Source of the DNA: a virus
Lineage: Duplodnaviria; Caudoviricetes
Reading direction: 5' to 3' (one strand)
DNA: 64,000 nt
IMG/VR virus record: IMGVR_UViG_2706796482_000001
Location: 69,532 to 133,531 of that record
A program made the position numbers and the translations under genes. This document shows, in pieces, positions 1 through 64,000 of the stretch (the stretch's first letter is position 1; every line of letters starts with the position of its first letter). The notes under the pieces were generated by a model, which was not told the DNA's origin, did no database searches, and saw only the letters and a list, made by a program, of their open reading frames with translations.

Positions 1-2
1 TT

Positions 3-212
3 GAGGGCAAGAGAGTTGACCTCTTGCAGAAGGCTGGTCTTATTGAGGGTCAGCATATGGGTGACGAAGTTATCGAGATGGAAAGAAAGCATGAAATCCT
101 CATCGGTATCCTTCGAGAAGTCACTTCTGAATGCCCTCACTGTAAGGTTGAAGTAGCAAGGCGTCTGAGCCGAGTCACTGACAAGGCAGAAACGATTGTC
201 GTTCCGAATTGA
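3..212 (+). CDS. C-terminal part of a gene running in from the left; probably terminase small subunit
   Basis: Open from window start (..KRVDLLQKAGL..CPHC..); immediately upstream of TerL. Confidence 0.45.
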   Translation, partial: EGKRVDLLQKAGLIEGQHMGDEVIEMERKHEILIGILREVTSECPHCKVEVARRLSRVTDKAETIVVPN

Positions 213-258
213 TTAAATCCCTTCATGATATACTTTATATCAATGAAGGGATTTAGTT

Positions 259-2079
259 TTGTCTAGTGATTTCGCTGAATTCTTCAATGCTCTGTCAGAT
301 GACGACTTTGAAGAAATTCCAGTTGATATTGAGGTCTTCGTGCAGAGCGAAGACTATCTAGGTATGCCTCATTTGTCTGAGTATCAGTATCAGCTCATTC
401 GTGCAAGCAGTCAGATTTACAAGCAGAGCACGCTTTACAATCTGTACGATGCCGAAAGAGCAGAAAGACGCTGGCGCGAAACGTGCAATGAGGTAATCGC
501 CTGTTTGGGTAAGGGTAGCGGTAAGGACTTTACTTCCACCATTGCCTGTAGCTACATTGTTTATTTGCTGCTGTGTCTTAGGAACCCGGCAAAGTATTTT
601 GGCAAGCCTGCTGGAGACAGCATTGACATTCTGAACATTGCTATCAACGCTGCTCAGGCCAACAACGTCTTCTTCAAGGGCTTCAAGAGCCGTATCGAAG
701 GCTCCCCATGGTTTGTAGGAAAGTTCACCACGAAGGCTGGCCACATCGCTTTCGACAAAAACATCAACGTCTACTCAGGACACTCAGAGCGTGAAGCCTG
801 GGAGGGCTATAACCTCATTTACTGTGTACTTGACGAGATTTCCGGTTTTGCGCTAGACTCTACCTCTGGTAACGAGCAGGCGAAGACCGCTGATGCTGTC
901 TATAAGATGTATCGTGCATCTGTTGACTCTCGATTCCCGGCAGAAGGAAAGGTAGTTCTTCTATCATTCCCTCGCTTCAAGAACGACTTTATCTCTCAGA
1001 GATATGACGCGGTGGTTGCAGAGAAGGAAGTCATTGAACGTAGTCATACATTCAAGCTAGACCCTGAACTGCCAGATGAGATTGAAGAGAATAAGTTTTC
1101 AATCAAGTGGGAGGAAGACCATATTCTTTCCTACCACGTTCCTCGCGTCTATGCATTGAAGCGCCCTACTTGGGAAGTCAATCCAACCAGAGAGATTACA
1201 GACTTCACGACTGCATTCTTCACTGACCCAATCGATGCGCTTTCTCGATTCGCTTGTATGCCACCTGATGCAATTGACGCCTTCTTCAAAGACAAGGAGA
1301 AGGTTGAAGCTTCATTCGTCAGGCCAAACGGAGTGGACGAAGATGGCTCTTACCGTGCAGACTTTACACCAAAGGAAGGTGTGCGCTACTATATCCATGT
1401 AGACCTTGCGCAGAAGCACGACCACTGTGCTGTAGCACTTGCGCATGTAGAAAAGTTTGTACAGAAAAAGATTGGTGGTCAGCTTAATGAGGTGCTTCCT
1501 TATGTAGTCGTTGATGCAGTCCGATGGTGGACACCAAAGCCCGGCAAGGATGTTGACTTTGCCGACGTAAGAGACTATATTACAGGATTGAAGCGCAGAG
1601 GTTTCGACCTCCGCCTCGTAACCTTTGACCGCTGGAACTCTAATGACCAGATGAAGTATCTGCGAGGAGTCGGTATCAATTCCGAGGTTCTTTCAGTGGC
1701 AAAGAAGCATTATGAAGACTTGAGTTGGGTTGTCTATGACCAGAGATTGATGGGTCCAGACGTACCACTTCTTAAGAGAGAACTGCTATCATTGCGTATC
1801 ATGCCAAACGACAAAATTGACCACCCAAGAACGGGGTCAAAGGACTTGGCAGATGCTACGTGTGGTGCAGTTCACAACGCAATCACATACACACCACGAG
1901 ACGAGTTTGCCAGTATTGAGGTGCAGACTTACGATTCTATCCGAAGGGCAGAGATTGAGGCCCGGAAGGAAGAACTTGACACAGCTCGTGAACGTGCTAA
2001 TGTTATTGAAGCACCACGTGAGAAGCGAGCGATGCCAGATGAGCTAGCAGACTATCTCACAAAACTTGAAGTAATCTGA
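259..2079 (+). CDS. terL: Terminase large subunit
   Basis: Walker A GKGSGKD, Walker B CVLDE, C-terminal RNase H-like nuclease (HVDLA...FDRWNS...KIDHP..GSKDLADA). Confidence 0.93.
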   Translation: MSSDFAEFFNALSDDDFEEIPVDIEVFVQSEDYLGMPHLSEYQYQLIRASSQIYKQSTLYNLYDAERAERRWRETCNEVIACLGKGSGKDFTSTIACSYIVYLLLCLRNPAKYFGKPAGDSIDILNIAINAAQANNVFFKGFKSRIEGSPWFVGKFTTKAGHIAFDKNINVYSGHSEREAWEGYNLIYCVLDEISGFALDSTSGNEQAKTADAVYKMYRASVDSRFPAEGKVVLLSFPRFKNDFISQRYDAVVAEKEVIERSHTFKLDPELPDEIEENKFSIKWEEDHILSYHVPRVYALKRPTWEVNPTREITDFTTAFFTDPIDALSRFACMPPDAIDAFFKDKEKVEASFVRPNGVDEDGSYRADFTPKEGVRYYIHVDLAQKHDHCAVALAHVEKFVQKKIGGQLNEVLPYVVVDAVRWWTPKPGKDVDFADVRDYITGLKRRGFDLRLVTFDRWNSNDQMKYLRGVGINSEVLSVAKKHYEDLSWVVYDQRLMGPDVPLLKRELLSLRIMPNDKIDHPRTGSKDLADATCGAVHNAITYTPRDEFASIEVQTYDSIRRAEIEARKEELDTARERANVIEAPREKRAMPDELADYLTKLEVI

Positions 2080-2087
2080 CAGAAAGG

Positions 2088-2630
2088 GTGTATGCCATGC
2101 CCGGTTTAAGGAAGCCAAAGAACATCTCTCGCAAGGAAATCAACGATTTGCTGGCGGAACGAGATGGCTTCATTTGTCAGTACCCAGGCTGTGACCTTCC
2201 GTTCACGAAGGATAACGGACCTACCATCGACCACTGGATTCCATTGAGCGGTGGAGGTACATGGGACCTTGACAACTTGAAGTTGATGCACAAGAAGTGC
2301 AACTCTGCCAAGGGAGACAAGCTACCGCTTGACGATGGCACGTTGCCTGCTATAGTAAGGAAAGAGAGGGTCAGCCGAGCTGTAAAGCGAAGCGAACGTC
2401 CCGAAGTCTGTGAGCGTTGTCAGTCTGGTAGGCTGCTCGGTCCAGATGAGGAATGTGACCGATGTGGTAGCGGTCCTATGCCGCCACATTATCCTCAATG
2501 GTCCAAGGTCAAGCCAAACGAATGTACACACGAAGGCATCTGGTGGTGCTGGGCTTGTATGAGCGGTGTGGTTGACAGGGTGCCAGCCAGTAAGATAGTG
2601 TTTGATGGAGGAGAGCCGGGGATAGACTAA
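2088..2630 (+). CDS. HNH endonuclease with Zn-ribbon C-terminus
   Basis: ERDGFICQYPGC..TIDHWIPLSGGG...NL...HKKCNSAKG; next to terminase. Confidence 0.88.
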   Translation: MYAMPGLRKPKNISRKEINDLLAERDGFICQYPGCDLPFTKDNGPTIDHWIPLSGGGTWDLDNLKLMHKKCNSAKGDKLPLDDGTLPAIVRKERVSRAVKRSERPEVCERCQSGRLLGPDEECDRCGSGPMPPHYPQWSKVKPNECTHEGIWWCWACMSGVVDRVPASKIVFDGGEPGID

Positions 2631-2657
2631 TTCCCGGCACCTCTAAAAAGGAGAGTA

Positions 2658-3260
2658 ATGACTGACGTAGATATTGTACTGATTGTTGACCGTTCTGGTT
2701 CCATGGCACGAATTCAGATGGAGGCAGAAGGAGCTATCAATCAGTTCCTCAAGGACCAGAAGGAAATTGAGGGAGAGGCATTCGTTACTTTCGTGCAGTT
2801 CGACAACAAGTATGAGCAGAAGTTTGAGAAGGTTAGCCTAGCTAACGCTCCTCGCGTGGAGATTGAACCACGTGGCATGACTGCTCTGCTTGACGCAATC
2901 GGACGAACCGTAGTAGGATATGTACCACGAACTGAAAAGACAATCTACGTCATCATGACTGATGGCCTGGAGAATGCTTCTCAGGAGTGGACGAACGAGG
3001 CGGTCAAGAATCTGATTGCTGAGGAGAAGCAGCACGGAAGTGAGTTTGTGTATCTTGGTGCAAATCAGGATGCAATCGAGGTCGGTGCCAAGATGGGAAT
3101 CCCCATGGGAAGCAGCCTGACCTTTGCAGCAGACAAGAAGGGGCTTGACAACATGTCCCGCAGCATGACAAGCTATGTAACAGCGACTCGCTCTGGACTC
3201 GCATACGAGTTCACTGATGAGGACCGCAAGAACGCTACAGGCTTGACAGACAGCGAGTGA
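2658..3260 (+). CDS. von Willebrand factor A (vWA) domain protein
   Basis: MIDAS DRSGSM, T..LDA, MTDGLEN. Confidence 0.88.
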   Translation: MTDVDIVLIVDRSGSMARIQMEAEGAINQFLKDQKEIEGEAFVTFVQFDNKYEQKFEKVSLANAPRVEIEPRGMTALLDAIGRTVVGYVPRTEKTIYVIMTDGLENASQEWTNEAVKNLIAEEKQHGSEFVYLGANQDAIEVGAKMGIPMGSSLTFAADKKGLDNMSRSMTSYVTATRSGLAYEFTDEDRKNATGLTDSE

Positions 3261-3271
3261 GCTGCTAAAGT
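3243..3271 (+). promoter_or_regulatory. Sigma70/HrdB-type promoter driving the Y-RNA/tRNA cluster
   Basis: TTGACA-17 nt-TAAAGT; predicted start about 3277-3278. Similar TTGACA-N17/18-TANNNT promoters recur at about 4717, 7851, 11522, 11874, 15235, 17070, 18255, 21053, 21836, 23705, 24598, 26795, 31350, 33965, 34961, 35279, 35785 and 42544. Confidence 0.8.
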
Positions 3272-3277
3272 ATTAAA

Positions 3278-3361
3278 TGTGGGTCGAAGAGTTCAGTCGG
3301 TTATCTAATTAATGGAATCAGAAGCTCGTAAAGGGCACCCGACACTCACACCATATCCACA
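3278..3361 (+). ncRNA. Y RNA-like gene 1 (minimal module)
   Basis: 5' TGTGGGTCGAAGAGT..GTCGGTTATC pairs with 3' CCGAC-ACTC-ACACCATATCCACA; GNCGAAG motif; starts at the promoter TSS. Confidence 0.7.
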
Positions 3362-3365
3362 CTCT

Positions 3366-3436
3366 GCATCGGTAGTTTAATGGTAGAACGTCTGACTTCC
3401 AATCAGACAGCGCGGGTTCGATTCCCGCTCGGTGCT
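3366..3436 (+). tRNA. tRNA-Gly(TCC)
   Basis: Cloverleaf, loop CTTCCAA, T-loop TTCGATT. Confidence 0.93.
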
Positions 3437-3566
3437 CCGAAGACCTGGATTCGCCTCTGCTGACTTTTGTCAGTATGCTACCAGCGAAATGTAGTCCGGA
3501 CTATGTTTCGGCCTCTGACCCGGAGGCGTTAAGCGAGTGGCAGACTCTAACTGTCAGGGTGCTCAT

Positions 3567-3638
3567 TCCCCTTTGGTGTAACCGGCAACACAACAGACTC
3601 TGAATCTGTAATTCCTAGTTCGAATCTAGGTTGGGGAG
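3567..3638 (+). tRNA. tRNA-Gln(CTG)
   Basis: Cloverleaf, loop CTCTGAA; two U-U mismatches in acceptor stem. Confidence 0.88.
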
Positions 3639-3845
3639 CTGGTCCGACTTCGTGATATCGGTGACAATAACTGATTCGGAACGCATAATAACCATGGTAA
3701 AAGTGCGGAAAGAGGATGTAACGATAATCGGAAGCGATGGGTAAAACCTCCTCGGACCGACAATTTAAGACCTGGCTCCAACCCATAGGGATGTGGGAAC
3801 GGAGAGATTGATATGGCTGCGAAGTCCCTCCAGCGCGATATCCAT

Positions 3846-3916
3846 ATGTCCTTCGTATAATGGTAGTACAAGAGATTCCAAACCTCTTAGCGTGGGTTCG
3901 ATTCCTACAGGACATG
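3846..3916 (+). tRNA. tRNA-Trp(CCA)
   Basis: Cloverleaf, loop TTCCAAA. Confidence 0.9.
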
Positions 3917-3917
3917 C

Positions 3918-4066
3918 TTTGACGAAGCCCGCCTTAGCAGGCATGAACGATGGTGGTCAGCATAAACCATTTAGTAAGCCCAAGGGCAGTATCAAAAGGC
4001 AAAGGCCATGCTGAGGTCTGCTGAGTAGAGAAGTAGGGGTTAAGGTCCCAAAGAGCGTCAAAACCA
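3918..4066 (+). ncRNA. Unknown structured RNA with 7-bp terminal helix and ACCA end
   Basis: TTTGACG/CGTCAAA+ACCA; inner stems CTTAGCAGG/TCTGCTGAG, GCATG/CATGC, ATGGT/ACCAT. Confidence 0.55.
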
Positions 4067-4122
4067 TTTAACAATCGCCCGGTATCGAATAGGTACCGGG
4101 CACAATCATTGCTGGAGGAAGA

Positions 4123-4554
4123 ATGGGATATTACTGTGACTGGGATGTAGACGTAAGAGGTTCTGGCCCAATCTACAATAAGCTCATGGCACAAAAGGAT
4201 GAGGAGTACGTTAGCGAAAGTTACGAAATCACCCTTGGACGCTGGCTTGAATGTGAGCAGAATCTCAAGTGGTACGAAGTTGAGGAAGAGGGAAAGGCAT
4301 TCTCTCGCAAGTGGCCGAACGTCATGCTCATCGTTACCTATCTTGGTGAAGATGGAGCACAGGGTCGGCACTGGTTCCGAAATGGACACACTTATCATGT
4401 AAAGGCTCAGGTTGCATATCCAGAACCCGACTTTGACAAGGTAATGCCACTGAACATGCAGCTTGAGCTGGAAAGCATTGAAACGCGCAAGCGCGAGGTG
4501 CTTGAAAAGATGAAGGAGCTACAGGCAGAGCTTGACGAGTACCAGGAGGACTGA
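4123..4554 (+). CDS. Hypothetical phage protein
   Basis: GGAGG RBS, 143 aa ORF. Confidence 0.7.
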   Translation: MGYYCDWDVDVRGSGPIYNKLMAQKDEEYVSESYEITLGRWLECEQNLKWYEVEEEGKAFSRKWPNVMLIVTYLGEDGAQGRHWFRNGHTYHVKAQVAYPEPDFDKVMPLNMQLELESIETRKREVLEKMKELQAELDEYQED

Positions 4555-4773
4555 TATCGTGGCTCTTACAGGACGCAACGGACAATGCTGGTTTCAGAAG
4601 TGCACTCGCAAGGCAACGACGACAATCAGATATCACAACAAGTCTGTTGTTGTTTGTGATGGGCACAAGAATCTGGATGGTGTAGGCTGTCCTTCTAGCA
4701 GGCGGAGACCAAAGAGTTGACACTACTCAGAGGGTCTGCTAGTATTAAGTACAACGGCAGGGAAACCTGCTAT

Positions 4774-4845
4774 CAGGCACGGGGAAGATGGTAATCCGTT
4801 GGCTTTGGAAGCCTAAGACACTCGGTTCGATTCCGAGGTGCCTGA
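4774..4845 (+). tRNA. tRNA-Pro(TGG)
   Basis: Cloverleaf, loop TTTGGAA. Confidence 0.87.
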
Positions 4846-4849
4846 CTTC

Positions 4850-4924
4850 CGGGATATAGCTCAGTTTGGTCAGAGCGCTGCATTTGGGATGCAGAAGTCG
4901 CTGGTTCGAATCCAGTTATCCCGA
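4850..4924 (+). tRNA. tRNA-Pro(TGG)
   Basis: Cloverleaf, loop TTTGGGA. Confidence 0.93.
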
Positions 4925-4927
4925 CTA

Positions 4928-5004
4928 GCCCCATAGGATAATGACTAATCCGCCTGTACGTGGAGTACAGGTAATACCGGTTAAATTCCGGACTAGGGGC
5001 TCCA
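4928..5004 (+). ncRNA. Atypical tRNA-like RNA (extended anticodon stem, encoded CCA)
   Basis: GCCCC/GGGGC+TCCA; D arm GGAT/ATCC; CCTGTAC-GTGGA-GTACAGG; T arm CCGG-TTAAATT-CCGG. Confidence 0.65.
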
Positions 5005-5008
5005 AACT

Positions 5009-5161
5009 TTTGGGTCGATTGAGACACGGTTATCTTACACAATGGATACTAGGTTCGATTCCTAGGGGTGCCGTAAAAAGCGCTCTGTAAAGTCATCTCA
5101 GATGTGTGTGGTAGGATGACATAAGGTACTACACTCTCTCCGTTCTCGCCACTTACCTAAA
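5009..5161 (+). ncRNA. Y RNA-like gene 2 (T-arm plus pseudoknot module)
   Basis: TTTGGGTCGATTGAGACACGGTTATC ... CCGT-TCTC-GCCACTT-ACCTAAA; internal CTAGG-TTCGATT-CCTAG. Confidence 0.6.
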
Positions 5162-5170
5162 GGATTTATC

Positions 5171-5692
5171 ATGACGGTACTTCTACGAACAATTCACGGA
5201 AGCCATCTATATGGCCTTGCGCACGCCGGTTCGGATAAAGATATCTACGAAGTAGTATCTACCAAAAGAACTAAGAGAAAGCGCAACATTAAGCAAACCA
5301 TTGTAAATGGAGTTGACAAGACTACAGTAGACCTGTCAACATTCATGCACATGGTTGATGAATGTGTACCTCAAGCACTTGAAGCGCTATGGACGCCGGT
5401 ACCAGATGTGGATGAAATCCACCAGTTCCGGACACAGTATAGAGTGAATCGCGCCAAGATGAAGGATGTATATATTCGAACCGCTCTGAACTTCGCCAAG
5501 AATGATGATGTAAAGCGTAAGCGACATGCACTTCGCTTGCTGCTGAATCTAGGCGCAGCTTTGGAATACGGTAAATTCAATCCCCGCCTCTCAACCATGG
5601 ATAAGTTTATCATTAACTCCACTATGGGAGAGACGGGAGCTTACGAAGATGTCTTTGTTGGCATCATCGATGAAGTTCAAAAGTGGGTCTGA
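5171..5692 (+). CDS. Pol-beta superfamily nucleotidyltransferase (RlaP/Nuc-transf-like)
   Basis: HGSHLYGLAHAGSDKDIY (GS..YG....SDxD) motif. Confidence 0.8.
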   Translation: MTVLLRTIHGSHLYGLAHAGSDKDIYEVVSTKRTKRKRNIKQTIVNGVDKTTVDLSTFMHMVDECVPQALEALWTPVPDVDEIHQFRTQYRVNRAKMKDVYIRTALNFAKNDDVKRKRHALRLLLNLGAALEYGKFNPRLSTMDKFIINSTMGETGAYEDVFVGIIDEVQKWV

Positions 5693-5705
5693 TGGCTCAC
5701 GCCAA

Positions 5706-5782
5706 TGGGGCGTATACCCTCACTCTGATAAAGTGTAGAAAGGTTAATCGGTTACATGTGGGTTCAATTCCCACCGTCCCAA
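5706..5782 (+). ncRNA. Topologically rearranged tRNA-Ile(GAT)-like RNA
   Basis: Acceptor TGGGGCG/CGTCCCA, CACT-CTGATAA-AGTG, T arm GTGGG-TTCAATT-CCCAC; no D arm in the normal position. Confidence 0.65.
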
Positions 5783-5792
5783 CTGGCTCTCA

Positions 5793-7631
5793 TTGGAGAG
5801 CAATCCTAGAAACCCTAAAACAATGGTAGATTTCGACAAGAGACATTCTAAAGAACTTGTGAAACGCCCTGACGCAGACCTGGTTGATACCAGGTCTTTT
5901 CGGTCTTCCGGTCAGGGTGTATTTTCGCATGTCCGGAAGGGTGTCAAAATAACGAGTAAAGCCATTCTGGATTGGGTCTACCTGAATGACTACAAGGAAG
6001 AGATTGCCAAGGCTAAGAATGAGGGCAATCTAGAAAAGGCCCGGAAGTTGAAGATTGAGCAGGAGAAGCGTAGTGAGCCGAGACGTAAGAGATTCTACTC
6101 TGTGCTCGCTGTGCTGATTGCACTAACGGGATGGGCCTACGTTACATGGGCCATTATTCCAATCGCTGTAGTAGGTGTTACCCTCCTTGTAGCCATGTGG
6201 TTCGTAGGTAGCGGCTTCAAGCCTAGCCAGTTCAATTTCAAGAATGGCGATGGGGAAGACGACCCCATGGAACCTTTTCCAATTGCTGACGCTCGAACCA
6301 GAGACGAGGCGATGGAGTGTTTGAGGAGAGCACTTCTTGCTGAGGGAATCACTCCAAGAGTAATCTTGGAACCAACTCGTTACAACTGGGGATGGGAAAT
6401 CCCGGTAGTATTGAGAAAAGGTACTCCTGATGATGTAATGTCTAAGGCTAAGAAGATGGAGACTCTTCTCAGACTACCGGCCGATGGTATGCTAGTCGCA
6501 GCAACAAGGTTCCGTGCCGAAGTTGTTATCAGACTTATGCAGACTGACCCATTTGCCGACATGACAATGGAGCCTAGAGCAGAACCTCTTTCTCGTTCAA
6601 TCAAGAAGAAGTACAAGATTGCACAGAGGATGGATGGCTCTCCGCTTGAAATCAGCTTGCTGAGAAACCACGCAGTTGTTATTGCTGCTCCTGGTGGTGG
6701 TAAGTCAATGTTCATGCGTAAGCTTGCAGACATCACCACTAGCTGTAGAGACTGTGTAACCTGGGACATTGACCCTGGCGGTAATGGACTCGAAGTCTTC
6801 GGAAGGGCCATCGCAAGACGTGGTAGGACCGAAGAGGAAATTGAAGAAATGCTAACGGAGGCTCTGGAGTACACGAAGATTCGTGCAAAGAAGCTGACGA
6901 AGCTAGGAATGGGTGACAATTGGCAGCCAACCAAGGACCATCCTGCCCTTATCATCTTCATTGATGAGTTCATTCAGCTCAACAAAAAGTGCAAGGATTT
7001 GGCAATCCAGATTATTCGCAATGGGCGTAAGTCTGCTATTACTGTCGTACTCGCTGCACAGCAGGCAACGAAGGACACTCTTGGTGCCGCCATTGCAGAT
7101 GCAGTGTCTATTAAGGTAATGTTTGCTTCTCGTCACGCTGACGTACCTCTCGTGTTTGGAGAGGGCATGTTGTCACAGGGCTGGAGACCTGATAAGCTAC
7201 ATCCAGCATCAGGTGAGGATGTGGAAGACGCTGGTAAGTGCTACATTTTGGGCGGTGGCTCAAGAGAGCCTTACCTGTACAAGGTCTTCCCAATCGAGCC
7301 AGATGAGGCAATTGAGATGGGTGACGAGCGTGAAGCAGAGGGTATGCCCGAGCTTGACACAGACACCTACCTAGATGTTACAGTTACAGACACGACGGAC
7401 AAGAGACTGCTTGAGGATGTACTAGACGTGTTTGAGAACTTTGACGAGAATGACTGGCTCCCTGCCAGCATCTTGGTCAAGGAACTCAAGGGCTACGGCC
7501 ACACCTTGACAGCTCGTCAGTTGCATGAGACTCTAGGAGATACCGGCCGAGAGAGCCGTATTTGGGAAGGGTCCAAGTACAAGGTGGCTGGTTACTTCCG
7601 AAAGAACATCGAGAAGCAATTGGAGAAATGA
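5793..7631 (+). CDS. FtsK/SpoIIIE-family (TraB-like) DNA translocase, membrane anchored
   Basis: Two TM helices, Walker A APGGGKS, Walker B IFIDE, GRKSAI..V.AAQ, possible C-terminal wHTH; likely ATG at 5823. Confidence 0.85.
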   Translation: MESNPRNPKTMVDFDKRHSKELVKRPDADLVDTRSFRSSGQGVFSHVRKGVKITSKAILDWVYLNDYKEEIAKAKNEGNLEKARKLKIEQEKRSEPRRKRFYSVLAVLIALTGWAYVTWAIIPIAVVGVTLLVAMWFVGSGFKPSQFNFKNGDGEDDPMEPFPIADARTRDEAMECLRRALLAEGITPRVILEPTRYNWGWEIPVVLRKGTPDDVMSKAKKMETLLRLPADGMLVAATRFRAEVVIRLMQTDPFADMTMEPRAEPLSRSIKKKYKIAQRMDGSPLEISLLRNHAVVIAAPGGGKSMFMRKLADITTSCRDCVTWDIDPGGNGLEVFGRAIARRGRTEEEIEEMLTEALEYTKIRAKKLTKLGMGDNWQPTKDHPALIIFIDEFIQLNKKCKDLAIQIIRNGRKSAITVVLAAQQATKDTLGAAIADAVSIKVMFASRHADVPLVFGEGMLSQGWRPDKLHPASGEDVEDAGKCYILGGGSREPYLYKVFPIEPDEAIEMGDEREAEGMPELDTDTYLDVTVTDTTDKRLLEDVLDVFENFDENDWLPASILVKELKGYGHTLTARQLHETLGDTGRESRIWEGSKYKVAGYFRKNIEKQLEK

Positions 7632-7855
7632 TGGAAGCCGTACTCGTCGGCCCCGTCATCCTATGGGTTCTGATTTCACTATACCTTGTCAAGAAGAAGG
7701 GTAAGCAGTGGCCGGAACTAATGTGGGGTATTGTCGGAGGTCTCATCCTTGCTACCATCTTTACCGGTCTTCCTAAGACCGTGTATAACATGGCTGATAC
7801 AGGATGGAACGGAGTAGTCAGCGTAGCGCAGAGCATCACCAACTCTCAGGGTTGA
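7628..7855 (+). CDS. Small two-TM membrane protein coupled to the translocase gene
   Basis: ATGA overlap, two hydrophobic stretches. Confidence 0.7.
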   Translation: MMEAVLVGPVILWVLISLYLVKKKGKQWPELMWGIVGGLILATIFTGLPKTVYNMADTGWNGVVSVAQSITNSQG

Positions 7856-7912
7856 CAGGTGCTCTGCCTCGCTGTAATATAGACTTAAACCTAGTCCTTC
7901 CGGGCTAGATGA

Positions 7913-7986
7913 GCGCCAGTAGCATAACGGTTCAATGCAGTAGGCTTATATCCTACCGAGAGAAGGTTCAATTCCTTCCTGGCGTA
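7913..7986 (+). tRNA. tRNA-Ile(TAT)
   Basis: Cloverleaf, loop CTTATAT. Confidence 0.88.
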
Positions 7987-7988
7987 CT

Positions 7989-8133
7989 TGTGGGTCGAAG
8001 ATAATTGTTTATCTTCAAATCAGCTTGTTGGGGGTTCGAATCCTCCCTGGGGACTTCATTGTCCTCGGTAGCTCAATGGCAGAGCGGCTGACATTGCCCA
8101 AATGGGCTAGACGATTGTCACACCATATCCACA
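7989..8133 (+). ncRNA. yrlA: Y RNA, YrlA type (circularly permuted tRNA-like domain)
   Basis: Putative Ro-binding stem TGTGGGTCGAAGATAATTGTTTA/TAGACGATTGTC-ACACCATATCCACA enclosing T arm (GGGGG-TTCGAAT-CCTCC), closed acceptor stem (CTGGGGAC/GTCCTCGG), then D arm (GCTC-AATGGCA-GAGC). Confidence 0.85.
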
Positions 8134-8160
8134 TTACATAACTACTACTTAAGGACAGTA

Positions 8161-8328
8161 ATGGCTGCGCTATCGCACGCGATTGGTACGAAGGTAAAGG
8201 TTACAAACGGTAGCTACAGGAACAAGACTGGTGTTGTTCAGGTCAAGGATGGTCACATGGTGGTCGTCATGGACAAGGACAATTCAGTTCTGTATGGAGC
8301 TAGCGATTCCATGGTTGAGAAGGTGTAA
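8161..8328 (+). CDS. Small hypothetical protein (KOW/SH3-like)
   Basis: AAGGA RBS; IGTKVKVTNGSYRNKTGVV. Confidence 0.55.
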   Translation: MAALSHAIGTKVKVTNGSYRNKTGVVQVKDGHMVVVMDKDNSVLYGASDSMVEKV

Positions 8329-8487
8329 ATGGCTTACTTTGAAGGCCAGAAGATTTGGGTCAATGGAGAGCCTGGCATTTATGTCAAGGATTCTGACAAC
8401 CCAACCTTGGCAAAGGTAGAAGTTCCAGAGGGTTCTGGAAACGTAATGCTTTGTGTAAAGAAGCAAATCAACGTTCGGTCTGACTGA
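8329..8487 (+). CDS. Small hypothetical protein
   Basis: ATG abuts previous stop; 52 aa. Confidence 0.5.
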   Translation: MAYFEGQKIWVNGEPGIYVKDSDNPTLAKVEVPEGSGNVMLCVKKQINVRSD

Positions 8488-8496
8488 GCGTTTTTT

Positions 8497-8582
8497 GGAA
8501 GGTAAGCGATTGGTTTAGCGGGTGTCTTGGAAAGGCACTAAGGGTGTTACAGCCCGGCAGGGTTCAATTCCCTGGCCTTCCG
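8497..8582 (+). tRNA. tRNA-Ser(GGA)
   Basis: Loop TTGGAAA, long variable arm, G73. Confidence 0.85.
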
Positions 8583-8595
8583 CAGGAGGTGCAAT

Positions 8596-8814
8596 ATGAT
8601 AATCTGTGGAGACACAGTTGAAGTAAAGCACGACCGTCCGAATATTGAATCTGCCTATTACGGAAAGCGTGGCAGAATTCACAAGCGGACTCGTATTCTC
8701 GGAAAGCTCGGTGCTGGGGATTACGAAATTATGTTCTTCGATAGAGAACTCAATCATCCTATCATGGGTGTGATGGGTGGCTTTAACGAAGATGACCTGG
8801 AAGTCATTCGCTGA
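8596..8814 (+). CDS. Hypothetical protein
   Basis: GGAGGT RBS. Confidence 0.6.
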   Translation: MIICGDTVEVKHDRPNIESAYYGKRGRIHKRTRILGKLGAGDYEIMFFDRELNHPIMGVMGGFNEDDLEVIR

Positions 8815-8823
8815 CTTCCCCAT

Positions 8824-8909
8824 GGAGGCACGCATTGGAGTGCTTATCGGTCTTGAAAACCGTGATGACGTAGTGATATGTCGTGGGGGTTCGACTCCCT
8901 CTGTCTCCG
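8824..8909 (+). tRNA. tRNA-Ser(TGA)
   Basis: Loop CTTGAAA, long variable arm, G73. Confidence 0.82.
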
Positions 8910-8957
8910 CCCTAAACCCGGTACTAATTGTGCCGGGCCTTATTTATAGGAGGAAGT

Positions 8958-9140
8958 ATGGCTAATGAGCCTACTGGTAACAACAAAAAAGAATGGGTGA
9001 AGTACATTGAAGAAAACCGAATCCCATTCTGGTGCTCTGTCTGTTCAACTGAGAATCCTCGTAAGTGTCAATGCTGGTCTGACATTCAGCGATGGGAGCA
9101 GGTTGAGCTATGGCAGGGTGAAGAGAGGCGCAAGAAGTGA
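8958..9140 (+). CDS. Hypothetical Cys-rich protein
   Basis: AGGAGG RBS. Confidence 0.55.
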   Translation: MANEPTGNNKKEWVKYIEENRIPFWCSVCSTENPRKCQCWSDIQRWEQVELWQGEERRKK

Positions 9141-9529
9141 GTGCCGTACTTCTTGGAGTATTGCTCCACTTCATTGGTGATTACATCATCCAGACAGACT
9201 GGATGGCACAGCTAAAGACAAAGCGATGGGCTCCAGCAATTGTCCACGGTGTCACATACGGTGTCCCGTTTGTCTTCGCTACGATGTCACCGATAGCCCT
9301 GGCTGTCATCATTGTCACTCACATTGTCATCGACCATTACCGCCTTGCTCGACATCTAGTATGGGCAAAGAATCAGCTTGCTCCAAAGAGCTGGCGATAT
9401 TCTTGGAGCGAAGGTCATCTGACAGGATATCGAAATGACGGTCCTGTCTGGCTCAACACTTGGCTGATGATTATCGCAGATAACACATTGCATATCATCA
9501 TCAACACTCTAGCCATCCTCTACCTATGA
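9137..9529 (+). CDS. DUF3307-like membrane protein
   Basis: HFIGDY..QTDWMA..K, H.VIDH, DNTLH. Confidence 0.75.
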   Translation: MSAVLLGVLLHFIGDYIIQTDWMAQLKTKRWAPAIVHGVTYGVPFVFATMSPIALAVIIVTHIVIDHYRLARHLVWAKNQLAPKSWRYSWSEGHLTGYRNDGPVWLNTWLMIIADNTLHIIINTLAILYL

Positions 9530-9566
9530 GGGTGGCTTTTTGTGTTTTCAATGATAAAATGGATGC

Positions 9567-11519
9567 ATGGCTAATTCAACACCCTTGCTAGGAGCAGGAA
9601 ATGTAACCACAGCAAGCAATGCAAATGCGACATCCATAACCGTCAACAAGCCAGCCAATCTGGCAGACGGTCATTACATGTTTGCAGCTATTCTTCAAAG
9701 AAATGCGGCCGGTACGTGGACTGTTCCTTCCGGCTGGATAGAAGTTGGCGTAACTCAGCAAGATTACGTTGACTGCAAGGTGTATTACAAGGCAGTGCCA
9801 TCGGCAGCAGCAGAGACAGCGACAAGCTATACCTGGACAACCAACAAGACGGCTGAGAGAATTGTAGCAATCGTATGGCTCCAGACTAGCGTGAACGCTT
9901 CTCCAATTGATGCTCTGGGCTCTGGAACGGCTACAGCACCCAATCGTACTACCATGAACTTCGCATCCGTGACAGCAGTAAGTTCTCATGCCACCCTGAT
10001 GACTATTGGATATAGCACTATTGCTGGTGGCTCTACTGCACCGGTCGGTTCTACTCCAACTGGAATGACGGAAATCGCTAATGTCAATATTGCTAATGCT
10101 ACTCCAAATGCATTGAATCTCAAGGTAAGCTATCAGGTTCTTAATGTAGCTGGAGCCACTGGAACAAGGGCGACTAACTATTCACCGGCCGCTTCTGGTT
10201 CTGGCGGATTCACATTCACTATAAATCCTGACGGAGACCCACCACCAACTGTCATCGCATTGAGACAAGGACTTGGTGACAGGGACAAAGTACGTGTCCT
10301 CAGCAGGACAAGCTTTGCGACATCTGTCCGCTTGGCTGTCTCATTGTCCAGTGACATGTCCTCACCTGTGTATTCATCCTCAGTGACACCGGACAGCGAT
10401 GGGTACTCTAAACTAACTGTCACTGGTTTGTCCCAGGACACGAAGTATTACTTTGCGCTGGAAGTCAATGGTGTCCTCGACATGTCACTGACAGGACAGA
10501 CAAGGACATTCCCTGTGACAGGCTCTTTCAGCTTCCTTGCTGCGTCATGCTCTTACACTGCATCAAATCATGCAGTCTTTGATGCTATGCGCACACGAGT
10601 CGGCCCAGATGGATTGCCTGCAAGATTCTTCGCTCATCTGGGAGACGTTCATTATGAACACGCTAGCTACCAGCCTCAGCCAATAGCTCCAAATGACCCA
10701 GCAGAGCACCGTACAAATTACGAGAATGGATTGATGACTGCTCGCCAGTCTGCTCTTTGGCGCAATATTCCTGTGAGCCATACGTACTCAGACAATGACT
10801 TCTGCGGAAGCAACTCTGATAGCACGTATGCTGCTCGTCCAGCTATCATTGCTGTAAGACATCAAATCATGATTGACCCGCCTCTTCCTGACTCTCAGGG
10901 AAATGGTCTTTGGAGAAGTTGGGTAGTTGGCCGAGTTCGTTTTATACAAACGGACAGCCGTACCTACATGAGCGCAAAGGGGGCTACAGACAACAGCTCT
11001 AAGACTATGCTGGGAGCGGAACAGAAGGCATGGCTCAAGAGTCAGCTTCTGCAACCAGAACTTCTCAAGGTATGGCTACATGACCAAGCATGGGGAGGAA
11101 TAGCAACAAATCCCGGTAATAATGATACTTGGCAAGCATTCAATACTGAGAGAGTAGAGATAGGAAACTTCATCTCTACTAACAAAGTCAAGGTAGTTTA
11201 TGTTCATGGCGATAGCCATCGTCTTTCTGCTGATGACGGAATTCTTAACACAAGGGGAGGATTCCCAACAATCTCTTGTGCTCCTATGGACCAATCTTCT
11301 CAGGGAGGAGATTCATCAGGAGAAGCAAATTCAGCAGGAGTCTATCCAGCTTATGGAGTTACACAACCAGGTAATTACTACGGATGGTTTGATGTCAATG
11401 ACGATGGGTATCAGCTCTCTTTGATATTCAAGGGGTACGATTCAGAAGGAACGCAGAGAGTAACCATGACAGTTACTGTCAGTCCTGAGAAGGCAACTGG
11501 ATGGGGATATCCTCTCTAA
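9567..11519 (+). CDS. PhoD-like phosphatase/phosphodiesterase with FN3 domain and Thr/Ala/Ser-rich N-terminal beta domain
   Basis: HLGDVHY, SDNDF, TDSRTY, TMLGAEQKAWLK, HGDSH; FN3-like LTVTGLSQDTKYYF. Confidence 0.8.
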   Translation: MANSTPLLGAGNVTTASNANATSITVNKPANLADGHYMFAAILQRNAAGTWTVPSGWIEVGVTQQDYVDCKVYYKAVPSAAAETATSYTWTTNKTAERIVAIVWLQTSVNASPIDALGSGTATAPNRTTMNFASVTAVSSHATLMTIGYSTIAGGSTAPVGSTPTGMTEIANVNIANATPNALNLKVSYQVLNVAGATGTRATNYSPAASGSGGFTFTINPDGDPPPTVIALRQGLGDRDKVRVLSRTSFATSVRLAVSLSSDMSSPVYSSSVTPDSDGYSKLTVTGLSQDTKYYFALEVNGVLDMSLTGQTRTFPVTGSFSFLAASCSYTASNHAVFDAMRTRVGPDGLPARFFAHLGDVHYEHASYQPQPIAPNDPAEHRTNYENGLMTARQSALWRNIPVSHTYSDNDFCGSNSDSTYAARPAIIAVRHQIMIDPPLPDSQGNGLWRSWVVGRVRFIQTDSRTYMSAKGATDNSSKTMLGAEQKAWLKSQLLQPELLKVWLHDQAWGGIATNPGNNDTWQAFNTERVEIGNFISTNKVKVVYVHGDSHRLSADDGILNTRGGFPTISCAPMDQSSQGGDSSGEANSAGVYPAYGVTQPGNYYGWFDVNDDGYQLSLIFKGYDSEGTQRVTMTVTVSPEKATGWGYPL

Positions 11520-11621
11520 GTTGACAGCTCTCCTTGGAGCTGCTACGGTAGTATTACACTTGAGAAAATAAAGAAAAAGCTAGTTAGATACTAGCTAGAA
11601 TCTAGTTAGAATATAGGGAAT

Positions 11622-11876
11622 ATGAGACTCTTTGAACTTCATAGAGACATAGATTCGTCTGGTGTCTCTGGAACAGGAGTGGTTGCTCAGGGTGTAGAGT
11701 TTGACAATGGGCAGTGTGCCATGGCATGGTTGTCCGAGTGGCAGTCAGTTGCCATTTATCCTGACATTACCGTCCTTGAAGCGATTCATGGACACAACGG
11801 CAACACTCGTGTAGTATGGCTTGAGGATGACGAAGATTATTGGGCTGGCTATCAGTCAGCGCCGGTAGGCAGTTGA
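11622..11876 (+). CDS. Hypothetical protein
   Basis: Own promoter; RDIDSSGVSGTGVVAQGVEF motif resembles a family recalled from actinobacteria/phages. Confidence 0.7.
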   Translation: MRLFELHRDIDSSGVSGTGVVAQGVEFDNGQCAMAWLSEWQSVAIYPDITVLEAIHGHNGNTRVVWLEDDEDYWAGYQSAPVGS

Positions 11877-11979
11877 CAGGGTTTGTCCTTGATGCTAGTG
11901 TAGAACGTAGAGCAGGTCGGCAAGCAGGTAAGTGAGGAATACAGGAGCTTGAGCCACAACCCCTCCACCTAGCTCTCTT

Positions 11980-12055
11980 GCGTCTGTAGTATAGTCTGGT
12001 CTAATGCACCTGATTGTCAATCAGGAAATCGCGGGTTCAAATCCCGTCAGGCGCG
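11980..12055 (+). tRNA. tRNA-Asp(GTC)
   Basis: Cloverleaf, loop TTGTCAA, G73. Confidence 0.93.
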
Positions 12056-12360
12056 CATGAAATCGAGATGGAAGTATTCTGCAAAGTACAAATCACCAAA
12101 TGGTTGCAAGGCTTCTATCACCAGCTCAGTAAGGGCTGACAGCTTTGATGAAGCCTATGAAGAAGTATGCAATCAATTGAGGCATCAGAGCTTTGAACTT
12201 ATTGGCATGACTATTGAGAAGGAATAGATGGCTATTCGATTCTGTCCATCATGTATGCAAAATGTCGTTACCATCGTACAGAAGCCAAACTGTAAGCACT
12301 GTGATACAGTTACTAAGCCGGTAGATGAGAAGCTTCCTCTACCAGACGAAGGCGAAGTAA

Positions 12361-12585
12361 ATGACCTTATTGGTAAGCGACGAAAGCGAGATAAAAATGC
12401 CTAGATACGAAATCAAGGGAACTATTCCCTTCGGAGATGAAACCGAAGTGGTTGATGACGTATTTGAAGCAAGAAATCAGCTTGAAGCAAATCGGAAGTT
12501 CAATGCACGTGTGCAGGAGATTTCCAGGCAGACTGGTCGCAAGACGACTGGTAAGCCAAACGTAACAATCACCCTCATGAAGTAG
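12361..12585 (+). CDS. Hypothetical protein
   Basis: ORF in + gene run. Confidence 0.55.
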   Translation: MTLLVSDESEIKMPRYEIKGTIPFGDETEVVDDVFEARNQLEANRKFNARVQEISRQTGRKTTGKPNVTITLMK

Positions 12586-12593
12586 GGTGTTAT

Positions 12594-12664
12594 CCCGGCG
12601 TGGTGTAATGGTAACATACTGCGTTGTCAGCGCAATGTCGAGGGTTCGATTCCCTTCGTCGGGA
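12594..12664 (+). tRNA. tRNA with GTC anticodon (Asp-type, atypical A73)
   Basis: Cloverleaf, loop TTGTCAG. Confidence 0.82.
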
Positions 12665-12667
12665 CTT

Positions 12668-12778
12668 TGTGGGTCGAAAGAGTAAGTCGGTTATCTTCCT
12701 TTGAATAAGAAACAGATAGGTTCGAATCCTATGTAGCCCAAGGCACGGGCGACTCCGACTCTCACCAATATATCCACA
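12668..12778 (+). ncRNA. Y RNA-like gene 4 (T-arm module)
   Basis: TGTGGGTCGAAAGAGTAAGTCGGTTATC ... CCGACT-CTC-ACCAATATATCCACA; internal ATAGG-TTCGAAT-CCTAT; about 0.8 kb upstream of Ro60. Confidence 0.78.
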
Positions 12779-12782
12779 TGTT

Positions 12783-13112
12783 ATGAATACACAAGAGAGA
12801 ATCGAAAAGCTAAAAGAACTGTGGAACGATGGCTGGTATCTAGAAGATGCCATTGGAGAAATCGGTGACCATCTTACAGAAGATGAGTTCAAGCCAAAGT
12901 TCATTGACACCATCGAAGAAGATGAGTCTCGATGGATGATGCATACTCTGGATATTGCTGAGATTGACGAAGGTGTATACGTTGGTGTACGCTGGGAACG
13001 AGGCAAGACAGAGATGCAAGAGAACATCTTTGATGATAAGAACGTCTACCTTCTTGAAAAGGTTGAGAAGGTGGTCACAACTGTCGATTGGAATGACGTA
13101 AAGAAGCTATGA
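12783..13112 (+). CDS. Hypothetical acidic protein
   Basis: 109 aa ORF. Confidence 0.7.
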   Translation: MNTQERIEKLKELWNDGWYLEDAIGEIGDHLTEDEFKPKFIDTIEEDESRWMMHTLDIAEIDEGVYVGVRWERGKTEMQENIFDDKNVYLLEKVEKVVTTVDWNDVKKL

Positions 13113-13531
13113 AAAATTGGCTCGGACATGAAATCGAAGTTGGCGCAGTCGTATTCCGTGGCGGAAAGCAGGGCACATCGTCCTCTTTCCGCGTCGGTGT
13201 TGTAGACGCCATTGACGTAGAAAAGCAGACTGCTCGTGTAGAGTGGCACTGGGTTCCAAGCAATCGTCCTGTATGGGACAAGGATAAGTACCAGTATTGG
13301 CACATGGATGACAATCGCTACTACGTTTCTGGCCCTTCTAAAGCCAGCACTCAGAGAACTCGCTACTCCATCAACGACCTTGCGAGGCTTGATGACGGTA
13401 TGCTAGAGTACCTACAGAAGCGATACCAGCTTATCGAAGCTGCTATCCACTACAAGATTCGTGAAGAAGATTTTGCTCAGTTCGAGCATGACTTTGAAAT
13501 GGGACTAGTTCCCGAAATTCCTATGCCTTAA
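13109..13531 (+). CDS. Hypothetical protein
   Basis: ATGA overlap. Confidence 0.7.
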   Translation: MKNWLGHEIEVGAVVFRGGKQGTSSSFRVGVVDAIDVEKQTARVEWHWVPSNRPVWDKDKYQYWHMDDNRYYVSGPSKASTQRTRYSINDLARLDDGMLEYLQKRYQLIEAAIHYKIREEDFAQFEHDFEMGLVPEIPMP

Positions 13532-13550
13532 GAAAGGGCCGGTAACAAAA

Positions 13551-15200
13551 ATGTCTAACGCACTTAACAACGCAGCTAAGGGTCTCAACAAGACTCCTCA
13601 GACTGTCAAGGCCAAGAGTGGTCAGGTCAAGAACAACGCTGGTGGATTCGTCTTCCAGGTTTCTGACCAGGCTCGCCTTGAGCGATTCCTGATTCTCGGT
13701 GTAGATGGCGGTACGTATTACGTCAAGGAGACCGACCACGCACGTAGTAACGTGCAGTTCCTCAACGACATGATTGAGCGAGACGAAGCCTCTGTACTGA
13801 ACACCATTGTGGACGTGTCCGTCAATGGTCGTGCATACAAGCAGTCTCCAGTCCTGTTCGCGCTAGCCTCTGTCATTGTCCACGGACGTGACAAGCAGTC
13901 CGTCAAGGCTGTCTTCAATCGTGTTGTTCGTACAGGCACGCACCTCTATGAGGTCGTGAACTACCTGAACACCATGGGTGGATGGGGTCGTGCAAAGCGC
14001 GAAATCGTTGCTGGATGGTTCGACAAGGATGCTGATAAGCTGGCTTACCAGATGGTCAAGTACCGTTCTCGTAAGTTTGGCGACCAGACCTGGACCATGC
14101 GTGACGTAATGCGTAAGGCTCACCCACGAGATGTTAACACGTCTGCGGCTGACTTTGCTCTCGGCAAGGAGCACGACGCTATTGATGACCTTCGGGTTAT
14201 TGAGGGCTTCAAGCTCATGCAGAAGGCTCAGTCTGTCGAGGATGTTCACAGCGTTCTCCGTGAGTATGAGATGCTTTCATGGGAGACAATCCCAACTCAG
14301 TTCCTCAAGGACGTGAGTGTATGGAAGCGCATCTTCGCCAATGGTCAGCTTCGTGGTCAGGCTCTTGTCCGAAACATCACTCGTCTCGCACGAATTGGTG
14401 CTTTCCAGGACATGCGCTTCGCTGCCGCGTATGCAGGACAGCTTACGAACCAGGAAATGATTGTACAGACTCGTCTGCACCCAATCAACTTCCTGAACGC
14501 ATCTGTCGTGTACAACGACGGTCAGATGAAGCGAGTCAATGACCGCTGGGGCTTTGAATCAGAGCAGCGAGTCAAGGATTGGACAACCGAAAGTGTCATT
14601 GTTGACGCTCTCAATGAGGGCTTCCACAAGGCATTCAAGGCTGTCGAGCCTGCTGGCAAGCGTACGATGCTGGCTCTGGACGTATCAGGTTCTATGAGTG
14701 CAAAGGCTAACGGTCTCGACCTTAGCTGTGCTCAGGTTTCTGCTGCAATGTCTATGGCCATCGCTCGTACCGAGCCTGCTCACATCATCCGAGGATTCAC
14801 GTCTTCTGGTGGTGGCTACAGCTACAGGAGCAGCGGTCTGACTGACCTCGGTATCAGCGCTCGTACTGACCTTGCTACGGCAATGCGCAGTGTGCAGCGT
14901 CACAACTGGGGTGGCACAGATTGTTCACTCCCAATGCGTTGGGCTCTTGAGAACAGGGTAGAAGTTGACACCTTTGTGGTTATCACTGATAACGACACAT
15001 GGGCTGGCGACATTCACCCATTCCAGGCGCTCAAGGAGTACCGTAAGAAGACTGGAATTCCAGCTCGTCTGGCAGTTCTGGGAGTTCAGGCAACTGAATT
15101 CACCATTGCTGACCCAAGCGATGCGGGAATGATGGACTTCGTTGGATTTGACAGCAATGCGCCTCGTGCGCTGGCTGACTTCTCCGCTGGTCGCATCTGA
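13551..15200 (+). CDS. rsr: Ro60/TROVE RNA-binding protein (Rsr ortholog)
   Basis: QVKNNAGGFVF..RLERFLILGVDGGTYY, KYRSR..W..RD..RKAHP, vWA LDVSGSM, GGTDCSLPM, ITDNDTW, GFDS. Confidence 0.96.
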   Translation: MSNALNNAAKGLNKTPQTVKAKSGQVKNNAGGFVFQVSDQARLERFLILGVDGGTYYVKETDHARSNVQFLNDMIERDEASVLNTIVDVSVNGRAYKQSPVLFALASVIVHGRDKQSVKAVFNRVVRTGTHLYEVVNYLNTMGGWGRAKREIVAGWFDKDADKLAYQMVKYRSRKFGDQTWTMRDVMRKAHPRDVNTSAADFALGKEHDAIDDLRVIEGFKLMQKAQSVEDVHSVLREYEMLSWETIPTQFLKDVSVWKRIFANGQLRGQALVRNITRLARIGAFQDMRFAAAYAGQLTNQEMIVQTRLHPINFLNASVVYNDGQMKRVNDRWGFESEQRVKDWTTESVIVDALNEGFHKAFKAVEPAGKRTMLALDVSGSMSAKANGLDLSCAQVSAAMSMAIARTEPAHIIRGFTSSGGGYSYRSSGLTDLGISARTDLATAMRSVQRHNWGGTDCSLPMRWALENRVEVDTFVVITDNDTWAGDIHPFQALKEYRKKTGIPARLAVLGVQATEFTIADPSDAGMMDFVGFDSNAPRALADFSAGRI

Positions 15201-15202
15201 CA

Positions 15203-15229
15203 AAAGCCCCTCTTCGGAGGGGCTTTGTT
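15203..15229 (+). terminator. Terminator-like hairpin after Ro60
   Basis: AAAGCCCCTC-TTCG-GAGGGGCTTT-GTT. Confidence 0.7.
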
Positions 15230-15448
15230 GGCTCTTGACACATGCTTTCAGATGCTGTAGCTTAGACACATGAAGCAAGACGAGCCTGGCGTTTCAATTC
15301 TCAGCATATTGAGAATGCTTAGGCGCTCTAAGAAAGTTCGGCCGGTAGTGGAGATGTCCACCTGTGGCCATTGCAAGACACAGTACGATATCCATAAGGG
15401 ACACATGTGTTCCTACATCAAAGACCTATTCGCAAAAATGGAGAAGTC

Positions 15449-15655
15449 ATGAGCTACAAGGCAGAGACCTTTACTCGCACTGGCAATGGCAAGATGGCTG
15501 ACAACATCAAGGCCCTTGCGAAGCAGTGTGGCCTCACGATTAACAGTTTCAGTGCAAATGGTTGGGTCCTCAAGACCATTACCATTACAGTGTATGGTCA
15601 CCAGGATGACATTGTTCGTTTTGAGACTCAGCTTCCGAGCGGAGTGCAGTCTTGA
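15449..15655 (+). CDS. Hypothetical protein
   Basis: GGAG RBS, ATGA overlap. Confidence 0.55.
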   Translation: MSYKAETFTRTGNGKMADNIKALAKQCGLTINSFSANGWVLKTITITVYGHQDDIVRFETQLPSGVQS

Positions 15656-16035
15656 GCAATAGCTTTTATCATGCACAAAGTTCGGCCCGGAAGTGGGGAG
15701 GTGTGCCAGAGGATTACATTGCCATTCACGAATGGATTGATGCATCCAAGGCACACTTCGGTGATGCCAGACACAGGGCCTTGCGTCATCATACAGAAGG
15801 ATGCTGGGAGGCTGAACGAGTCTTCGGATTGACCATCACAGTAAAGAAGAAAAGGTCAGGCGTAGAAGTACGTGTCCCTGTTCGTGAAATTGCTGAGCAG
15901 CACGTCTTTGAAGACCTAGGGTACATTCCTAGTCTGGCAGACTGGCTACGAAACATGGAATTGAAGACATGGATGGGCGGTAAAGTAAAGAGTACCGTCT
16001 CTCGTGCAGATGTATTGAAGGGAAATAGTGACTAA
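15652..16035 (+). CDS. DUF6915-like His-rich protein
   Basis: HAQSSARKWGG..DY..IH.WID.SK..RHRALRHH..EQHV.EDLG. Confidence 0.7.
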   Translation: MSNSFYHAQSSARKWGGVPEDYIAIHEWIDASKAHFGDARHRALRHHTEGCWEAERVFGLTITVKKKRSGVEVRVPVREIAEQHVFEDLGYIPSLADWLRNMELKTWMGGKVKSTVSRADVLKGNSD

Positions 16036-16555
16036 TCTTTATGGACGCTCACTCAAGGGTGAGCCTCAAGATAACGATTCATGGCCTGAGCAGGAAGACA
16101 CAGCTCTTTTGATTGCTGTCCTTGACAGACTGCTTGACATGGAAGGTGTTGAGGCAGTACGCTGGACACAGCACACACCGAGCTTTAACGATGGTGAGCC
16201 TTGCCGATTCGGTATTGGTACTGCTAGTGTTAAGCTCAAGGGCTTCAAGGTCCCCGAAGAGGGTTATGAAACATCAGAGGGCGACTGGTACGATGAGGAC
16301 GAAGAAGTCTTCCTGAGTGAATACGACCTCTACGAGTATCCCAAGAACGAAGATGGCTCAACAGATTGGAATGGTGACCGAATTTATGAAATCGGTGGCA
16401 TTCCTACTCAGGATATCAAGACCGTTCTGAGCCAATTCGAAAGTATGCTGGACAGTGGTGCTCATTATGCATGGCTGATGACTTCTTTCGGAGACCCGGC
16501 AGAAGTGACGGCTGATGCTACTGACTTCCATGTCGAACGATACGAAGGAGAGTAA
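16028..16555 (+). CDS. Hypothetical acidic protein
   Basis: WTQHTPSFNDGEPC motif; overlaps upstream gene. Confidence 0.7.
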   Translation: MTNLYGRSLKGEPQDNDSWPEQEDTALLIAVLDRLLDMEGVEAVRWTQHTPSFNDGEPCRFGIGTASVKLKGFKVPEEGYETSEGDWYDEDEEVFLSEYDLYEYPKNEDGSTDWNGDRIYEIGGIPTQDIKTVLSQFESMLDSGAHYAWLMTSFGDPAEVTADATDFHVERYEGE

Positions 16556-16734
16556 TGTCTTTGGAACACATTGATGCTGAACGCATCCTTGACCTTATCT
16601 CTGGTACCATTGATGGTGGCTGGAACGATGGGATTGAGGCATTCGTCAGTGCAACAAATGATGGAGAAACCCTTACCGTTGAAGTCGAAGATGACGACGG
16701 TACAAAGAAGGTATTTTCTCTGAGTATTGAGTAA
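16555..16734 (+). CDS. Small acidic hypothetical protein
   Basis: GGAG RBS, TAATG overlap. Confidence 0.55.
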   Translation: MSLEHIDAERILDLISGTIDGGWNDGIEAFVSATNDGETLTVEVEDDDGTKKVFSLSIE

Positions 16735-16791
16735 TGGCCAAAGCCTTCATAATCAGTCGTCAGATATAATGATTGTGAAGGAGGGATAAAG

Positions 16792-17073
16792 ATGGCTTAT
16801 TATCCAATCAATCAGTTCTTCTATGACTCAGAAACTAACAACATCATAGTCCAGTTCGCTGTGTATACTGAAAAGACATACGAGACAGCAAACATGGATG
16901 ACCCATATGATGTCATTGAGGCAGAACTCTTCCTGGATGCAGGTAAGTTCAAGATTGGCGAGTATCGTCCAGCATCACTAGATGGTACTATAACTCAGGA
17001 GTTCATTGGTCGTGACCTTGGTCAGTCTCCAAACATAACTCCACCTAACCCAGTCCCAGAAGAACCAGCTTGA
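16792..17073 (+). CDS. Hypothetical protein with Pro-rich C-terminus
   Basis: GGAGG RBS; follows CTTCAT-N14-TATAAT element. Confidence 0.65.
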   Translation: MAYYPINQFFYDSETNNIIVQFAVYTEKTYETANMDDPYDVIEAELFLDAGKFKIGEYRPASLDGTITQEFIGRDLGQSPNITPPNPVPEEPA

Positions 17074-17140
17074 CAAGAACAGTCTAGTCACGCTAGACTA
17101 GCACTACGGCGCAGGACGGAGCGCCTTCAAATCCGTTCAC

Positions 17141-17211
17141 GCCCCTATAGTCTAAGGGTAGGATACAAGATTCTCAATCTTGTGGTCGGAGTTCAATTCT
17201 CCGTAGGGGTA
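17141..17211 (+). tRNA. tRNA-Glu(CTC)
   Basis: Cloverleaf, loop TTCTCAA. Confidence 0.9.
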
Positions 17212-17212
17212 C

Positions 17213-17470
17213 GTGGCACCAACAAAAATACCAACTCAAATAGAAGCGCGAATAGTCGTGGGCATCCTCTGCGGAGTCATTGTCCTTCTTTTCAGCAGCT
17301 TCATTATGGTAGGGTGTATCACAGAAAGCAACGAGACAAGCAAGATGAAAGCCTGTGTTGCTAAAAGTTACGAATGGGTGAATGCGCCCGGTGGTTCTGA
17401 GTGCAGAAAGCCACTTGACAGACTTCCCCAGCCAAGCTACAGTAGTAGTAACGAAGACAAGTCCCGGTAG
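17213..17470 (+). CDS. Putative membrane protein
   Basis: One TM segment; 3' end overlaps next tRNA. Confidence 0.5.
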   Translation: MAPTKIPTQIEARIVVGILCGVIVLLFSSFIMVGCITESNETSKMKACVAKSYEWVNAPGGSECRKPLDRLPQPSYSSSNEDKSR

Positions 17471-17535
17471 ATTCTGCTGGTAGAATCGCTAGACTTTCAA
17501 TCTAGAGTCCGAGGGTTCAATTCCCTTCCGGGGTA
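17461..17535 (+). tRNA. tRNA-Glu(TTC)
   Basis: Cloverleaf, loop CTTTCAA. Confidence 0.87.
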
Positions 17536-17565
17536 CTCCAAAAACAAACCGAAAGGTACAACATA

Positions 17566-17769
17566 ATGTCAAGCCGTATTGCTGTGGTTCTCAAGGGTCA
17601 GACTCCTGGTACTCCCATCATCGGTCCGAAGACGCGAGATGAGTATCGTGAGGCTTTCACCAAGGCAATTCAGGAAAAGGCTTCAACCATCACTGTAACT
17701 GACGAGGATGGAGATTACTACATCCTGGTGGTTGACCAGATTCAGGCGTTTGCTGTAGAATCTATCTAA
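17566..17769 (+). CDS. Hypothetical protein
   Basis: GAAAGG RBS. Confidence 0.6.
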   Translation: MSSRIAVVLKGQTPGTPIIGPKTRDEYREAFTKAIQEKASTITVTDEDGDYYILVVDQIQAFAVESI

Positions 17770-17791
17770 GCAAGCAGGCCGAAAGGCCCAA

Positions 17792-17862
17792 GCCCGCTTA
17801 GCTCAATGGGAGAGCGACGGTTTTACACACCGTATACGGGGGTTCGATTCCCTCAGTGGGTA
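17792..17862 (+). tRNA. tRNA-Val(TAC)
   Basis: Cloverleaf, loop TTTACAC. Confidence 0.92.
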
Positions 17863-17866
17863 CGCT

Positions 17867-17964
17867 GGTCAGTTGAAAGTCCTGAAAAGTTGGTCACTCA
17901 GTAAGGATTGTTTCATATGCAGGTCTAACCAGCCTCCGTACCGGGTTCGAATCCGGACTGACCG
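17867..17964 (+). ncRNA. Atypical tRNA-like RNA (CAT loop, enlarged D and variable regions)
   Basis: GGTCAGT/ACTGACC acceptor, T arm CCGG-GTTCGAAT-CCGG, TTGT-TTCATAT-GCAG. Confidence 0.6.
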
Positions 17965-17973
17965 TTGACTTAT

Positions 17974-18050
17974 GGGTTTGACGGGTGTAAGGTTACTGAA
18001 AGCCGACAATGGACCGGTAACTGTAGAGGGTTCGATTCCCTCCAAATCCA
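17974..18050 (+). ncRNA. D-armless tRNA-like RNA
   Basis: GGGTTTG/CAAATCC acceptor, GGTTACTG/CGGTAACT stem, GAGGG-TTCGATT-CCCTC. Confidence 0.62.
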
Positions 18051-18056
18051 CTTTAT

Positions 18057-18131
18057 GCGCCGTTGACGGGAACTGGCATACCTAGTTGACTTAGAATCAA
18101 CTGTTTGGGAGTTCGACTCTCCCACGGCGTA
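18057..18131 (+). tRNA. tRNA-Leu(TAG), short variable region
   Basis: Loop CTTAGAA. Confidence 0.85.
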
Positions 18132-18290
18132 CTCCATAACTAAAAAGACAAGGAACGAAATGTCTGACGAAAAGTGTCCGAGTGGCGGAATGCACGACTG
18201 GATGATATGGTCAGGGAAGTTCAGATGTCGCAAGTGTGGTACAACAAGTAAGGGTTGACAGCATCAGCCCGGCAACGTAAAGTTGCTTAT

Positions 18291-18364
18291 GCGTCGGTAG
18301 CCCAATGGCAGGAGGCACCAGTCTTAGGAACTGGACAGTGTGAGTTCGAGTCTCACTCGGCGTA
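18291..18364 (+). tRNA. tRNA-Leu(TAG), short variable region
   Basis: Loop CTTAGGA. Confidence 0.87.
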
Positions 18365-18417
18365 CTTTGGTAGTAAACGCGATGCTACCGAATGCACACA
18401 GGGTCGCTCCCGGTGTG

Positions 18418-18543
18418 AGGAGTATAGTTTAGTGGCAAAACAGTGAAATGCGCTGTCGAAAGAGGGAAGTTGCCGAGCTAAAGGCTGGTTCGCTTGAGTA
18501 GATATCAGAGTAGCAATCGTCGGTTCGATTCCGACTGCTCCGC
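18418..18543 (+). ncRNA. tRNA scaffold with about 70-nt insert replacing the anticodon arm
   Basis: GGAGTA/TGCTCC acceptor, D arm GTTT-AGTGGCA-AAAC, T arm GTCGG-TTCGATT-CCGAC; insert contains GTCGAAAGAG. Confidence 0.7.
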
Positions 18544-18686
18544 TAGCCTGCGCTAGATGCAGGAATGTAAGTCGGCAAGGGAGTGTACAATCCTAAACCG
18601 CATTTCTCAACGGCCTTGCAAGGGGCATCAAAGCAACAAGGTGAGAGCGTCTTGGTTGTTCCGGCTCATAACAGGAACCTCCCCAA

Positions 18687-18757
18687 TCCGTAGTGGTGTA
18701 GTGGTAACATACTTCCTTGCCAAGGAAGCGTTGCGAGTTCGATTCTCGTCTACGGGA
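18687..18757 (+). tRNA. tRNA-Gly(GCC)
   Basis: Cloverleaf, loop TTGCCAA. Confidence 0.9.
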
Positions 18758-18834
18758 CTCAATCAATGGGGTCTGGCGATGTAGGGCAGACTTAAACGAC
18801 AGTTCAATAATAAGACCGTGCCCATTGATTTTAT

Positions 18835-18907
18835 GCCTCGGTAGCGTAGTGGATGACGCGGATGCCTTCTAAGCATTTACAGGCAGGTTCGATTCCTGTC
18901 CGAGGTA
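18835..18907 (+). tRNA. tRNA-Arg(TCT)
   Basis: Cloverleaf, loop CTTCTAA. Confidence 0.92.
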
Positions 18908-19489
18908 CGTGAAGGTTAGAAAGATGGTCGTGTATTACACTGATGTCAATCAGGATGAAGAAGACCAGCTTATGGAAGCTGTAGAAAACATTCTCTGTCC
19001 TAATGCCTCAGAAGAGGACCATGAATGCAGAATGCACTTCATGTCTTGGCAAACGGTGGACGACTACGAAGAATGAAAATGCTCGGTAGAAAAGTCTGGA
19101 GAGGCCAGACGTTCGAAGACTCTCCAGTCAAAAATAAAATTTGGAGGCGTCGTGAACGAAGAGAATGGCACCGAGAATGGAATAATGACAGAGCTGATTC
19201 TACAAGGGATTCTTCAAATTCAGGAAGTTGATGAGAATGGCGACGTTCTTCTCTCACTAGACTGGGATGCTCTGTACGAGTACAATCCAGATATCTACCT
19301 GTATCTGAGAACTGCCGAACTTAACGGTCAGATGATACAATGAAGGCATGAAGACATTTACCATCGCAGTCAGCCTTCTGCTGTCAGTTGAAGCTCCTGA
19401 CCAATCAGACGCACTTGAAGCAGTCAAGGATACGTTTGGTGAAGGCGAAATCTGCGGAATAGATATCAAAGACGTTGAGGTTGAAGTAA

Positions 19490-19681
19490 TTGACGAACTT
19501 TGATATGCTGTCTAATCTACCAGGAGTTGAGTTCTTCCTTAAGTGCACATTTTGCCCGGAAGAGTCAGACGGAGACTTGACAGTTGAGCTTGAGCCTGGT
19601 ATGTTTGTACCAATGCCAATATGTGAATCATGTCTGGCAGAGCAGGCTAAAAACTTCAATATGATTGAAGGCCCGGAATAA
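19490..19681 (+). CDS. Small Zn-finger-like hypothetical protein
   Basis: CxxC...CxxC. Confidence 0.5.
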   Translation: MTNFDMLSNLPGVEFFLKCTFCPEESDGDLTVELEPGMFVPMPICESCLAEQAKNFNMIEGPE

Positions 19682-19690
19682 ACGGGCTAT

Positions 19691-19762
19691 GGGCGGTTAG
19701 TGTTAATGGTAGCACGAGTGCTTTGCACGCATTAAGCAGGGGTTCGAATCCCCTACTGTCCA
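19691..19762 (+). tRNA. tRNA-Ala(TGC)
   Basis: Cloverleaf, G3:U70, loop TTTGCAC. Confidence 0.92.
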
Positions 19763-19923
19763 CAACTTCCTGCGCAGGGAGGTGCAAAATGGGAAACAAT
19801 ACAGTTTGGACAATCGTTGGTGTTCTAGCGATTGTTGCTCTACTTATCTTCATTCTTTAATATATGTGGCTGGCCGATACGAACCCCATCGTATCTTTAC
19901 CCGAGGGTTAGGGACCAGCACTT

Positions 19924-19997
19924 GATTCAGTCGCAGAATTGGTACTGCAAAAGACTCTTAATCTTTGAGGATGTGGGTTCGAGTCCCACCTGAATCA
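19924..19997 (+). tRNA. tRNA-Lys(CTT)
   Basis: Cloverleaf, loop CTCTTAA. Confidence 0.9.
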
Positions 19998-20053
19998 CGT
20001 TGGGTTAGGGGACGCACACCTGGCGAGGTGCCCGCCCAGCTCCACTTAAACCC

Positions 20054-20081
20054 ACCCCAGCCCTCGTGGCTGGGGTTTTTT
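20054..20081 (+). terminator. Rho-independent terminator
   Basis: ACCCCAGCC-CTCGT-GGCTGGGGT-TTTTT. Confidence 0.75.
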
Positions 20082-20098
20082 ATGCTACAATAACTAAT

Positions 20099-20650
20099 AT
20101 GACTACACCAAAGAAGTACACCCCAAGACCAGGTGACATTGGACTGACCAGAATCGGGGGCCTCACAGGCGTCCTGGTGGGTCTAGGGCAATTCATCTTG
20201 AGGGATGCGAGCAGATACACTCACGTCTTTGTTGTTTTGAGTGAGACCGAAGTCATAGAAGCCATGCCAGGTGGAGCAATCATCAGCCCACTGGACAAGT
20301 ATGCTGGAACTACCAAGTATGGAAGTCCACTGGCAGCCTATCTAGACATCAAGTTGACACCAGAGCAGCGAGAGGCTATCGTAAGAGAAGCCCGGCAGCT
20401 AGAGGGAGTGCCTTACAGCTTCCTTGACTATGTTGCCTTGGCACTAGAACGAGTAGGCTTGCACTGGAAGTGGATTGAGAGTAGAGTTACTTCCAGCAAG
20501 CACATGATATGCTCTCAGCTAGCTGACGAAGCTTACAAGAGAGCTGGCGTCCATCTCTTTGAAGATGGTAGACTATCCCAAAAAGTTACCCCAGGAGATT
20601 TGACTTATGTCGGGTTCGACCAGCGGTACGATGAAGTGTCTGGGCTGTAA
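20099..20650 (+). CDS. Permuted papain-like NlpC/P60 amidase (YaeF/YiiX type)
   Basis: RPGDIGL, YTHVFV, GVPYS, ICSQL, VTPGDL. Confidence 0.8.
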   Translation: MTTPKKYTPRPGDIGLTRIGGLTGVLVGLGQFILRDASRYTHVFVVLSETEVIEAMPGGAIISPLDKYAGTTKYGSPLAAYLDIKLTPEQREAIVREARQLEGVPYSFLDYVALALERVGLHWKWIESRVTSSKHMICSQLADEAYKRAGVHLFEDGRLSQKVTPGDLTYVGFDQRYDEVSGL

Positions 20651-20853
20651 CAAGGACAAGCCCAAGAATGACTTCGGAACGACGGGCAACGCAAGGGCCT
20701 TGTGCTCACGCTGTAGGTCTGGTAACGTAGTACGTACAAGCAAGGGCAGCGGTCACAAGAATTCTGATGGAATTTGGATTGGAAACATCTTCGGAGGAAT
20801 TGCCGATATAATCGGTAGTATCTTTGACTAAGCAAGACGCCCGAAAGGGCTAT

Positions 20854-20929
20854 TCCGGTGGGGCTACTATTGGCAGTAGCGACGAGCTGTTAACTCGTTT
20901 CCCTGTAGGTTCGATTCCTGCCTCCGGAG
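20854..20929 (+). tRNA. tRNA-Asn(GTT)
   Basis: Cloverleaf, loop CTGTTAA, G73. Confidence 0.88.
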
Positions 20930-20931
20930 CT

Positions 20932-21050
20932 GTGACGCCAAAGCTCGTATACAGGGCACGGATAAATCCAAAGGGTAGCGTACGTATTCTAGATACTATG
21001 TGCGTGAGAGTATGGTATTAAAACCAGACTAACTGGTCAACGTCACCCCA
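20932..21050 (+). ncRNA. Unknown multi-hairpin RNA with terminal helix and CCCA end
   Basis: GTGACG/CGTCAC+CCCA enclosing about five short hairpins. Confidence 0.5.
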
Positions 21051-21257
21051 ACTTGACACTCCAACAACATCTGCTAGGATGAACACATGACAGAGAATGA
21101 AGCATGGTTGGTTACAGCAGCAACTCTTCTCCATGGTAAGTACAAGGATGAGGTTGTGATTCGAAATGGCCGACTATGGGTATGGTTCAAGAGCGATTCT
21201 GGAACCGAATGGACTCTCCAGTGTCCTAGCCAGATTGTAATTGACGAGGAGCATTAA

Positions 21258-21479
21258 ATGCCCTATGATGAAGAACTCGGATGTATTCGAGAGACCAGAA
21301 AATTCCCGGTGACCATGAAGGTTGCTGCATGGGATTCAAAGACACATAAGGGGCCTCAAGCAGGAGCTAAGGGCGAATGCTTTGAGCAGCGTAAGATTGA
21401 TGGAGACTGGTTTTACTACATCAGGTTCCCTGGTGAGAAAAGTTTCCACATCGCATACGCTGACCAGTGTCAGAAATAG
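21258..21479 (+). CDS. Hypothetical protein
   Basis: GAGGAG RBS. Confidence 0.6.
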   Translation: MPYDEELGCIRETRKFPVTMKVAAWDSKTHKGPQAGAKGECFEQRKIDGDWFYYIRFPGEKSFHIAYADQCQK

Positions 21480-21684
21480 ATTTACAAACAGCACGTAGAT
21501 TCACAGGCTAGAATGGGTTTTACTGATTTTCAAATCCAGGAGGCGGTGATGAAGAAGGGTTTAGCGGCCCTACTTACCCAAGAGGAATCAGTTGAGGGTA
21601 ATCGTGCTACAGTAAAAGAGCGGATGTTGGGACCGCTTCAAGCAAGAGACACCGCTCAAAGGTGGAGTGCTGCATCCCTTCCTA

Positions 21685-21758
21685 TGACCTATAGTTCAAT
21701 TGGCAGAGCAGATGGTTGTTACCCATCAAGTTGCAGGTTCGAGTCCTGCTAGGTCAGC
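21685..21758 (+). tRNA. tRNA-Asn(GTT)
   Basis: Cloverleaf, loop TTGTTAC. Confidence 0.9.
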
Positions 21759-22088
21759 TCGCACAGAGATTATATCAACGTGCTCTCGTAGAGTCCCAAC
21801 TTAGGTTGGGACTTTCTGCGTTAAGGCCCGGTGGTGTTGACAGGTTCCCTTGCTTCCAGTAGAGTAGTAACAAGCAAGCAGCCACAGAGTATGCTATCCT
21901 ATATAAACAAATAGGAGGCGACAATGAGGTTTGCTTTTGGACTAAGACCAGGACATGTTACCAAGCATGGTACAGTAGTCGCAGCACAGAAGACGCTTGA
22001 TGGAAAGCATGTGCAGTTGACTCTGGCTGGCAAGTCAGATAATGTAGTCGTAAGCAAGTACACACTTCTTAGAACTCGGAGAAAATAA

Positions 22089-22436
22089 GTGTCTGACGAA
22101 ACACCGCAGGATGAGCGTGGACTCAGGGAGCGAATGAAGGACGATTTCGCTGCCTATCGCAAGGCCAAGGGTATTCAGGCTTATGAGGCTGCCAAGCGCT
22201 ACCTCGTTAGCAAGGCTAAGGTCGAAAAAAAGAAGGCCCCTGCCGGAAAGCAGAAGAAGATTTCTGCGCTGAATCCTCGTGACCTCACGCCAGAGGGTGA
22301 GGTTTTGCAGGTGGGACGTAGTCCTATCAAGAAGAGTGAGTATGATGTAACCTTCATGACCGGCAGCGGAACTGTTCGTAAGACGTTCAGTGGAAGCGAC
22401 AAGATTGACGTTATCGGTCAGGGTGAAGTACGATAA
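22089..22436 (+). CDS. Hypothetical basic protein
   Basis: GGAG RBS, 115 aa. Confidence 0.65.
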   Translation: MSDETPQDERGLRERMKDDFAAYRKAKGIQAYEAAKRYLVSKAKVEKKKAPAGKQKKISALNPRDLTPEGEVLQVGRSPIKKSEYDVTFMTGSGTVRKTFSGSDKIDVIGQGEVR

Positions 22437-22455
22437 GCAAGGGCCTTCGGGCCAA

Positions 22456-22527
22456 GTCCCTATAGTTCAAGGGAAAGAACAAGACTCTCCTAAAGTCTAG
22501 ATGCAGGTTCGAATCCTGCTGGGGATA
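22456..22527 (+). tRNA. tRNA-Arg(CCT)
   Basis: Cloverleaf, loop CTCCTAA. Confidence 0.9.
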
Positions 22528-22776
22528 CGGTTGACGCGAGGCCCGGTAGGGTGTAGAGTAGTCAACAGAACGACACCTCCTAGTATTTGGAGTACACATC
22601 AATAGGAGGAAACAATGAAGGTATATATCGTAATCGAAGATATCTGCTGCTGTGGAATTGAAATTCTTGGGGTCTTTTCAACAGAGAAGAAGGCTCAGGA
22701 CTTCATTGACAGCGACGAGAAGTACAAGTATGCTGAGATTACAGAGGAAGAAGTGGCATAAGCCCGAAAGGGTTTT

Positions 22777-22851
22777 GGGAGCGTAGCTCAGTCTGGTCGG
22801 AGCAATGCACTGATAATGCATCGGTCGCTGGTTCAAATCCAGCCGTTCCTA
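22777..22851 (+). tRNA. tRNA-Ile(GAT)
   Basis: Cloverleaf, loop CTGATAA. Confidence 0.93.
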
Positions 22852-22924
22852 CGTAGCAAGGAGTCCATCGCTGTAACCGATGGAATTAAATGCCCGCAAT
22901 TCAGGAAGGGGCGTCCTAGCTTAT

Positions 22925-22997
22925 GGGGTCGTAGCATAACTGGTAATGCACTTGTATGGCATACAAGCGATTGTGGGTTCAAATCCCATCGACTCCA
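22925..22997 (+). tRNA. tRNA-Ala(GGC)
   Basis: Cloverleaf, G3:U70, loop ATGGCAT. Confidence 0.92.
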
Positions 22998-23194
22998 CTC
23001 TTTTAGTGTTTCTGCCATGAGGGTTAGAAAACACGCGGGTCAGCTCTAGCAGGCTGATTAGGATGCAAGGTATAACCCGTACCACCCCTTGCAGCAGACA
23101 TACCACATGTGCTAGCATGGTCTGTATATTGCGGTGATGGCCTGGTAAGCCTGACCTAGCTTATTATAGCCATAGGGTACCCTATGGCAACCAA

Positions 23195-23267
23195 GCTCCG
23201 GTAGCTCAGTTGGCAGAGCAGGGGACTCTTAATCCTCGTGTCGCTGGTTCAAGTCCAGTTCGGAGTA
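23195..23267 (+). tRNA. tRNA-Lys(CTT)
   Basis: Cloverleaf, loop CTCTTAA. Confidence 0.93.
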
Positions 23268-23391
23268 CAAAGCGTCATTGCAAGGACGCTCAATCACATT
23301 GGGGTTCGATTCCCTCTGGTGAAACAATGTGGTGTAATCGAGAAGAAAAGGCGAGGTCATTATGTGACCTGCTGTCTAGCTTCTCCCTTAT

Positions 23392-23466
23392 GGTCCAGTC
23401 GCACAGTCTGGCAGTGCAATTGACTTTTAATCTTTGAGGACGTGGGTTCGAATCCCACCTGGACCA
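23392..23466 (+). tRNA. tRNA-Lys(TTT)
   Basis: Loop CTTTTAA; weak anticodon stem. Confidence 0.82.
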
Positions 23467-23470
23467 CCTT

Positions 23471-23543
23471 GCCCTTTTAGCTCATTGGATAGAGCGATGG
23501 TCTTCGAAGCCATGCGTAGGGAGTTCGATTCTCTCAAGGGGCG
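23471..23543 (+). tRNA. tRNA-Arg(TCG)
   Basis: Cloverleaf, loop CTTCGAA. Confidence 0.92.
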
Positions 23544-23807
23544 CTTGACATAGCCAAGATGGCATGTCACACTGTTAACAGAACACAGCGGACAAGGCTT
23601 AGGCGGATGAGCACGGGCTTCCTAGCAATGGTTGAGGAAGCAGAAATCCGAATCGATGGACCGTCGCAACAAGCCGGTGGGATGCGAGTGGCTGACCAGT
23701 TCTGTTGACACAGCGGGGAACGTTGAGTATGCTAACCTCATAGAGGAACGACGACTAACAAGTTCCCCGCTTTCTAACAACCAACTATAGTAACTAGGAG
23801 TTACACA

Positions 23808-24596
23808 ATGGGTTTTCTGCGCAAGATGAAGAACTTCACGCCTGCGGCTAACCTTTCTGCAAGGAAGACGGTTACGCTGACCCGAATTCAGTCTGGTCGG
23901 CCTGCTGCAAACGTAAGTCTCATCAAGCAGAACGGCGTTTCCTTCGAGAAGAAGGTTGAGAGCGCTGTTAAGCTCCAGAAGAACCTGGGTGTCGATAACC
24001 GATTCGATGTTATCGCTCTGATTGATGAGTCCTACTCCATGGATGGACTGTTCGCTGATGGTACTGTTCAGGCAATTGCTGAGCGCGCCCTTGCGTGGAC
24101 TGCTGGTGTGGATGCGGACGGCATGGCTCCTGTCGGTGGCTTTGCTAGCGGCTTCAAGTGGCACGGTGAGATTGACCTCACCAATGTCATGGGTTGTGCG
24201 TCAAGTTGGAACACCTGGGGTGGAACTGACCTGGCTGCTGGTCTTAAGGCTGCATTTGAGGTTGCGAAGGGTGCTGACAATCCTGTCTATCTCTTTGTAG
24301 TTACCGATGGTGCTCCTAACGACCGACAGGCGGTAGTTAAGCTGGTCAAGGAGATGTCTCAGTATCCTATCTTCATCAAGTTCCTGCTCGTTGGCAATGA
24401 CCGCAGCGGTAAGCAGTTCCTTGAGTACCTGGATGACCTTGAAACTCATGAGGGTGCTTCCCGACTCTTTGACAACGTGGACACTCAGCACATTCAGAAC
24501 GTGTCTCGCGTCAGTGATGACGATTTCAACAAGGCCATGACTGAGGAAGTTCCTTCCGCCATTCAGGCAATGCGTGGAGTCGGTCTGGTTCGCTGA
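23808..24596 (+). CDS. vWA domain protein (TerF C-terminal/vWA-TerF-like)
   Basis: IDESYSM, GGTD, VVTDGAP, PIFIKF, FLEYLDDL..RLFDNVD. Confidence 0.85.
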   Translation: MGFLRKMKNFTPAANLSARKTVTLTRIQSGRPAANVSLIKQNGVSFEKKVESAVKLQKNLGVDNRFDVIALIDESYSMDGLFADGTVQAIAERALAWTAGVDADGMAPVGGFASGFKWHGEIDLTNVMGCASSWNTWGGTDLAAGLKAAFEVAKGADNPVYLFVVTDGAPNDRQAVVKLVKEMSQYPIFIKFLLVGNDRSGKQFLEYLDDLETHEGASRLFDNVDTQHIQNVSRVSDDDFNKAMTEEVPSAIQAMRGVGLVR

Positions 24597-24837
24597 GTTG
24601 ACACAACTCAGCAGATGATGTAGAGTAGTACACATCAGGGATGCAAAAACCCTCTCAAACTTGGCCTAAGAAGCCCGGTGGCGTTCAGGGAAGAGGGGAT
24701 GTGTGGTAGAGTGAACGTACCCACACAACAGCAAAGACAAAAATCTCCGTCTGAGGCTGATAATGTGGAGTAGTGCTAAAGGTAAAGAGGTGGAGCGAAA
24801 GCATAGAAGCCTATGACTTACCCCAAAGCACTATAAT

Positions 24838-24908
24838 GGCAGTAGGGCGCTCGGTGTGCCAACGACTCTCATAAGGTCGAGGGGCTGGTTCGAATCCAGC
24901 TATTGCTA
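24838..24908 (+). tRNA. tRNA-Met(CAT)
   Basis: Loop CTCATAA; irregular D arm. Confidence 0.8.
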
Positions 24909-24910
24909 CT

Positions 24911-24982
24911 TGCAGGTTAGTGAAACGGTATCACGTAGGGCTCATAATCCTAAATTCCTGTTCGACTCAGGGCCTGCCCCCA
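24911..24982 (+). tRNA. Initiator-type tRNA-fMet(CAT)
   Basis: 1:72 mismatch, GGG/TCC in anticodon stem, encoded CCA. Confidence 0.8.
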
Positions 24983-25353
24983 CGTAAAAACAAACAATCA
25001 AGCAAGAAAACTCAAGGAGAAAAACAATGCCTGGTCCTCTTTCCACTCCCGGTGCCGTCAAGCGTCCGACTGTTGCTGAGCAGATGAAGCGCGTTGCGGA
25101 CCTGATGAAGGGTAAGGCCCCTCGTACTGGTAAGACCGACAAGAAGCACGGTCGCTGACTCCAAGGAGTTAAATGGCTAAGTATCGTATCAAAGAGCATC
25201 TTGAGACAGTCTACGATAAGAACAAGGTAGACGAGCGAATTGAGGCTCTGCAAAAGATTGTTGATAACCGCAGGCGCGGTGGTAAGGTAATCTCAGAGCA
25301 TAAGCAAACTGGCAAAGTCCATCAGTGGTTGCTCTACTACGTTAAGGAGTAGC

Positions 25354-25593
25354 GTGGAATTTACAATGGAAGACGTACTAGCGGCTGTTGAGACGCTTGA
25401 TGGTCTCCAGCCAAGCTACTACCGTGATATCCTGGAAACAGGACCGGATGGCAGCGAAGAGTATACTCTCTATGGAGATGACCTCGGAGCAGTCATTCAT
25501 GCAATCCACGTTCTCAAGACTCACTTTGGGATTGTGGGAGTCAATCGGACCTTCGGGCCTGTTGCTTCTCCCAATCGAACTGTGGTAGACTGA
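25354..25593 (+). CDS. Hypothetical protein
   Basis: AAGGAG RBS. Confidence 0.6.
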   Translation: MEFTMEDVLAAVETLDGLQPSYYRDILETGPDGSEEYTLYGDDLGAVIHAIHVLKTHFGIVGVNRTFGPVASPNRTVVD

Positions 25594-25614
25594 GAACAAG
25601 CCCTTCGGGGTTAT

Positions 25615-25696
25615 GTGTGAGCGGCGAAGTTGGAGAGACGCGACGGTCTGTAAAACCGTTCCTTCGGGTGAGTCAGTTCGAATCTGACCTCACGCA
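25615..25696 (+). tRNA. tRNA-Tyr(GTA)
   Basis: Loop CTGTAAA, long variable arm. Confidence 0.92.
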
Positions 25697-25752
25697 CGTA
25701 CAGTATAATAGAAAGAAGAGGTTGTAGCAGCTCCTCTGGAAAAGCTGCCTAT

Positions 25753-25824
25753 GCATGTAAGCCAGGGATAAGCTAGGCGGGCCTGTAAAGCCCTACCTCG
25801 ATGGTTCGAATCCGTCTACATGCA
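25753..25824 (+). tRNA. tRNA-Tyr(GTA), atypical D arm and short variable region
   Basis: Loop CTGTAAA; acceptor GCATGTA/TACATGC. Confidence 0.75.
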
Positions 25825-25923
25825 CTCGGGTTATATCCTACCTGAAAGCCTACAGCTTGACTTCTTGGCTATGGACGCATAGACTGAACAAGAAGCCAGG
25901 CCGAGGGGCAAAGGATATCCTAT

Positions 25924-35338: not shown

Positions 35339-35788
35339 ATGAACAAGCGAATCGTTACCACTGCCGTATCCGCTGCCGTTGCTGGTGGGCTTGTCTTCGG
35401 ACTGACTGCTTGCGGTAAGGATGAGCCGCCAAAGGACTTTGCAAAGGCTTGCAAGGCTGCTGGTGGCAAGACCATGCGAGAGAATGACTTCGAGAGCCTG
35501 GGAATGGCTCCGATGGCATTTGTTGCTGGTAAGGGTGGTGGACGGTCAAGCTCTGGAGGTTCCAAGTCTGGAAGCTCAAAGAGTGGTGGATTTGGTGGGC
35601 TGTTCGGTGGCTCCAAGAGCAAGCCGAAGCAGAAGTCTCCCAAGATTCACAAGGCTCCGAAGAACGATGGCTGGAAGATGGCCGGTGGTAACAAGTCTAC
35701 TTCCAAGCCTAAGAAGAAGTCCAAGAAGCACGATGACAACGAGTGGGTTTGTGTCAAGAACGGTCAGGAGCTTTTCGACCAGGATTGA
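35339..35788 (+). CDS. Lipoprotein with Gly/Ser/Lys-rich linker
   Basis: Signal peptide and lipobox LTAC. Confidence 0.7.
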   Translation: MNKRIVTTAVSAAVAGGLVFGLTACGKDEPPKDFAKACKAAGGKTMRENDFESLGMAPMAFVAGKGGGRSSSGGSKSGSSKSGGFGGLFGGSKSKPKQKSPKIHKAPKNDGWKMAGGNKSTSKPKKKSKKHDDNEWVCVKNGQELFDQD

Positions 35789-35824
35789 CACACTCAGTGC
35801 CTTGGTGATACACTAAGTGCACAA

Positions 35825-35906
35825 GCGCCTATGGTGGAATGGCAGACACACTAGACTGAGACTCTAGGCCCTGATGGGCGTCCGGGTTCAACTCCCGGTG
35901 GGCGTA
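35825..35906 (+). tRNA. tRNA-Leu(GAG)
   Basis: Loop CTGAGAC, long variable arm. Confidence 0.92.
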
Positions 35907-36106
35907 CGTGAAAATGGGAAGCAGGATTCAGGTCAAGTATTTCGTTGACACGAAGACTATGACCGATTATTCTGACAGTAAAGGTCAAGCTCTTACACGA
36001 GAGCGTGGCAATAAATGGGGTGTAAGGATTGATGGTCGAAAGGGGCCAAATCTAATCATCCCAGAAGGTCAGCTTAAAGAAATTCCCTGGGAACAAGGAG
36101 AATAAA

Positions 36107-36337
36107 TTGCCTGACATGCCTTACATGGAACGAGTCGGACGACAGTTCGTTTCTGACATGAACGAGGTTCTGACTGGTATCGACCGAATCAATTCTCTTC
36201 GAGCGGTGGCCAAGCCTACCAATCGAGAGAAGGCTGATAAGTATCTCAAGCTGTACACTGAGCAGAACCTTCCGCCAAAGACCATGGCAGAATGGCGAGT
36301 GCTTCGTGACGGAATGATTAAAAGGCTTCGAGGCTGA
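36107..36337 (+). CDS. Hypothetical protein
   Basis: AAGGAG RBS. Confidence 0.6.
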   Translation: MPDMPYMERVGRQFVSDMNEVLTGIDRINSLRAVAKPTNREKADKYLKLYTEQNLPPKTMAEWRVLRDGMIKRLRG

Positions 36338-36344
36338 GGCCCCA

Positions 36345-36415
36345 ACCCGCTTAGCTCAATGGTAGAGCACTTGCTCGACACGCAAGTTACGTGAGTTCAA
36401 TTCTCTCAGTGGGTA
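36345..36415 (+). tRNA. tRNA-Val(GAC)
   Basis: Cloverleaf, loop TCGACAC (C33). Confidence 0.85.
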
Positions 36416-36850
36416 CTCCCAAAAGAAAGAAAAGATGATGGCTCTAGGTAATGCGGTAGAAATCGTGATGGCCACTTATCAATTGGTCTATCCCGAAGCT
36501 CCCTACGAGTGGCTTGAGAAGGCTGCAAACGAGACTCTTCATTGGAGTGCTCGTGTAACCAACCCTACTCTTGAGCAGATGAATGCTCATGAGGCCCGTA
36601 TCCGCAAGATGTGTACGACAGGACAGTGGTAAAATGTTTGACAGCAACAGCGTCAAAGTAGGAATTCTCGTCCTGCTGGGCTTTCTTGGTTTCGTGTTCT
36701 CCATCGCTGGTGGAATCGTAGCCAATAGCTATCTGGAAAACCAGAAGGTCGATAAATGCATTTCTGCTGATAAGATTTGGGCAGAAGGTGCATGTGTGAA
36801 CAACATCAACGAACTTAGGTACGTTGACAACGACTGATTCGTCAGTCTCT

Positions 36851-36926
36851 GGCCCTGTAGCAGAATCAGGTATATGCGGCGGTCTCAAACACCGCGTCAA
36901 TGTGGGTTCGAGTCCCATCAGGGCTA
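36851..36926 (+). tRNA. tRNA-Leu(CAA), short variable region
   Basis: Loop CTCAAAC. Confidence 0.87.
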
Positions 36927-36927
36927 C

Positions 36928-37152
36928 ATGGAATATGAACTATCAGAGGCTCCAGAAGGATACACATGGGAGCTAGGGACCACAGATGGTCCTTTCATGG
37001 GCACAGAAGGCGTCAGCTACGAGGTGAAGCTTTCAAAGAATGGCAAGGTAGTAGAAACACGAGGAGTGTTTGTTCCAAAGGCGAGAGAGGCAGAGACAGC
37101 TTCTTTCATCAAGGCCATGGAGCAGAGCATTCGAATGAGTCTCGCTAACTGA
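36928..37152 (+). CDS. Hypothetical protein
   Basis: ORF between tRNAs. Confidence 0.55.
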   Translation: MEYELSEAPEGYTWELGTTDGPFMGTEGVSYEVKLSKNGKVVETRGVFVPKAREAETASFIKAMEQSIRMSLAN

Positions 37153-37160
37153 GACTTTAT

Positions 37161-37243
37161 GGAAGGTGAGCGAGAGGTCTCGCAGGTAGTTTGCTAAACT
37201 GCTGGATTGTAAAAGGTTCGGGGTTCGAATCCTCCTCCTTCCG
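37161..37243 (+). tRNA. tRNA-Ser(GCT)
   Basis: Loop TTGCTAA, long variable arm, G73. Confidence 0.82.
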
Positions 37244-37380
37244 CATGTACTATATCAATTGCTCAAGATGCGGACCACATATGTCACATTCCAACTATAT
37301 GGAAGACGGTGTATGTGGTCTTTGTCTTTTGGTTGAATTGACAGAAGAACTTGGACTTTATGAAAATCAGGGAGGTGTAA

Positions 37381-37620
37381 ATGAAGAAGAAGTGGATAGC
37401 GCCCGGAACGAGATTGATGGACCGAGCGTACATGAGGGACCGTAGTGGTAATGTACATACAGGAGAAGCACTCCTGCTTGCTCTGCTACTACATGCAAAG
37501 GGCAGAACCAAGCGTAGTCAGGACGAGCTGACAGACGTTAGCAAGATTATGAAGGACAGAAACCTACCGAAGGAGAAGCGTGGAGCAGGTAGAAGGACCC
37601 AAGCTCGTAAGCTATCTTGA
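37381..37620 (+). CDS. Hypothetical basic protein
   Basis: GGAGGT RBS. Confidence 0.6.
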   Translation: MKKKWIAPGTRLMDRAYMRDRSGNVHTGEALLLALLLHAKGRTKRSQDELTDVSKIMKDRNLPKEKRGAGRRTQARKLS

Positions 37621-37939
37621 GTGGCACTACGGAGACATTGAGAAGTTCGTCAAGAATCTCTGGGGTCAGGAATGGGAGGGTGGCGCTGCGATGGGATTTC
37701 CTCATCAGGACACCTACCATGATGTTGAGGTAGACTATGGCGTCGAAGAAGATGACGAACTCAATCTATGGATTGATGACTACACCTTTGAAGAGGCTAA
37801 GACTGCCATTGACAAGTTCAAGGCTGAGGGGATGCCTCGTGAAGAGTACGCAGAGCCCGGTGTTCAATTGCTTCTTAACTGGCTAGCCTATGAGGGTCAC
37901 ATCGAAAAGGGCAAATACCGAGTGACGGTGTACTGGTAA
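37580..37939 (+). CDS. Hypothetical acidic protein
   Basis: AAGGAG RBS. Confidence 0.65.
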   Translation: MEQVEGPKLVSYLEWHYGDIEKFVKNLWGQEWEGGAAMGFPHQDTYHDVEVDYGVEEDDELNLWIDDYTFEEAKTAIDKFKAEGMPREEYAEPGVQLLLNWLAYEGHIEKGKYRVTVYW

Positions 37940-38220
37940 TGGGGTGGGCAGGCGGAACAAGCTTCTTTGACGGACCTCTGGACCTCATGCTAGAGTACGT
38001 ACCAGAGAACAAGCGCAGGGAAGTCATCGAGAAGCTGTACAGAACCATCAGAGATGGCGACTGGGATACAGTCGATGAGTCATCCTACTTCAACTTGCTT
38101 GTGAAGTATGATATTGATGGGTATGGTGAATATAAAACAGACCCTGATTATCTTGCCGAATTGAGTGATGAGGAGCGAGCTGAACTTGAGGACGAGACAG
38201 CGGAATCTGGCACGCTGTAG
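37939..38220 (+). CDS. Hypothetical protein
   Basis: MGWAGG..DWDT.DES; TAATG overlap. Confidence 0.65.
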   Translation: MGWAGGTSFFDGPLDLMLEYVPENKRREVIEKLYRTIRDGDWDTVDESSYFNLLVKYDIDGYGEYKTDPDYLAELSDEERAELEDETAESGTL

Positions 38221-38588
38221 ATGTGGGAGGCCAATTCTTATTGGCCACCTACGCCAGTATAATGGTAATGACACCAAGCTTTGCCCAGCATGTAATGCTG
38301 AGGCCATGATTGAGGAGATTAAGAATCGTGACAGGTCCGAGGGCCTTGACAGCGCTGATTCTGACGGGTACGATTCTTAACATAGTGTTCCTCGCACTCG
38401 CTGCACAAGCAATCAATGGAACGATAAAAGAAATCGGCAATGACATACAGCGAAATGCGTGTAGACATGCGAATCCGGAACTCGAAGACTGGTCTCAAAG
38501 CGACTATTGCGACTAAGGCCAGTGGTCAATTCCGGATTGTAGATGAGAACGGTCATGTAGAAGACTTCGACCGGTATGATGCCGGTGA

Positions 38589-38963
38589 ATGGGAGAAAAT
38601 ACAGTAATGGGATTCTTCAAGGACTTTCGAAACATCGTAGCCTTCGAAAATTCACCCAACAAGGTGGATATTCAGGAATGGGACTGTTTCGATGACCTCG
38701 TTCAAGAGTGGAAGCGGTATTTCGAGCAGTATGCTCGTAAGAACAACACCAAGCCTGCCGACCTCCAGTTTGGTGGAGGCGTATTCGATTCAGCAATGAA
38801 TCTGGATGGCTCTACTCCACCTGCAAAGCGAAGCGGTGGCAATTGTACTGCTCGTGCCGTCCACCTTTTCAATAAGTATGGCCGTGGCTCTGGGCCGTCA
38901 TATGGAGCTGCAATGGCTGAGGGACTTCACCTTGCCAAGGGTGGCCGTAGCAACTACAGGTGA
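38589..38963 (+). CDS. Hypothetical protein
   Basis: 124 aa ORF. Confidence 0.6.
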   Translation: MGENTVMGFFKDFRNIVAFENSPNKVDIQEWDCFDDLVQEWKRYFEQYARKNNTKPADLQFGGGVFDSAMNLDGSTPPAKRSGGNCTARAVHLFNKYGRGSGPSYGAAMAEGLHLAKGGRSNYR

Positions 38964-38969
38964 CTTGAC

Positions 38970-39209
38970 ATGAGTGACATGAAGCAGTACGCTGTAATGG
39001 TCCGAGTGGAATTCACCTGGGAAAACGAGTATGGTGATGAACGTAAGACTTGGGCCACTAACATCGGAAATTATGGGTCCAATGACCCTGACTCGCTTCC
39101 TGAATGGATTGCAGCAAATCACATAACGTGTGAACCTCCTGGTCCTGAAAAGGTAAAGCGAGTTCTGTTTTCAGAAATCTCGTGCTACACCATCACAGAG
39201 GTGAAATAA
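38970..39209 (+). CDS. Hypothetical protein
   Basis: ORF in + gene run. Confidence 0.55.
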   Translation: MSDMKQYAVMVRVEFTWENEYGDERKTWATNIGNYGSNDPDSLPEWIAANHITCEPPGPEKVKRVLFSEISCYTITEVK

Positions 39210-39269
39210 TGTTCAAAGGAGAAGCTAACCGGTCTTTCTAATAAGGACCGGGCTTTTCTGTCTCTGGCC

Positions 39270-39584
39270 ATGACACTCAGTTTGAAGAGTAACATGAAGC
39301 AGAGGCATGGTGCAGTCATCGTAAGAGGTGGTAGAGTCCTCTCTAGGGGCTGGAACCTTTTGAAGAATGACCCCAACAACGTAAGCGATGAGCACATTGA
39401 GCGTTTTTGCTCTGTGCACGCTGAGGCAATGGCAATCGCCCGGTGCAAGAAGGCCACAGGTGCAACTATTTACATTGCACGCAATAAGTCAGGGAACGCC
39501 TGTCACTCCAAGCCCTGTCAGTCATGCCATGCAGCCATCGATGCTGCTGGCATCGCAAGGGTTGTGTACACGACTGGGCTCTGA
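39270..39584 (+). CDS. Zn-dependent cytidine/dCMP deaminase family protein (true start uncertain)
   Basis: HGAVIV, HAE, PCQSC, GIARVVY. Confidence 0.85.
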   Translation: MTLSLKSNMKQRHGAVIVRGGRVLSRGWNLLKNDPNNVSDEHIERFCSVHAEAMAIARCKKATGATIYIARNKSGNACHSKPCQSCHAAIDAAGIARVVYTTGL

Positions 39585-39630
39585 TAGACTCAACTACGTA
39601 AGCGGCTCACCACTACCAAGGAGATGAATC

Positions 39631-41544
39631 ATGGAGCCTACTGCTATTTACGCCGAGCGCAAGGGTAACCTTGCTGGCGAAACCGTCGCAATGAGCGTTG
39701 ATGCTGCAAGCATGGCTCACGTCATGAGCATCCTGACTGACCTCTATTCAGACCCTGTTCTGGCTGTCATTCGGGAGTACAGCACCAATGCCTTTGACTC
39801 TCACGTCGAGGCCGGTGTGCAGAGGCCCATTGAGGTTTCCATTCCCAATGCAATGTCTCCCTTTTTCAAGGTCCGAGACTATGGTGTTGGCCTGTCTGTT
39901 GAAGACATTCGCAACGTCTATTCCAAGTACGGTGCAAGCACCAAGCGCTCTACCAATGAGCAGGTCGGTATGCTTGGCCTTGGATGCAAGTCTGCTTTGA
40001 CTTACACTCAGCAGTTCACTGTTCGTTCTGTCAAGGACGGTCAGATGGCTCACGTCGCCATTTCTCGTACTGAGGATGGTTCTGGTGTGATGCAGGTTGT
40101 TCACACTCAGGAAGTCGATGAGCCGAATGGCGTGGAGATTTCTGTCCCTGTTCATCGTCAGAATGACTTTGAGTGGAAGGCAAAGGAATTCTTCAAGTTC
40201 TGGGAGCCTGGCACTGTTCTGATTGATGGCGTTGAGCCTGACCGATTTGATGGTCTTAAGCTCAGTGACAACATCACCCTTGTTGAGGGCAGTAACACTG
40301 ACTATGTTGTCATGGGTAACGTTGGATACCGAGTGAGCAATGAGAACACTCTGTACCGTCCTCAGAATGGCTACTACCATGGTCGCAACTTTGGCATCAT
40401 TGCAAAGGTTGCAATTGGTTCTGTGAACTTCACTCCTTCACGTGAAGACCTTCACTACACAGAGCACACGTTGAAGACGCTTGAGAATCTGCGTGACGAA
40501 ATCAAGAATGCCTTCGTCACCACCATTCAGGCTGCTGTTGATGCAAAGCCTGACCATCCTTCTGCTCGTGCTGAGTGGGAGAAGTGGCGTCAGCTTTCTG
40601 GTCTCAATCAGAATGTCATCACCTACAAGGGTGAGCAGATTCCTACTGAGATTGCTCAAGCGCACATGCGCTACCGTCAGGACTATGGCCGAAACTCTGT
40701 GAATTTCCATCACAGCATTCGGTTCAATGAGGTCAATCGGTACGTTCTTATCAGTGGCTATGAGAATGGTGAGATTTCTACGTCTCATCGTGCAAAGATG
40801 CGTCTTTGGGCTGAGCAGAATGGCGTGGCATCTCGTAGCTTCATCGTTACCAAGTCTGTCATTGAGCAGAAGTGGTTTACGGCTGACAAGGCTGTCACAT
40901 GGGAAGAGGTTTTTGCTACAAAGAAGCCTCGTGTTCCTCGTACAGAGTCTGTTGAAACTTTCTCTGTCATGACCTCTGGTCAGCGCTATGCACAGATGCA
41001 TCGCATCGCTGACCTTGACAAGACCAAGACCATCATCGTATGGTCTAACGGTGACGACAGGTACGAAGATATGATTGGCCAGATTGTCAGGCTTCATGGC
41101 AACGCTTACGCTGTTCGTCTGCCTAAGAACCGTTGGGACAAGTTCCTGCGTGAGAACGCAAATGCGGTAAAGGTTGACGATGTTGTCTCTGCGATGGTCA
41201 AGAAGGCTTTTGACAAGCTCTCTGACGACGAGAAGCTGAGCATGAGCATTGACTACTACGACCGTGGTACGCTGATGCGACTCGATGCCAAGCGTATTGA
41301 CGACCCTGAGCTGGCGCGGTACACTAAGGTGGTACAGAGCATCCGCAAGTCAGACGCCATTGACAACTTCAACGAGATTTCAAGCGTCTGCTCTCGACTG
41401 CACATCGACCGTCCTACGGTTGACAAGGTGGAGAGTCCCAAGGTAAAGTATCCTCTGCTGGCTGCGGTTGACAGCGCTTTCGGTCTTGCTGCTGAGCACT
41501 TCTACCTCTACGCAAACACTGTCTACTCCAAGGAGAACAACTAA
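39631..41544 (+). CDS. rIIA: rIIA-like protein
   Basis: N-terminal GHKL ATPase (LYSDP..IREYSTNAFDSH, RDYGVG, YGASTK, GMLGLGCKS), PSRE.L. Confidence 0.9.
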   Translation: MEPTAIYAERKGNLAGETVAMSVDAASMAHVMSILTDLYSDPVLAVIREYSTNAFDSHVEAGVQRPIEVSIPNAMSPFFKVRDYGVGLSVEDIRNVYSKYGASTKRSTNEQVGMLGLGCKSALTYTQQFTVRSVKDGQMAHVAISRTEDGSGVMQVVHTQEVDEPNGVEISVPVHRQNDFEWKAKEFFKFWEPGTVLIDGVEPDRFDGLKLSDNITLVEGSNTDYVVMGNVGYRVSNENTLYRPQNGYYHGRNFGIIAKVAIGSVNFTPSREDLHYTEHTLKTLENLRDEIKNAFVTTIQAAVDAKPDHPSARAEWEKWRQLSGLNQNVITYKGEQIPTEIAQAHMRYRQDYGRNSVNFHHSIRFNEVNRYVLISGYENGEISTSHRAKMRLWAEQNGVASRSFIVTKSVIEQKWFTADKAVTWEEVFATKKPRVPRTESVETFSVMTSGQRYAQMHRIADLDKTKTIIVWSNGDDRYEDMIGQIVRLHGNAYAVRLPKNRWDKFLRENANAVKVDDVVSAMVKKAFDKLSDDEKLSMSIDYYDRGTLMRLDAKRIDDPELARYTKVVQSIRKSDAIDNFNEISSVCSRLHIDRPTVDKVESPKVKYPLLAAVDSAFGLAAEHFYLYANTVYSKENN

Positions 41545-42510
41545 ATGTCCAACCTCCAGTACAGCCTGATTCGTAACTCTGGTGGAGAGGTCATCACCGT
41601 TTTTGCAAACGGCGAGATGTACTCTGCTCTGGATACTCACCCGAATTGGGCCGGTATCAAGGCTGGTGCTGAGGCTGATGACCCCAATGTCATTGACCTC
41701 TTTGACATCGGTCGTACTGCTCAGATTCGCTTTGAGCGTCTTTCCGAGCGCGTCACTGTTCGAAACGGCAAGGTGCATTGGGACAACGTTCCTGTTCACT
41801 CTGCCCTGACAGAGCAGGTCGTTCGCTTCATTGAGAATGGTCAGGAAGATTTCGGTCCTCTTGTCGAGTTCTTCGAGAAGGTTCAGACCAACGAGAATGA
41901 GCACAGTCGAGAGCAGCTTTTCGATTGGCTCAAGGTTCACGACTTCACGATTCTTCCCAACGGTAACTTCATCGGTTACAAGGGTGTGCGTGTGAATGGT
42001 GATTCTTTCGAGAGCATCAGCCACGGTAACGCAATCAGCAATGGCATTGAGTACACTGGTGCCATTCCTAACCCTGTCGGTGCGGTTGTTGAGATGCCTC
42101 GTGACCAGGTTCAGCATGACCCTTCTGTGGGCTGTCACACGGGTCTGCATGTTGGCACTTGGGATTACGCTTCTGGCTTTGCTCAGGGTGCAGTCCTCAA
42201 GGTTGAGGTAAATCCTCGTGACGTTGTTTCTGTTCCGACCGATTGTGGTTGGCAGAAGCTTCGTACCTGCCGATACACTGTTCTTGAGGTCATTGACGCT
42301 CCTGTTGATGGTCCTCTGGACCTTGACCCTGCAATGGCTGACGATGGCGGTCAGGCTCTCTGGGCGGAAGCCGAAGAGGACTACATCGACATGGTTGCCA
42401 AGAGCACTAACCCCATCGTGAAGACGATGGCTGGAGTGGTCGATACTCGATTCAATCACCTTCGTCAGAAGCGTGACGCGAATGGTCGATTCATTCCAAA
42501 GAGCAAGTGA
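41545..42510 (+). CDS. rIIB: rIIB-like protein
   Basis: GNFIGYKGV, VVEMPR.QV..D....CHTGLHVG...YA, VNPRDVVSVP.D...KLRTCRY. Confidence 0.9.
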   Translation: MSNLQYSLIRNSGGEVITVFANGEMYSALDTHPNWAGIKAGAEADDPNVIDLFDIGRTAQIRFERLSERVTVRNGKVHWDNVPVHSALTEQVVRFIENGQEDFGPLVEFFEKVQTNENEHSREQLFDWLKVHDFTILPNGNFIGYKGVRVNGDSFESISHGNAISNGIEYTGAIPNPVGAVVEMPRDQVQHDPSVGCHTGLHVGTWDYASGFAQGAVLKVEVNPRDVVSVPTDCGWQKLRTCRYTVLEVIDAPVDGPLDLDPAMADDGGQALWAEAEEDYIDMVAKSTNPIVKTMAGVVDTRFNHLRQKRDANGRFIPKSK

Positions 42511-42604
42511 TGTTGGGCCCCTTCGGGGGCCTTTCGTCGTCTCTTGACACAGTGCTCTACAGGATGTTAGAGTTAGTACAACGACGAACGAAAGGAAGGG
42601 CGTC

Positions 42605-43372
42605 ATGAAGATTGTCATCGCAGGCGACTGGCATGGTGACACGAATCACGCTCGAAAGGTTGTCCGTCTCGCTGCTGAGAATGGTGTAAAGGTCATCATG
42701 CAGGTTGGTGACTTTGGCTATTGGGAGCACGAGGTTGACGGATTCAACTATCTTGACGCTCTGAATGATGAGTGTCGGAAGTATGGTGTCAAGGTCTACT
42801 TTGTGGCCGGTAACCATGAGAACTGGGACCGTCTAGACTGGATGGAGAAGAATAACCCAAAGACCTACGCAGGTCTGACCGTTATCCGTTCTCACATTCG
42901 CTACACAGGCCGTGTGAAGCGCTGGTCTGTGGATGGAAAGTGGTTCCAGGCTGTTGGTGGAGCCGTAAGCATTGACAAGGCTCATCGTAAGCTCGGTAAG
43001 TCTTGGTGGGCTCAGGAGGCTGTTCCTGAGCGTGTGGTAAAGGGTCTGGAGAATGCAGGTCGTCAGTCTGACTACCTTCTTACTCATGACGCTCCGACGT
43101 GTGCACCATTTCGATTCCGGCTTAAGAATGACCCTGACTCTCAGATGCATCGAGAGCTGATGAATCGTGTAGGTCGAGTCGTAAAGCCTAAGCTTTGGTT
43201 TCATGGGCATTACCACACATGGATGGAGAACTACTCATTCATGCATCAGACAGGCTATAGCAGCGTGTATGGTCTTGAAATGAATGGCGACTTCTACCAC
43301 TGTGTTGTTCTTGACACTGAGACCGATTCAGTGCAGACTAGGACTGGTAAGGTCATCGAGCTAGAGCAGTAA
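42605..43372 (+). CDS. Calcineurin-like metallophosphoesterase
   Basis: GDWHG, GDFG, GNHE, THDAP, HGHYH. Confidence 0.9.
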   Translation: MKIVIAGDWHGDTNHARKVVRLAAENGVKVIMQVGDFGYWEHEVDGFNYLDALNDECRKYGVKVYFVAGNHENWDRLDWMEKNNPKTYAGLTVIRSHIRYTGRVKRWSVDGKWFQAVGGAVSIDKAHRKLGKSWWAQEAVPERVVKGLENAGRQSDYLLTHDAPTCAPFRFRLKNDPDSQMHRELMNRVGRVVKPKLWFHGHYHTWMENYSFMHQTGYSSVYGLEMNGDFYHCVVLDTETDSVQTRTGKVIELEQ

Positions 43373-43459
43373 CCTCCGCTTCATAATCAAGTCTGTGTTA
43401 CTCTTTTAGAGAATTCTTCAAGAATGCGCAGACTTGAGGAGAAGGAGGTGAATTCAAAA

Positions 43460-43819
43460 ATGGCAGAATACAAGTACGAGCCAAAGACTTCTCAGGACGT
43501 TGTTGCTCCACACCTTGACCCACTAGCGGACGAGGATGCAAAGCGTGCTGAGGATGCAGGTGTAAAGGACTCAGCTTTTGTTGATTACGAGGCCGCTCTC
43601 GATAACTATCAGAGCCGTGCAGACGTAGAGACTCTAGCTGCCCGTCGTGCCCGTGAGGGTGGATGGAAGTTCGAAGACGCTGCATTCCGTCGTTCTGCAA
43701 AGGACGATGAGCTAACCGGTGGTGGTGTTGTCACCTCTGACCAGGCAACCGATAAGGCACCTGAGCAGGACAAGGACTTTAAGAACACTACGCCAGCAGC
43801 TCGAAAGTCAAGCAAGTAA
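43460..43819 (+). CDS. Hypothetical charged protein
   Basis: AAGGAGGTG RBS; follows CTTCAT-N14-TACTCT. Confidence 0.7.
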   Translation: MAEYKYEPKTSQDVVAPHLDPLADEDAKRAEDAGVKDSAFVDYEAALDNYQSRADVETLAARRAREGGWKFEDAAFRRSAKDDELTGGGVVTSDQATDKAPEQDKDFKNTTPAARKSSK

Positions 43820-43836
43820 GCATAGACTTCATAATT

Positions 43837-43868
43837 GAACAGGGAGGTTAATAGCCTCCCTGTTCTTT
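43837..43868 (+). terminator. Rho-independent terminator
   Basis: GAACAGGGAGGT-TAATA-GCCTCCCTGTTC-TTT. Confidence 0.75.
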
Positions 43869-43898
43869 GTCAGCACAACAAGAAAAGAGAAAGCTATT

Positions 43899-44138
43899 AT
43901 GTCTGTTGTTCTAGATTACAACAATGTTGACAAGTTCGTTACTGAGCAGAAGGCGCTTGGTAATGATGTTCGATGGGAAGAGTGGAACCTAATCTTCTTC
44001 CGCAAGAGCAAGAATCATTCTGGTTGGTCAAAGCGTGACGGTGCTTACCGAAACGGCAACTGGGGATTTCAGACGCGCATTGCGGTGGGAGCAGATGGGA
44101 AGTGGAGGGTTCCTAACCGCAATGTCAAGCATTCTTGA
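43899..44138 (+). CDS. Hypothetical protein
   Basis: ORF upstream of WhiB. Confidence 0.65.
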   Translation: MSVVLDYNNVDKFVTEQKALGNDVRWEEWNLIFFRKSKNHSGWSKRDGAYRNGNWGFQTRIAVGADGKWRVPNRNVKHS

Positions 44139-44430
44139 GCAAAGGGGCATAAGTCCAGAGGAAATTGAGTGGGAAGACCTGGCACTATGTCGTGGTCTTC
44201 CCACTTCTTTCTTCTTTGAGACTTATGAGCAGGACAAGATTTCTGCCCGGTACGTAGACGAGATGTGCCTTAGCTGTCCAGTAATGAAGCAATGTGCAAT
44301 GGCAGCCAAGGATAACAATGGCTTTGGAGTTTGGGGTGGCGTTTATTGGAACGCTGCAAAGGTAGACACTTACCGTAATGCCCATAAGACTCCAGAGGTG
44401 TGGAAGAGAATCAAGGAGAGATTGTCATGA
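44122..44430 (+). CDS. whiB: WhiB-family transcription factor
   Basis: W...ALC..FF..C.SCPVMKQC...GVWGG. Confidence 0.9.
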   Translation: MSSILEQRGISPEEIEWEDLALCRGLPTSFFFETYEQDKISARYVDEMCLSCPVMKQCAMAAKDNNGFGVWGGVYWNAAKVDTYRNAHKTPEVWKRIKERLS

Positions 44431-44738
44431 GTGTCGAGAACGCTTGGGCCTTGATGCAGATGCAGAAGACTGAGGAGCTGTTCAGGGAATTCAGTTTTGA
44501 GCCAGGTACAGGATTCACCTGCGACCTTGTTAAATACCCTGCAACGCAGCACGACGTTCCTAACTATGCACTCAGGGCGTACAGCAGCACCTATGACAAT
44601 CTCACTGAGCACCAGAGGATGCTAATCGCAGAACAGATTGGCAGACTCATTCAGTCGATTCGTTCCCTTGGTGTAAACTGTATATTGGAGGTCCATGATG
44701 CACCGGGAAAGTCAGGTAGTAAGGGTAGAAACGGATGA
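44427..44738 (+). CDS. Hypothetical protein
   Basis: AAGGAG RBS, ATGA overlap. Confidence 0.6.
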   Translation: MSVENAWALMQMQKTEELFREFSFEPGTGFTCDLVKYPATQHDVPNYALRAYSSTYDNLTEHQRMLIAEQIGRLIQSIRSLGVNCILEVHDAPGKSGSKGRNG

Positions 44739-44879
44739 AGGTCTGGCGCTCGGAATAATTGAGAAGGTATTGGCGTTTCATTGTCTGGTGAAGTATTGGG
44801 ATGATGAGGGCGAATGGCAGCTTGATTACTTCGAGCATGACGACGTTGAGGTCATTGGCGAAATAGGATATGAGGTAGA

Positions 44880-45110
44880 GTGAGAGAACTAGTTTGTGAT
44901 AGCTGTGGGGGTCAGAGGTTCAGCCTAACCTCTGTGCAGTCAAAACTTCTCGGAACCATGTCTTTCAATCTGTGCAACGGATGCAAGGACGATGGAAGAG
45001 AGCCACGATGGCTCATTGTTTTGGCGGCACGGAATGGTCAGGATGTGAGTCCCTGGCTTGACAACAAGCTATACGATGGAGCAGAAATCAAGCAGGAGGA
45101 TTTGAATTAA
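44880..45110 (+). CDS. Zn-ribbon hypothetical protein
   Basis: CDSC...CNGC..EPRW. Confidence 0.6.
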   Translation: MRELVCDSCGGQRFSLTSVQSKLLGTMSFNLCNGCKDDGREPRWLIVLAARNGQDVSPWLDNKLYDGAEIKQEDLN

Positions 45111-45117
45111 GCCTCCA

Positions 45118-45173
45118 GGCCGGGTATACTAGGCACATCTAGGGAACTATGGGGTTCAAATCCCTACCGGCCG
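45118..45173 (+). ncRNA. Miniature tRNA-like element (no D arm)
   Basis: GGCCGG/CCGGCC, CTAG-GCACAT-CTAG, TGGGG-TTCAAAT-CCCTA. Confidence 0.45.
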
Positions 45174-45202
45174 CAATAAAATCCCCTTGAGGGGAGGATA
45201 GG

Positions 45203-45451
45203 TTGTACGTTGAGAACGACACAGAAGTATCGCATTGCATCAAAGAATTGACCAGGGAGATATGGGCCACCATTAAAATGGTCTTGAGGTCCGAAGCCAC
45301 AGTAGAGCAAATTTACGAAGCAGCTTCCAGGGCCAAATTTCTACGTCTCTATATTGATAGATACCGTGTCAAGGAGTTCACTTCCCTCACCGATACTGAG
45401 CTTTGGCTAGCTCAGGAAGTAGCAGATGCAGTAGAAGACTTGATTGATTGA
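45203..45451 (+). CDS. Hypothetical protein
   Basis: GGAGG RBS. Confidence 0.55.
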   Translation: MYVENDTEVSHCIKELTREIWATIKMVLRSEATVEQIYEAASRAKFLRLYIDRYRVKEFTSLTDTELWLAQEVADAVEDLID

Positions 45452-45482
45452 CTTTTAACTCATCTGTGATTACAATTCAGGT

Positions 45483-45884
45483 ATGTCCAGGATATCAACA
45501 GCTCTAGTCAAAGTGTTCAAGCATCCTCTGGTGGTAATAGAGGTGATTGTTGCTGTCGGTTTGCTGGTCTCAGGATTGTACGCAGTGGGTCCATGGTATG
45601 TAACCAATGCAACTACGCCTATCGGTCAGGCGATTGATTCTACAATCGTCAGAATGGCCATAGGTGGTTTCTATACCATCAGTGCTGGAGCCTCTTTGTG
45701 GGGAGCATTCAGAAGTGCAGGAGAAGATAGAACAATAGGCTTGTTCCTGATGTTCTTGTCTTATTCATTTATGACCATTCTCAGATGGTTGGCTATTGGA
45801 TTTACACCTCTGACTTGGATATTCAGCCTAACTTTGGCACTCATCGTGGCATTCCTATATTTTAGGATAAGGTTGCTGAGATAA
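45483..45884 (+). CDS. Four-TM membrane protein (possible holin/lysis accessory)
   Basis: Four hydrophobic helices. Confidence 0.65.
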   Translation: MSRISTALVKVFKHPLVVIEVIVAVGLLVSGLYAVGPWYVTNATTPIGQAIDSTIVRMAIGGFYTISAGASLWGAFRSAGEDRTIGLFLMFLSYSFMTILRWLAIGFTPLTWIFSLTLALIVAFLYFRIRLLR

Positions 45885-46195
45885 TGCCCGAGATTACTAC
45901 GGCTTGGATAGCCTTGATTGGTACAGTGCTGGGGGGTGTTGGACTCAAGTTTGTCGAACACTGGCTCAGCCGTAGCAAGGTTCGGGACGACACAGCCGCT
46001 CAGCTCAGAAACGAATTGAGGACCGAAATCCAGGGACTCAAGCAAGAGCTGAACAATGTCGAAACCGACCTAGACAAGTGGCGTGGAAAGTATTACGAAT
46101 TGATGGACAACTTTATCAAAGTCAAGAGTGAACTTGAGACGGCCATGCGGACGCTACAAAGTCAACAAAATAACAACACTCAACCCCCTGGCTGA
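45884..46195 (+). CDS. N-terminal TM plus coiled-coil protein (possible lysis accessory)
   Basis: One TM, then heptads; TAATG overlap. Confidence 0.65.
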   Translation: MPEITTAWIALIGTVLGGVGLKFVEHWLSRSKVRDDTAAQLRNELRTEIQGLKQELNNVETDLDKWRGKYYELMDNFIKVKSELETAMRTLQSQQNNNTQPPG

Positions 46196-46225
46196 TGCCA
46201 GGGGTGTTGTGCTATAGTAAGGAGC

Positions 46226-46423
46226 ATGACGATGGAAGCAGTAATGGAACGTCCTCTCCGTAAGACTGAGGACCGATGTGACAGGTGCAACGCTCAGGCG
46301 TTTGTGATTGCAGAGAAGGGTGACATGGCCCTGCTATTCTGCGGACATCATGGCAAGCAGTACAAGCAGTCCCTTGAACTGCAAGGATGGGGCCTGCTTG
46401 ACTTCACCGACGAGATTGGCTAG
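46226..46423 (+). CDS. Small actinobacterial Zn-finger protein
   Basis: DRCDRC.AQA...LLFCGHH. Confidence 0.68.
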   Translation: MTMEAVMERPLRKTEDRCDRCNAQAFVIAEKGDMALLFCGHHGKQYKQSLELQGWGLLDFTDEIG

Positions 46424-46432
46424 AGTAGAAGC

Positions 46433-46666
46433 ATGGACACAGAGAAGCGGTTCTTCGTAGGAGATGTTGTTCGTATCGTGGCATCTCGAAGTGAACGAAG
46501 TGAGTGGATTGGCTTCCTTGCTATGGTTGAGCCGTGGCCGGAAGAGGAGGAGCAGTTCGTAGATGGATATCTGCACAACTGGCTTCTTCCCATCACCGAG
46601 CGACCTGACGAATTCGGATACAGTCCGTTTATGTGGCAGACGCGAAATCTCGAAAAGGTGAGTTGA
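46433..46666 (+). CDS. Hypothetical protein
   Basis: F.VGDVVRI SH3-like start. Confidence 0.55.
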   Translation: MDTEKRFFVGDVVRIVASRSERSEWIGFLAMVEPWPEEEEQFVDGYLHNWLLPITERPDEFGYSPFMWQTRNLEKVS

Positions 46667-46887
46667 TGTATTATCCTCAAAAACGTCAGCCAGAAACACT
46701 TGCAGAGGCAGTTCTTTATGCCACCTATTGGCATCACGATTCTGGATGGCATCAGTTCATCAATGGTTGGGCCTTCGGTAATGGAATGGCCACTGAAAAG
46801 CTGATAGAATTCAAGAGTCGAGGCCGAGAAGCAATGATTGCTTGGGCTGAGATAGAGACTCGTAAATGATTACGGCCTTCGGGCCAT

Positions 46888-46960
46888 TCCCCTGTACTCT
46901 GCTGGTTGGGTAGCCAGACTTTGAATCTGGTGTGCGTAGGTTCGATTCCTGCCAGGGGAG
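46888..46960 (+). tRNA. tRNA-Gln(TTG)
   Basis: Loop CTTTGAA, U1-A72, G73. Confidence 0.85.
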
Positions 46961-46961
46961 C

Positions 46962-47198
46962 ATGGCAAATGAATATAGTTTCACAGACCATAAGGGCAAT
47001 CGAGTAAATAGGGGTGACCGAGTAAAGGTTTACCGAACGCCCAAGGGTCAGGAAGAGTGGGTTGGTGCTACTGGTGAAGTCTCCAGCATTAAGCTTCCTT
47101 ATCAAGAGCTGGTTCAGCTCTTTAATCTGGAAGACGTGCCACAGGACTACACTGACAGATTCGTCTACCATCCTGCTGAGTATCTGGAGAAAATCTGA
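46962..47198 (+). CDS. Hypothetical protein
   Basis: GGAG RBS. Confidence 0.55.
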   Translation: MANEYSFTDHKGNRVNRGDRVKVYRTPKGQEEWVGATGEVSSIKLPYQELVQLFNLEDVPQDYTDRFVYHPAEYLEKI

Positions 47199-47410
47199 TG
47201 TTGACTTTTCTTGGGGCAATTTACCTCGTTGGTGCCGGAATCTGTGTAGGAATTTCTATCGGATTCGGTATCTTCGTGACCTTCATCACTCTTGGCTCTA
47301 AGGCCGGAATGGAGTTGGCAGGTAAGATTGTCCTTCATGGGACCATAACGGCTGTTTTGTGGCCGATTATGGCACCTTATCGGATGATGCAGGGTAAGTT
47401 TGGACGCTGA
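47198..47410 (+). CDS. Small membrane protein
   Basis: Two hydrophobic segments. Confidence 0.6.
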   Translation: MLTFLGAIYLVGAGICVGISIGFGIFVTFITLGSKAGMELAGKIVLHGTITAVLWPIMAPYRMMQGKFGR

Positions 47411-47452
47411 GGCCAGGACTAGTTCCTGGCTTTTTGCCATGTAAGGAGAGAT

Positions 47453-48055
47453 ATGAAGTTCGATGAATTGAATAATAGTATTCCATACGTAATTGGTGGG
47501 AAGAAACATATTCTTTCTACTAGTCCATATGATGGCGTGACTTTGCGAATGCCAGGCAGGCATGAGAACGACACTGAAAAGCCTGGTGGAGATTTTGTAG
47601 TCGAAATCACCGATGACACTACAAGCTGGGAGTCTAAGCAGTTCACTCACCAGCATATCTTCGATGACTTTCAGGACAAGGCAGACCTAGACCCTGAGAG
47701 TGCCAAGAAGCTCATGGGGCTTTACGCTAAGGTTGTGCTGGATACAGAGGACCCTGACAATTACTACCAATACACAGGCGTAGCTGTAGAGGCTTGGCAA
47801 GGAACAGTTACAATCTCTACTCTCATTGCTGCGTTGCAGTGTCTTGCGGTTGCAGAGCACAGGCGCTATGCTAGGTACGAAGCCAAGATGGGTGGACGTT
47901 TCCTCCCTGCTCGCTTCGCTGCTGGCATCGTCTATGGACTTTGGACCGCTGATGATGCTAAACTGGTAGTACGTAAGGGGAGGCCCGGTGTTGAGATGCT
48001 AGAGCGTCTTCATGGTAAGCCTCCCACACTACAAGAACTAGCCGACATCGAATAG
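47453..48055 (+). CDS. Hypothetical protein
   Basis: AAGGAG RBS, 200 aa. Confidence 0.75.
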   Translation: MKFDELNNSIPYVIGGKKHILSTSPYDGVTLRMPGRHENDTEKPGGDFVVEITDDTTSWESKQFTHQHIFDDFQDKADLDPESAKKLMGLYAKVVLDTEDPDNYYQYTGVAVEAWQGTVTISTLIAALQCLAVAEHRRYARYEAKMGGRFLPARFAAGIVYGLWTADDAKLVVRKGRPGVEMLERLHGKPPTLQELADIE

Positions 48056-48252
48056 GAGGAACGGTGGCAGAGCCTAAAAGGCCAAGGATTGACTTCACTG
48101 CACAAGAGCGTCGAACAGAGATTAATCTCTTGAACGACCTCAAGGATGCTAAGAAGTTCAAAGACGTATACCCAACGCGTCTTGCTGAGGCTGAGCAGAA
48201 TCTTGCTGAGCTTTACGCTCTTGTTGAGCAAAGGTATCGCGCCGAAAAGTAA

Positions 48253-48495
48253 ATGGAAGAAAGAGAGTCTTTTGTACTGACGACTGATTCTGCAATCATT
48301 GATTCCGTTGAGGAAGCTGTGAGAAACATCAACATCTCAGTCTCACTTCTATCAGCGATTCTTCAAGAGGCTTTGGCTAAGGCAAAGGTTCCTGTTGACG
48401 ATGACACGATAGATGCTTTTGGAATCATTGAGCAGAGCACAGCGTCAGTGAATATGTATCTTGAGAGGCTAGGTCTGTGGACTACGAAGAACTAG
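48253..48495 (+). CDS. Hypothetical protein
   Basis: ORF in + gene run. Confidence 0.55.
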   Translation: MEERESFVLTTDSAIIDSVEEAVRNINISVSLLSAILQEALAKAKVPVDDDTIDAFGIIEQSTASVNMYLERLGLWTTKN

Positions 48496-48752
48496 CCAAG
48501 AGATTTAAGCCAGTCTTTGATGAGAATCAATACAAGTGGAACATGGACGGTTTCTTGACAGTGCCGTCTGAACAGGATATCCTAGACACGTTGAAGCAGA
48601 TGGCTAAGCATCTTGAAAGCACACCTGATGGTACGTGGATGGAACTTGGCCACCTGATTCTCATTAAGAATGGCCGCTTCACTGATGTTTATCTGCATCA
48701 TGGGGCAGTAGAGAGGCAAGATGAACAACCCAATACGGAGCCTGTACTTTAG
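48477..48752 (+). CDS. Hypothetical protein
   Basis: ORF in + gene run. Confidence 0.6.
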   Translation: MDYEELAKRFKPVFDENQYKWNMDGFLTVPSEQDILDTLKQMAKHLESTPDGTWMELGHLILIKNGRFTDVYLHHGAVERQDEQPNTEPVL

Positions 48753-48779
48753 GCTCCGTAAAACAATTTTCAATCACAT

Positions 48780-49208
48780 GTGAGGAAACCAATGCAGTTC
48801 GTTTACAGCAATTCCATTGCAACCAACTCCAGCGCTCTCCAGGGTGTTTACTGGAACAAGGGTGCTGAGGAACTGGTCGTTCAGTTCTGGGGAGGCAGCG
48901 TCATTAAGTACGCTGGCTTCAACGCAGACGACTACCGAGCCTTTGCCAGTGCTCTGAGCAAGGGTCGTTTCTATTCTCAGTACGTGAAGGGCAACTACCA
49001 CGGTGAGAAGATGGACGACGAGACTCAGTTCGTGCATGAACAGGATGTAGTTACTCCATTCTCTCAGGTACAGGAGCTTGAGGCTGAGGTTGGTCCTTCT
49101 GTTCAGGTGACCGTAAACATCTACGTGAATGGTGACCCTGACTCAATTGCCAAGGCGGTTGAGCGTCTTGCCCCCAGCATTCGTGCAGTACAGAATTGGA
49201 GGGGATGA
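48780..49208 (+). CDS. KTSC-domain protein
   Basis: SSALQGVYW....LVVQF..G..IKY.......Y.AF.SA.SKGRFY..YVK. Confidence 0.72.
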   Translation: MRKPMQFVYSNSIATNSSALQGVYWNKGAEELVVQFWGGSVIKYAGFNADDYRAFASALSKGRFYSQYVKGNYHGEKMDDETQFVHEQDVVTPFSQVQELEAEVGPSVQVTVNIYVNGDPDSIAKAVERLAPSIRAVQNWRG

Positions 49209-49513
49209 TAATCCTAGTAAAGGTAGATGAACTCAAGGATTTTGAGTCATACACCAATCGCAAGGCAGTCGTTGTTTTCTCTGCGCCCGAATGGTGCGTG
49301 CCATGTCAGAGACTACAGCCACACATTGAGAAGCTGGCTGAGAAGCTAGACTATCCTGTTGTGTATGTAGACATTGACAAGGCAGAGGAAATTAAGAACG
49401 AGCACCAGGTCATGTCTGTTCCACAGGTTTACGAATTTGTGGATGGTAAGCCTGTTCGCGCTCTCAATGGACGTACTGTCCTTGCCCTTGAACGGGAACT
49501 AGCCGCTGAGTAA
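49196..49513 (+). CDS. Thioredoxin-like protein
   Basis: WCVPC, VDID, VMSVP. Confidence 0.88.
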   Translation: MEGMIILVKVDELKDFESYTNRKAVVVFSAPEWCVPCQRLQPHIEKLAEKLDYPVVYVDIDKAEEIKNEHQVMSVPQVYEFVDGKPVRALNGRTVLALERELAAE

Positions 49514-49894
49514 TCAGCGGCTTTTGCCGTATCGGTTGACTTTAGTAAGTGATGGGCGTAACATTGCACCATGGAAACAGTGCTGATGTACGTTATAGGA
49601 TTGCTGCTTGGTCTGATAGGCATTGGCTTGGCTGAGCTGTCCTACGTTTTCATCAAGCGCTACGATATCCCTGGCTTTTATTGGCCAGATGCCGAAGAGG
49701 ATGAGGAACGTGACGTGTGAACAATGTGGTTCGACGTGCGATGACAGCGTAAGCTACGATACTCTGATAAGACGAGTATTCTTCTGCTGCCTATCACACA
49801 GGGCAGCCTGGTTCTTTGGATGGCTGTGAAATGTGGTTTATCATAGGAGGGCTCGTATGGGCCCTTCTCATTCTTTTTATTTGTCGATGGTTCT

Positions 49895-50398
49895 ATGTCA
49901 TCAATGGAAGGCGAGAAGGTGACTCTAGTACAACCAATCGTGAAGTTTGATGGTCAGTATCGATGGCTGTCTAACTTCTATGAGATTCCCGTCAAGGTCG
50001 GCAACCTGACGTTTGCGAATAACGAGGCGGCATTCCAGGGTGCCAAGTACAAAGCTGCAAAGTGTGACCAGGCAGAGCAGTACAGGTACCTTGAAAAGAT
50101 GGTTCAGGCTGACGCACAGACAGCCAAGAACATGGGAAGGCGCATCCCTCTAGACCTTGACAAGTGGGAGTCCATCAAGGTAACGTGTATGAGAGAGGTG
50201 GTCAAGGCGAAGTTTGACCAGCACGATGACCTCAGAGTTAAGCTTATTGAAACTGGTGCAGCCCTGCTTGTTGAGGGCAATCATTGGGGAGATAAGTTTT
50301 GGGGCCGGTGTGAGGGTAAGGGCTTGAATGTCCTTGGCTCTATTCTCATGGAACTAAGAGGCTACTACTTCTGGAAGGAGTACCAGAGTATCTGGTGA
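49895..50398 (+). CDS. NADAR/YbiA-family protein
   Basis: LSNFY, EAAFQGAK, AKFDQH, LVEGNHWGDKFWG, GLNVLG.ILMELR. Confidence 0.88.
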   Translation: MSSMEGEKVTLVQPIVKFDGQYRWLSNFYEIPVKVGNLTFANNEAAFQGAKYKAAKCDQAEQYRYLEKMVQADAQTAKNMGRRIPLDLDKWESIKVTCMREVVKAKFDQHDDLRVKLIETGAALLVEGNHWGDKFWGRCEGKGLNVLGSILMELRGYYFWKEYQSIW

Positions 50399-50582
50399 AT
50401 CTATGAACGACTACACACTCATAGTTCATACCAACGCTGAACTAACCAAGTGGGACGAATACGCGCACGTCGATGTTCATGGAGTTAAGGATGGTTGTCT
50501 GTACATCCACTTTGTGAATAAGAGCCAGCCCGTCATGATTCCCTTGCACGCATTCTATCAAGCTTCTGTATTGGAGAAGTGA

Positions 50583-51083
50583 ATGTCTGTACTAAGTGAT
50601 ATCCGCAGGATGCGAGACTTGCCTGATGCTGAGGTGTCTGGTAGGTTCGCCAGTCTTGTTGACGGATATGTGCGAGACCTGAACAATCCCAAGAACAACA
50701 AGGGTAATCCTGGTAGTGGTTCTGTGCCATCCAGGCGGGTCGGTAAGATTCGCAGAAAGAAGGGACAGCTCATTCCCTCACAGATTCTTTTCGCAATGCG
50801 AGAGAGTCTGTGGAAGGTCGGCTGGACCCAAGGCGTTCTGCGTGATGCAGAAGGACGCATGTGCCTTCGTGGTGCAATGGTGTATATCAATCTTAAGGGA
50901 TATGCACACAACGATGACTTGCAGATTGCAGCTCAATATCTGCATGACGAGGTTCGTCGCAAGAATGGAGATGCGCAGAAGTACAACTTCATTTACTGGA
51001 ACAATGACCCCAAGAGGACACTTGGAGATATCCTCAAGATTCTAGAGGACTGTGGTAACCGTGCCCGACTCGCAGGAGAATGA
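50583..51083 (+). CDS. Hypothetical protein (DUF6197-like C-terminus)
   Basis: GWTQG...GRMCL.GA...WNNDP.RT..DIL. Confidence 0.6.
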   Translation: MSVLSDIRRMRDLPDAEVSGRFASLVDGYVRDLNNPKNNKGNPGSGSVPSRRVGKIRRKKGQLIPSQILFAMRESLWKVGWTQGVLRDAEGRMCLRGAMVYINLKGYAHNDDLQIAAQYLHDEVRRKNGDAQKYNFIYWNNDPKRTLGDILKILEDCGNRARLAGE

Positions 51084-51528
51084 GTGGCAGGAACTAGGCT
51101 TCGTTAACCACATTGAGTTCCATAGAAGCGAAGAAGACTGGGCAGAGATTGTTGCTCAGTTTGAGCGAGCTATGGAGTCATACAGGAGAATTGGGCCGGT
51201 GGTAGTAGAGGCTTCACGTGCCTTTGAAGCTATTACCAGACCAATCAGTGAAGCCAGTGCCGAGCAAGAGCAGCTAATCAGAGAGACAGAATCAATGGCA
51301 ATTGACATCAGGCATGGGGAATACCCACGCTGGGACAGTTATGGAACCTACTGGTATGACCCTTCTGGACTTCATTCTGATGACCCTCACGTATGCTTCA
51401 TCTGTCAGCGACCAACTAGCCGCATCGACATTGATTTTCATGGAGCGTTTTGCAATTCTGAGGAATGCAACGAAGTCATCAGACTAGACCTTGAACGTGC
51501 TAATGGAGGACCAGAGGTACGCGATTGA
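51052..51528 (+). CDS. Hypothetical protein
   Basis: C-terminal CxxC...CxxxxC. Confidence 0.55.
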   Translation: MVTVPDSQENEWQELGFVNHIEFHRSEEDWAEIVAQFERAMESYRRIGPVVVEASRAFEAITRPISEASAEQEQLIRETESMAIDIRHGEYPRWDSYGTYWYDPSGLHSDDPHVCFICQRPTSRIDIDFHGAFCNSEECNEVIRLDLERANGGPEVRD

Positions 51529-51563
51529 CAATCTCGTAATGTATGCCTTAGCATAAGAGCATT

Positions 51564-51800
51564 ATGAGATATACAATTGTGAAAGAGTCCCTTAAAAGGG
51601 GCCGGAATGTGGAGGGCTACAACTGGGCTGTTACTGATACAAAGGTCGGCAAGGTTGTAGTCCGATACGGTAATGAATTCAAAGCTGAGTTCATCAGAGA
51701 TACCTTCAATGAAGCAAACGTGAGCAGCAGATTCGAATTTGAAGCGACTGGCAACGAGACCTTTGAAGACCTCGATGAGTCAGCATTCAAAGGGGAATGA
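51564..51800 (+). CDS. Hypothetical protein
   Basis: Follows TTGACA promoter. Confidence 0.55.
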   Translation: MRYTIVKESLKRGRNVEGYNWAVTDTKVGKVVVRYGNEFKAEFIRDTFNEANVSSRFEFEATGNETFEDLDESAFKGE

Positions 51801-52469
51801 ATGCTAGAGAGATGGGCATGGTGGATTCTCACAAGGCAGATGGAGAAGCATCGTAAAGCCAAGAGACACCACTGTGCAGACCACATCAGAGCAGCGCTAG
51901 CCACAAGGTCACAGAAGCAATGTGCATTGTGCTGCATACTTGAGAATACAGATTGGCTAGCATGGGCAACGAGGTTTGACCCAACGTCCGACATGGACAA
52001 GGACAGTGAACTATATGCAGGTATTGTTGAAAATGAATCCCGGTTTGGAGATGTGGTTCGGAGAACAGGTCTGGATTGACGAAGACTGGGATGACGAAGA
52101 GGACTGGCCAGAAGACGGCTGGTCCTTTTTCGTTTTTGTGGAGGCTGATTTGGTACATCGAATTTTTAGTCAATGAATTTTTAGTCAGTTTTTTAGTCGG
52201 CAGAGCCGACTGCCAGCGCAGCGAAAAAGGCCCGGTGGTTGAAGGCCCTCTAATCCCTATATACATTACCCTCTAATACAACCCATCATATACCCAACTA
52301 CTATATACGCAAAGACGTATGCAGCATAGAGCAGCATGGCAGAGCGATTGTCCCGAATGATGTAAGGGCATGAAGAAACTGATGACACCCTCTTGAATAA
52401 CGAATCTGATGACTAGTGTGGATGGAGGCATGTGTAAGGGTCTATGAATTTGTCAACCTAAGATGACAC

Positions 52470-52513
52470 TTATCCACATGTTGATGTTGTCTGTGGATAA
52501 CTATTGTGTATAA
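52470..52513. promoter_or_regulatory. Cluster of three DnaA boxes
   Basis: TTATCCACA 52470-52478; TGTGGATAA 52492-52500; TGTGTATAA 52505-52513. Confidence 0.7.
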
Positions 52514-53458
52514 AGATATTTAGGTTGTGCGCAATACATTGGTTCAACTGTAGTGTGTAATGGGCCAGTATGTTTCGAAGCGGAACAAACTATCTGACCA
52601 GCACATTCATAGCCCTAACAAGCATTCTGCCCCCGAATCCAAGGCAAATAAGGCTGTCAGGCATCGATAATTACGCCCCAAAACGTGCCAAAAATGAGCC
52701 AAAACACGCTGAAATCAAGGGAAATGCTGCCATTTTGCCCATAATCCTGCCATTTTCCCGCAATTTTAACAGTCATTCGTAAAAGCACGGCCTTCGGTCG
52801 TAAAGCAGCCCCAATCTAGCCCACATTCAGCCCCTGAATCAGCCCAGATGTCCAGAAAATCAGGCATTCATCGTAAATGAGCCCACCATAGCATGTCTAA
52901 TCGAGCAGTCATGCCTTAGAATGCTAGCCAGAGTGTCGATTCTCCCTATATACACAAGCAATAAATGATATTGAAATGCCCGGTAGTTTCAAGAGAGGTT
53001 CGTAAAGACACTAGATAGATGACACAGCATTATAGGTGTATGTATATAGGGGAGAAGGAGACCCATCACTACCGGCCTTGAATCTCTCATAGTCTTATTG
53101 GCCATGTATATAGCAGCAGACAACACAAAAGCCACCCCGAAGGGTGGCTATTTTTACAACCAAAAATGTTTCCAGAATCCGGGAGTTTTCGCGCCCTTCG
53201 TAAAGGGGAATCTCTGGGAAATTTTGGACGCTATCGTAAAGGGGATTTATTCGGACATGACGGACAAATCGTTGCCGATATTGGTAGTCATCATGTTAGT
53301 TAGGCTAAGTAAGGTGTCCGGGCCGGACATTGAAAGGTCCCTGGGGAGAGGCCGACCTTCCTCTAATTAAGCCCTTGCCAGAATGACTGATAGGGCCCCC
53401 AGGGACACACTTTATACTTCTATGTTAGCAAGGGTCTAACACCTTGTCAACATCACTT

Positions 53459-53641
53459 TCAGTAAGCACTGAACGGAATGACCACCTGCGTCCCATCCTC
53501 GTTCCTCAGAGTTGAGTCATACGCACAGACAGGAGTCTCGACATCATCGACGTTGAAGAATCCGATAGCCTTGCGAGCGAAACAAATCTCGCAGGTCTCG
53601 TCTTCATCCTTCTCAAGGTACCTTACCAGTGCTCCATCCAT
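53459..53641 (-). CDS. Small hypothetical protein
   Basis: Own promoter (TAGACT). Confidence 0.55.
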   Translation of the reverse strand: MDGALVRYLEKDEDETCEICFARKAIGFFNVDDVETPVCAYDSTLRNEDGTQVVIPFSAY

Positions 53642-53720
53642 ATATAGAGTCTAGCAGTACAAGGAGGAGCTGTCTAGCCACCGGGCCGATTGTCCGGGTC
53701 GGACCCCGAAGGGCCGAGCG

Positions 53721-54029
53721 TCAGAAATCAGATTCACCCATCAGGCTGTAGAACTCCTCCCCCATTTCGGCAATGGCCTCAGCCATCCAAAGAGTCCGCT
53801 CCTTCCGACGAATCTCACGACGGACCAGAGGCCCCTTTTCACCCTCATCGTCCCACTTGGTTACGATGTGGCTGTGAGCACTGACACCAGAGTTTTTGGT
53901 TTTGTTGTACCCACAGCCACTCTTGGAGCGCCCGGTACCAGGAACAGGAATCCCCTTTTCCTTCAAAGCAAGCTCACGAGCAATGACCTGGGAGACACAG
54001 CCGTTGAAGGTGTCAGCAGGAATCAGCAT
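53721..54029 (-). CDS. Hypothetical protein
   Basis: GAGG RBS, own promoter. Confidence 0.65.
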   Translation of the reverse strand: MLIPADTFNGCVSQVIARELALKEKGIPVPGTGRSKSGCGYNKTKNSGVSAHSHIVTKWDDEGEKGPLVRREIRRKERTLWMAEAIAEMGEEFYSLMGESDF

Positions 54030-54163
54030 GGATACCTCTTTCGTTCGTTGTAGATATAGCCTAGCAGACTGCAAGGGCTCTGTCTAGCCACTGGCCGATT
54101 GTCCGCCCCCGCCAGAAATCCCCCAAACCCTTCCGGGCCTAGGGGACTCTGACGTTTCCTGGA

Positions 54164-55177
54164 TTAGCTGGCCAGGGCCAGAACCGCCTTACGGATGCGG
54201 TTCTTCTCAGCGTTGACCACCGGGTCGAAACCGCTGGCAGCGATGAACAGGTTGTCCACGTTGCCACCACGCGGCATCCGGTACCAGTCGATACGCTCGG
54301 TCAGCGCGTTGAGCGCACCCGCAGCCGTACCGGCCAGAGACTGAGTGGTCTTGGGACCGTCGCCCGTGTCGGTGAAGATGCCCATCAGGATGTCACGCTT
54401 TGACTCCCACTTGACCATGGACCCCTTGACATCCTTCTCGGGCTTGGGGTACAGGTCCTGAATCAGGGTGTCGAACTTGTCCTTCGTGACGGACACCTCG
54501 AACAGAGAGTTCATCTCACGCTCGAACTCATCCGCGTAGGCGAAGGTGATGTTCAGCGCCTCACGGGCAGCAGCCATGCGACCCTCGATGGTCTGCGTGT
54601 GGCGCATCTTGAACTGTTGCTTCACACCGTTACGGAGTGCGAAGTTCAGCGTGTTCTGACACACGACACGAACCGGGGTGATGCTTGCCTGTACTGCGAC
54701 AGACCCGTCATGCGACGTGTTGACCAGAAGGTACAGGTTGGTCACGTCGTCGTCACCGACCTTGATTTCCCGTCCGATGGACAGGGAACCGAAGACGACA
54801 CGACCGTCACGGATGGAACCAGCGGTCTCCCACGTGCCACCACCCGCGAGGATGCCGTCACCGAAGCCGAACAGCTCCTCATTCTGGACGACCTTGTACC
54901 GCTCGCCCACGGTGGCCAGAACGTCATTCCGGCCGGTGAAGGGGTTGGTACGAACGACCATGTGAGGCTCAGTCACGAAGTCGTAGTTGTCCGAAATCAT
55001 CCCGAGGACATCCTTGACCGACTCCAGACGCACATCCCAGCCCGAAAGGTGGGCCAGGTTCAGCATCTCGGAAGTGGTCAGCTCTCCCTCGAACACGGTT
55101 CCGAGGTTGTGCCACGCGGGCTCGCTGCGAGTGGCGAACGCGACCTGACCCTTGGAACCAATCTCAAGACCGTGCAT
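54164..55177 (-). CDS. DUF932-family protein
   Basis: PAWHNLG, Y.VVQNEE.F, WETAGS, NTSHDGS, TPVRVVCQNTL, RHT. Confidence 0.88.
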   Translation of the reverse strand: MHGLEIGSKGQVAFATRSEPAWHNLGTVFEGELTTSEMLNLAHLSGWDVRLESVKDVLGMISDNYDFVTEPHMVVRTNPFTGRNDVLATVGERYKVVQNEELFGFGDGILAGGGTWETAGSIRDGRVVFGSLSIGREIKVGDDDVTNLYLLVNTSHDGSVAVQASITPVRVVCQNTLNFALRNGVKQQFKMRHTQTIEGRMAAAREALNITFAYADEFEREMNSLFEVSVTKDKFDTLIQDLYPKPEKDVKGSMVKWESKRDILMGIFTDTGDGPKTTQSLAGTAAGALNALTERIDWYRMPRGGNVDNLFIAASGFDPVVNAEKNRIRKAVLALAS

Positions 55178-55360
55178 TTTTGCCTCCATAGGCAGAGTTG
55201 GTTTAGGGCCGGTTTCCCTGCCCTTCGATGTCTCTAGTCTACAGGAAGACAAGGGGTGGTGTCTACCCATGCTGCGTGTCTATAATGTCCGTTTTGTTCC
55301 GGCCGCCCCGGACACACGAAAGCCCCTCCGAAGAGGGGCAGTGTGCGAGTCTTGTTAGAC

Positions 55361-55801
55361 TCAGTAGGCGGCGTCCAGGCAGGAACGCTCCCAGTTCGCC
55401 AGGTACATGCCGTCCAGCTTGGCGATGTACTCGTCCACGATGTCCTTCGTGTCCTTGAGACCGAGACCCGTCTTGTTGCGCAGCTCCTTGATGCACTGAA
55501 TCTTCTTGTGGCTGCCGACCTCTCGGACGACCTCCTTGACCAGCTCACGCGCGTTGTCCTTGACCATCTTCTCGATGCCCCGGAGACGTGCCAGCTCGAA
55601 GTTCGTGGGGGCCTCGGTGTCCGTCTTGCCCGCCTCGTAGCCCCGCTTGTAGGCGTCCGCGTAGGTGTTGTTCTCCACCTGGATGACGCGCTCGGAGTGG
55701 AGGTCCATCAGCACCTGCGCGATGAACATCGCCTTCTTGAGGCCGATGCTGACGTTGTTGTTGTTGAGGACGGCCAGGATGCGAGCGGTGTCGAACGACA
55801 T
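55361..55801 (-). CDS. Protein with ribosomal L7/L12 C-terminal-like domain
   Basis: KKIQCIKELRNKTGLGLKDTKDIVD. Confidence 0.75.
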   Translation of the reverse strand: MSFDTARILAVLNNNNVSIGLKKAMFIAQVLMDLHSERVIQVENNTYADAYKRGYEAGKTDTEAPTNFELARLRGIEKMVKDNARELVKEVVREVGSHKKIQCIKELRNKTGLGLKDTKDIVDEYIAKLDGMYLANWERSCLDAAY

Positions 55802-55935
55802 TTGAGTCTCCGTTTCTTAGGGGGTCCGTCCCCCTTTCGATGTACTAAGTCTACAGGACATGTGAGGCAGATACAAGCCCGAAGCCAAAGTGTCCGGGCC
55901 CGACACGGGCCCCGAAAGTCAAGGGCCCGGTAGGG

Positions 55936-56283
55936 TTAGGGGTTCGTGTGTCCCCTCTTGAGTAGTATCTGTTCGATAACGAATTTGGAATCCATTACAC
56001 GATTGAATTCCTCGTCAGACCGACTTTCCTTTCTGCCTGCCCATGCATTGAACAGGCTGATAGCGAACTGAAAGAACGCGTCCTGTACAGGCTCAGGGTA
56101 GGTAGAAACGAGATAGGCGAATGCATGGAAGTCGAATGAACGCTTATCGAATTCATCGACCAGCTTATTCGCCAGACGCTCATAGGATGTCGGTCGTGGA
56201 TTTACGAGTCTCGCACCCTCATACATGTCAGGTACGATTAGGCTTGTTTGTTTGAAGGGACTACGCGCCACCCTCTCCCCCAA
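55936..56283 (-). CDS. Hypothetical protein
   Basis: 115 aa ORF. Confidence 0.55.
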   Translation of the reverse strand: MGERVARSPFKQTSLIVPDMYEGARLVNPRPTSYERLANKLVDEFDKRSFDFHAFAYLVSTYPEPVQDAFFQFAISLFNAWAGRKESRSDEEFNRVMDSKFVIEQILLKRGHTNP

Positions 56284-56437
56284 AGTCCTGAGTTGTGCCG
56301 TAGCCGTCTGATACGCTCACAGACACGCCCAGCACCTTTGCAATGAACTCAGCCGTAGCTGTTGCAAAGGGCCAGGCGCTGTCGTGTGCGTCATCATCAG
56401 GCGTGTCGATTTCGATGATGACTGACATGTCTATATC

Positions 56438-56959
56438 CTATCGGGTACGGACCTCAACGTCCATCCCCAGCACCACCGGGCTCCCGCAAGAGCAGTGGGA
56501 CAGGGAGTAACCGCACTTACACACCTCACGCTCCGAGAGGATGAGACGCTTGCCCCGGTACCAAGCGGTGTACTCGGTACGGTGCGAACGGGTGGGAGCA
56601 GCGTGCGGACGAACGTCCTTACCGGTCACCTTGACGTGAACACCGGGCGCAGCGGGCTTGACTTCCGGGTTCGCCTTACGGTAGGCGTCCAGAACCTCAG
56701 CCGACAGGCGGCCACGGGTGTTGACGGTCATGCCAACCGAAGCGGCCCACGCTCGCACGGTCTTGGCATCGAACTGACCAGCCTTGGGAGCGGCCTTGAC
56801 AGCCGCACGCTTGACCGGAGCGGCAGCGTCAGAGAAGACCATGCCCTTGCCCTCGGCCTCAGCGATGGCAGCGTAAGCCGCAGCGCTCATCCGACCACGG
56901 GCATCCTTGGCCAGGCCCAGAGAGACAGCGTACGCGCGACGGGTCATGTTCTCGGTCAT
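56438..56959 (-). CDS. Lsr2-like DNA-binding protein (two RGR motifs)
   Basis: VRAWAASVGMTVNTRGRLSAEVLDAY; N-terminal RAYAVSLGLAKDARGRMS. Confidence 0.82.
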   Translation of the reverse strand: MTENMTRRAYAVSLGLAKDARGRMSAAAYAAIAEAEGKGMVFSDAAAPVKRAAVKAAPKAGQFDAKTVRAWAASVGMTVNTRGRLSAEVLDAYRKANPEVKPAAPGVHVKVTGKDVRPHAAPTRSHRTEYTAWYRGKRLILSEREVCKCGYSLSHCSCGSPVVLGMDVEVRTR

Positions 56960-57139
56960 TTGGGGTTCCTTCCCTCGGTGTGTACTCAGTCTATCGGATT
57001 GAAGGCGGAGAGGCAAGCCCCGGTGCAGAGGTTGGTTTCCCTCCCCTTCATGTCTTTAGTCTACAGGACGTAAGCCATCTGTGTCTACACCTAAATGTCC
57101 GATTTGCCCGTTGTCCGCCCCGGCCCGAAGGCCCTAGCG

Positions 57140-57874
57140 TCAAGCCTTTCGACGCTTAGGAACCTTGGACGCGAAACGAATGTCAGCCTTACCAAAGATG
57201 CAAAGGCCACATGTCACACATGCGCCACCATCCTTAGTGATAAGGGGAATGCGCTTGGCATTCTCAGGGCAGATAGCGCCAGGCTTACCAGTTTCGGCAA
57301 GCATGAATTCCTTACCCTGTTCGTGTGTTTCTGCCAGATAGGCCAGACGAACAAAGGGGTAAATCTCCTGAGTGCCCAACGCAGCCTCTTTGTTCTCACT
57401 GTCTACACTCAGATAAACAGAGAGATTGGAGACATTTTCCAGATACGCCACGAACCCAAAGGAACGTGTGTAAATCCAGAATTGCACATCAGGGAATGCC
57501 TTGCACGTTTCCGCAAGGGCATACGCATAGTCAGAGGAAAAGATATCCCCATCTGCGTGCCAGCGGAATACCTTACTGACGTTGTGCTTTTCGCACTCAT
57601 TGACGAATTCGGCAATCATGTCAGTGAGCATCGAAATCATCTCACTGATTGTTGCCTTACGCATCAATTCCCAATTGTGCAGAGCAAGGTCTCGGAATGC
57701 CGGATATTGCTTTTCCAGCTTACCGGCATAGCAGACGGTCTCACACACACCGGTCGCACCAGGGCAGGAATACGCCTTACCACTGGGCAGGGAGAATGCG
57801 TTTTTGATGAGAGAGGCAGTGCCAGCACCGTTTGCACGATTGGCAGTCTTACGGTCATGCGAGCGCTTGAGCAT
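57140..57874 (-). CDS. Gp88-like Cys-rich (radical-SAM-related) phage protein
   Basis: FSLP...SCPGA..VC...CYA, FRWHADGD, WIYTR, C-terminal CP...C..C.LC. Confidence 0.72.
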   Translation of the reverse strand: MLKRSHDRKTANRANGAGTASLIKNAFSLPSGKAYSCPGATGVCETVCYAGKLEKQYPAFRDLALHNWELMRKATISEMISMLTDMIAEFVNECEKHNVSKVFRWHADGDIFSSDYAYALAETCKAFPDVQFWIYTRSFGFVAYLENVSNLSVYLSVDSENKEAALGTQEIYPFVRLAYLAETHEQGKEFMLAETGKPGAICPENAKRIPLITKDGGACVTCGLCIFGKADIRFASKVPKRRKA

Positions 57875-58088
57875 GGCAGTCCTTCCGTTTGACGTAAGTC
57901 GAGTCTATCAGAACTAGGCTACGTAAACAACCCCTCAAAATGTCCTATATGTCTGTCCGGGGCGGACGCCCCGAAGGGCTAGCCGTTAATGATTCTCAGG
58001 ATGACAACAATTCTTGCCATCACAGTCACAGGGCATGTCATGTGCTCCGAAATCACAGCACAAACACAATTCCTCGTCATTGATTTCA

Positions 58089-58394
58089 TCAGGCTGCATT
58101 ACGCTCCTCCGAGCTGTAGGGCAATTCCGTGTTACGAACAACAGTGCCAAGAGAGACAGCGTTGATGGTCTTGTGACCAAGAATCCAAGCCATAACCACA
58201 CGGTGCTGACCATTGTACACGGTGCCATTGTGAAAGTTGATAGGCATTTGAATTCCGTCCCTTTCACAGGACTCAATGAATTCATCGCTCATCTCAAAGA
58301 AAAGCTGAGTGAAGAGGTCCATGGTGCTCTGTCCGTCCTCGCGGTCTGCGAAGTCGGCACCGGCAACAATCTTGGCTACACTCAGCGTCTTCAT
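58089..58394 (-). CDS. ParB/Srx-like domain protein
   Basis: GIQMPI....VYNGQHRV..AWILG. Confidence 0.65.
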   Translation of the reverse strand: MKTLSVAKIVAGADFADREDGQSTMDLFTQLFFEMSDEFIESCERDGIQMPINFHNGTVYNGQHRVVMAWILGHKTINAVSLGTVVRNTELPYSSEERNAA

Positions 58395-58632
58395 GCTATG
58401 AGTCTAACAGAGTCAGCAGTCATGCACAACCCCTTTTTGAAAGTGTCCGGGACGGCCAAAGGGCCCCCGAAGGGGCCCGGTGGTCAGAGGAACATCGAGA
58501 CAAGGGCGAGACCGACGATGCCACCCATCACGAAAGGCATGACGAGGTTTTCCATCAGGTCGCTCTTGATGTTGATGTAATGCGTGTAGATGTAGAAGTG
58601 AAGCTGCATGAGGAAGTACGTCATTACCACTC

Positions 58633-58935
58633 CTAGAAGAGTTCGGGACCAGATTCACCAAGGTCATCCATCCAGTCCTCGGTGAATTCGATGAATTCCA
58701 CATTCAACAGCCATGCGATAAGAACTCGGTGATGGCCATTGAAGACGGTGTTCGAATCCGTCATGTAGAGAATAGGGTCGAGAATGCCCTTTGAACAAGA
58801 TTCGGTGAACTCAGGGTTTCCCTCAAAGAGGTCATCGAACTTGCGCTCAAACATCTCCCAAGTAGAGACGCCCCATGCCTCAGCATCATTGAAGATAGCC
58901 GACTCAATCAGCTTCGCAACAGATACCTTGGCCAT
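58633..58935 (-). CDS. ParB/Srx-like domain protein (paralog)
   Basis: GILDPI....VFNGHHRV.IAWLL. Confidence 0.65.
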   Translation of the reverse strand: MAKVSVAKLIESAIFNDAEAWGVSTWEMFERKFDDLFEGNPEFTESCSKGILDPILYMTDSNTVFNGHHRVLIAWLLNVEFIEFTEDWMDDLGESGPELF

Positions 58936-59047
58936 GTCGTCCTCCTTGGCTTGATAGTAAGAGTCTACCCTAGCCACCGGGCCGATGTCAACACATCTGA
59001 AAATTGTCCGGGGCGGCCAAAAGGGGCCCCGAAGGGCCCCTAGTGGA

Positions 59048-59326
59048 TTAGTCCTCGCTGGTGTCCTTCTGGCTTACCAGCTTCGCACGACCGAGCAGAG
59101 AGGCGTCAGCCGCCTTCCACTTCTTGACCGGCTTGCCGACGCGCACGCGGGGGAAGTTCGCCAGGATGGCACGAGCACGGGTCTCGTCGGCCTCCAGGAT
59201 GTCGAACCGCTGGTAGGGAAGGATGTTGGACGTGGCACCGAACTCGATGTCCACTCCCTGGACAATCATGGCCACACGGAGGGAGAGGGCGTCACGCTGA
59301 GGGACGATACCGGCAATCATGTGCAC
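59048..59326 (-). CDS. Hypothetical protein
   Basis: AGGAG RBS. Confidence 0.55.
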   Translation of the reverse strand: MHMIAGIVPQRDALSLRVAMIVQGVDIEFGATSNILPYQRFDILEADETRARAILANFPRVRVGKPVKKWKAADASLLGRAKLVSQKDTSED

Positions 59327-59449
59327 TCCTGTGCTAGAAGTAAGCTGGGGTATTCAGTTATCAGAGACTTTGGCAGGAAGGGAAAAACCTCACGTTGCGA
59401 GGCCCTGTGGCCTGTCCCCTTGTGCTTAGCTAGAGTCTAGCAGCCGAAC

Positions 59450-59632
59450 CTAGTTGCAGTCAACCAGGTACTCGGGCTCGTCGTCCTCGGAGACGGTCCA
59501 GATGTCCGACAGCCAGCCCTTACGGATGACACCGGCCGTCACGAACTTGTGCGGCTCAGCGGACTCACGAACCGCGTCCGCGTGCTCCTCTTCGGAGATG
59601 ATGCTGTAACCCTCGGGAATCTCGAACGTCAT
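59450..59632 (-). CDS. Small acidic hypothetical protein
   Basis: RBS, own promoter. Confidence 0.55.
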   Translation of the reverse strand: MTFEIPEGYSIISEEEHADAVRESAEPHKFVTAGVIRKGWLSDIWTVSEDDEPEYLVDCN

Positions 59633-59758
59633 GACTACCCCTTTCGTTGGGAGGCTTCCCTCCCTTTCGATGTTCTAAGTCTACATGAGCCATCGGACAG
59701 AGGCAACACTAGATGTGCACTACATTTTGTCCGGGCCGGACCCCGAAGGGCCAGGCAG

Positions 59759-60040
59759 TCACTTACTGATAACAGCCCGAAACTTGCCATTCAAACCACG
59801 AACGACATACTTCTGGCCGTTCTTCCAGCTCTCTACCTTGATAGTGATACACGGTTCACCAAGCCTGTTTTCCATGCGAATTCCATAGTTGACATGACTC
59901 TGGAGCTTCAACATGCGAATGTAAGTTCCCTTGTCACGCTTGCGTCGGGCAAGCTTCATGTTGTATGCGATATCACGTCGAGAGAATTGCAGAGTGCCCT
60001 TACGACCAGTAGTACCAGTAACAACAACGTAGTTCGACAA
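59759..60040 (-). CDS. Hypothetical basic protein
   Basis: GGAGG RBS; C-terminal RGLNGKF. Confidence 0.6.
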   Translation of the reverse strand: MSNYVVVTGTTGRKGTLQFSRRDIAYNMKLARRKRDKGTYIRMLKLQSHVNYGIRMENRLGEPCITIKVESWKNGQKYVVRGLNGKFRAVISK

Positions 60041-60289
60041 GGTTCCTCCGTCGTTTGCGTTGAAACGACTCTATCATGACTGATGGACTTGTGCAAGATG
60101 TCCGGGGCGGACACGCCCCCGAAGGGGCGCACCGTCAGTCTCCCATGTCGTCAAGGTGAGCGTCTGGAGCGGGCTCGAACTCAAGGAAGGTGTCTTCGAA
60201 AATCACCATCCATGAGTAACCCTCACGATTGTCCGGGTTGCACTCGCCACGGTGCATATCGCCCATGGCAGCACCACACCTGATGCACA

Positions 60290-60502
60290 TCAGGTCAGGC
60301 TCCAGGGGGCGACGACGAACAGCTCCACGCGGTCCGTGTTGATGCTCAGACGAGCACCGTTCCTGTCCGTCATGACGAACAGACCCTCACGCCAGACGCT
60401 GTCGTTCCATGCCGTCGTCAGCTCATCGACAGACGTGTTTTCCAGGTAGGCCACGAGAGTGTCCTTGCGACCGTGAAAGTAGAGGCTGACCTTGACACCC
60501 AT
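60290..60502 (-). CDS. Hypothetical protein
   Basis: GAGGAG RBS. Confidence 0.6.
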   Translation of the reverse strand: MGVKVSLYFHGRKDTLVAYLENTSVDELTTAWNDSVWREGLFVMTDRNGARLSINTDRVELFVVAPWSLT

Positions 60503-60634
60503 GACACAACTCCTCTTCCGGGAGAACTTCTCCCTTTCGATGCTCTAACTCTACAGCATGTGGGGAGCAGATACAACCCCAATTTGAAAGTGTCCGGGCC
60601 CGACACGGGCCCCGAAGGGCCCGGTGGGAAGGTG

Positions 60635-60913
60635 TTACTTCTTGGCCTTGGCGCGCTTGTTGCTGTGGTTGCCGTTCATCAGGGCCGTGAAGTCCAGCAT
60701 GATGTTCTGCTTGAAGTTGGTCGCTCCGTGGAACTTGCCGTCCTGGTCACGGATGACGATGCGGACCTCGGTGGAGTCGCTGCCCGGAGTGGTCTTCCAG
60801 GTCTCCAGACGGATGCTGTAGACGGACTTGGAGCCCTTGACCTTGAAGCCCTCGGAGATGGTGACGGAGGAGACGATGTTGTGGTTGACGCCCTTGGCGA
60901 GAGAAACGGCCAT
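60635..60913 (-). CDS. Hypothetical protein
   Basis: GAGGAG RBS; IRDQDGKFHGATN. Confidence 0.65.
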   Translation of the reverse strand: MAVSLAKGVNHNIVSSVTISEGFKVKGSKSVYSIRLETWKTTPGSDSTEVRIVIRDQDGKFHGATNFKQNIMLDFTALMNGNHSNKRAKAKK

Positions 60914-61058
60914 TTTAAGCTCCTCGGTGTCTGCTAGGGGTTTCTTTCCCCCTTGCTGATAGCTAAAGTCTACACGACTCCGGAGACAAGTACAAGCCCT
61001 GATTTTATGTCCGTTTTATCCGTCCGGGCCGGACAAGGGGCCCGGAGGCCCCAAGTCG

Positions 61059-61385
61059 CTAGTCTGCCAGGATGGAAGCCAGACGCTCACGCTGTGCACG
61101 GTCATGCGCACCGGAACGACTCGCGTACTCCTGGAACTCCGACACGGTGTCGATGGTGAGATATCCGTTTTCGTCCAGCTTGGCCACACGCACGGTGTAA
61201 CGCCTGTCGTAGTCGTCGTTCCTCTCCGAGGAGACAAAGAACATCTTGTCTCCGTCGATGTTGCTGTAGCAGATGTCCGAAATGCGCGACTTCCACCAAC
61301 GCATGGTGTCAGCCGAAAAGAAGTGGTTGCCCTGGTCCTTGGCGATGGCCTTGGCGTCCTCGATGCTGAACAGAACCTTACGCAT
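61059..61385 (-). CDS. Hypothetical phage protein
   Basis: GNHFFS.DTMRWWKSRI..FVSSE..RRYTVR. Confidence 0.7.
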   Translation of the reverse strand: MRKVLFSIEDAKAIAKDQGNHFFSADTMRWWKSRISDICYSNIDGDKMFFVSSERNDDYDRRYTVRVAKLDENGYLTIDTVSEFQEYASRSGAHDRAQRERLASILAD

Positions 61386-61500
61386 TTGGGGTTCCTCTCC
61401 CTCGGTGTAAGACGAGTCTATCAGAGACAAGGGACATGCACAACACCTACCGGGCATTTTTGAAAGTGTCCGGCCCCGACAGGGCCCGAAGGCCCCTTTG

Positions 61501-61824
61501 TCAGGTGAGCTGAGCCAGAAGAGAACTGATTTCCTGGCGGAGTTCGGACTGAGGCCGATAGCCTCGCTCGTTCTTCAACTCACGCTCGAAATAGGCACGA
61601 AGTTCGGTCTTGTTGTACGGACCGTGTGCCTCGTCGGTGTAGTTGATGTTCTCGAAGGGCGACGGGCAGGAGCAACCGGAGTCACTGGCCACGTAGTACC
61701 GTCCTCGGGTCTCCTTCCACACCTGAGTGATGTTGAACTGATAGGGCTCGTCGTCCCAGTCGAATCCTCCGACATAGGCCAGGTCATCCAGCTTCGTGCG
61801 CTCGGGCTTCGAAAGGTTGGTCAT
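61501..61824 (-). CDS. Hypothetical protein
   Basis: GGAGG RBS; DSGCSCPSPFE. Confidence 0.7.
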   Translation of the reverse strand: MTNLSKPERTKLDDLAYVGGFDWDDEPYQFNITQVWKETRGRYYVASDSGCSCPSPFENINYTDEAHGPYNKTELRAYFERELKNERGYRPQSELRQEISSLLAQLT

Positions 61825-62100
61825 TACGCCTCCTCAGATGTCTTTACGCTGAACCTTACCACACTTGGAGCACTGGCGCACCTGAATCAGCGCCTTCCAG
61901 GTACCGAGTCTGGGGAACAGAGGGGAATCGAACGTTCCCACCATCTGCTTCCAGTCGGACCACTTGTGGAAACACATCCTGTCCTCCGTTTTCGTTAGCT
62001 CTAGTCTACAGGACGGATTTTTGAGTCGCAACCCCAAAGTCTGGTTTTTTAGTCGCAGATTTTTAGTCCGGGGCGGACAGGGCCCCGAAGGGCCCAAATC

Positions 62101-62415
62101 CTACTCCCACGGACGGTAGTCGCTCCAGTCGGCACCCTCACGGTTTTCGATGAGGATTTCCACCGTGTCGCCCAGACGGTGATTCACGCTGTACAGACTC
62201 CTGTGAGAGCCCTGATAGCGCCTTTGCGCCTTGGCCCACGTGACCAGCTTCTCAGCCTGTTTGGCCGAACGGCAGGGCCATGCTTCGATGTTCTCTCCGT
62301 AGTTGAACCACCATCCACCCTCTTCCGACCCTCCACAGGCTCGGTCGATAAGGTAGATGTTCACCCAGTGCTTATTACGACGACGCTGACCCATACGGAG
62401 CGACTTCTTCGCCAT
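62101..62415 (-). CDS. Hypothetical protein
   Basis: AAGGAGG RBS; GGSEEGGWW. Confidence 0.7.
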   Translation of the reverse strand: MAKKSLRMGQRRRNKHWVNIYLIDRACGGSEEGGWWFNYGENIEAWPCRSAKQAEKLVTWAKAQRRYQGSHRSLYSVNHRLGDTVEILIENREGADWSDYRPWE

Positions 62416-62519
62416 TTTTCCTCCTTGGTGATGACCTAAGTCTAACAGAAGCCTAGGACATCTACAACATGTCTACCAGGATATTTTCTCATTTAGGCAT
62501 GTCCGGGTCGGACAAAAAA

Positions 62520-62589
62520 TTCGCCTACAAATTCACCCCTCTTTTCTAAGGAATTCTAGGCGAAAATCCTTGAAAAGAGGGGTGAATTT
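62520..62589. repeat. Long inverted repeat with nested pseudoknot pairing
   Basis: AAATTCACCCCTCTTTTC/GAAAAGAGGGGTGAATTT; TTCGCCTA/TAGGCGAA. Confidence 0.8.
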
Positions 62590-63094
62590 TTTCTCCAATT
62601 ATTTTTCTAAGGCTGAATGGCGACTTTTTCGTCTTTTCCTGCCTCACAAAGGCAGTATTTCGAATGTGTCGCCTCGATTGCAGTAAAACCGCTTTCCTTG
62701 TAGCGAGAAAGGAGATTCGCCAAAAGGGAGGAATTGAAAACAGGGGTTTGGCTTTTCAACCCCTCCCTTTCCAGCAAAAGGGACATGCTGTGGAATCGAA
62801 CTGTAGGAACAGCCTTTTTCCGAAACATCATATCCCCTTAGTGCGCTTAGGCCAGTTCGGACATGTGCGGGTAGGCGTCCCAGTCGAAGCCGTCCACACG
62901 GTCCGCATCCTGCACCTCACTGACCGGAACGGTCATGGTGGTGAAGACGCCCGCGTCACGAGCCTGCTCAAGAAGGTCACGAAGGTCCATGGTGTGTACT
63001 TCCTCTCGCTTGGTGTAGTACCAGTCTACACAAGGGGTAGGGCAGATGCAAGCCCTAGATGTTCCGGGAATTTTTCGTGCCTATCGTACACGCG

Positions 63095-63235
63095 CGGGGG
63101 ATATGTGGGGTATGTACGTAAGGCCCCGTAATAGGGCCTATATGTGGTATGTACCCTATGTACCATAGGCCCTATATGTACCAGTATGGGTATGTATGTA
63201 CTGTATGTACCCCTATATCCCATATGTACCCAATG
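63095..63235. repeat. Low-complexity TATGTAC/ATATG short-repeat tract
   Basis: About 7 copies of TATGTAC plus related units. Confidence 0.75.
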
Positions 63236-63374
63236 TCCGTTTTGCCCCATATGTCGTCCGGCCCGGACAGGTCACGGTTAGGTAAAGAAACCAAGATTCT
63301 TGCTGAATCAGGGTTGCATGGGGGTCCGGGGCGGGTAGTATGTAGGCATAGCCACTACGGACCAGGGAGACGAA

Positions 63375-63812
63375 ATGAACGCCACCACCGCCCACCACTG
63401 CAAGTACAACAACGAGACTGCCGTTAACGCCCGTATCCGTAGGCAGGTGCTCGCTACGGTGCTGTACCTGGCTAGCCTTACGGGTGACAGTGACGGTGCC
63501 ACGTGGGCCAACTGTGTGGGGTGTGGGGAGCGTGCCCACGTGGGCGGTACCCCTAGGGCTATGGACACGTTCAACCTGGGGCACGTGCTGGCAGACGCTG
63601 AGGGTGGGATGTACTGCCCTTGCAACCTGTTGCCCCTGTGCAGGCAGTGTAACGCTGACATGGGTAAGGAGACCCTTACCGATGTGCTCATTCCCACTTA
63701 CGACAATCGGGAACTCTGGGACGGTAAGCTCATGGCCGACCCTGGCACCGTGGCCGCTAAGCCTGAAAGCAACCGAGGACGTGCCCGCTGGAACGTCCCT
63801 GCGACCGTCTGA
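63375..63812 (+). CDS. HNH-like endonuclease
   Basis: CVGCG...GHV....GG....NL.PLCRQCN; GGAG RBS. Confidence 0.7.
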   Translation: MNATTAHHCKYNNETAVNARIRRQVLATVLYLASLTGDSDGATWANCVGCGERAHVGGTPRAMDTFNLGHVLADAEGGMYCPCNLLPLCRQCNADMGKETLTDVLIPTYDNRELWDGKLMADPGTVAAKPESNRGRARWNVPATV

Positions 63813-64000
63813 GACGCTTTGAATGTGCCCCCTAGGGTAGTTTGCCTAGGGGGCTATTTCATGCCCGCAGACGGGCCCTCAGCCCTTTTGAAAACGGTTT
63901 TCAAGGGCCGTGGAACCTTCCCCGGAACCTTCTTGCGACAAGATGTCAAGGGTTATGGGCGCACTATCTGAATTGTTACAAAGGTATGCGAAGCATGTAT

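What the first reader, a model, noticed from the sequence alone, without database searches (positions are those of the whole stretch)
3278..15200. Phage Ro60 with a family of at least four modular Y RNAs
Seen in sequence: loci 3278-3361, 5009-5161, 7989-8133 and 12668-12778 share the frame 5'-(TG)TGGGTCGA(A)..helix..(GG)TTATC ... helix-(A/G)C(A)CCA..AT/ACC(C)ACA-3'. The second helix shows compensatory changes (GAGT..GTCGG/CCGAC-ACTC, GATAATTGTTTA/TAGACGATTGTC, GAGACACGG/CCGT-TCTC). Three copies match the GNCGAAN0-1G motif of bacterial Y RNA Ro-binding stems, and a complete Ro60/TROVE gene lies at 13551-15200. The enclosed modules differ: minimal, T-arm plus pseudoknot, full permuted tRNA, and T-arm plus hairpin. 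Established: Ro60 with YrlA RNA is known in bacteria and some phages. Inference: one phage Ro60 is programmed by interchangeable RNA adaptors or decoys that are co-transcribed and processed with tRNAs. Such a diversified set may be undescribed, and tRNA/ORF annotation would miss it.
Basis: partly seen in the sequence, partly recalled or inferred. Interest (0 to 1): 0.92.

Follow-up and report, generated by a model that had tools for sequence, protein, structure and literature searches.

The report
Four unannotated phage Y RNAs
This Streptomyces phage carries four unannotated small RNA genes, wedged between its tRNA genes, that all share the docking "handle" of Y RNAs (the known partners of the Ro60 protein the phage also encodes) but each display a different structured module; such multi-RNA sets turn out to be common beside Ro60 genes of many phages.

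Summary
The window is the right half of a 133.5-kb Streptomyces BE1-type phage, 98% identical to phage Targaryen. It holds exactly four RNAs with one frame: a 7-bp terminal stem, a CGA(A) bulge, a second helix, UUAUC, a variable module, and the return strands. They lie at 3278-3361, 5009-5161, 7989-8133 and 12668-12778. All are on the strand of a complete Ro60/Rsr gene (13551-15200).

Covariance models built from them show strong covariation. They also hit the Ro60 strand, almost always just upstream of the gene, in unrelated bacteria and in 44 of 55 diverse viral contigs (125 hits, all on that strand). So these are Y RNAs: Y3 is YrlA-like (a permuted tRNA), and the others are YrlB-like with a hairpin, a T-arm plus pseudoknot, or a T-arm plus hairpin.

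They abut tRNAs by 1-4 nt, and Y1 starts 7 nt after a conserved promoter. Binding, expression and function are untested.

One relative (Annadreamy) lacks Ro60 yet keeps six such RNAs. Arrays of four to six are frequent in environmental Ro60 phages, so this set is not unique.

Verdict: new members of a known kind. This scan earlier noted the Y4 orthologue and similar four-RNA sets on other DNA.

The parts
3243..3271 (+). Promoter-like site TTGACA-17 nt-TAAAGT with TG before the -10 hexamer; ends 7 nt before Y1
   Evidence: Consensus scan, 10 of 12 matches. The same -35, spacing and -10 are conserved upstream of Y1 in 11 phages. Function is inferred.
3278..3361 (+). Y1: minimal Y RNA. Terminal stem 3278-3284/3355-3361, CGAA 3285-3288, second helix, UUAUCU, small hairpin about 3324-3336. 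tRNA-Gly starts at 3366.
   Evidence: Model R1, 79.1 bits; R2, 67.9 bits. Orthologues in 10 phages show compensatory changes. No Rfam family at E<=10 apart from chance-level hits.
5009..5161 (+). Y2: handle with the CGAUU variant. T-arm 5049-5065, hairpin 5066-5085, hairpin 5092-5120 whose loop (5104-5113) pairs with 5127-5136 to form a pseudoknot. The 3' handle strand touches the ribosome-binding site of the next gene.
   Evidence: R2, 33.2 bits, E 4.5e-6; this sequence was not in the training set. Nine orthologues are 96% paired, with 7 pairs changed on both sides, 2 of them in the pseudoknot.
7989..8133 (+). Y3: YrlA-like Y RNA. Handle plus tRNA-like domain 8020-8091 (T-arm 8030-8046, closed acceptor-like stem-loop 8047-8068, D-arm 8071-8085) and an extra hairpin 8096-8107. 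It starts 1 nt after tRNA-Ile.
   Evidence: Rfam YrlA RF02553, 39.8 bits, E 1e-7, gathering score 69. R1, 35.1 bits; R2, 70.4 bits. Fold z-score -4.05.
12668..12778 (+). Y4: handle plus T-arm 12716-12732 and hairpin 12736-12750. It starts 2 nt after tRNA-Asp and lies 0.8 kb upstream of Ro60.
   Evidence: R1, 51 bits; R2, 84.3 bits. RNAalifold on 12 orthologues recovers the terminal stem, T-arm and hairpin, with 7 covarying pairs.
13551..15200 (+). Ro60/Rsr gene (549 aa; TROVE ring plus vWA domain with the DVSGS MIDAS motif)
   Evidence: Pfam; NCBIfam Rsr, 1.9e-134; PDB 2nvo, 3e-97, and human and Xenopus Ro60 near 1e-75; invariant D377, S379 and S381.
5171..5692 (+). Nucleotidyltransferase gene directly after Y2 (context only; borderline RlaP-like)
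   Evidence: Pfam RlaP, 23.1 bits against a cut-off of 23; PHROG nucleotidyltransferase, 1.3e-21.
3366..3438 (+). tRNA-Gly, 4 nt after Y1 (context: shared processing). Likewise tRNA-Ile 7913-7987 and tRNA-Asp 12594-12665 end 1-2 nt before Y3 and Y4.
   Evidence: ARAGORN and Rfam.

Best explanation
The four loci are genes for phage Y RNAs, the small non-coding partners of Ro60. Each has the same docking handle: its 5' and 3' ends pair into a 7-bp stem, followed by an asymmetric internal loop (5' CGAA, 3' A/C-rich ending in CAU or CUU), a second helix, and an invariant UUAUC at the 5' edge of the loop domain. Each presents a different module: a small hairpin; a T-arm plus pseudoknot; a whole permuted tRNA-like domain as in YrlA; or a T-arm plus hairpin. 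Inferred steps follow. They are transcribed with the phage tRNAs from sigma-70-like promoters and released by the nucleases that trim the adjoining tRNAs. They dock on the phage Ro60 ring through the handle. As shown for D. radiodurans Y RNA with PNPase and for Thermus phage phiLo, the modules then gate the ring or tether it to other RNA-handling proteins, probably tRNA-binding ones, to control structured RNAs during infection.
For: Shown here. (1) Four copies and no more occur in the genome, all on the Ro60 strand. (2) Covariation supports the frame. In 32 distinct sequences of the phage family, 92% of cells pair against 78% in shuffles, 11 of 16 pairs change on both sides, and slid controls stay below 47%. 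In 65 RNAs from 20 environmental viral contigs, 94% pair, 15 of 16 pairs change on both sides, and slid controls stay below 43%. (3) There is a link to Ro60 that does not depend on this genome. Model R1, built only from Y1 orthologues lying 10 kb from Ro60, hits the Ro60 strand within about 600 nt upstream of the gene in Poribacteria, Chthonomonas and Fimbriimonadia MAGs. It also hits beside the Ro60 gene, on its strand, in Mycobacterium phage Rizal and Gordonia phages Sixama and BearBQ. Model R2 gives 125 hits in 55 Ro60-bearing viral contigs, all on the Ro60 strand and 122 of them upstream. (4) Y3 matches Rfam YrlA. (5) Family members without Ro60 (Circinus, Wakanda) and Rhodococcus phage Grayson have no hit, although they are large phages of the same terminase lineage. 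(6) The RNAs lie 1-4 nt from tRNAs in every phage checked, and Y1 follows a conserved promoter. From the literature: GNCGAAN0-1G marks bacterial Y RNAs, bacteria have at least two of them, D. radiodurans Yrn2 is co-transcribed with a tRNA, and M. smegmatis YrlB has a T-arm (PMC4201824). Single CGAA substitutions lower phiLo Ro60 binding 3- to 4-fold (PMC12135203).
Against: There are no expression, end-mapping or binding data. Phage Annadreamy has no Ro60 but keeps six copies, with compensatory changes relative to its Ro60-bearing sister Beuffert. The phage's own Ro60 therefore cannot be their only reason to exist. Y1, Y2 and Y3 lie 5-10 kb from Ro60, beyond the 4-kb criterion of Chen et al. 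Y2 has CGAUU in place of CGAA. Y3 scores below the Rfam gathering threshold, and Y1 has no Rfam match. The first part of the second helix is only 76% paired in the family alignment because its register shifts. The covariation alignments were fitted to the model.
Confidence: 0.78

Rival explanations
1. They are tRNA-mimicking RNAs that work without Ro60. Examples would be decoys or sponges for host tRNA-targeting nucleases, or for tRNA-modifying and tRNA-processing enzymes. On this reading the shared stem is only a stable clamp.
For: Three of the four carry a T-arm or a full tRNA-like domain. They sit inside the tRNA array. Annadreamy keeps six copies without Ro60.
Against: The clamp is not generic. 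Its CGA and UUAUC letters are nearly invariant, and the same frame tracks Ro60 genes across phyla in strand and position. Y1 has no tRNA-like part. Circinus and Wakanda lack both Ro60 and the RNAs.
Confidence: 0.12
2. They are processing or cis-regulatory structures of the tRNA operons. They could be punctuation for RNase cleavage, or leaders that control the ORFs starting 5-10 nt after Y2 and Y4. On this reading they are not free-standing RNAs.
For: They abut tRNAs by 1-4 nt. The 3' strand of Y2's terminal stem overlaps the AAAGGA ribosome-binding site of the nucleotidyltransferase gene, and Y4 ends 5 nt before an ATG.
Against: The same RNAs occur beside Ro60 in bacteria with no tRNA or ORF abutting. 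Y2 is absent before the same gene in Coruscant. Y1 and Y3 have no such ORF contact. This role could exist alongside a Y RNA role.
Confidence: 0.06
3. They are decayed tRNA genes or chance similarity.
For: T-arm-like hairpins are present. One orthologue of Y4 is annotated as tRNA-Ser in the phage Mildred21 record NC_042008.1.
Against: Compensatory changes maintain stems that are not tRNA stems, including a pseudoknot. The motif count far exceeds shuffles. All 125 hits share one strand.
Confidence: 0.01

Closest known systems
Bacterial YrlA/YrlB with Rsr (Salmonella Typhimurium, Mycobacterium smegmatis; YrlA also in 22 phages, mostly mycobacteriophages; Chen et al. 2014, PMC4201824; Rfam RF02553)
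   Same: They share the GNCGAAN0-1G motif near the 5' end, ends paired into a stem, and one member with a T-arm, closed acceptor-like stem and D-arm (Y3). Further shorter members exist, and one has a T-arm, like M. smegmatis YrlB. All are encoded on the Ro60 strand.
   Different: There are four copies here, not two. They are spread over 10 kb among tRNA genes, not clustered within about 2 kb upstream of Ro60. Y2 has a module not described for Y RNAs (T-arm plus pseudoknot). Y3 has an extra 12-bp helix between the handle and the tRNA-like domain, and it scores under the Rfam threshold. Binding was not tested.
Thermus phage phiLo Ro60 with Yrl1 and Yrl2 (PMC12135203, 2025)
   Same: A phage-encoded Ro60 is paired with phage-encoded Y-like RNAs that were identified by a CGAA bulge in a stem-bulge-stem.
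   Different: phiLo has two RNAs immediately upstream of the gene, and binding and a PNPase ternary complex were shown in vitro. Here there are four RNAs with tRNA-like modules inside tRNA operons, and nothing has been tested.
Deinococcus radiodurans Yrn1/Yrn2 and the Ro60-Y RNA-PNPase machine (RYPER)
   Same: It is the model for how the RNAs work, with the Y RNA acting as a tether and gate. Yrn2 is made as one precursor with tRNA-Asp and Yrn1 (PMC4201824), as inferred here.
   Different: Those RNAs are host RNAs induced by stress. No PNPase link was examined here.
Vertebrate Y RNAs and nematode stem-bulge RNAs (Rfam RF00019; PMC4726728, PMC4450293)
   Same: The order of elements is the same: lower stem, CGA bulge, upper stem, then UUAUC at the 5' end of the loop domain. 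UUAUC is reported as conserved in sbRNAs and vertebrate Y RNAs. An hY4-derived fragment reads GGUCCGA..GGGUUAUC (PMC5331234).
   Different: The Rfam Y_RNA model gives no hit on Y1 at E<=10. A review calls bacterial Y RNAs not homologous to the vertebrate clades (PMC4726728). The resemblance is a lead, not a demonstrated relationship.

Membership tests
Bacterial/phage Y RNA (Ro60-associated ncRNA, Chen et al. 2014) | GNCGAAN0-1G motif near the 5' end | tested here: met
   Y1 and Y3 read GUCGAAG and Y4 reads GUCGAAAG. Y2 reads GUCGAUUG in this phage, but its orthologues read GUCGAAAG or GUCGAAUG.
Bacterial/phage Y RNA (Ro60-associated ncRNA, Chen et al. 2014) | 5' and 3' ends pair into a stem interrupted by a bulge or internal loop (stem-bulge-stem) | tested here: met
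   The terminal stem is 96-98% paired, with 4 of 7 pairs (phage family) and 6 of 7 pairs (environmental set) changed on both sides.
Bacterial/phage Y RNA (Ro60-associated ncRNA, Chen et al. 2014) | Encoded near Ro60 on the same strand (within 4 kb in Chen et al.) | tested here: inconclusive
   All four are on the same strand. Y4 is 0.8 kb away, but Y3, Y2 and Y1 are 5.4, 8.4 and 10.2 kb away. The same model hits within 3 kb upstream of Ro60 in 44 of 55 viral contigs.
Bacterial/phage Y RNA (Ro60-associated ncRNA, Chen et al. 2014) | Co-occurrence with a Ro60 gene across genomes | tested here: inconclusive
   All Ro60-bearing relatives checked have the RNAs. Circinus, Wakanda and Grayson lack both. 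Annadreamy lacks Ro60 but has six.
Bacterial/phage Y RNA (Ro60-associated ncRNA, Chen et al. 2014) | Bound by Ro60 and dependent on it for stable accumulation | not testable with these tools
   This needs RIP, EMSA or Northern blots in a Ro60 deletion.
Bacterial/phage Y RNA (Ro60-associated ncRNA, Chen et al. 2014) | Expressed as a discrete small RNA | not testable with these tools
   No RNA run holding the stretch was found. The runs that were laid behave as DNA contigs.
YrlA (Rfam RF02553) | Score at or above the curated gathering threshold (69 bits) | tested here: not met
   Y3 scores 39.8 bits, E 1e-7 in a local search. The model's handle region aligns out of register because Y3 has an extra helix.
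YrlA (Rfam RF02553) | tRNA-like domain in the order T-arm, closed acceptor-like stem-loop, D-arm, closed by an anticodon-stem analogue | tested here: met
   The cmscan alignment and the minimum-free-energy fold of Y3 both show it.
Ro60/Rsr protein | TROVE HEAT-repeat ring plus C-terminal vWA domain with MIDAS | tested here: met
Metazoan Y RNA (Rfam RF00019) | Match to the family model | tested here: not met
   There is no RF00019 hit on Y1 at E<=10, nor in the 14-kb region. Only the order of motifs is shared.

The most novel reading that the evidence does not exclude
The handle found here (terminal stem, CGA(A) bulge, second helix, invariant UUAUC at the 5' edge of the loop) may be the same module as in vertebrate Y RNAs and nematode stem-bulge RNAs. 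If so, phage and bacterial Y RNAs share ancestry, or a Ro60 contact, with animal Y RNAs. That would run against the published view that they are not homologous. In addition, phage Ro60 genes may generally be served by arrays of up to six adaptors carrying different modules, some of which can act through a host Ro60 or without any Ro60, as the Ro60-less phage Annadreamy suggests.
Probability: 0.3. Interest if true: 0.75.

Novelty: new member of a known kind. Interest (0 to 1): 0.52.

Why it matters
More than 100 sequenced Streptomyces phages carry a Ro60 gene annotated only as "Ro-like RNA binding protein". In the nearest record its RNA partners are unannotated, and in one relative a copy is mislabelled as a tRNA. 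Naming four partners with defined boundaries and distinct modules gives a tractable phage-host system, with lytic phages on S. griseus and S. lividans. In that system one can ask what Y RNA modules do, and whether one Ro60 ring is directed to different targets by different RNAs. It also offers a natural Ro60-less relative for comparison. The survey shows that multi-Y arrays are a common, apparently undescribed feature of phage Ro60 loci. It also shows that UUAUC, known from animal Y RNAs, is the most conserved letter string of the phage family. The two covariance models could be used to annotate these RNAs.

Tried and rejected
Expression data: the sequencing-run search listed no holder on record as RNA. 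The "RNA-Seq" metagenome runs that I laid cover coding and non-coding parts alike and are probably DNA, so they say nothing on expression.

Host Ro60: I could not establish whether Streptomyces hosts encode Ro60.

Phage RNA repair pathway: no RtcB or Rnl-type ligase is present in the genome, and the nucleotidyltransferase after Y2 is only borderline RlaP. I therefore do not claim a repair operon.

Search methods: running R1 with filters off lost Y3, because the long insert is penalised. The default banded search finds it. My two first descriptor scripts were far too permissive and were discarded.

RNAalifold on the Y4 orthologues mispredicted the second helix, pairing invariant CGA with UCG, because MAFFT shifts the register. 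I rely on the model-based alignment for that helix.

Literature: the supplementary tables of Chen et al. 2014 and two Wolin reviews are not held.

Further copies: no additional copies were found in the window. The next-best hits (E >= 0.03, - strand, inside genes) were rejected.


Full report
**What the window is**

ARAGORN finds 42 tRNA genes and a tmRNA, all on the + strand. The Ro60 gene region is 98% identical to Streptomyces phage Targaryen (Samistivirus, Stanwilliamsviridae; BE1-type). The window is bases 69532-133531 of a 133,531-bp virus record with direct terminal repeats.

**The observation**

- TGGGTCGA occurs only at these four places.
- The joint motif GG[GT][TC]CGA-N4-18-[GT]TTATC gives five + strand hits (four loci and one tRNA-Pro T-arm) and none on the - strand. 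Shuffles give 0.19.
- Single-sequence folds recover the terminal stem for Y1, Y3 and Y4, and the Y3 fold has z = -4.05.
- The ORF at 13551-15200 is a complete Ro60/Rsr: TROVE plus vWA_Ro60, NCBIfam Rsr at 1.9e-134, D. radiodurans Rsr 2nvo at 3e-97, and a conserved MIDAS motif.

**Conservation and covariation in relatives**

I fetched the region from 13 related phages with Ro60 identity from 99% down to 50%. Orthologues of Y1, Y2 and Y4 are present in nearly all Boydwoodruffvirinae. Y3 is present in only a subset. Karimacvirus and Coruscant carry a fifth copy next to Y4 whose terminal stem has a wholly different sequence (AUCGGGC/GCCCGAU).

A covariance model (R1) built from ten Y1 orthologues alone finds Y4 at 51 bits and Y3 at 35 bits in the window. 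The alignment of 33 hits is 92% paired against 78% in shuffles. Eleven of 16 pairs change on both sides, and slid controls stay below 47%.

The Y1 orthologues fall into two registers, CGAA-G and CGAAN-G. This is exactly the N0-1 of the published GNCGAAN0-1G motif (PMC4201824).

Y2 orthologues are 96% paired over 42 pairs. Seven pairs are compensatory, and two of those lie in the loop-to-3' pairing that makes a pseudoknot. RNAalifold on 12 Y4 orthologues independently recovers the terminal stem, the T-arm (3 of 5 pairs covary) and the second hairpin.

A second model (R2), built from the 33 hits, finds all four loci and nothing else in the whole genome. The scores are Y4 84.3, Y3 70.4, Y1 67.9 and Y2 33.2 bits.

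**Are they Y RNAs?**

Three lines of evidence link the frame to Ro60 independently of this genome.
- Y3 matches Rfam YrlA over the T-arm, closed acceptor-like stem and D-arm (39.8 bits, E 1e-7). This is under the gathering score of 69, because Y3 has an extra helix and the model's handle region aligns out of register.
- R1 was trained only on RNAs lying 10 kb from Ro60. It nevertheless hits the Ro60 strand within about 600 nt upstream of the gene in Poribacteria, Chthonomonas and Fimbriimonadia MAGs and in a phage-like contig. It also hits beside the Ro60 gene, on its strand, in Mycobacterium phage Rizal and Gordonia phages Sixama and BearBQ. Rfam YrlA hits lie beside several of these, so tandem sets of two or three are usual.
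- A profile of Ro60 proteins retrieved 401 viral contigs, of which the best 80 are kept. In the 55 I took as the more divergent, R2 gives 125 hits at E <= 1e-4. All 125 are on the Ro60 strand, and 122 are upstream of the gene. Forty-four contigs have at least one hit, and 17 have four to six.

Sixty-five of these environmental RNAs are 94% paired, with 15 of 16 pairs changed on both sides. In that set CG of the bulge is invariant, and UUAUC is conserved at 100, 100, 98, 92 and 100% position by position. The model favours these letters. However, YrlA-type RNAs found through their tRNA domain carry GUUAUC too, in 4 of 5 cases, and the fifth has UUACC.

**Co-occurrence**

Circinus and Wakanda (Loccivirinae) and Rhodococcus phage Grayson lack both Ro60 and the RNAs. 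Annadreamy lacks Ro60 entirely, yet it has six hits matching the six of its Ro60-bearing sister Beuffert. The five copies beside the tRNA cluster that I compared pair off one for one, at 74-99% identity, with compensatory changes in module stems. The RNAs therefore persist, apparently under constraint, without a phage Ro60. A host Ro60 or another partner may be involved, but I could not test this.

**Biogenesis (inferred)**

- Y1 begins 7 nt after a TTGACA-17-TAAAGT site that is conserved in 11 phages, and it ends 4 nt before tRNA-Gly.
- Y3 and Y4 begin 1 and 2 nt after tRNA-Ile and tRNA-Asp.
- In relatives, Y2 begins 2 nt after tRNA-Pro. In this phage an 83-nt cloverleaf is inserted between them.
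- The same 1-4 nt spacing holds in Beuffert.
- D. radiodurans Yrn2 is likewise made together with a tRNA (PMC4201824).

**What is known, and novelty**

Published work describes Y RNAs with Ro60 in bacteria, with at least two per species. YrlA has been reported in 22 phages (PMC4201824), and two Yrl RNAs bind Thermus phage phiLo Ro60, with CGAA contributing to binding (PMC12135203).

I found no paper on Y RNAs of Streptomyces phages. The Targaryen record annotates none of them, and the phage Mildred21 record NC_042008.1 labels the Y4 orthologue tRNA-Ser. Y1 has no Rfam family.

UUAUC at the 5' end of the loop domain is reported for nematode sbRNAs and vertebrate Y RNAs (PMC4450293, PMC4726728). 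The papers I could read do not mention it for bacterial Y RNAs. The Rfam Y_RNA model does not hit Y1, so homology is not shown.

This scan had already noted the Y4 orthologue in another Streptomyces phage, and four-RNA sets beside a Ro60-like gene in Felix O1-type phages.

**Verdict**

These are real, conserved, unannotated Y RNA genes. They are new members of a known kind, in a larger and more dispersed set than has been published, though such sets are common in phage sequence data. Binding, expression and function remain to be tested.

Noticed in passing
window 4926-5008: An 83-nt cloverleaf lies between tRNA-Pro and Y2. It has a 6-bp acceptor-like stem, a D-arm, an 8-bp stem with a 5-nt loop, and a T-arm-like hairpin (z = -3.8). 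ARAGORN and Rfam tRNA do not call it. It is absent at this place in Bordeaux, Riptide and Stanimal, where Y2 follows tRNA-Pro directly.
   Followed up: partly
NC_048719.1 (Annadreamy) 65808-67187 and 92170-92265; locus L027: This Loccivirinae phage has no Ro60 gene, yet it keeps six Y-like RNAs matching the six of Beuffert. Relative to Beuffert, the gene block around Ro60 is missing.
   Followed up: partly
L038 (CAINGU010000031.1, labelled uncultured cyanobacterium MAG): The contig has more than 20 tRNA genes in a row, a Ro60 58% identical to this phage's, and three tandem Y RNAs. It looks like a phage or prophage contig binned into a bacterial MAG.
   Followed up: no
window 5706-5782, 18418-18543, 25753-25824, 25925-25995: These are Rfam tRNA matches (31-42 bits) that ARAGORN does not list. 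The 126-nt match may hold an insert.
   Followed up: no
window 3437-3566 and 3640-3845: These long spacers between tRNA genes fold into several stable hairpins (the first has z = -2.1). They may be further structured RNAs or processing signals.
   Followed up: no
window 28418-28700: A phage tmRNA with tag peptide ANSNVAFALAA. In Targaryen the tag is ANSKFAFALAA.
   Followed up: no
window 13551-13592: tblastn alignments of most Ro60 relatives start at residue 15 of this ORF, so the true start codon may lie downstream of 13551.
   Followed up: no
window 12783-13531: Two small ORFs of unknown function (PHROG 13073 and 2596) lie between Y4 and Ro60 and are conserved there in BE phages. They could be further parts of the Ro60 module.
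   Followed up: no
L084, L061, L063, L059 (IMG/VR contigs), within 3 kb upstream of Ro60: Each of these environmental phage contigs has six R2 hits on the Ro60 strand. In L061, L063 and L059 all six lie within the 3 kb upstream of Ro60; in L084 five do and one lies downstream. About 57% of 65 such RNAs (sampled from 20 contigs) contain a T-loop-like GUUCRANYC.
   Followed up: partly

What the first reader, a model, noticed from the sequence alone, without database searches (positions are those of the whole stretch)
18418..18543. tRNA scaffold whose anticodon arm is replaced by an insert containing the Ro-binding motif
The acceptor, D and T arms are in normal order. The roughly 70-nt insert contains GTCGAAAGAG (identical to Y-like gene 4) and a 3' ATATC, bracketed by GCT/AGC. 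Inference: a non-permuted fifth Y RNA, the topological inverse of YrlA. An unexplained tRNA intron is the alternative.
Basis: partly seen in the sequence, partly recalled or inferred. Interest (0 to 1): 0.75.

Follow-up and report, generated by a model that had tools for sequence, protein, structure and literature searches.

The report
tRNA-shaped phage RNA with Ro60-type motif
A Streptomyces phage carries, inside its tRNA gene array and 3.2 kb downstream of its own Ro60 gene, a conserved RNA that folds like a tRNA but has a long conserved arm with the GUCGAA word of Ro60-binding Y RNAs where the anticodon arm should be. It is most likely an undescribed, non-permuted kind of Y RNA rather than a decoding or intron-bearing tRNA.

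Summary
Window 18418-18543 scores as a tRNA in Rfam (33.1 bits), with about 70 nt in place of the 17-nt anticodon arm. ARAGORN misses it. It occurs in 80 Streptomyces phage records (BE-type, Boydwoodruffvirinae) and is unannotated in 77 of them.

Across 25 distinct orthologues the acceptor, D and T stems, the Levitt 15:48 pair and the arm helices are kept: 98.4% of cells are paired and 7 pairs show double changes. The arm core is as conserved as the T loop (27 of 36 positions invariant). The distal hairpin varies freely (16-37 nt).

The intron reading fails. ARAGORN -i gives eight different isotypes among the orthologues. The Coruscantvirus orthologue has no insert at all, only a 6-bp stem capped by the 6-nt loop GUCGAA.

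That hexamer fits the published Rsr/Ro60 motif GNCGAAN0-1G and is shared with the window's Y RNAs. The phage encodes Ro60 at 13551-15200. Ro60 binding is inferred, not shown.

The motif lies on the strand leaving the tRNA body, so this is not a plain circular permutation of YrlA. The Rfam YrlA model does not match it.

This scan noted the same element before in related phages (e1-4039282), with the same reading. I found no paper describing it. Verdict: new variant of a known kind.

The parts
18366..18394 (+). Leader hairpin H1 (stem 18367-18373 with 18385-18391) followed by the invariant linker AAUGCA (18391-18396)
   Evidence: The stem sequence differs between lineages but always pairs (UUGGUAG/CUACCGA, UUGACUG/CAGUCAA, UUGAGAAUA/UAUUCUCAA and others). 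It is also present in Coruscant and Mandalore.
18395..18417 (+). Leader hairpin H2: 9-bp stem with a near-invariant loop (UCGCU; UCGCC in Mildred21). Its last base is G-1 of the tRNA-like body.
   Evidence: The stem covaries between lineages (CACACAGGG, CAUAUCAGG, CAUAUAGGG, CAUAUUGGG with matching 3' strands). It is retained in front of the Coruscant orthologue.
18418..18442 (+). Acceptor 5' strand (18418-18424), U8 A9, D arm (18427-18441), position 26
   Evidence: Rfam tRNA alignment. Pairs 5-68, 6-67 and 7-66 covary. The A1.G72 mismatch and G-1/C73 are invariant. G15:C48 in the window corresponds to A15:U48 in the others.
18443..18460 (+). Arm core, 5' strand: G27 Y28 GAA, then AUGCR, then MUG, then Y CGAA. 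It contains GUCGAA at 18455-18460.
   Evidence: 14 of 18 positions are invariant in 24 orthologues. Y40-R covaries U-A to C-G, and Y28-R covaries C-G/U-G/U-A.
18461..18496 (+). Distal closing hairpin, free in sequence and length
   Evidence: It is 16-37 nt long, always folds as a hairpin, has no invariant column, and its length differences are not multiples of three.
18497..18514 (+). Arm core, 3' strand: AGUAG, R, UAW bulge, CAG, AGUAG, C
   Evidence: 13 of 18 positions are invariant. Each AGUA faces a GAA and is flanked by a Watson-Crick pair, which is the layout of a sarcin-ricin/loop-E (S-turn) motif. That reading is inference from sequence.
18515..18543 (+). V loop (18515-18518), T arm (18519-18535), acceptor 3' strand (18536-18542), C73 (18543). 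No CCA is encoded.
   Evidence: Pair 51:63 of the T stem covaries (C-G, G-C, A-U).
13551..15200 (+). Phage Ro60/Rsr gene, the presumed protein partner
   Evidence: Pfam TROVE E=9.4e-32 and vWA_Ro60 E=6.4e-59. Whole-genome scan. Annotated 'Ro-like RNA binding protein' in relatives.

Best explanation
The gene makes a non-decoding tRNA mimic that belongs to the phage's Ro60/Y-RNA system.

Shown here:
- The RNA keeps a full tRNA body: 7-bp acceptor stem with open ends, D arm, T arm and the tertiary 15:48 pair.
- The anticodon arm is replaced by a sequence-constrained arm that displays the hexamer GUCGAA.
- The tip of that arm is a spacer hairpin with no sequence constraint.

Inferred:
- The phage Ro60 protein docks on the GUCGAA-bearing internal loop, as it is thought to do on the GNCGAA handle of YrlA and of the four Y RNAs of this window.
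- The tRNA body then acts as the effector module. It would recruit or compete for tRNA-recognising factors such as RNase P, the CCA-adding enzyme, modification enzymes or PNPase.
- Because the ends lie at the acceptor stem and neighbouring tRNA genes also lack an encoded CCA, the RNA is probably cut out and CCA-tailed like a tRNA. YrlA, with its closed acceptor loop, cannot be.
- Relative to YrlA the docking motif faces the opposite way with respect to the tRNA body.
For: - Real RNA gene: 80 phage records and soil metagenome contigs. On 25 orthologues, 98.4% of cells are paired, 7 pairs have double changes, and 0 of 500 shuffles reach the observed value.
- tRNA fold: Rfam tRNA 33.1 bits. The Levitt pair is G:C in the window and A:U in the 24 other orthologues (a single lineage supports the change).
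- Sequence-specific arm: 27 of 36 core positions are invariant, against none in the distal hairpin.
- Orthologue with the same leader (blastn 81-87% over about 48 nt) and the same G-1/A1.G72 acceptor end. In Coruscant and Mandalore it has a remodelled arm that still presents exactly GUCGAA, now as a 6-nt hairpin loop. By my estimate a random 6-nt loop would match some hexamer of the core by chance in under 1% of cases.
- GYCGAA fits the published motif GNCGAAN0-1G (PMC4201824). CGAA point mutants weakened binding to a phage Ro60 three- to four-fold (PMC12135203).
- Ro60 gene 3.2 kb upstream on the same strand. YrlA-like RNA at 8002-8120 (39.8 bits). GGGUCGAA handles at 3283, 7994 and 12673.
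Against: - No binding data exist.
- The motif is short and common: 53 matches in the window.
- In this arm each CGAA faces AGUAG and could simply be half of an S-turn motif. That partner strand is absent from YrlA and from the window's Y-RNA handles.
- The motif polarity is inverted relative to YrlA.
- Rfam's YrlA and Y_RNA models do not match.
- All phages of this family carry Ro60, so co-occurrence cannot discriminate.
- No counterpart was found near Ro60 in Stigma, Beuffert or mycobacteriophage Rizal.
- Both flanks are conserved structured RNA, so the mature ends are unknown.
Confidence: 0.6

Rival explanations
1. It is a tRNA mimic whose arm, with two tandem S-turn (GAA/AGUA) modules, binds a partner other than Ro60. 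Candidates are a translation or ribosome factor, a tRNA-processing enzyme, or a host tRNA-targeting defence nuclease for which it acts as a decoy. Under this reading the match to the Ro60 motif is incidental.
For: Both CGAA/UGAA words face AGUAG and are flanked by Watson-Crick pairs exactly as a sarcin-ricin/loop-E motif requires. That partner strand is not part of known Y-RNA handles. The phage also has another tRNA mimic without CGAA at 31395-31531, and relatives encode RNA ligase and polynucleotide kinase.
Against: The Coruscant orthologue drops the AGUAG partner and the S-turn layout yet keeps GUCGAA precisely. The same hexamer heads the window's Y RNAs. A 6-nt GUCGAA loop resembles no anticodon loop, which argues against a decoy for anticodon nucleases.
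Confidence: 0.24
2. The tRNA-like body is only one domain of a longer RNA (about 320 nt, 18366-18686) made of leader hairpins, tRNA-like domain and a 3' multi-helix domain. That RNA acts as one unit, and the acceptor ends are never freed.
For: H2 abuts position 1. The 3' domain's outer helix starts 2 nt after C73. Both flanks are conserved and covary: 18 of 31 pairs in the 3' domain have compensatory changes.
Against: In Coruscant the orthologue keeps the leader but is followed after 7 nt by tRNA-Gly, so the 3' domain is separable. The 7-bp acceptor stem, the tRNA elbow and the discriminator are kept as in RNase P substrates.
Confidence: 0.1
3. It is an intron-containing tRNA that is spliced to a decoding tRNA, as two GenBank records imply (tRNA-Thr in Sushi23, tRNA-Tyr in Mildred21).
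For: Searches show these annotations. ARAGORN with the intron option finds 'a tRNA' in 21 of 25 orthologues.
Against: The predicted isotype differs among orthologues (Ser, Phe, Thr, Arg, His, Cys, Asn, Pro), with different intron positions. No conserved 5-bp stem with a 7-nt loop can be formed from the flanks. The 'intron' is the most conserved part of the RNA. At 50-70 nt it is far too short for a group I intron. The insert-free Coruscant orthologue has a 6-nt loop and cannot decode either.
Confidence: 0.03
4. It is a decaying tRNA pseudogene without function.
For: ARAGORN does not call it, and most annotators left it out.
Against: There are compensatory changes in four helices and in a tertiary pair. 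The arm core is invariant across genera and in metagenome contigs.
Confidence: 0.02

Closest known systems
YrlA (Y RNA-like A; Rfam RF02553; Chen et al. 2014, PMC4201824; structure in Wang et al. 2018, bioRxiv 10.1101/312249)
   Same: Both are encoded near a Ro60/Rsr gene on the same strand, and YrlA also occurs in actinophages. Both have a tRNA-like D arm, T arm and a covarying Levitt pair. Both have a GNCGAA-type word on the helix that takes the place of the anticodon stem. Both have an invariant UA on the strand that runs into the T arm (the UAW bulge here, the YUAY kink in YrlA). Both have the word CGA(A)AUGC.
   Different: YrlA is circularly permuted (T arm, closed acceptor-like hairpin, D arm), has no free CCA end, and its termini lie in the Ro60 handle. 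This RNA has the normal tRNA order with open acceptor ends, and the arm is closed by a hairpin. The motif sits on the opposite strand relative to the tRNA body. The partner strand is AGUAG. The Rfam model does not match it.
The four Y RNAs of this same phage (3278-3355, about 5003-5120, 7989-8133, 12667-12775)
   Same: They share the hexamer GUCGAA (GTCGAAAGAG is identical at 12673). In both, an asymmetric internal loop precedes the lower helix with AUAU/AUAA on the 3' strand. They lie in the same tRNA array and on the same strand.
   Different: Their handle is formed by the RNA termini (UGUGG...CCACA). It has ACACCAUAU opposite the motif, and the downstream word GGUUAUCU is absent here.
Yrl1/Yrl2 of Thermus phage phiLo with phiRo60 (PMC12135203)
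   Same: These are phage-encoded Ro60 partners recognised through a CGAA word displayed in a bulge. Yrl1 has two CGAA sites, as most orthologues of this arm have.
   Different: They have no tRNA-like body. Binding was shown experimentally there and has not been shown here.
Canonical tRNA (Rfam RF00005) and tmRNA tRNA-like domain
   Same: Acceptor stem with open ends, T arm, elbow, and no encoded CCA, like the neighbouring phage tRNAs. As in tmRNA, the anticodon arm is replaced by a long helix.
   Different: There is no anticodon loop. Unlike tmRNA, it has a full D stem, no reading frame and no pseudoknots.

Membership tests
YrlA / bacterial Y RNA | Encoded close to a Ro60/Rsr (TROVE) gene and on the same strand | tested here: met
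   Ro60 is at 13551-15200 (+), and the element starts 3.2 kb downstream on +.
YrlA / bacterial Y RNA | tRNA-like D and T arms with tRNA tertiary pairs (Levitt pair covaries) | tested here: met
YrlA / bacterial Y RNA | Permuted order (T arm, closed acceptor-like hairpin, D arm), with termini in the Ro60-binding stem | tested here: not met
   The order is normal (acceptor, D, arm, T, acceptor) and the acceptor is open. The YrlA consensus structure is shown.
YrlA / bacterial Y RNA | GNCGAAN0-1G near the 5' end, on the strand leading into the V loop and T arm | tested here: inconclusive
   GYCGAA is invariant, and the following N0-1G is present in most orthologues. However, it lies on the strand leaving the D arm, so its polarity is inverted.
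YrlA / bacterial Y RNA | Match to covariance model RF02553 | tested here: not met
   There is no YrlA match over 18366-18560 even at E up to 10. The model does find 8002-8120 at 39.8 bits.
YrlA / bacterial Y RNA | Physical binding to Ro60/Rsr | not testable with these tools
   This needs EMSA or RIP.
Decoding tRNA | Match to RF00005 at or above the gathering score | tested here: met
   33.1 bits against 29.
Decoding tRNA | 5-bp anticodon stem with a 7-nt loop and an anticodon conserved among orthologues | tested here: not met
Intron-containing tRNA | An intron of a known self-splicing or enzyme-cut class, with exons that join to a consistent anticodon arm | tested here: not met
   The insert is 50-70 nt and is the most conserved part. 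ARAGORN -i gives eight different isotypes. The orthologue without the insert still has no anticodon loop.

The most novel reading that the evidence does not exclude
The RNA is matured like a tRNA (RNase P cut at or next to the invariant G-1, CCA addition). It may even be aminoacylated: the invariant G-1/C73 pair recalls the histidine identity set. All the while it would carry Ro60 on its arm. That would make it a Y RNA with a live acceptor end that couples Ro60 to the tRNA maturation, charging or EF-Tu machinery during infection. It would also be a living intermediate between tRNAs and Y RNAs.
Probability: 0.1. Interest if true: 0.85.

Novelty: new variant of a known kind. Interest (0 to 1): 0.6.

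Why it matters
Y RNAs are thought to derive from tRNAs, but the described bacterial ones (YrlA) are permuted and lack a free acceptor end. An unpermuted, open-ended tRNA body carrying the Ro60 word would be the missing architectural link. It would also raise the possibility of a Y RNA that tRNA enzymes can process, tail or charge.

It also matters for annotation. The gene is absent from 77 of 80 GenBank records. It is called tRNA-Thr, tRNA-Tyr or a hypothetical protein in the other three.

The paired natural variants give ready-made constructs for testing what Ro60 actually recognises. One is the long arm with two CGAA-type sites. The other is the bare 6-nt GUCGAA loop in Coruscant.

Tried and rejected
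- Thermodynamic folding alone is uninformative (z = -0.83 and -0.24).
- RNAalifold's small hairpin G27-C37 is broken in the GCAAUG lineages.
- ATATCAG also occurs in H2 of some lineages, which suggested a switch between H2 and the arm. The window's H2 lacks the complement, so I rejected this.
- A pseudoknot GUGAG/CUCAU in the 3' domain has no covariation support.
- K-turn reading of the UAW bulge: no tandem G.A pairs follow the bulge, so I rejected it.
- Resemblance of the arm words to 5S rRNA (AGUGAAA, CCGAAC, AGAGUAG) is from memory. The words are not colinear, so I treat this as shared loop-E vocabulary only.
- The genome contigs pattern scan gave one chance hit (a Blastocatellia MAG with no tRNA features).
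- Model R1 found only ordinary tRNAs in Stigma, Beuffert and Rizal.
- 'tRNA-OTHER' of Mildred21 and 'tRNA-???' of Enygma are unrelated oddities.
- Literature searches found no description of this RNA.

Full report
**Source and context**

The window is the right half of a 133.5-kb Streptomyces phage genome with terminal repeats. Its nearest relatives are phages Targaryen and Evy, at 97.5% identity over the region. These are BE-type phages of Stanwilliamsviridae, Boydwoodruffvirinae.

The window holds 42 tRNA genes and a tmRNA by ARAGORN. It also holds a Ro60/Rsr gene at 13551-15200 (TROVE E=9.4e-32, vWA_Ro60 E=6.4e-59). A YrlA-like RNA lies at 8002-8120 (RF02553, 39.8 bits, below the gathering score of 69). 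A YrlA beside the Ro60 gene of mycobacteriophage Rizal scores similarly (36.1 bits), so phage YrlAs generally fall below the Rfam threshold.

**The observation**

Rfam's tRNA model matches 18418-18543 from end to end at 33.1 bits, with 70 nt in place of the 17-nt anticodon arm. ARAGORN in default mode does not call it.

GTCGAAAGAG occurs at 18455 and 12673 only. Neither this word nor the shorter motif is statistically unusual on its own.

**It is a real RNA gene**

- blastn finds the element in 80 phage records, all Streptomyces phages. It is unannotated in 77, called tRNA-Thr in Sushi23 and tRNA-Tyr in Mildred21, and overlapped by a 'hypothetical protein' in Bmoc.
- Pattern scans add soil metagenome and IMG/VR contigs.
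- One bacterial contig matched by chance only.

On 25 distinct orthologues (alignment A2) I named a structure and counted pairs. 98.4% of cells form standard pairs, against 35-53% when partners are slid by 1-3 columns. Seven pairs carry changes on both sides, and 0 of 500 shuffles reach the observed covariation.

- Acceptor pairs 5-68, 6-67 and 7-66 covary, as does pair 51:63 of the T stem.
- The tertiary Levitt pair is G15:C48 in the window and A15:U48 in the 24 others, so only one lineage supports this change. This is the same kind of evidence used for YrlA.
- A1.G72 is an invariant mismatch. G-1 and C73 are invariant.

**Anatomy of the arm**

From G27 the 5' strand reads G-Y-GAA, AUGCR, MUG, Y-CGAA (18443-18460). 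A hairpin of 16-37 nt follows. It differs in sequence and length between lineages but always folds (18461-18496). The 3' strand reads AGUAG, R, UAW, CAG, AGUAG, C (18497-18514).

- G27-C, Y28-R (C-G, U-G, U-A), U38-A, G39-C, Y40-R (U-A to C-G) and C41-G are kept.
- The core has 27 of 36 invariant positions (mean entropy 0.15-0.17). It is as conserved as the T loop and more conserved than the covarying tRNA stems. The distal hairpin has none (entropy 1.35). The core is therefore read by sequence, and the tip is a spacer.
- Each GAA faces an AGUA and is flanked by a Watson-Crick pair. This is the layout of a sarcin-ricin/loop-E motif, so the arm looks like two tandem S-turn modules separated by a 5-nt bulge (AUGCR) and a 3-nt bulge (UAW). 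This reading is inference from sequence.

**Not an intron**

- ARAGORN with the intron option assigns the 25 orthologues to Ser, Phe, Thr, Arg, His, Cys, Asn or Pro, with shifting intron positions, and finds nothing in four of them.
- The flanks cannot form a conserved anticodon stem-loop.
- The 'intron' is the best-conserved part of the RNA.
- Most telling is the orthologue in Coruscant and Mandalore (Coruscantvirus). A covariance model of the element (R1) picks Coruscant's 'tRNA-OTHER' as best hit (44.4 bits).
  - It has the same leader (H1, AAUGCA, H2 with loop UCGCU; blastn 81-87% to the BE phages).
  - It has the same G-1/A1.G72 acceptor end; C73 is kept in Coruscant and is U in Mandalore.
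  - It has A15:U48.
  - It is only 73 nt long. Its anticodon arm is a 6-bp stem closed by the 6-nt loop GUCGAA. It cannot decode either.

**Link to Ro60**

- Chen et al. defined GNCGAAN0-1G as the conserved word of YrlA/YrlB that overlaps Rsr-protected bases of D. radiodurans Yrn1 (PMC4201824).
- For Thermus phage phiLo, single changes in CGAA weakened Ro60 binding three- to four-fold (PMC12135203).
- Site B of the arm (G39-Y-C-G-A-A) fits the word in every orthologue.
- The same hexamer is all that remains of the arm's sequence in Coruscant, and it heads the window's Y RNAs (GGGUCGAA at 3283, 7994, 12673).
- Site A (G-Y-GAA-AUGC) resembles the YrlA consensus CGA-AUGC, which is likewise followed by a 5-nt unpaired AUGCu.
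- The invariant UA of the UAW bulge lies on the strand entering the T arm, as does the conserved UA kink of YrlA.

These resemblances are leads, not proof.

**Where it differs from YrlA**

In YrlA the order is 5' handle strand (with GNCGAA), V, T arm, closed acceptor-like hairpin, D arm, 3' handle strand. Re-cutting that circle at the acceptor loop would place GNCGAA after the closing loop, running towards the T arm. Here it lies before the loop, running away from the D arm. The docking word is therefore inverted relative to the tRNA body.

The strand opposite the motif (AGUAG) is not found in YrlA or in the window's handles, which have ACACCAUAU there. Hence this RNA may work like a Y RNA, but it is not a member of the YrlA family as defined.

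**Distribution**

I found the element only in Boydwoodruffvirinae (Samistivirus, Karimacvirus, Coruscantvirus). R1 found only ordinary tRNAs in 25-kb regions around Ro60 of Stigma and Beuffert (Loccivirinae) and in 41 kb of mycobacteriophage Rizal. All these phages carry Ro60, so co-occurrence has no discriminating power.

**Flanks**

The whole spacer 18366-18686 is conserved, ORF-free, structured RNA. The leader hairpins H1 and H2 covary and travel with the tRNA-like body into Coruscant. H2 ends at G-1.

The 3' domain (18546-18686) has 18 of 31 predicted pairs with compensatory changes. It is absent after the Coruscant orthologue, which is followed by tRNA-Gly after 7 nt. It is therefore a separable RNA. 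The mature ends of the tRNA-like RNA are unknown.

**Earlier notes of this scan**

The same element was noted in a related phage with the same reading (e1-4039282). tRNA-shaped RNAs with a Ro60 helix were noted beside Ro60 genes of other phages. I formed my reading before looking at these notes, and they are not independent evidence.

New here:
- the Coruscant short form;
- the inverted polarity argument;
- the two S-turn-like modules;
- the conservation profile;
- the isotype scatter under ARAGORN -i.

**Literature**

Full-text searches returned YrlA papers and genome announcements only. None describes an unpermuted tRNA-shaped Y RNA.

**Verdict**

| Item | Result |
|---|---|
| Observation | confirmed |
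| Best explanation | tRNA-shaped, Ro60-associated Y-RNA variant, confidence 0.6 |
| Novelty | new variant of a known kind |

Noticed in passing
window 18366-18417: Two covarying leader hairpins lie directly upstream: H1, and H2 with loop UCGCU. They are joined by the invariant word AAUGCA. They are conserved with the tRNA-like body even in Coruscant and Mandalore. The word AAUGC recurs as the 5-nt bulge in the arm and in the YrlA consensus. Their function is unknown.
   Followed up: partly
window 18546-18686: A 3' multi-helix RNA domain starts 2 nt after C73. 18 of 31 predicted pairs show compensatory changes. No Rfam match, and no ORF other than a mechanical one (18557-18784) that overlaps tRNA-Gly. 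It is separable from the tRNA-like gene, because it is absent after the Coruscant orthologue.
   Followed up: partly
window 17864-18056: The spacer between tRNA-Val and tRNA-Leu holds two orphan T arms. An 80-nt piece (17974-18053) aligns to both ends of the tmRNA model with the middle 296 positions missing (33 bits). It looks like a free-standing tmRNA-type tRNA-like domain.
   Followed up: no
window 18057-18132 and 18291-18365: There are two tRNA-Leu(UAG) genes of 75-76 nt, meaning they have short variable loops. Bacterial tRNA-Leu is normally class II with a long variable arm.
   Followed up: no
window 26021-26097: The phage tRNA-His appears to have two U.U oppositions in its acceptor stem and A (not C) at position 73, opposite the extra G-1.
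   Followed up: no
window 5706-5782, 25753-25824, 25925-25995: Rfam calls tRNAs here (30.8-42.2 bits) that ARAGORN does not report.
   Followed up: no
L018:943-1016 (Enygma) and L001:1024-1098 (Mildred21): Further odd 'tRNA-???' or 'tRNA-OTHER' genes in relatives. Enygma's has a 6-nt loop CUGUAA. They are unrelated to the element studied.
   Followed up: partly
L008:650-772 (Bmoc gp142); MF358542 gene 139; MF155946 gene 144: Public annotations of this locus disagree: hypothetical protein, tRNA-Thr and tRNA-Tyr. All three look wrong.
   Followed up: yes
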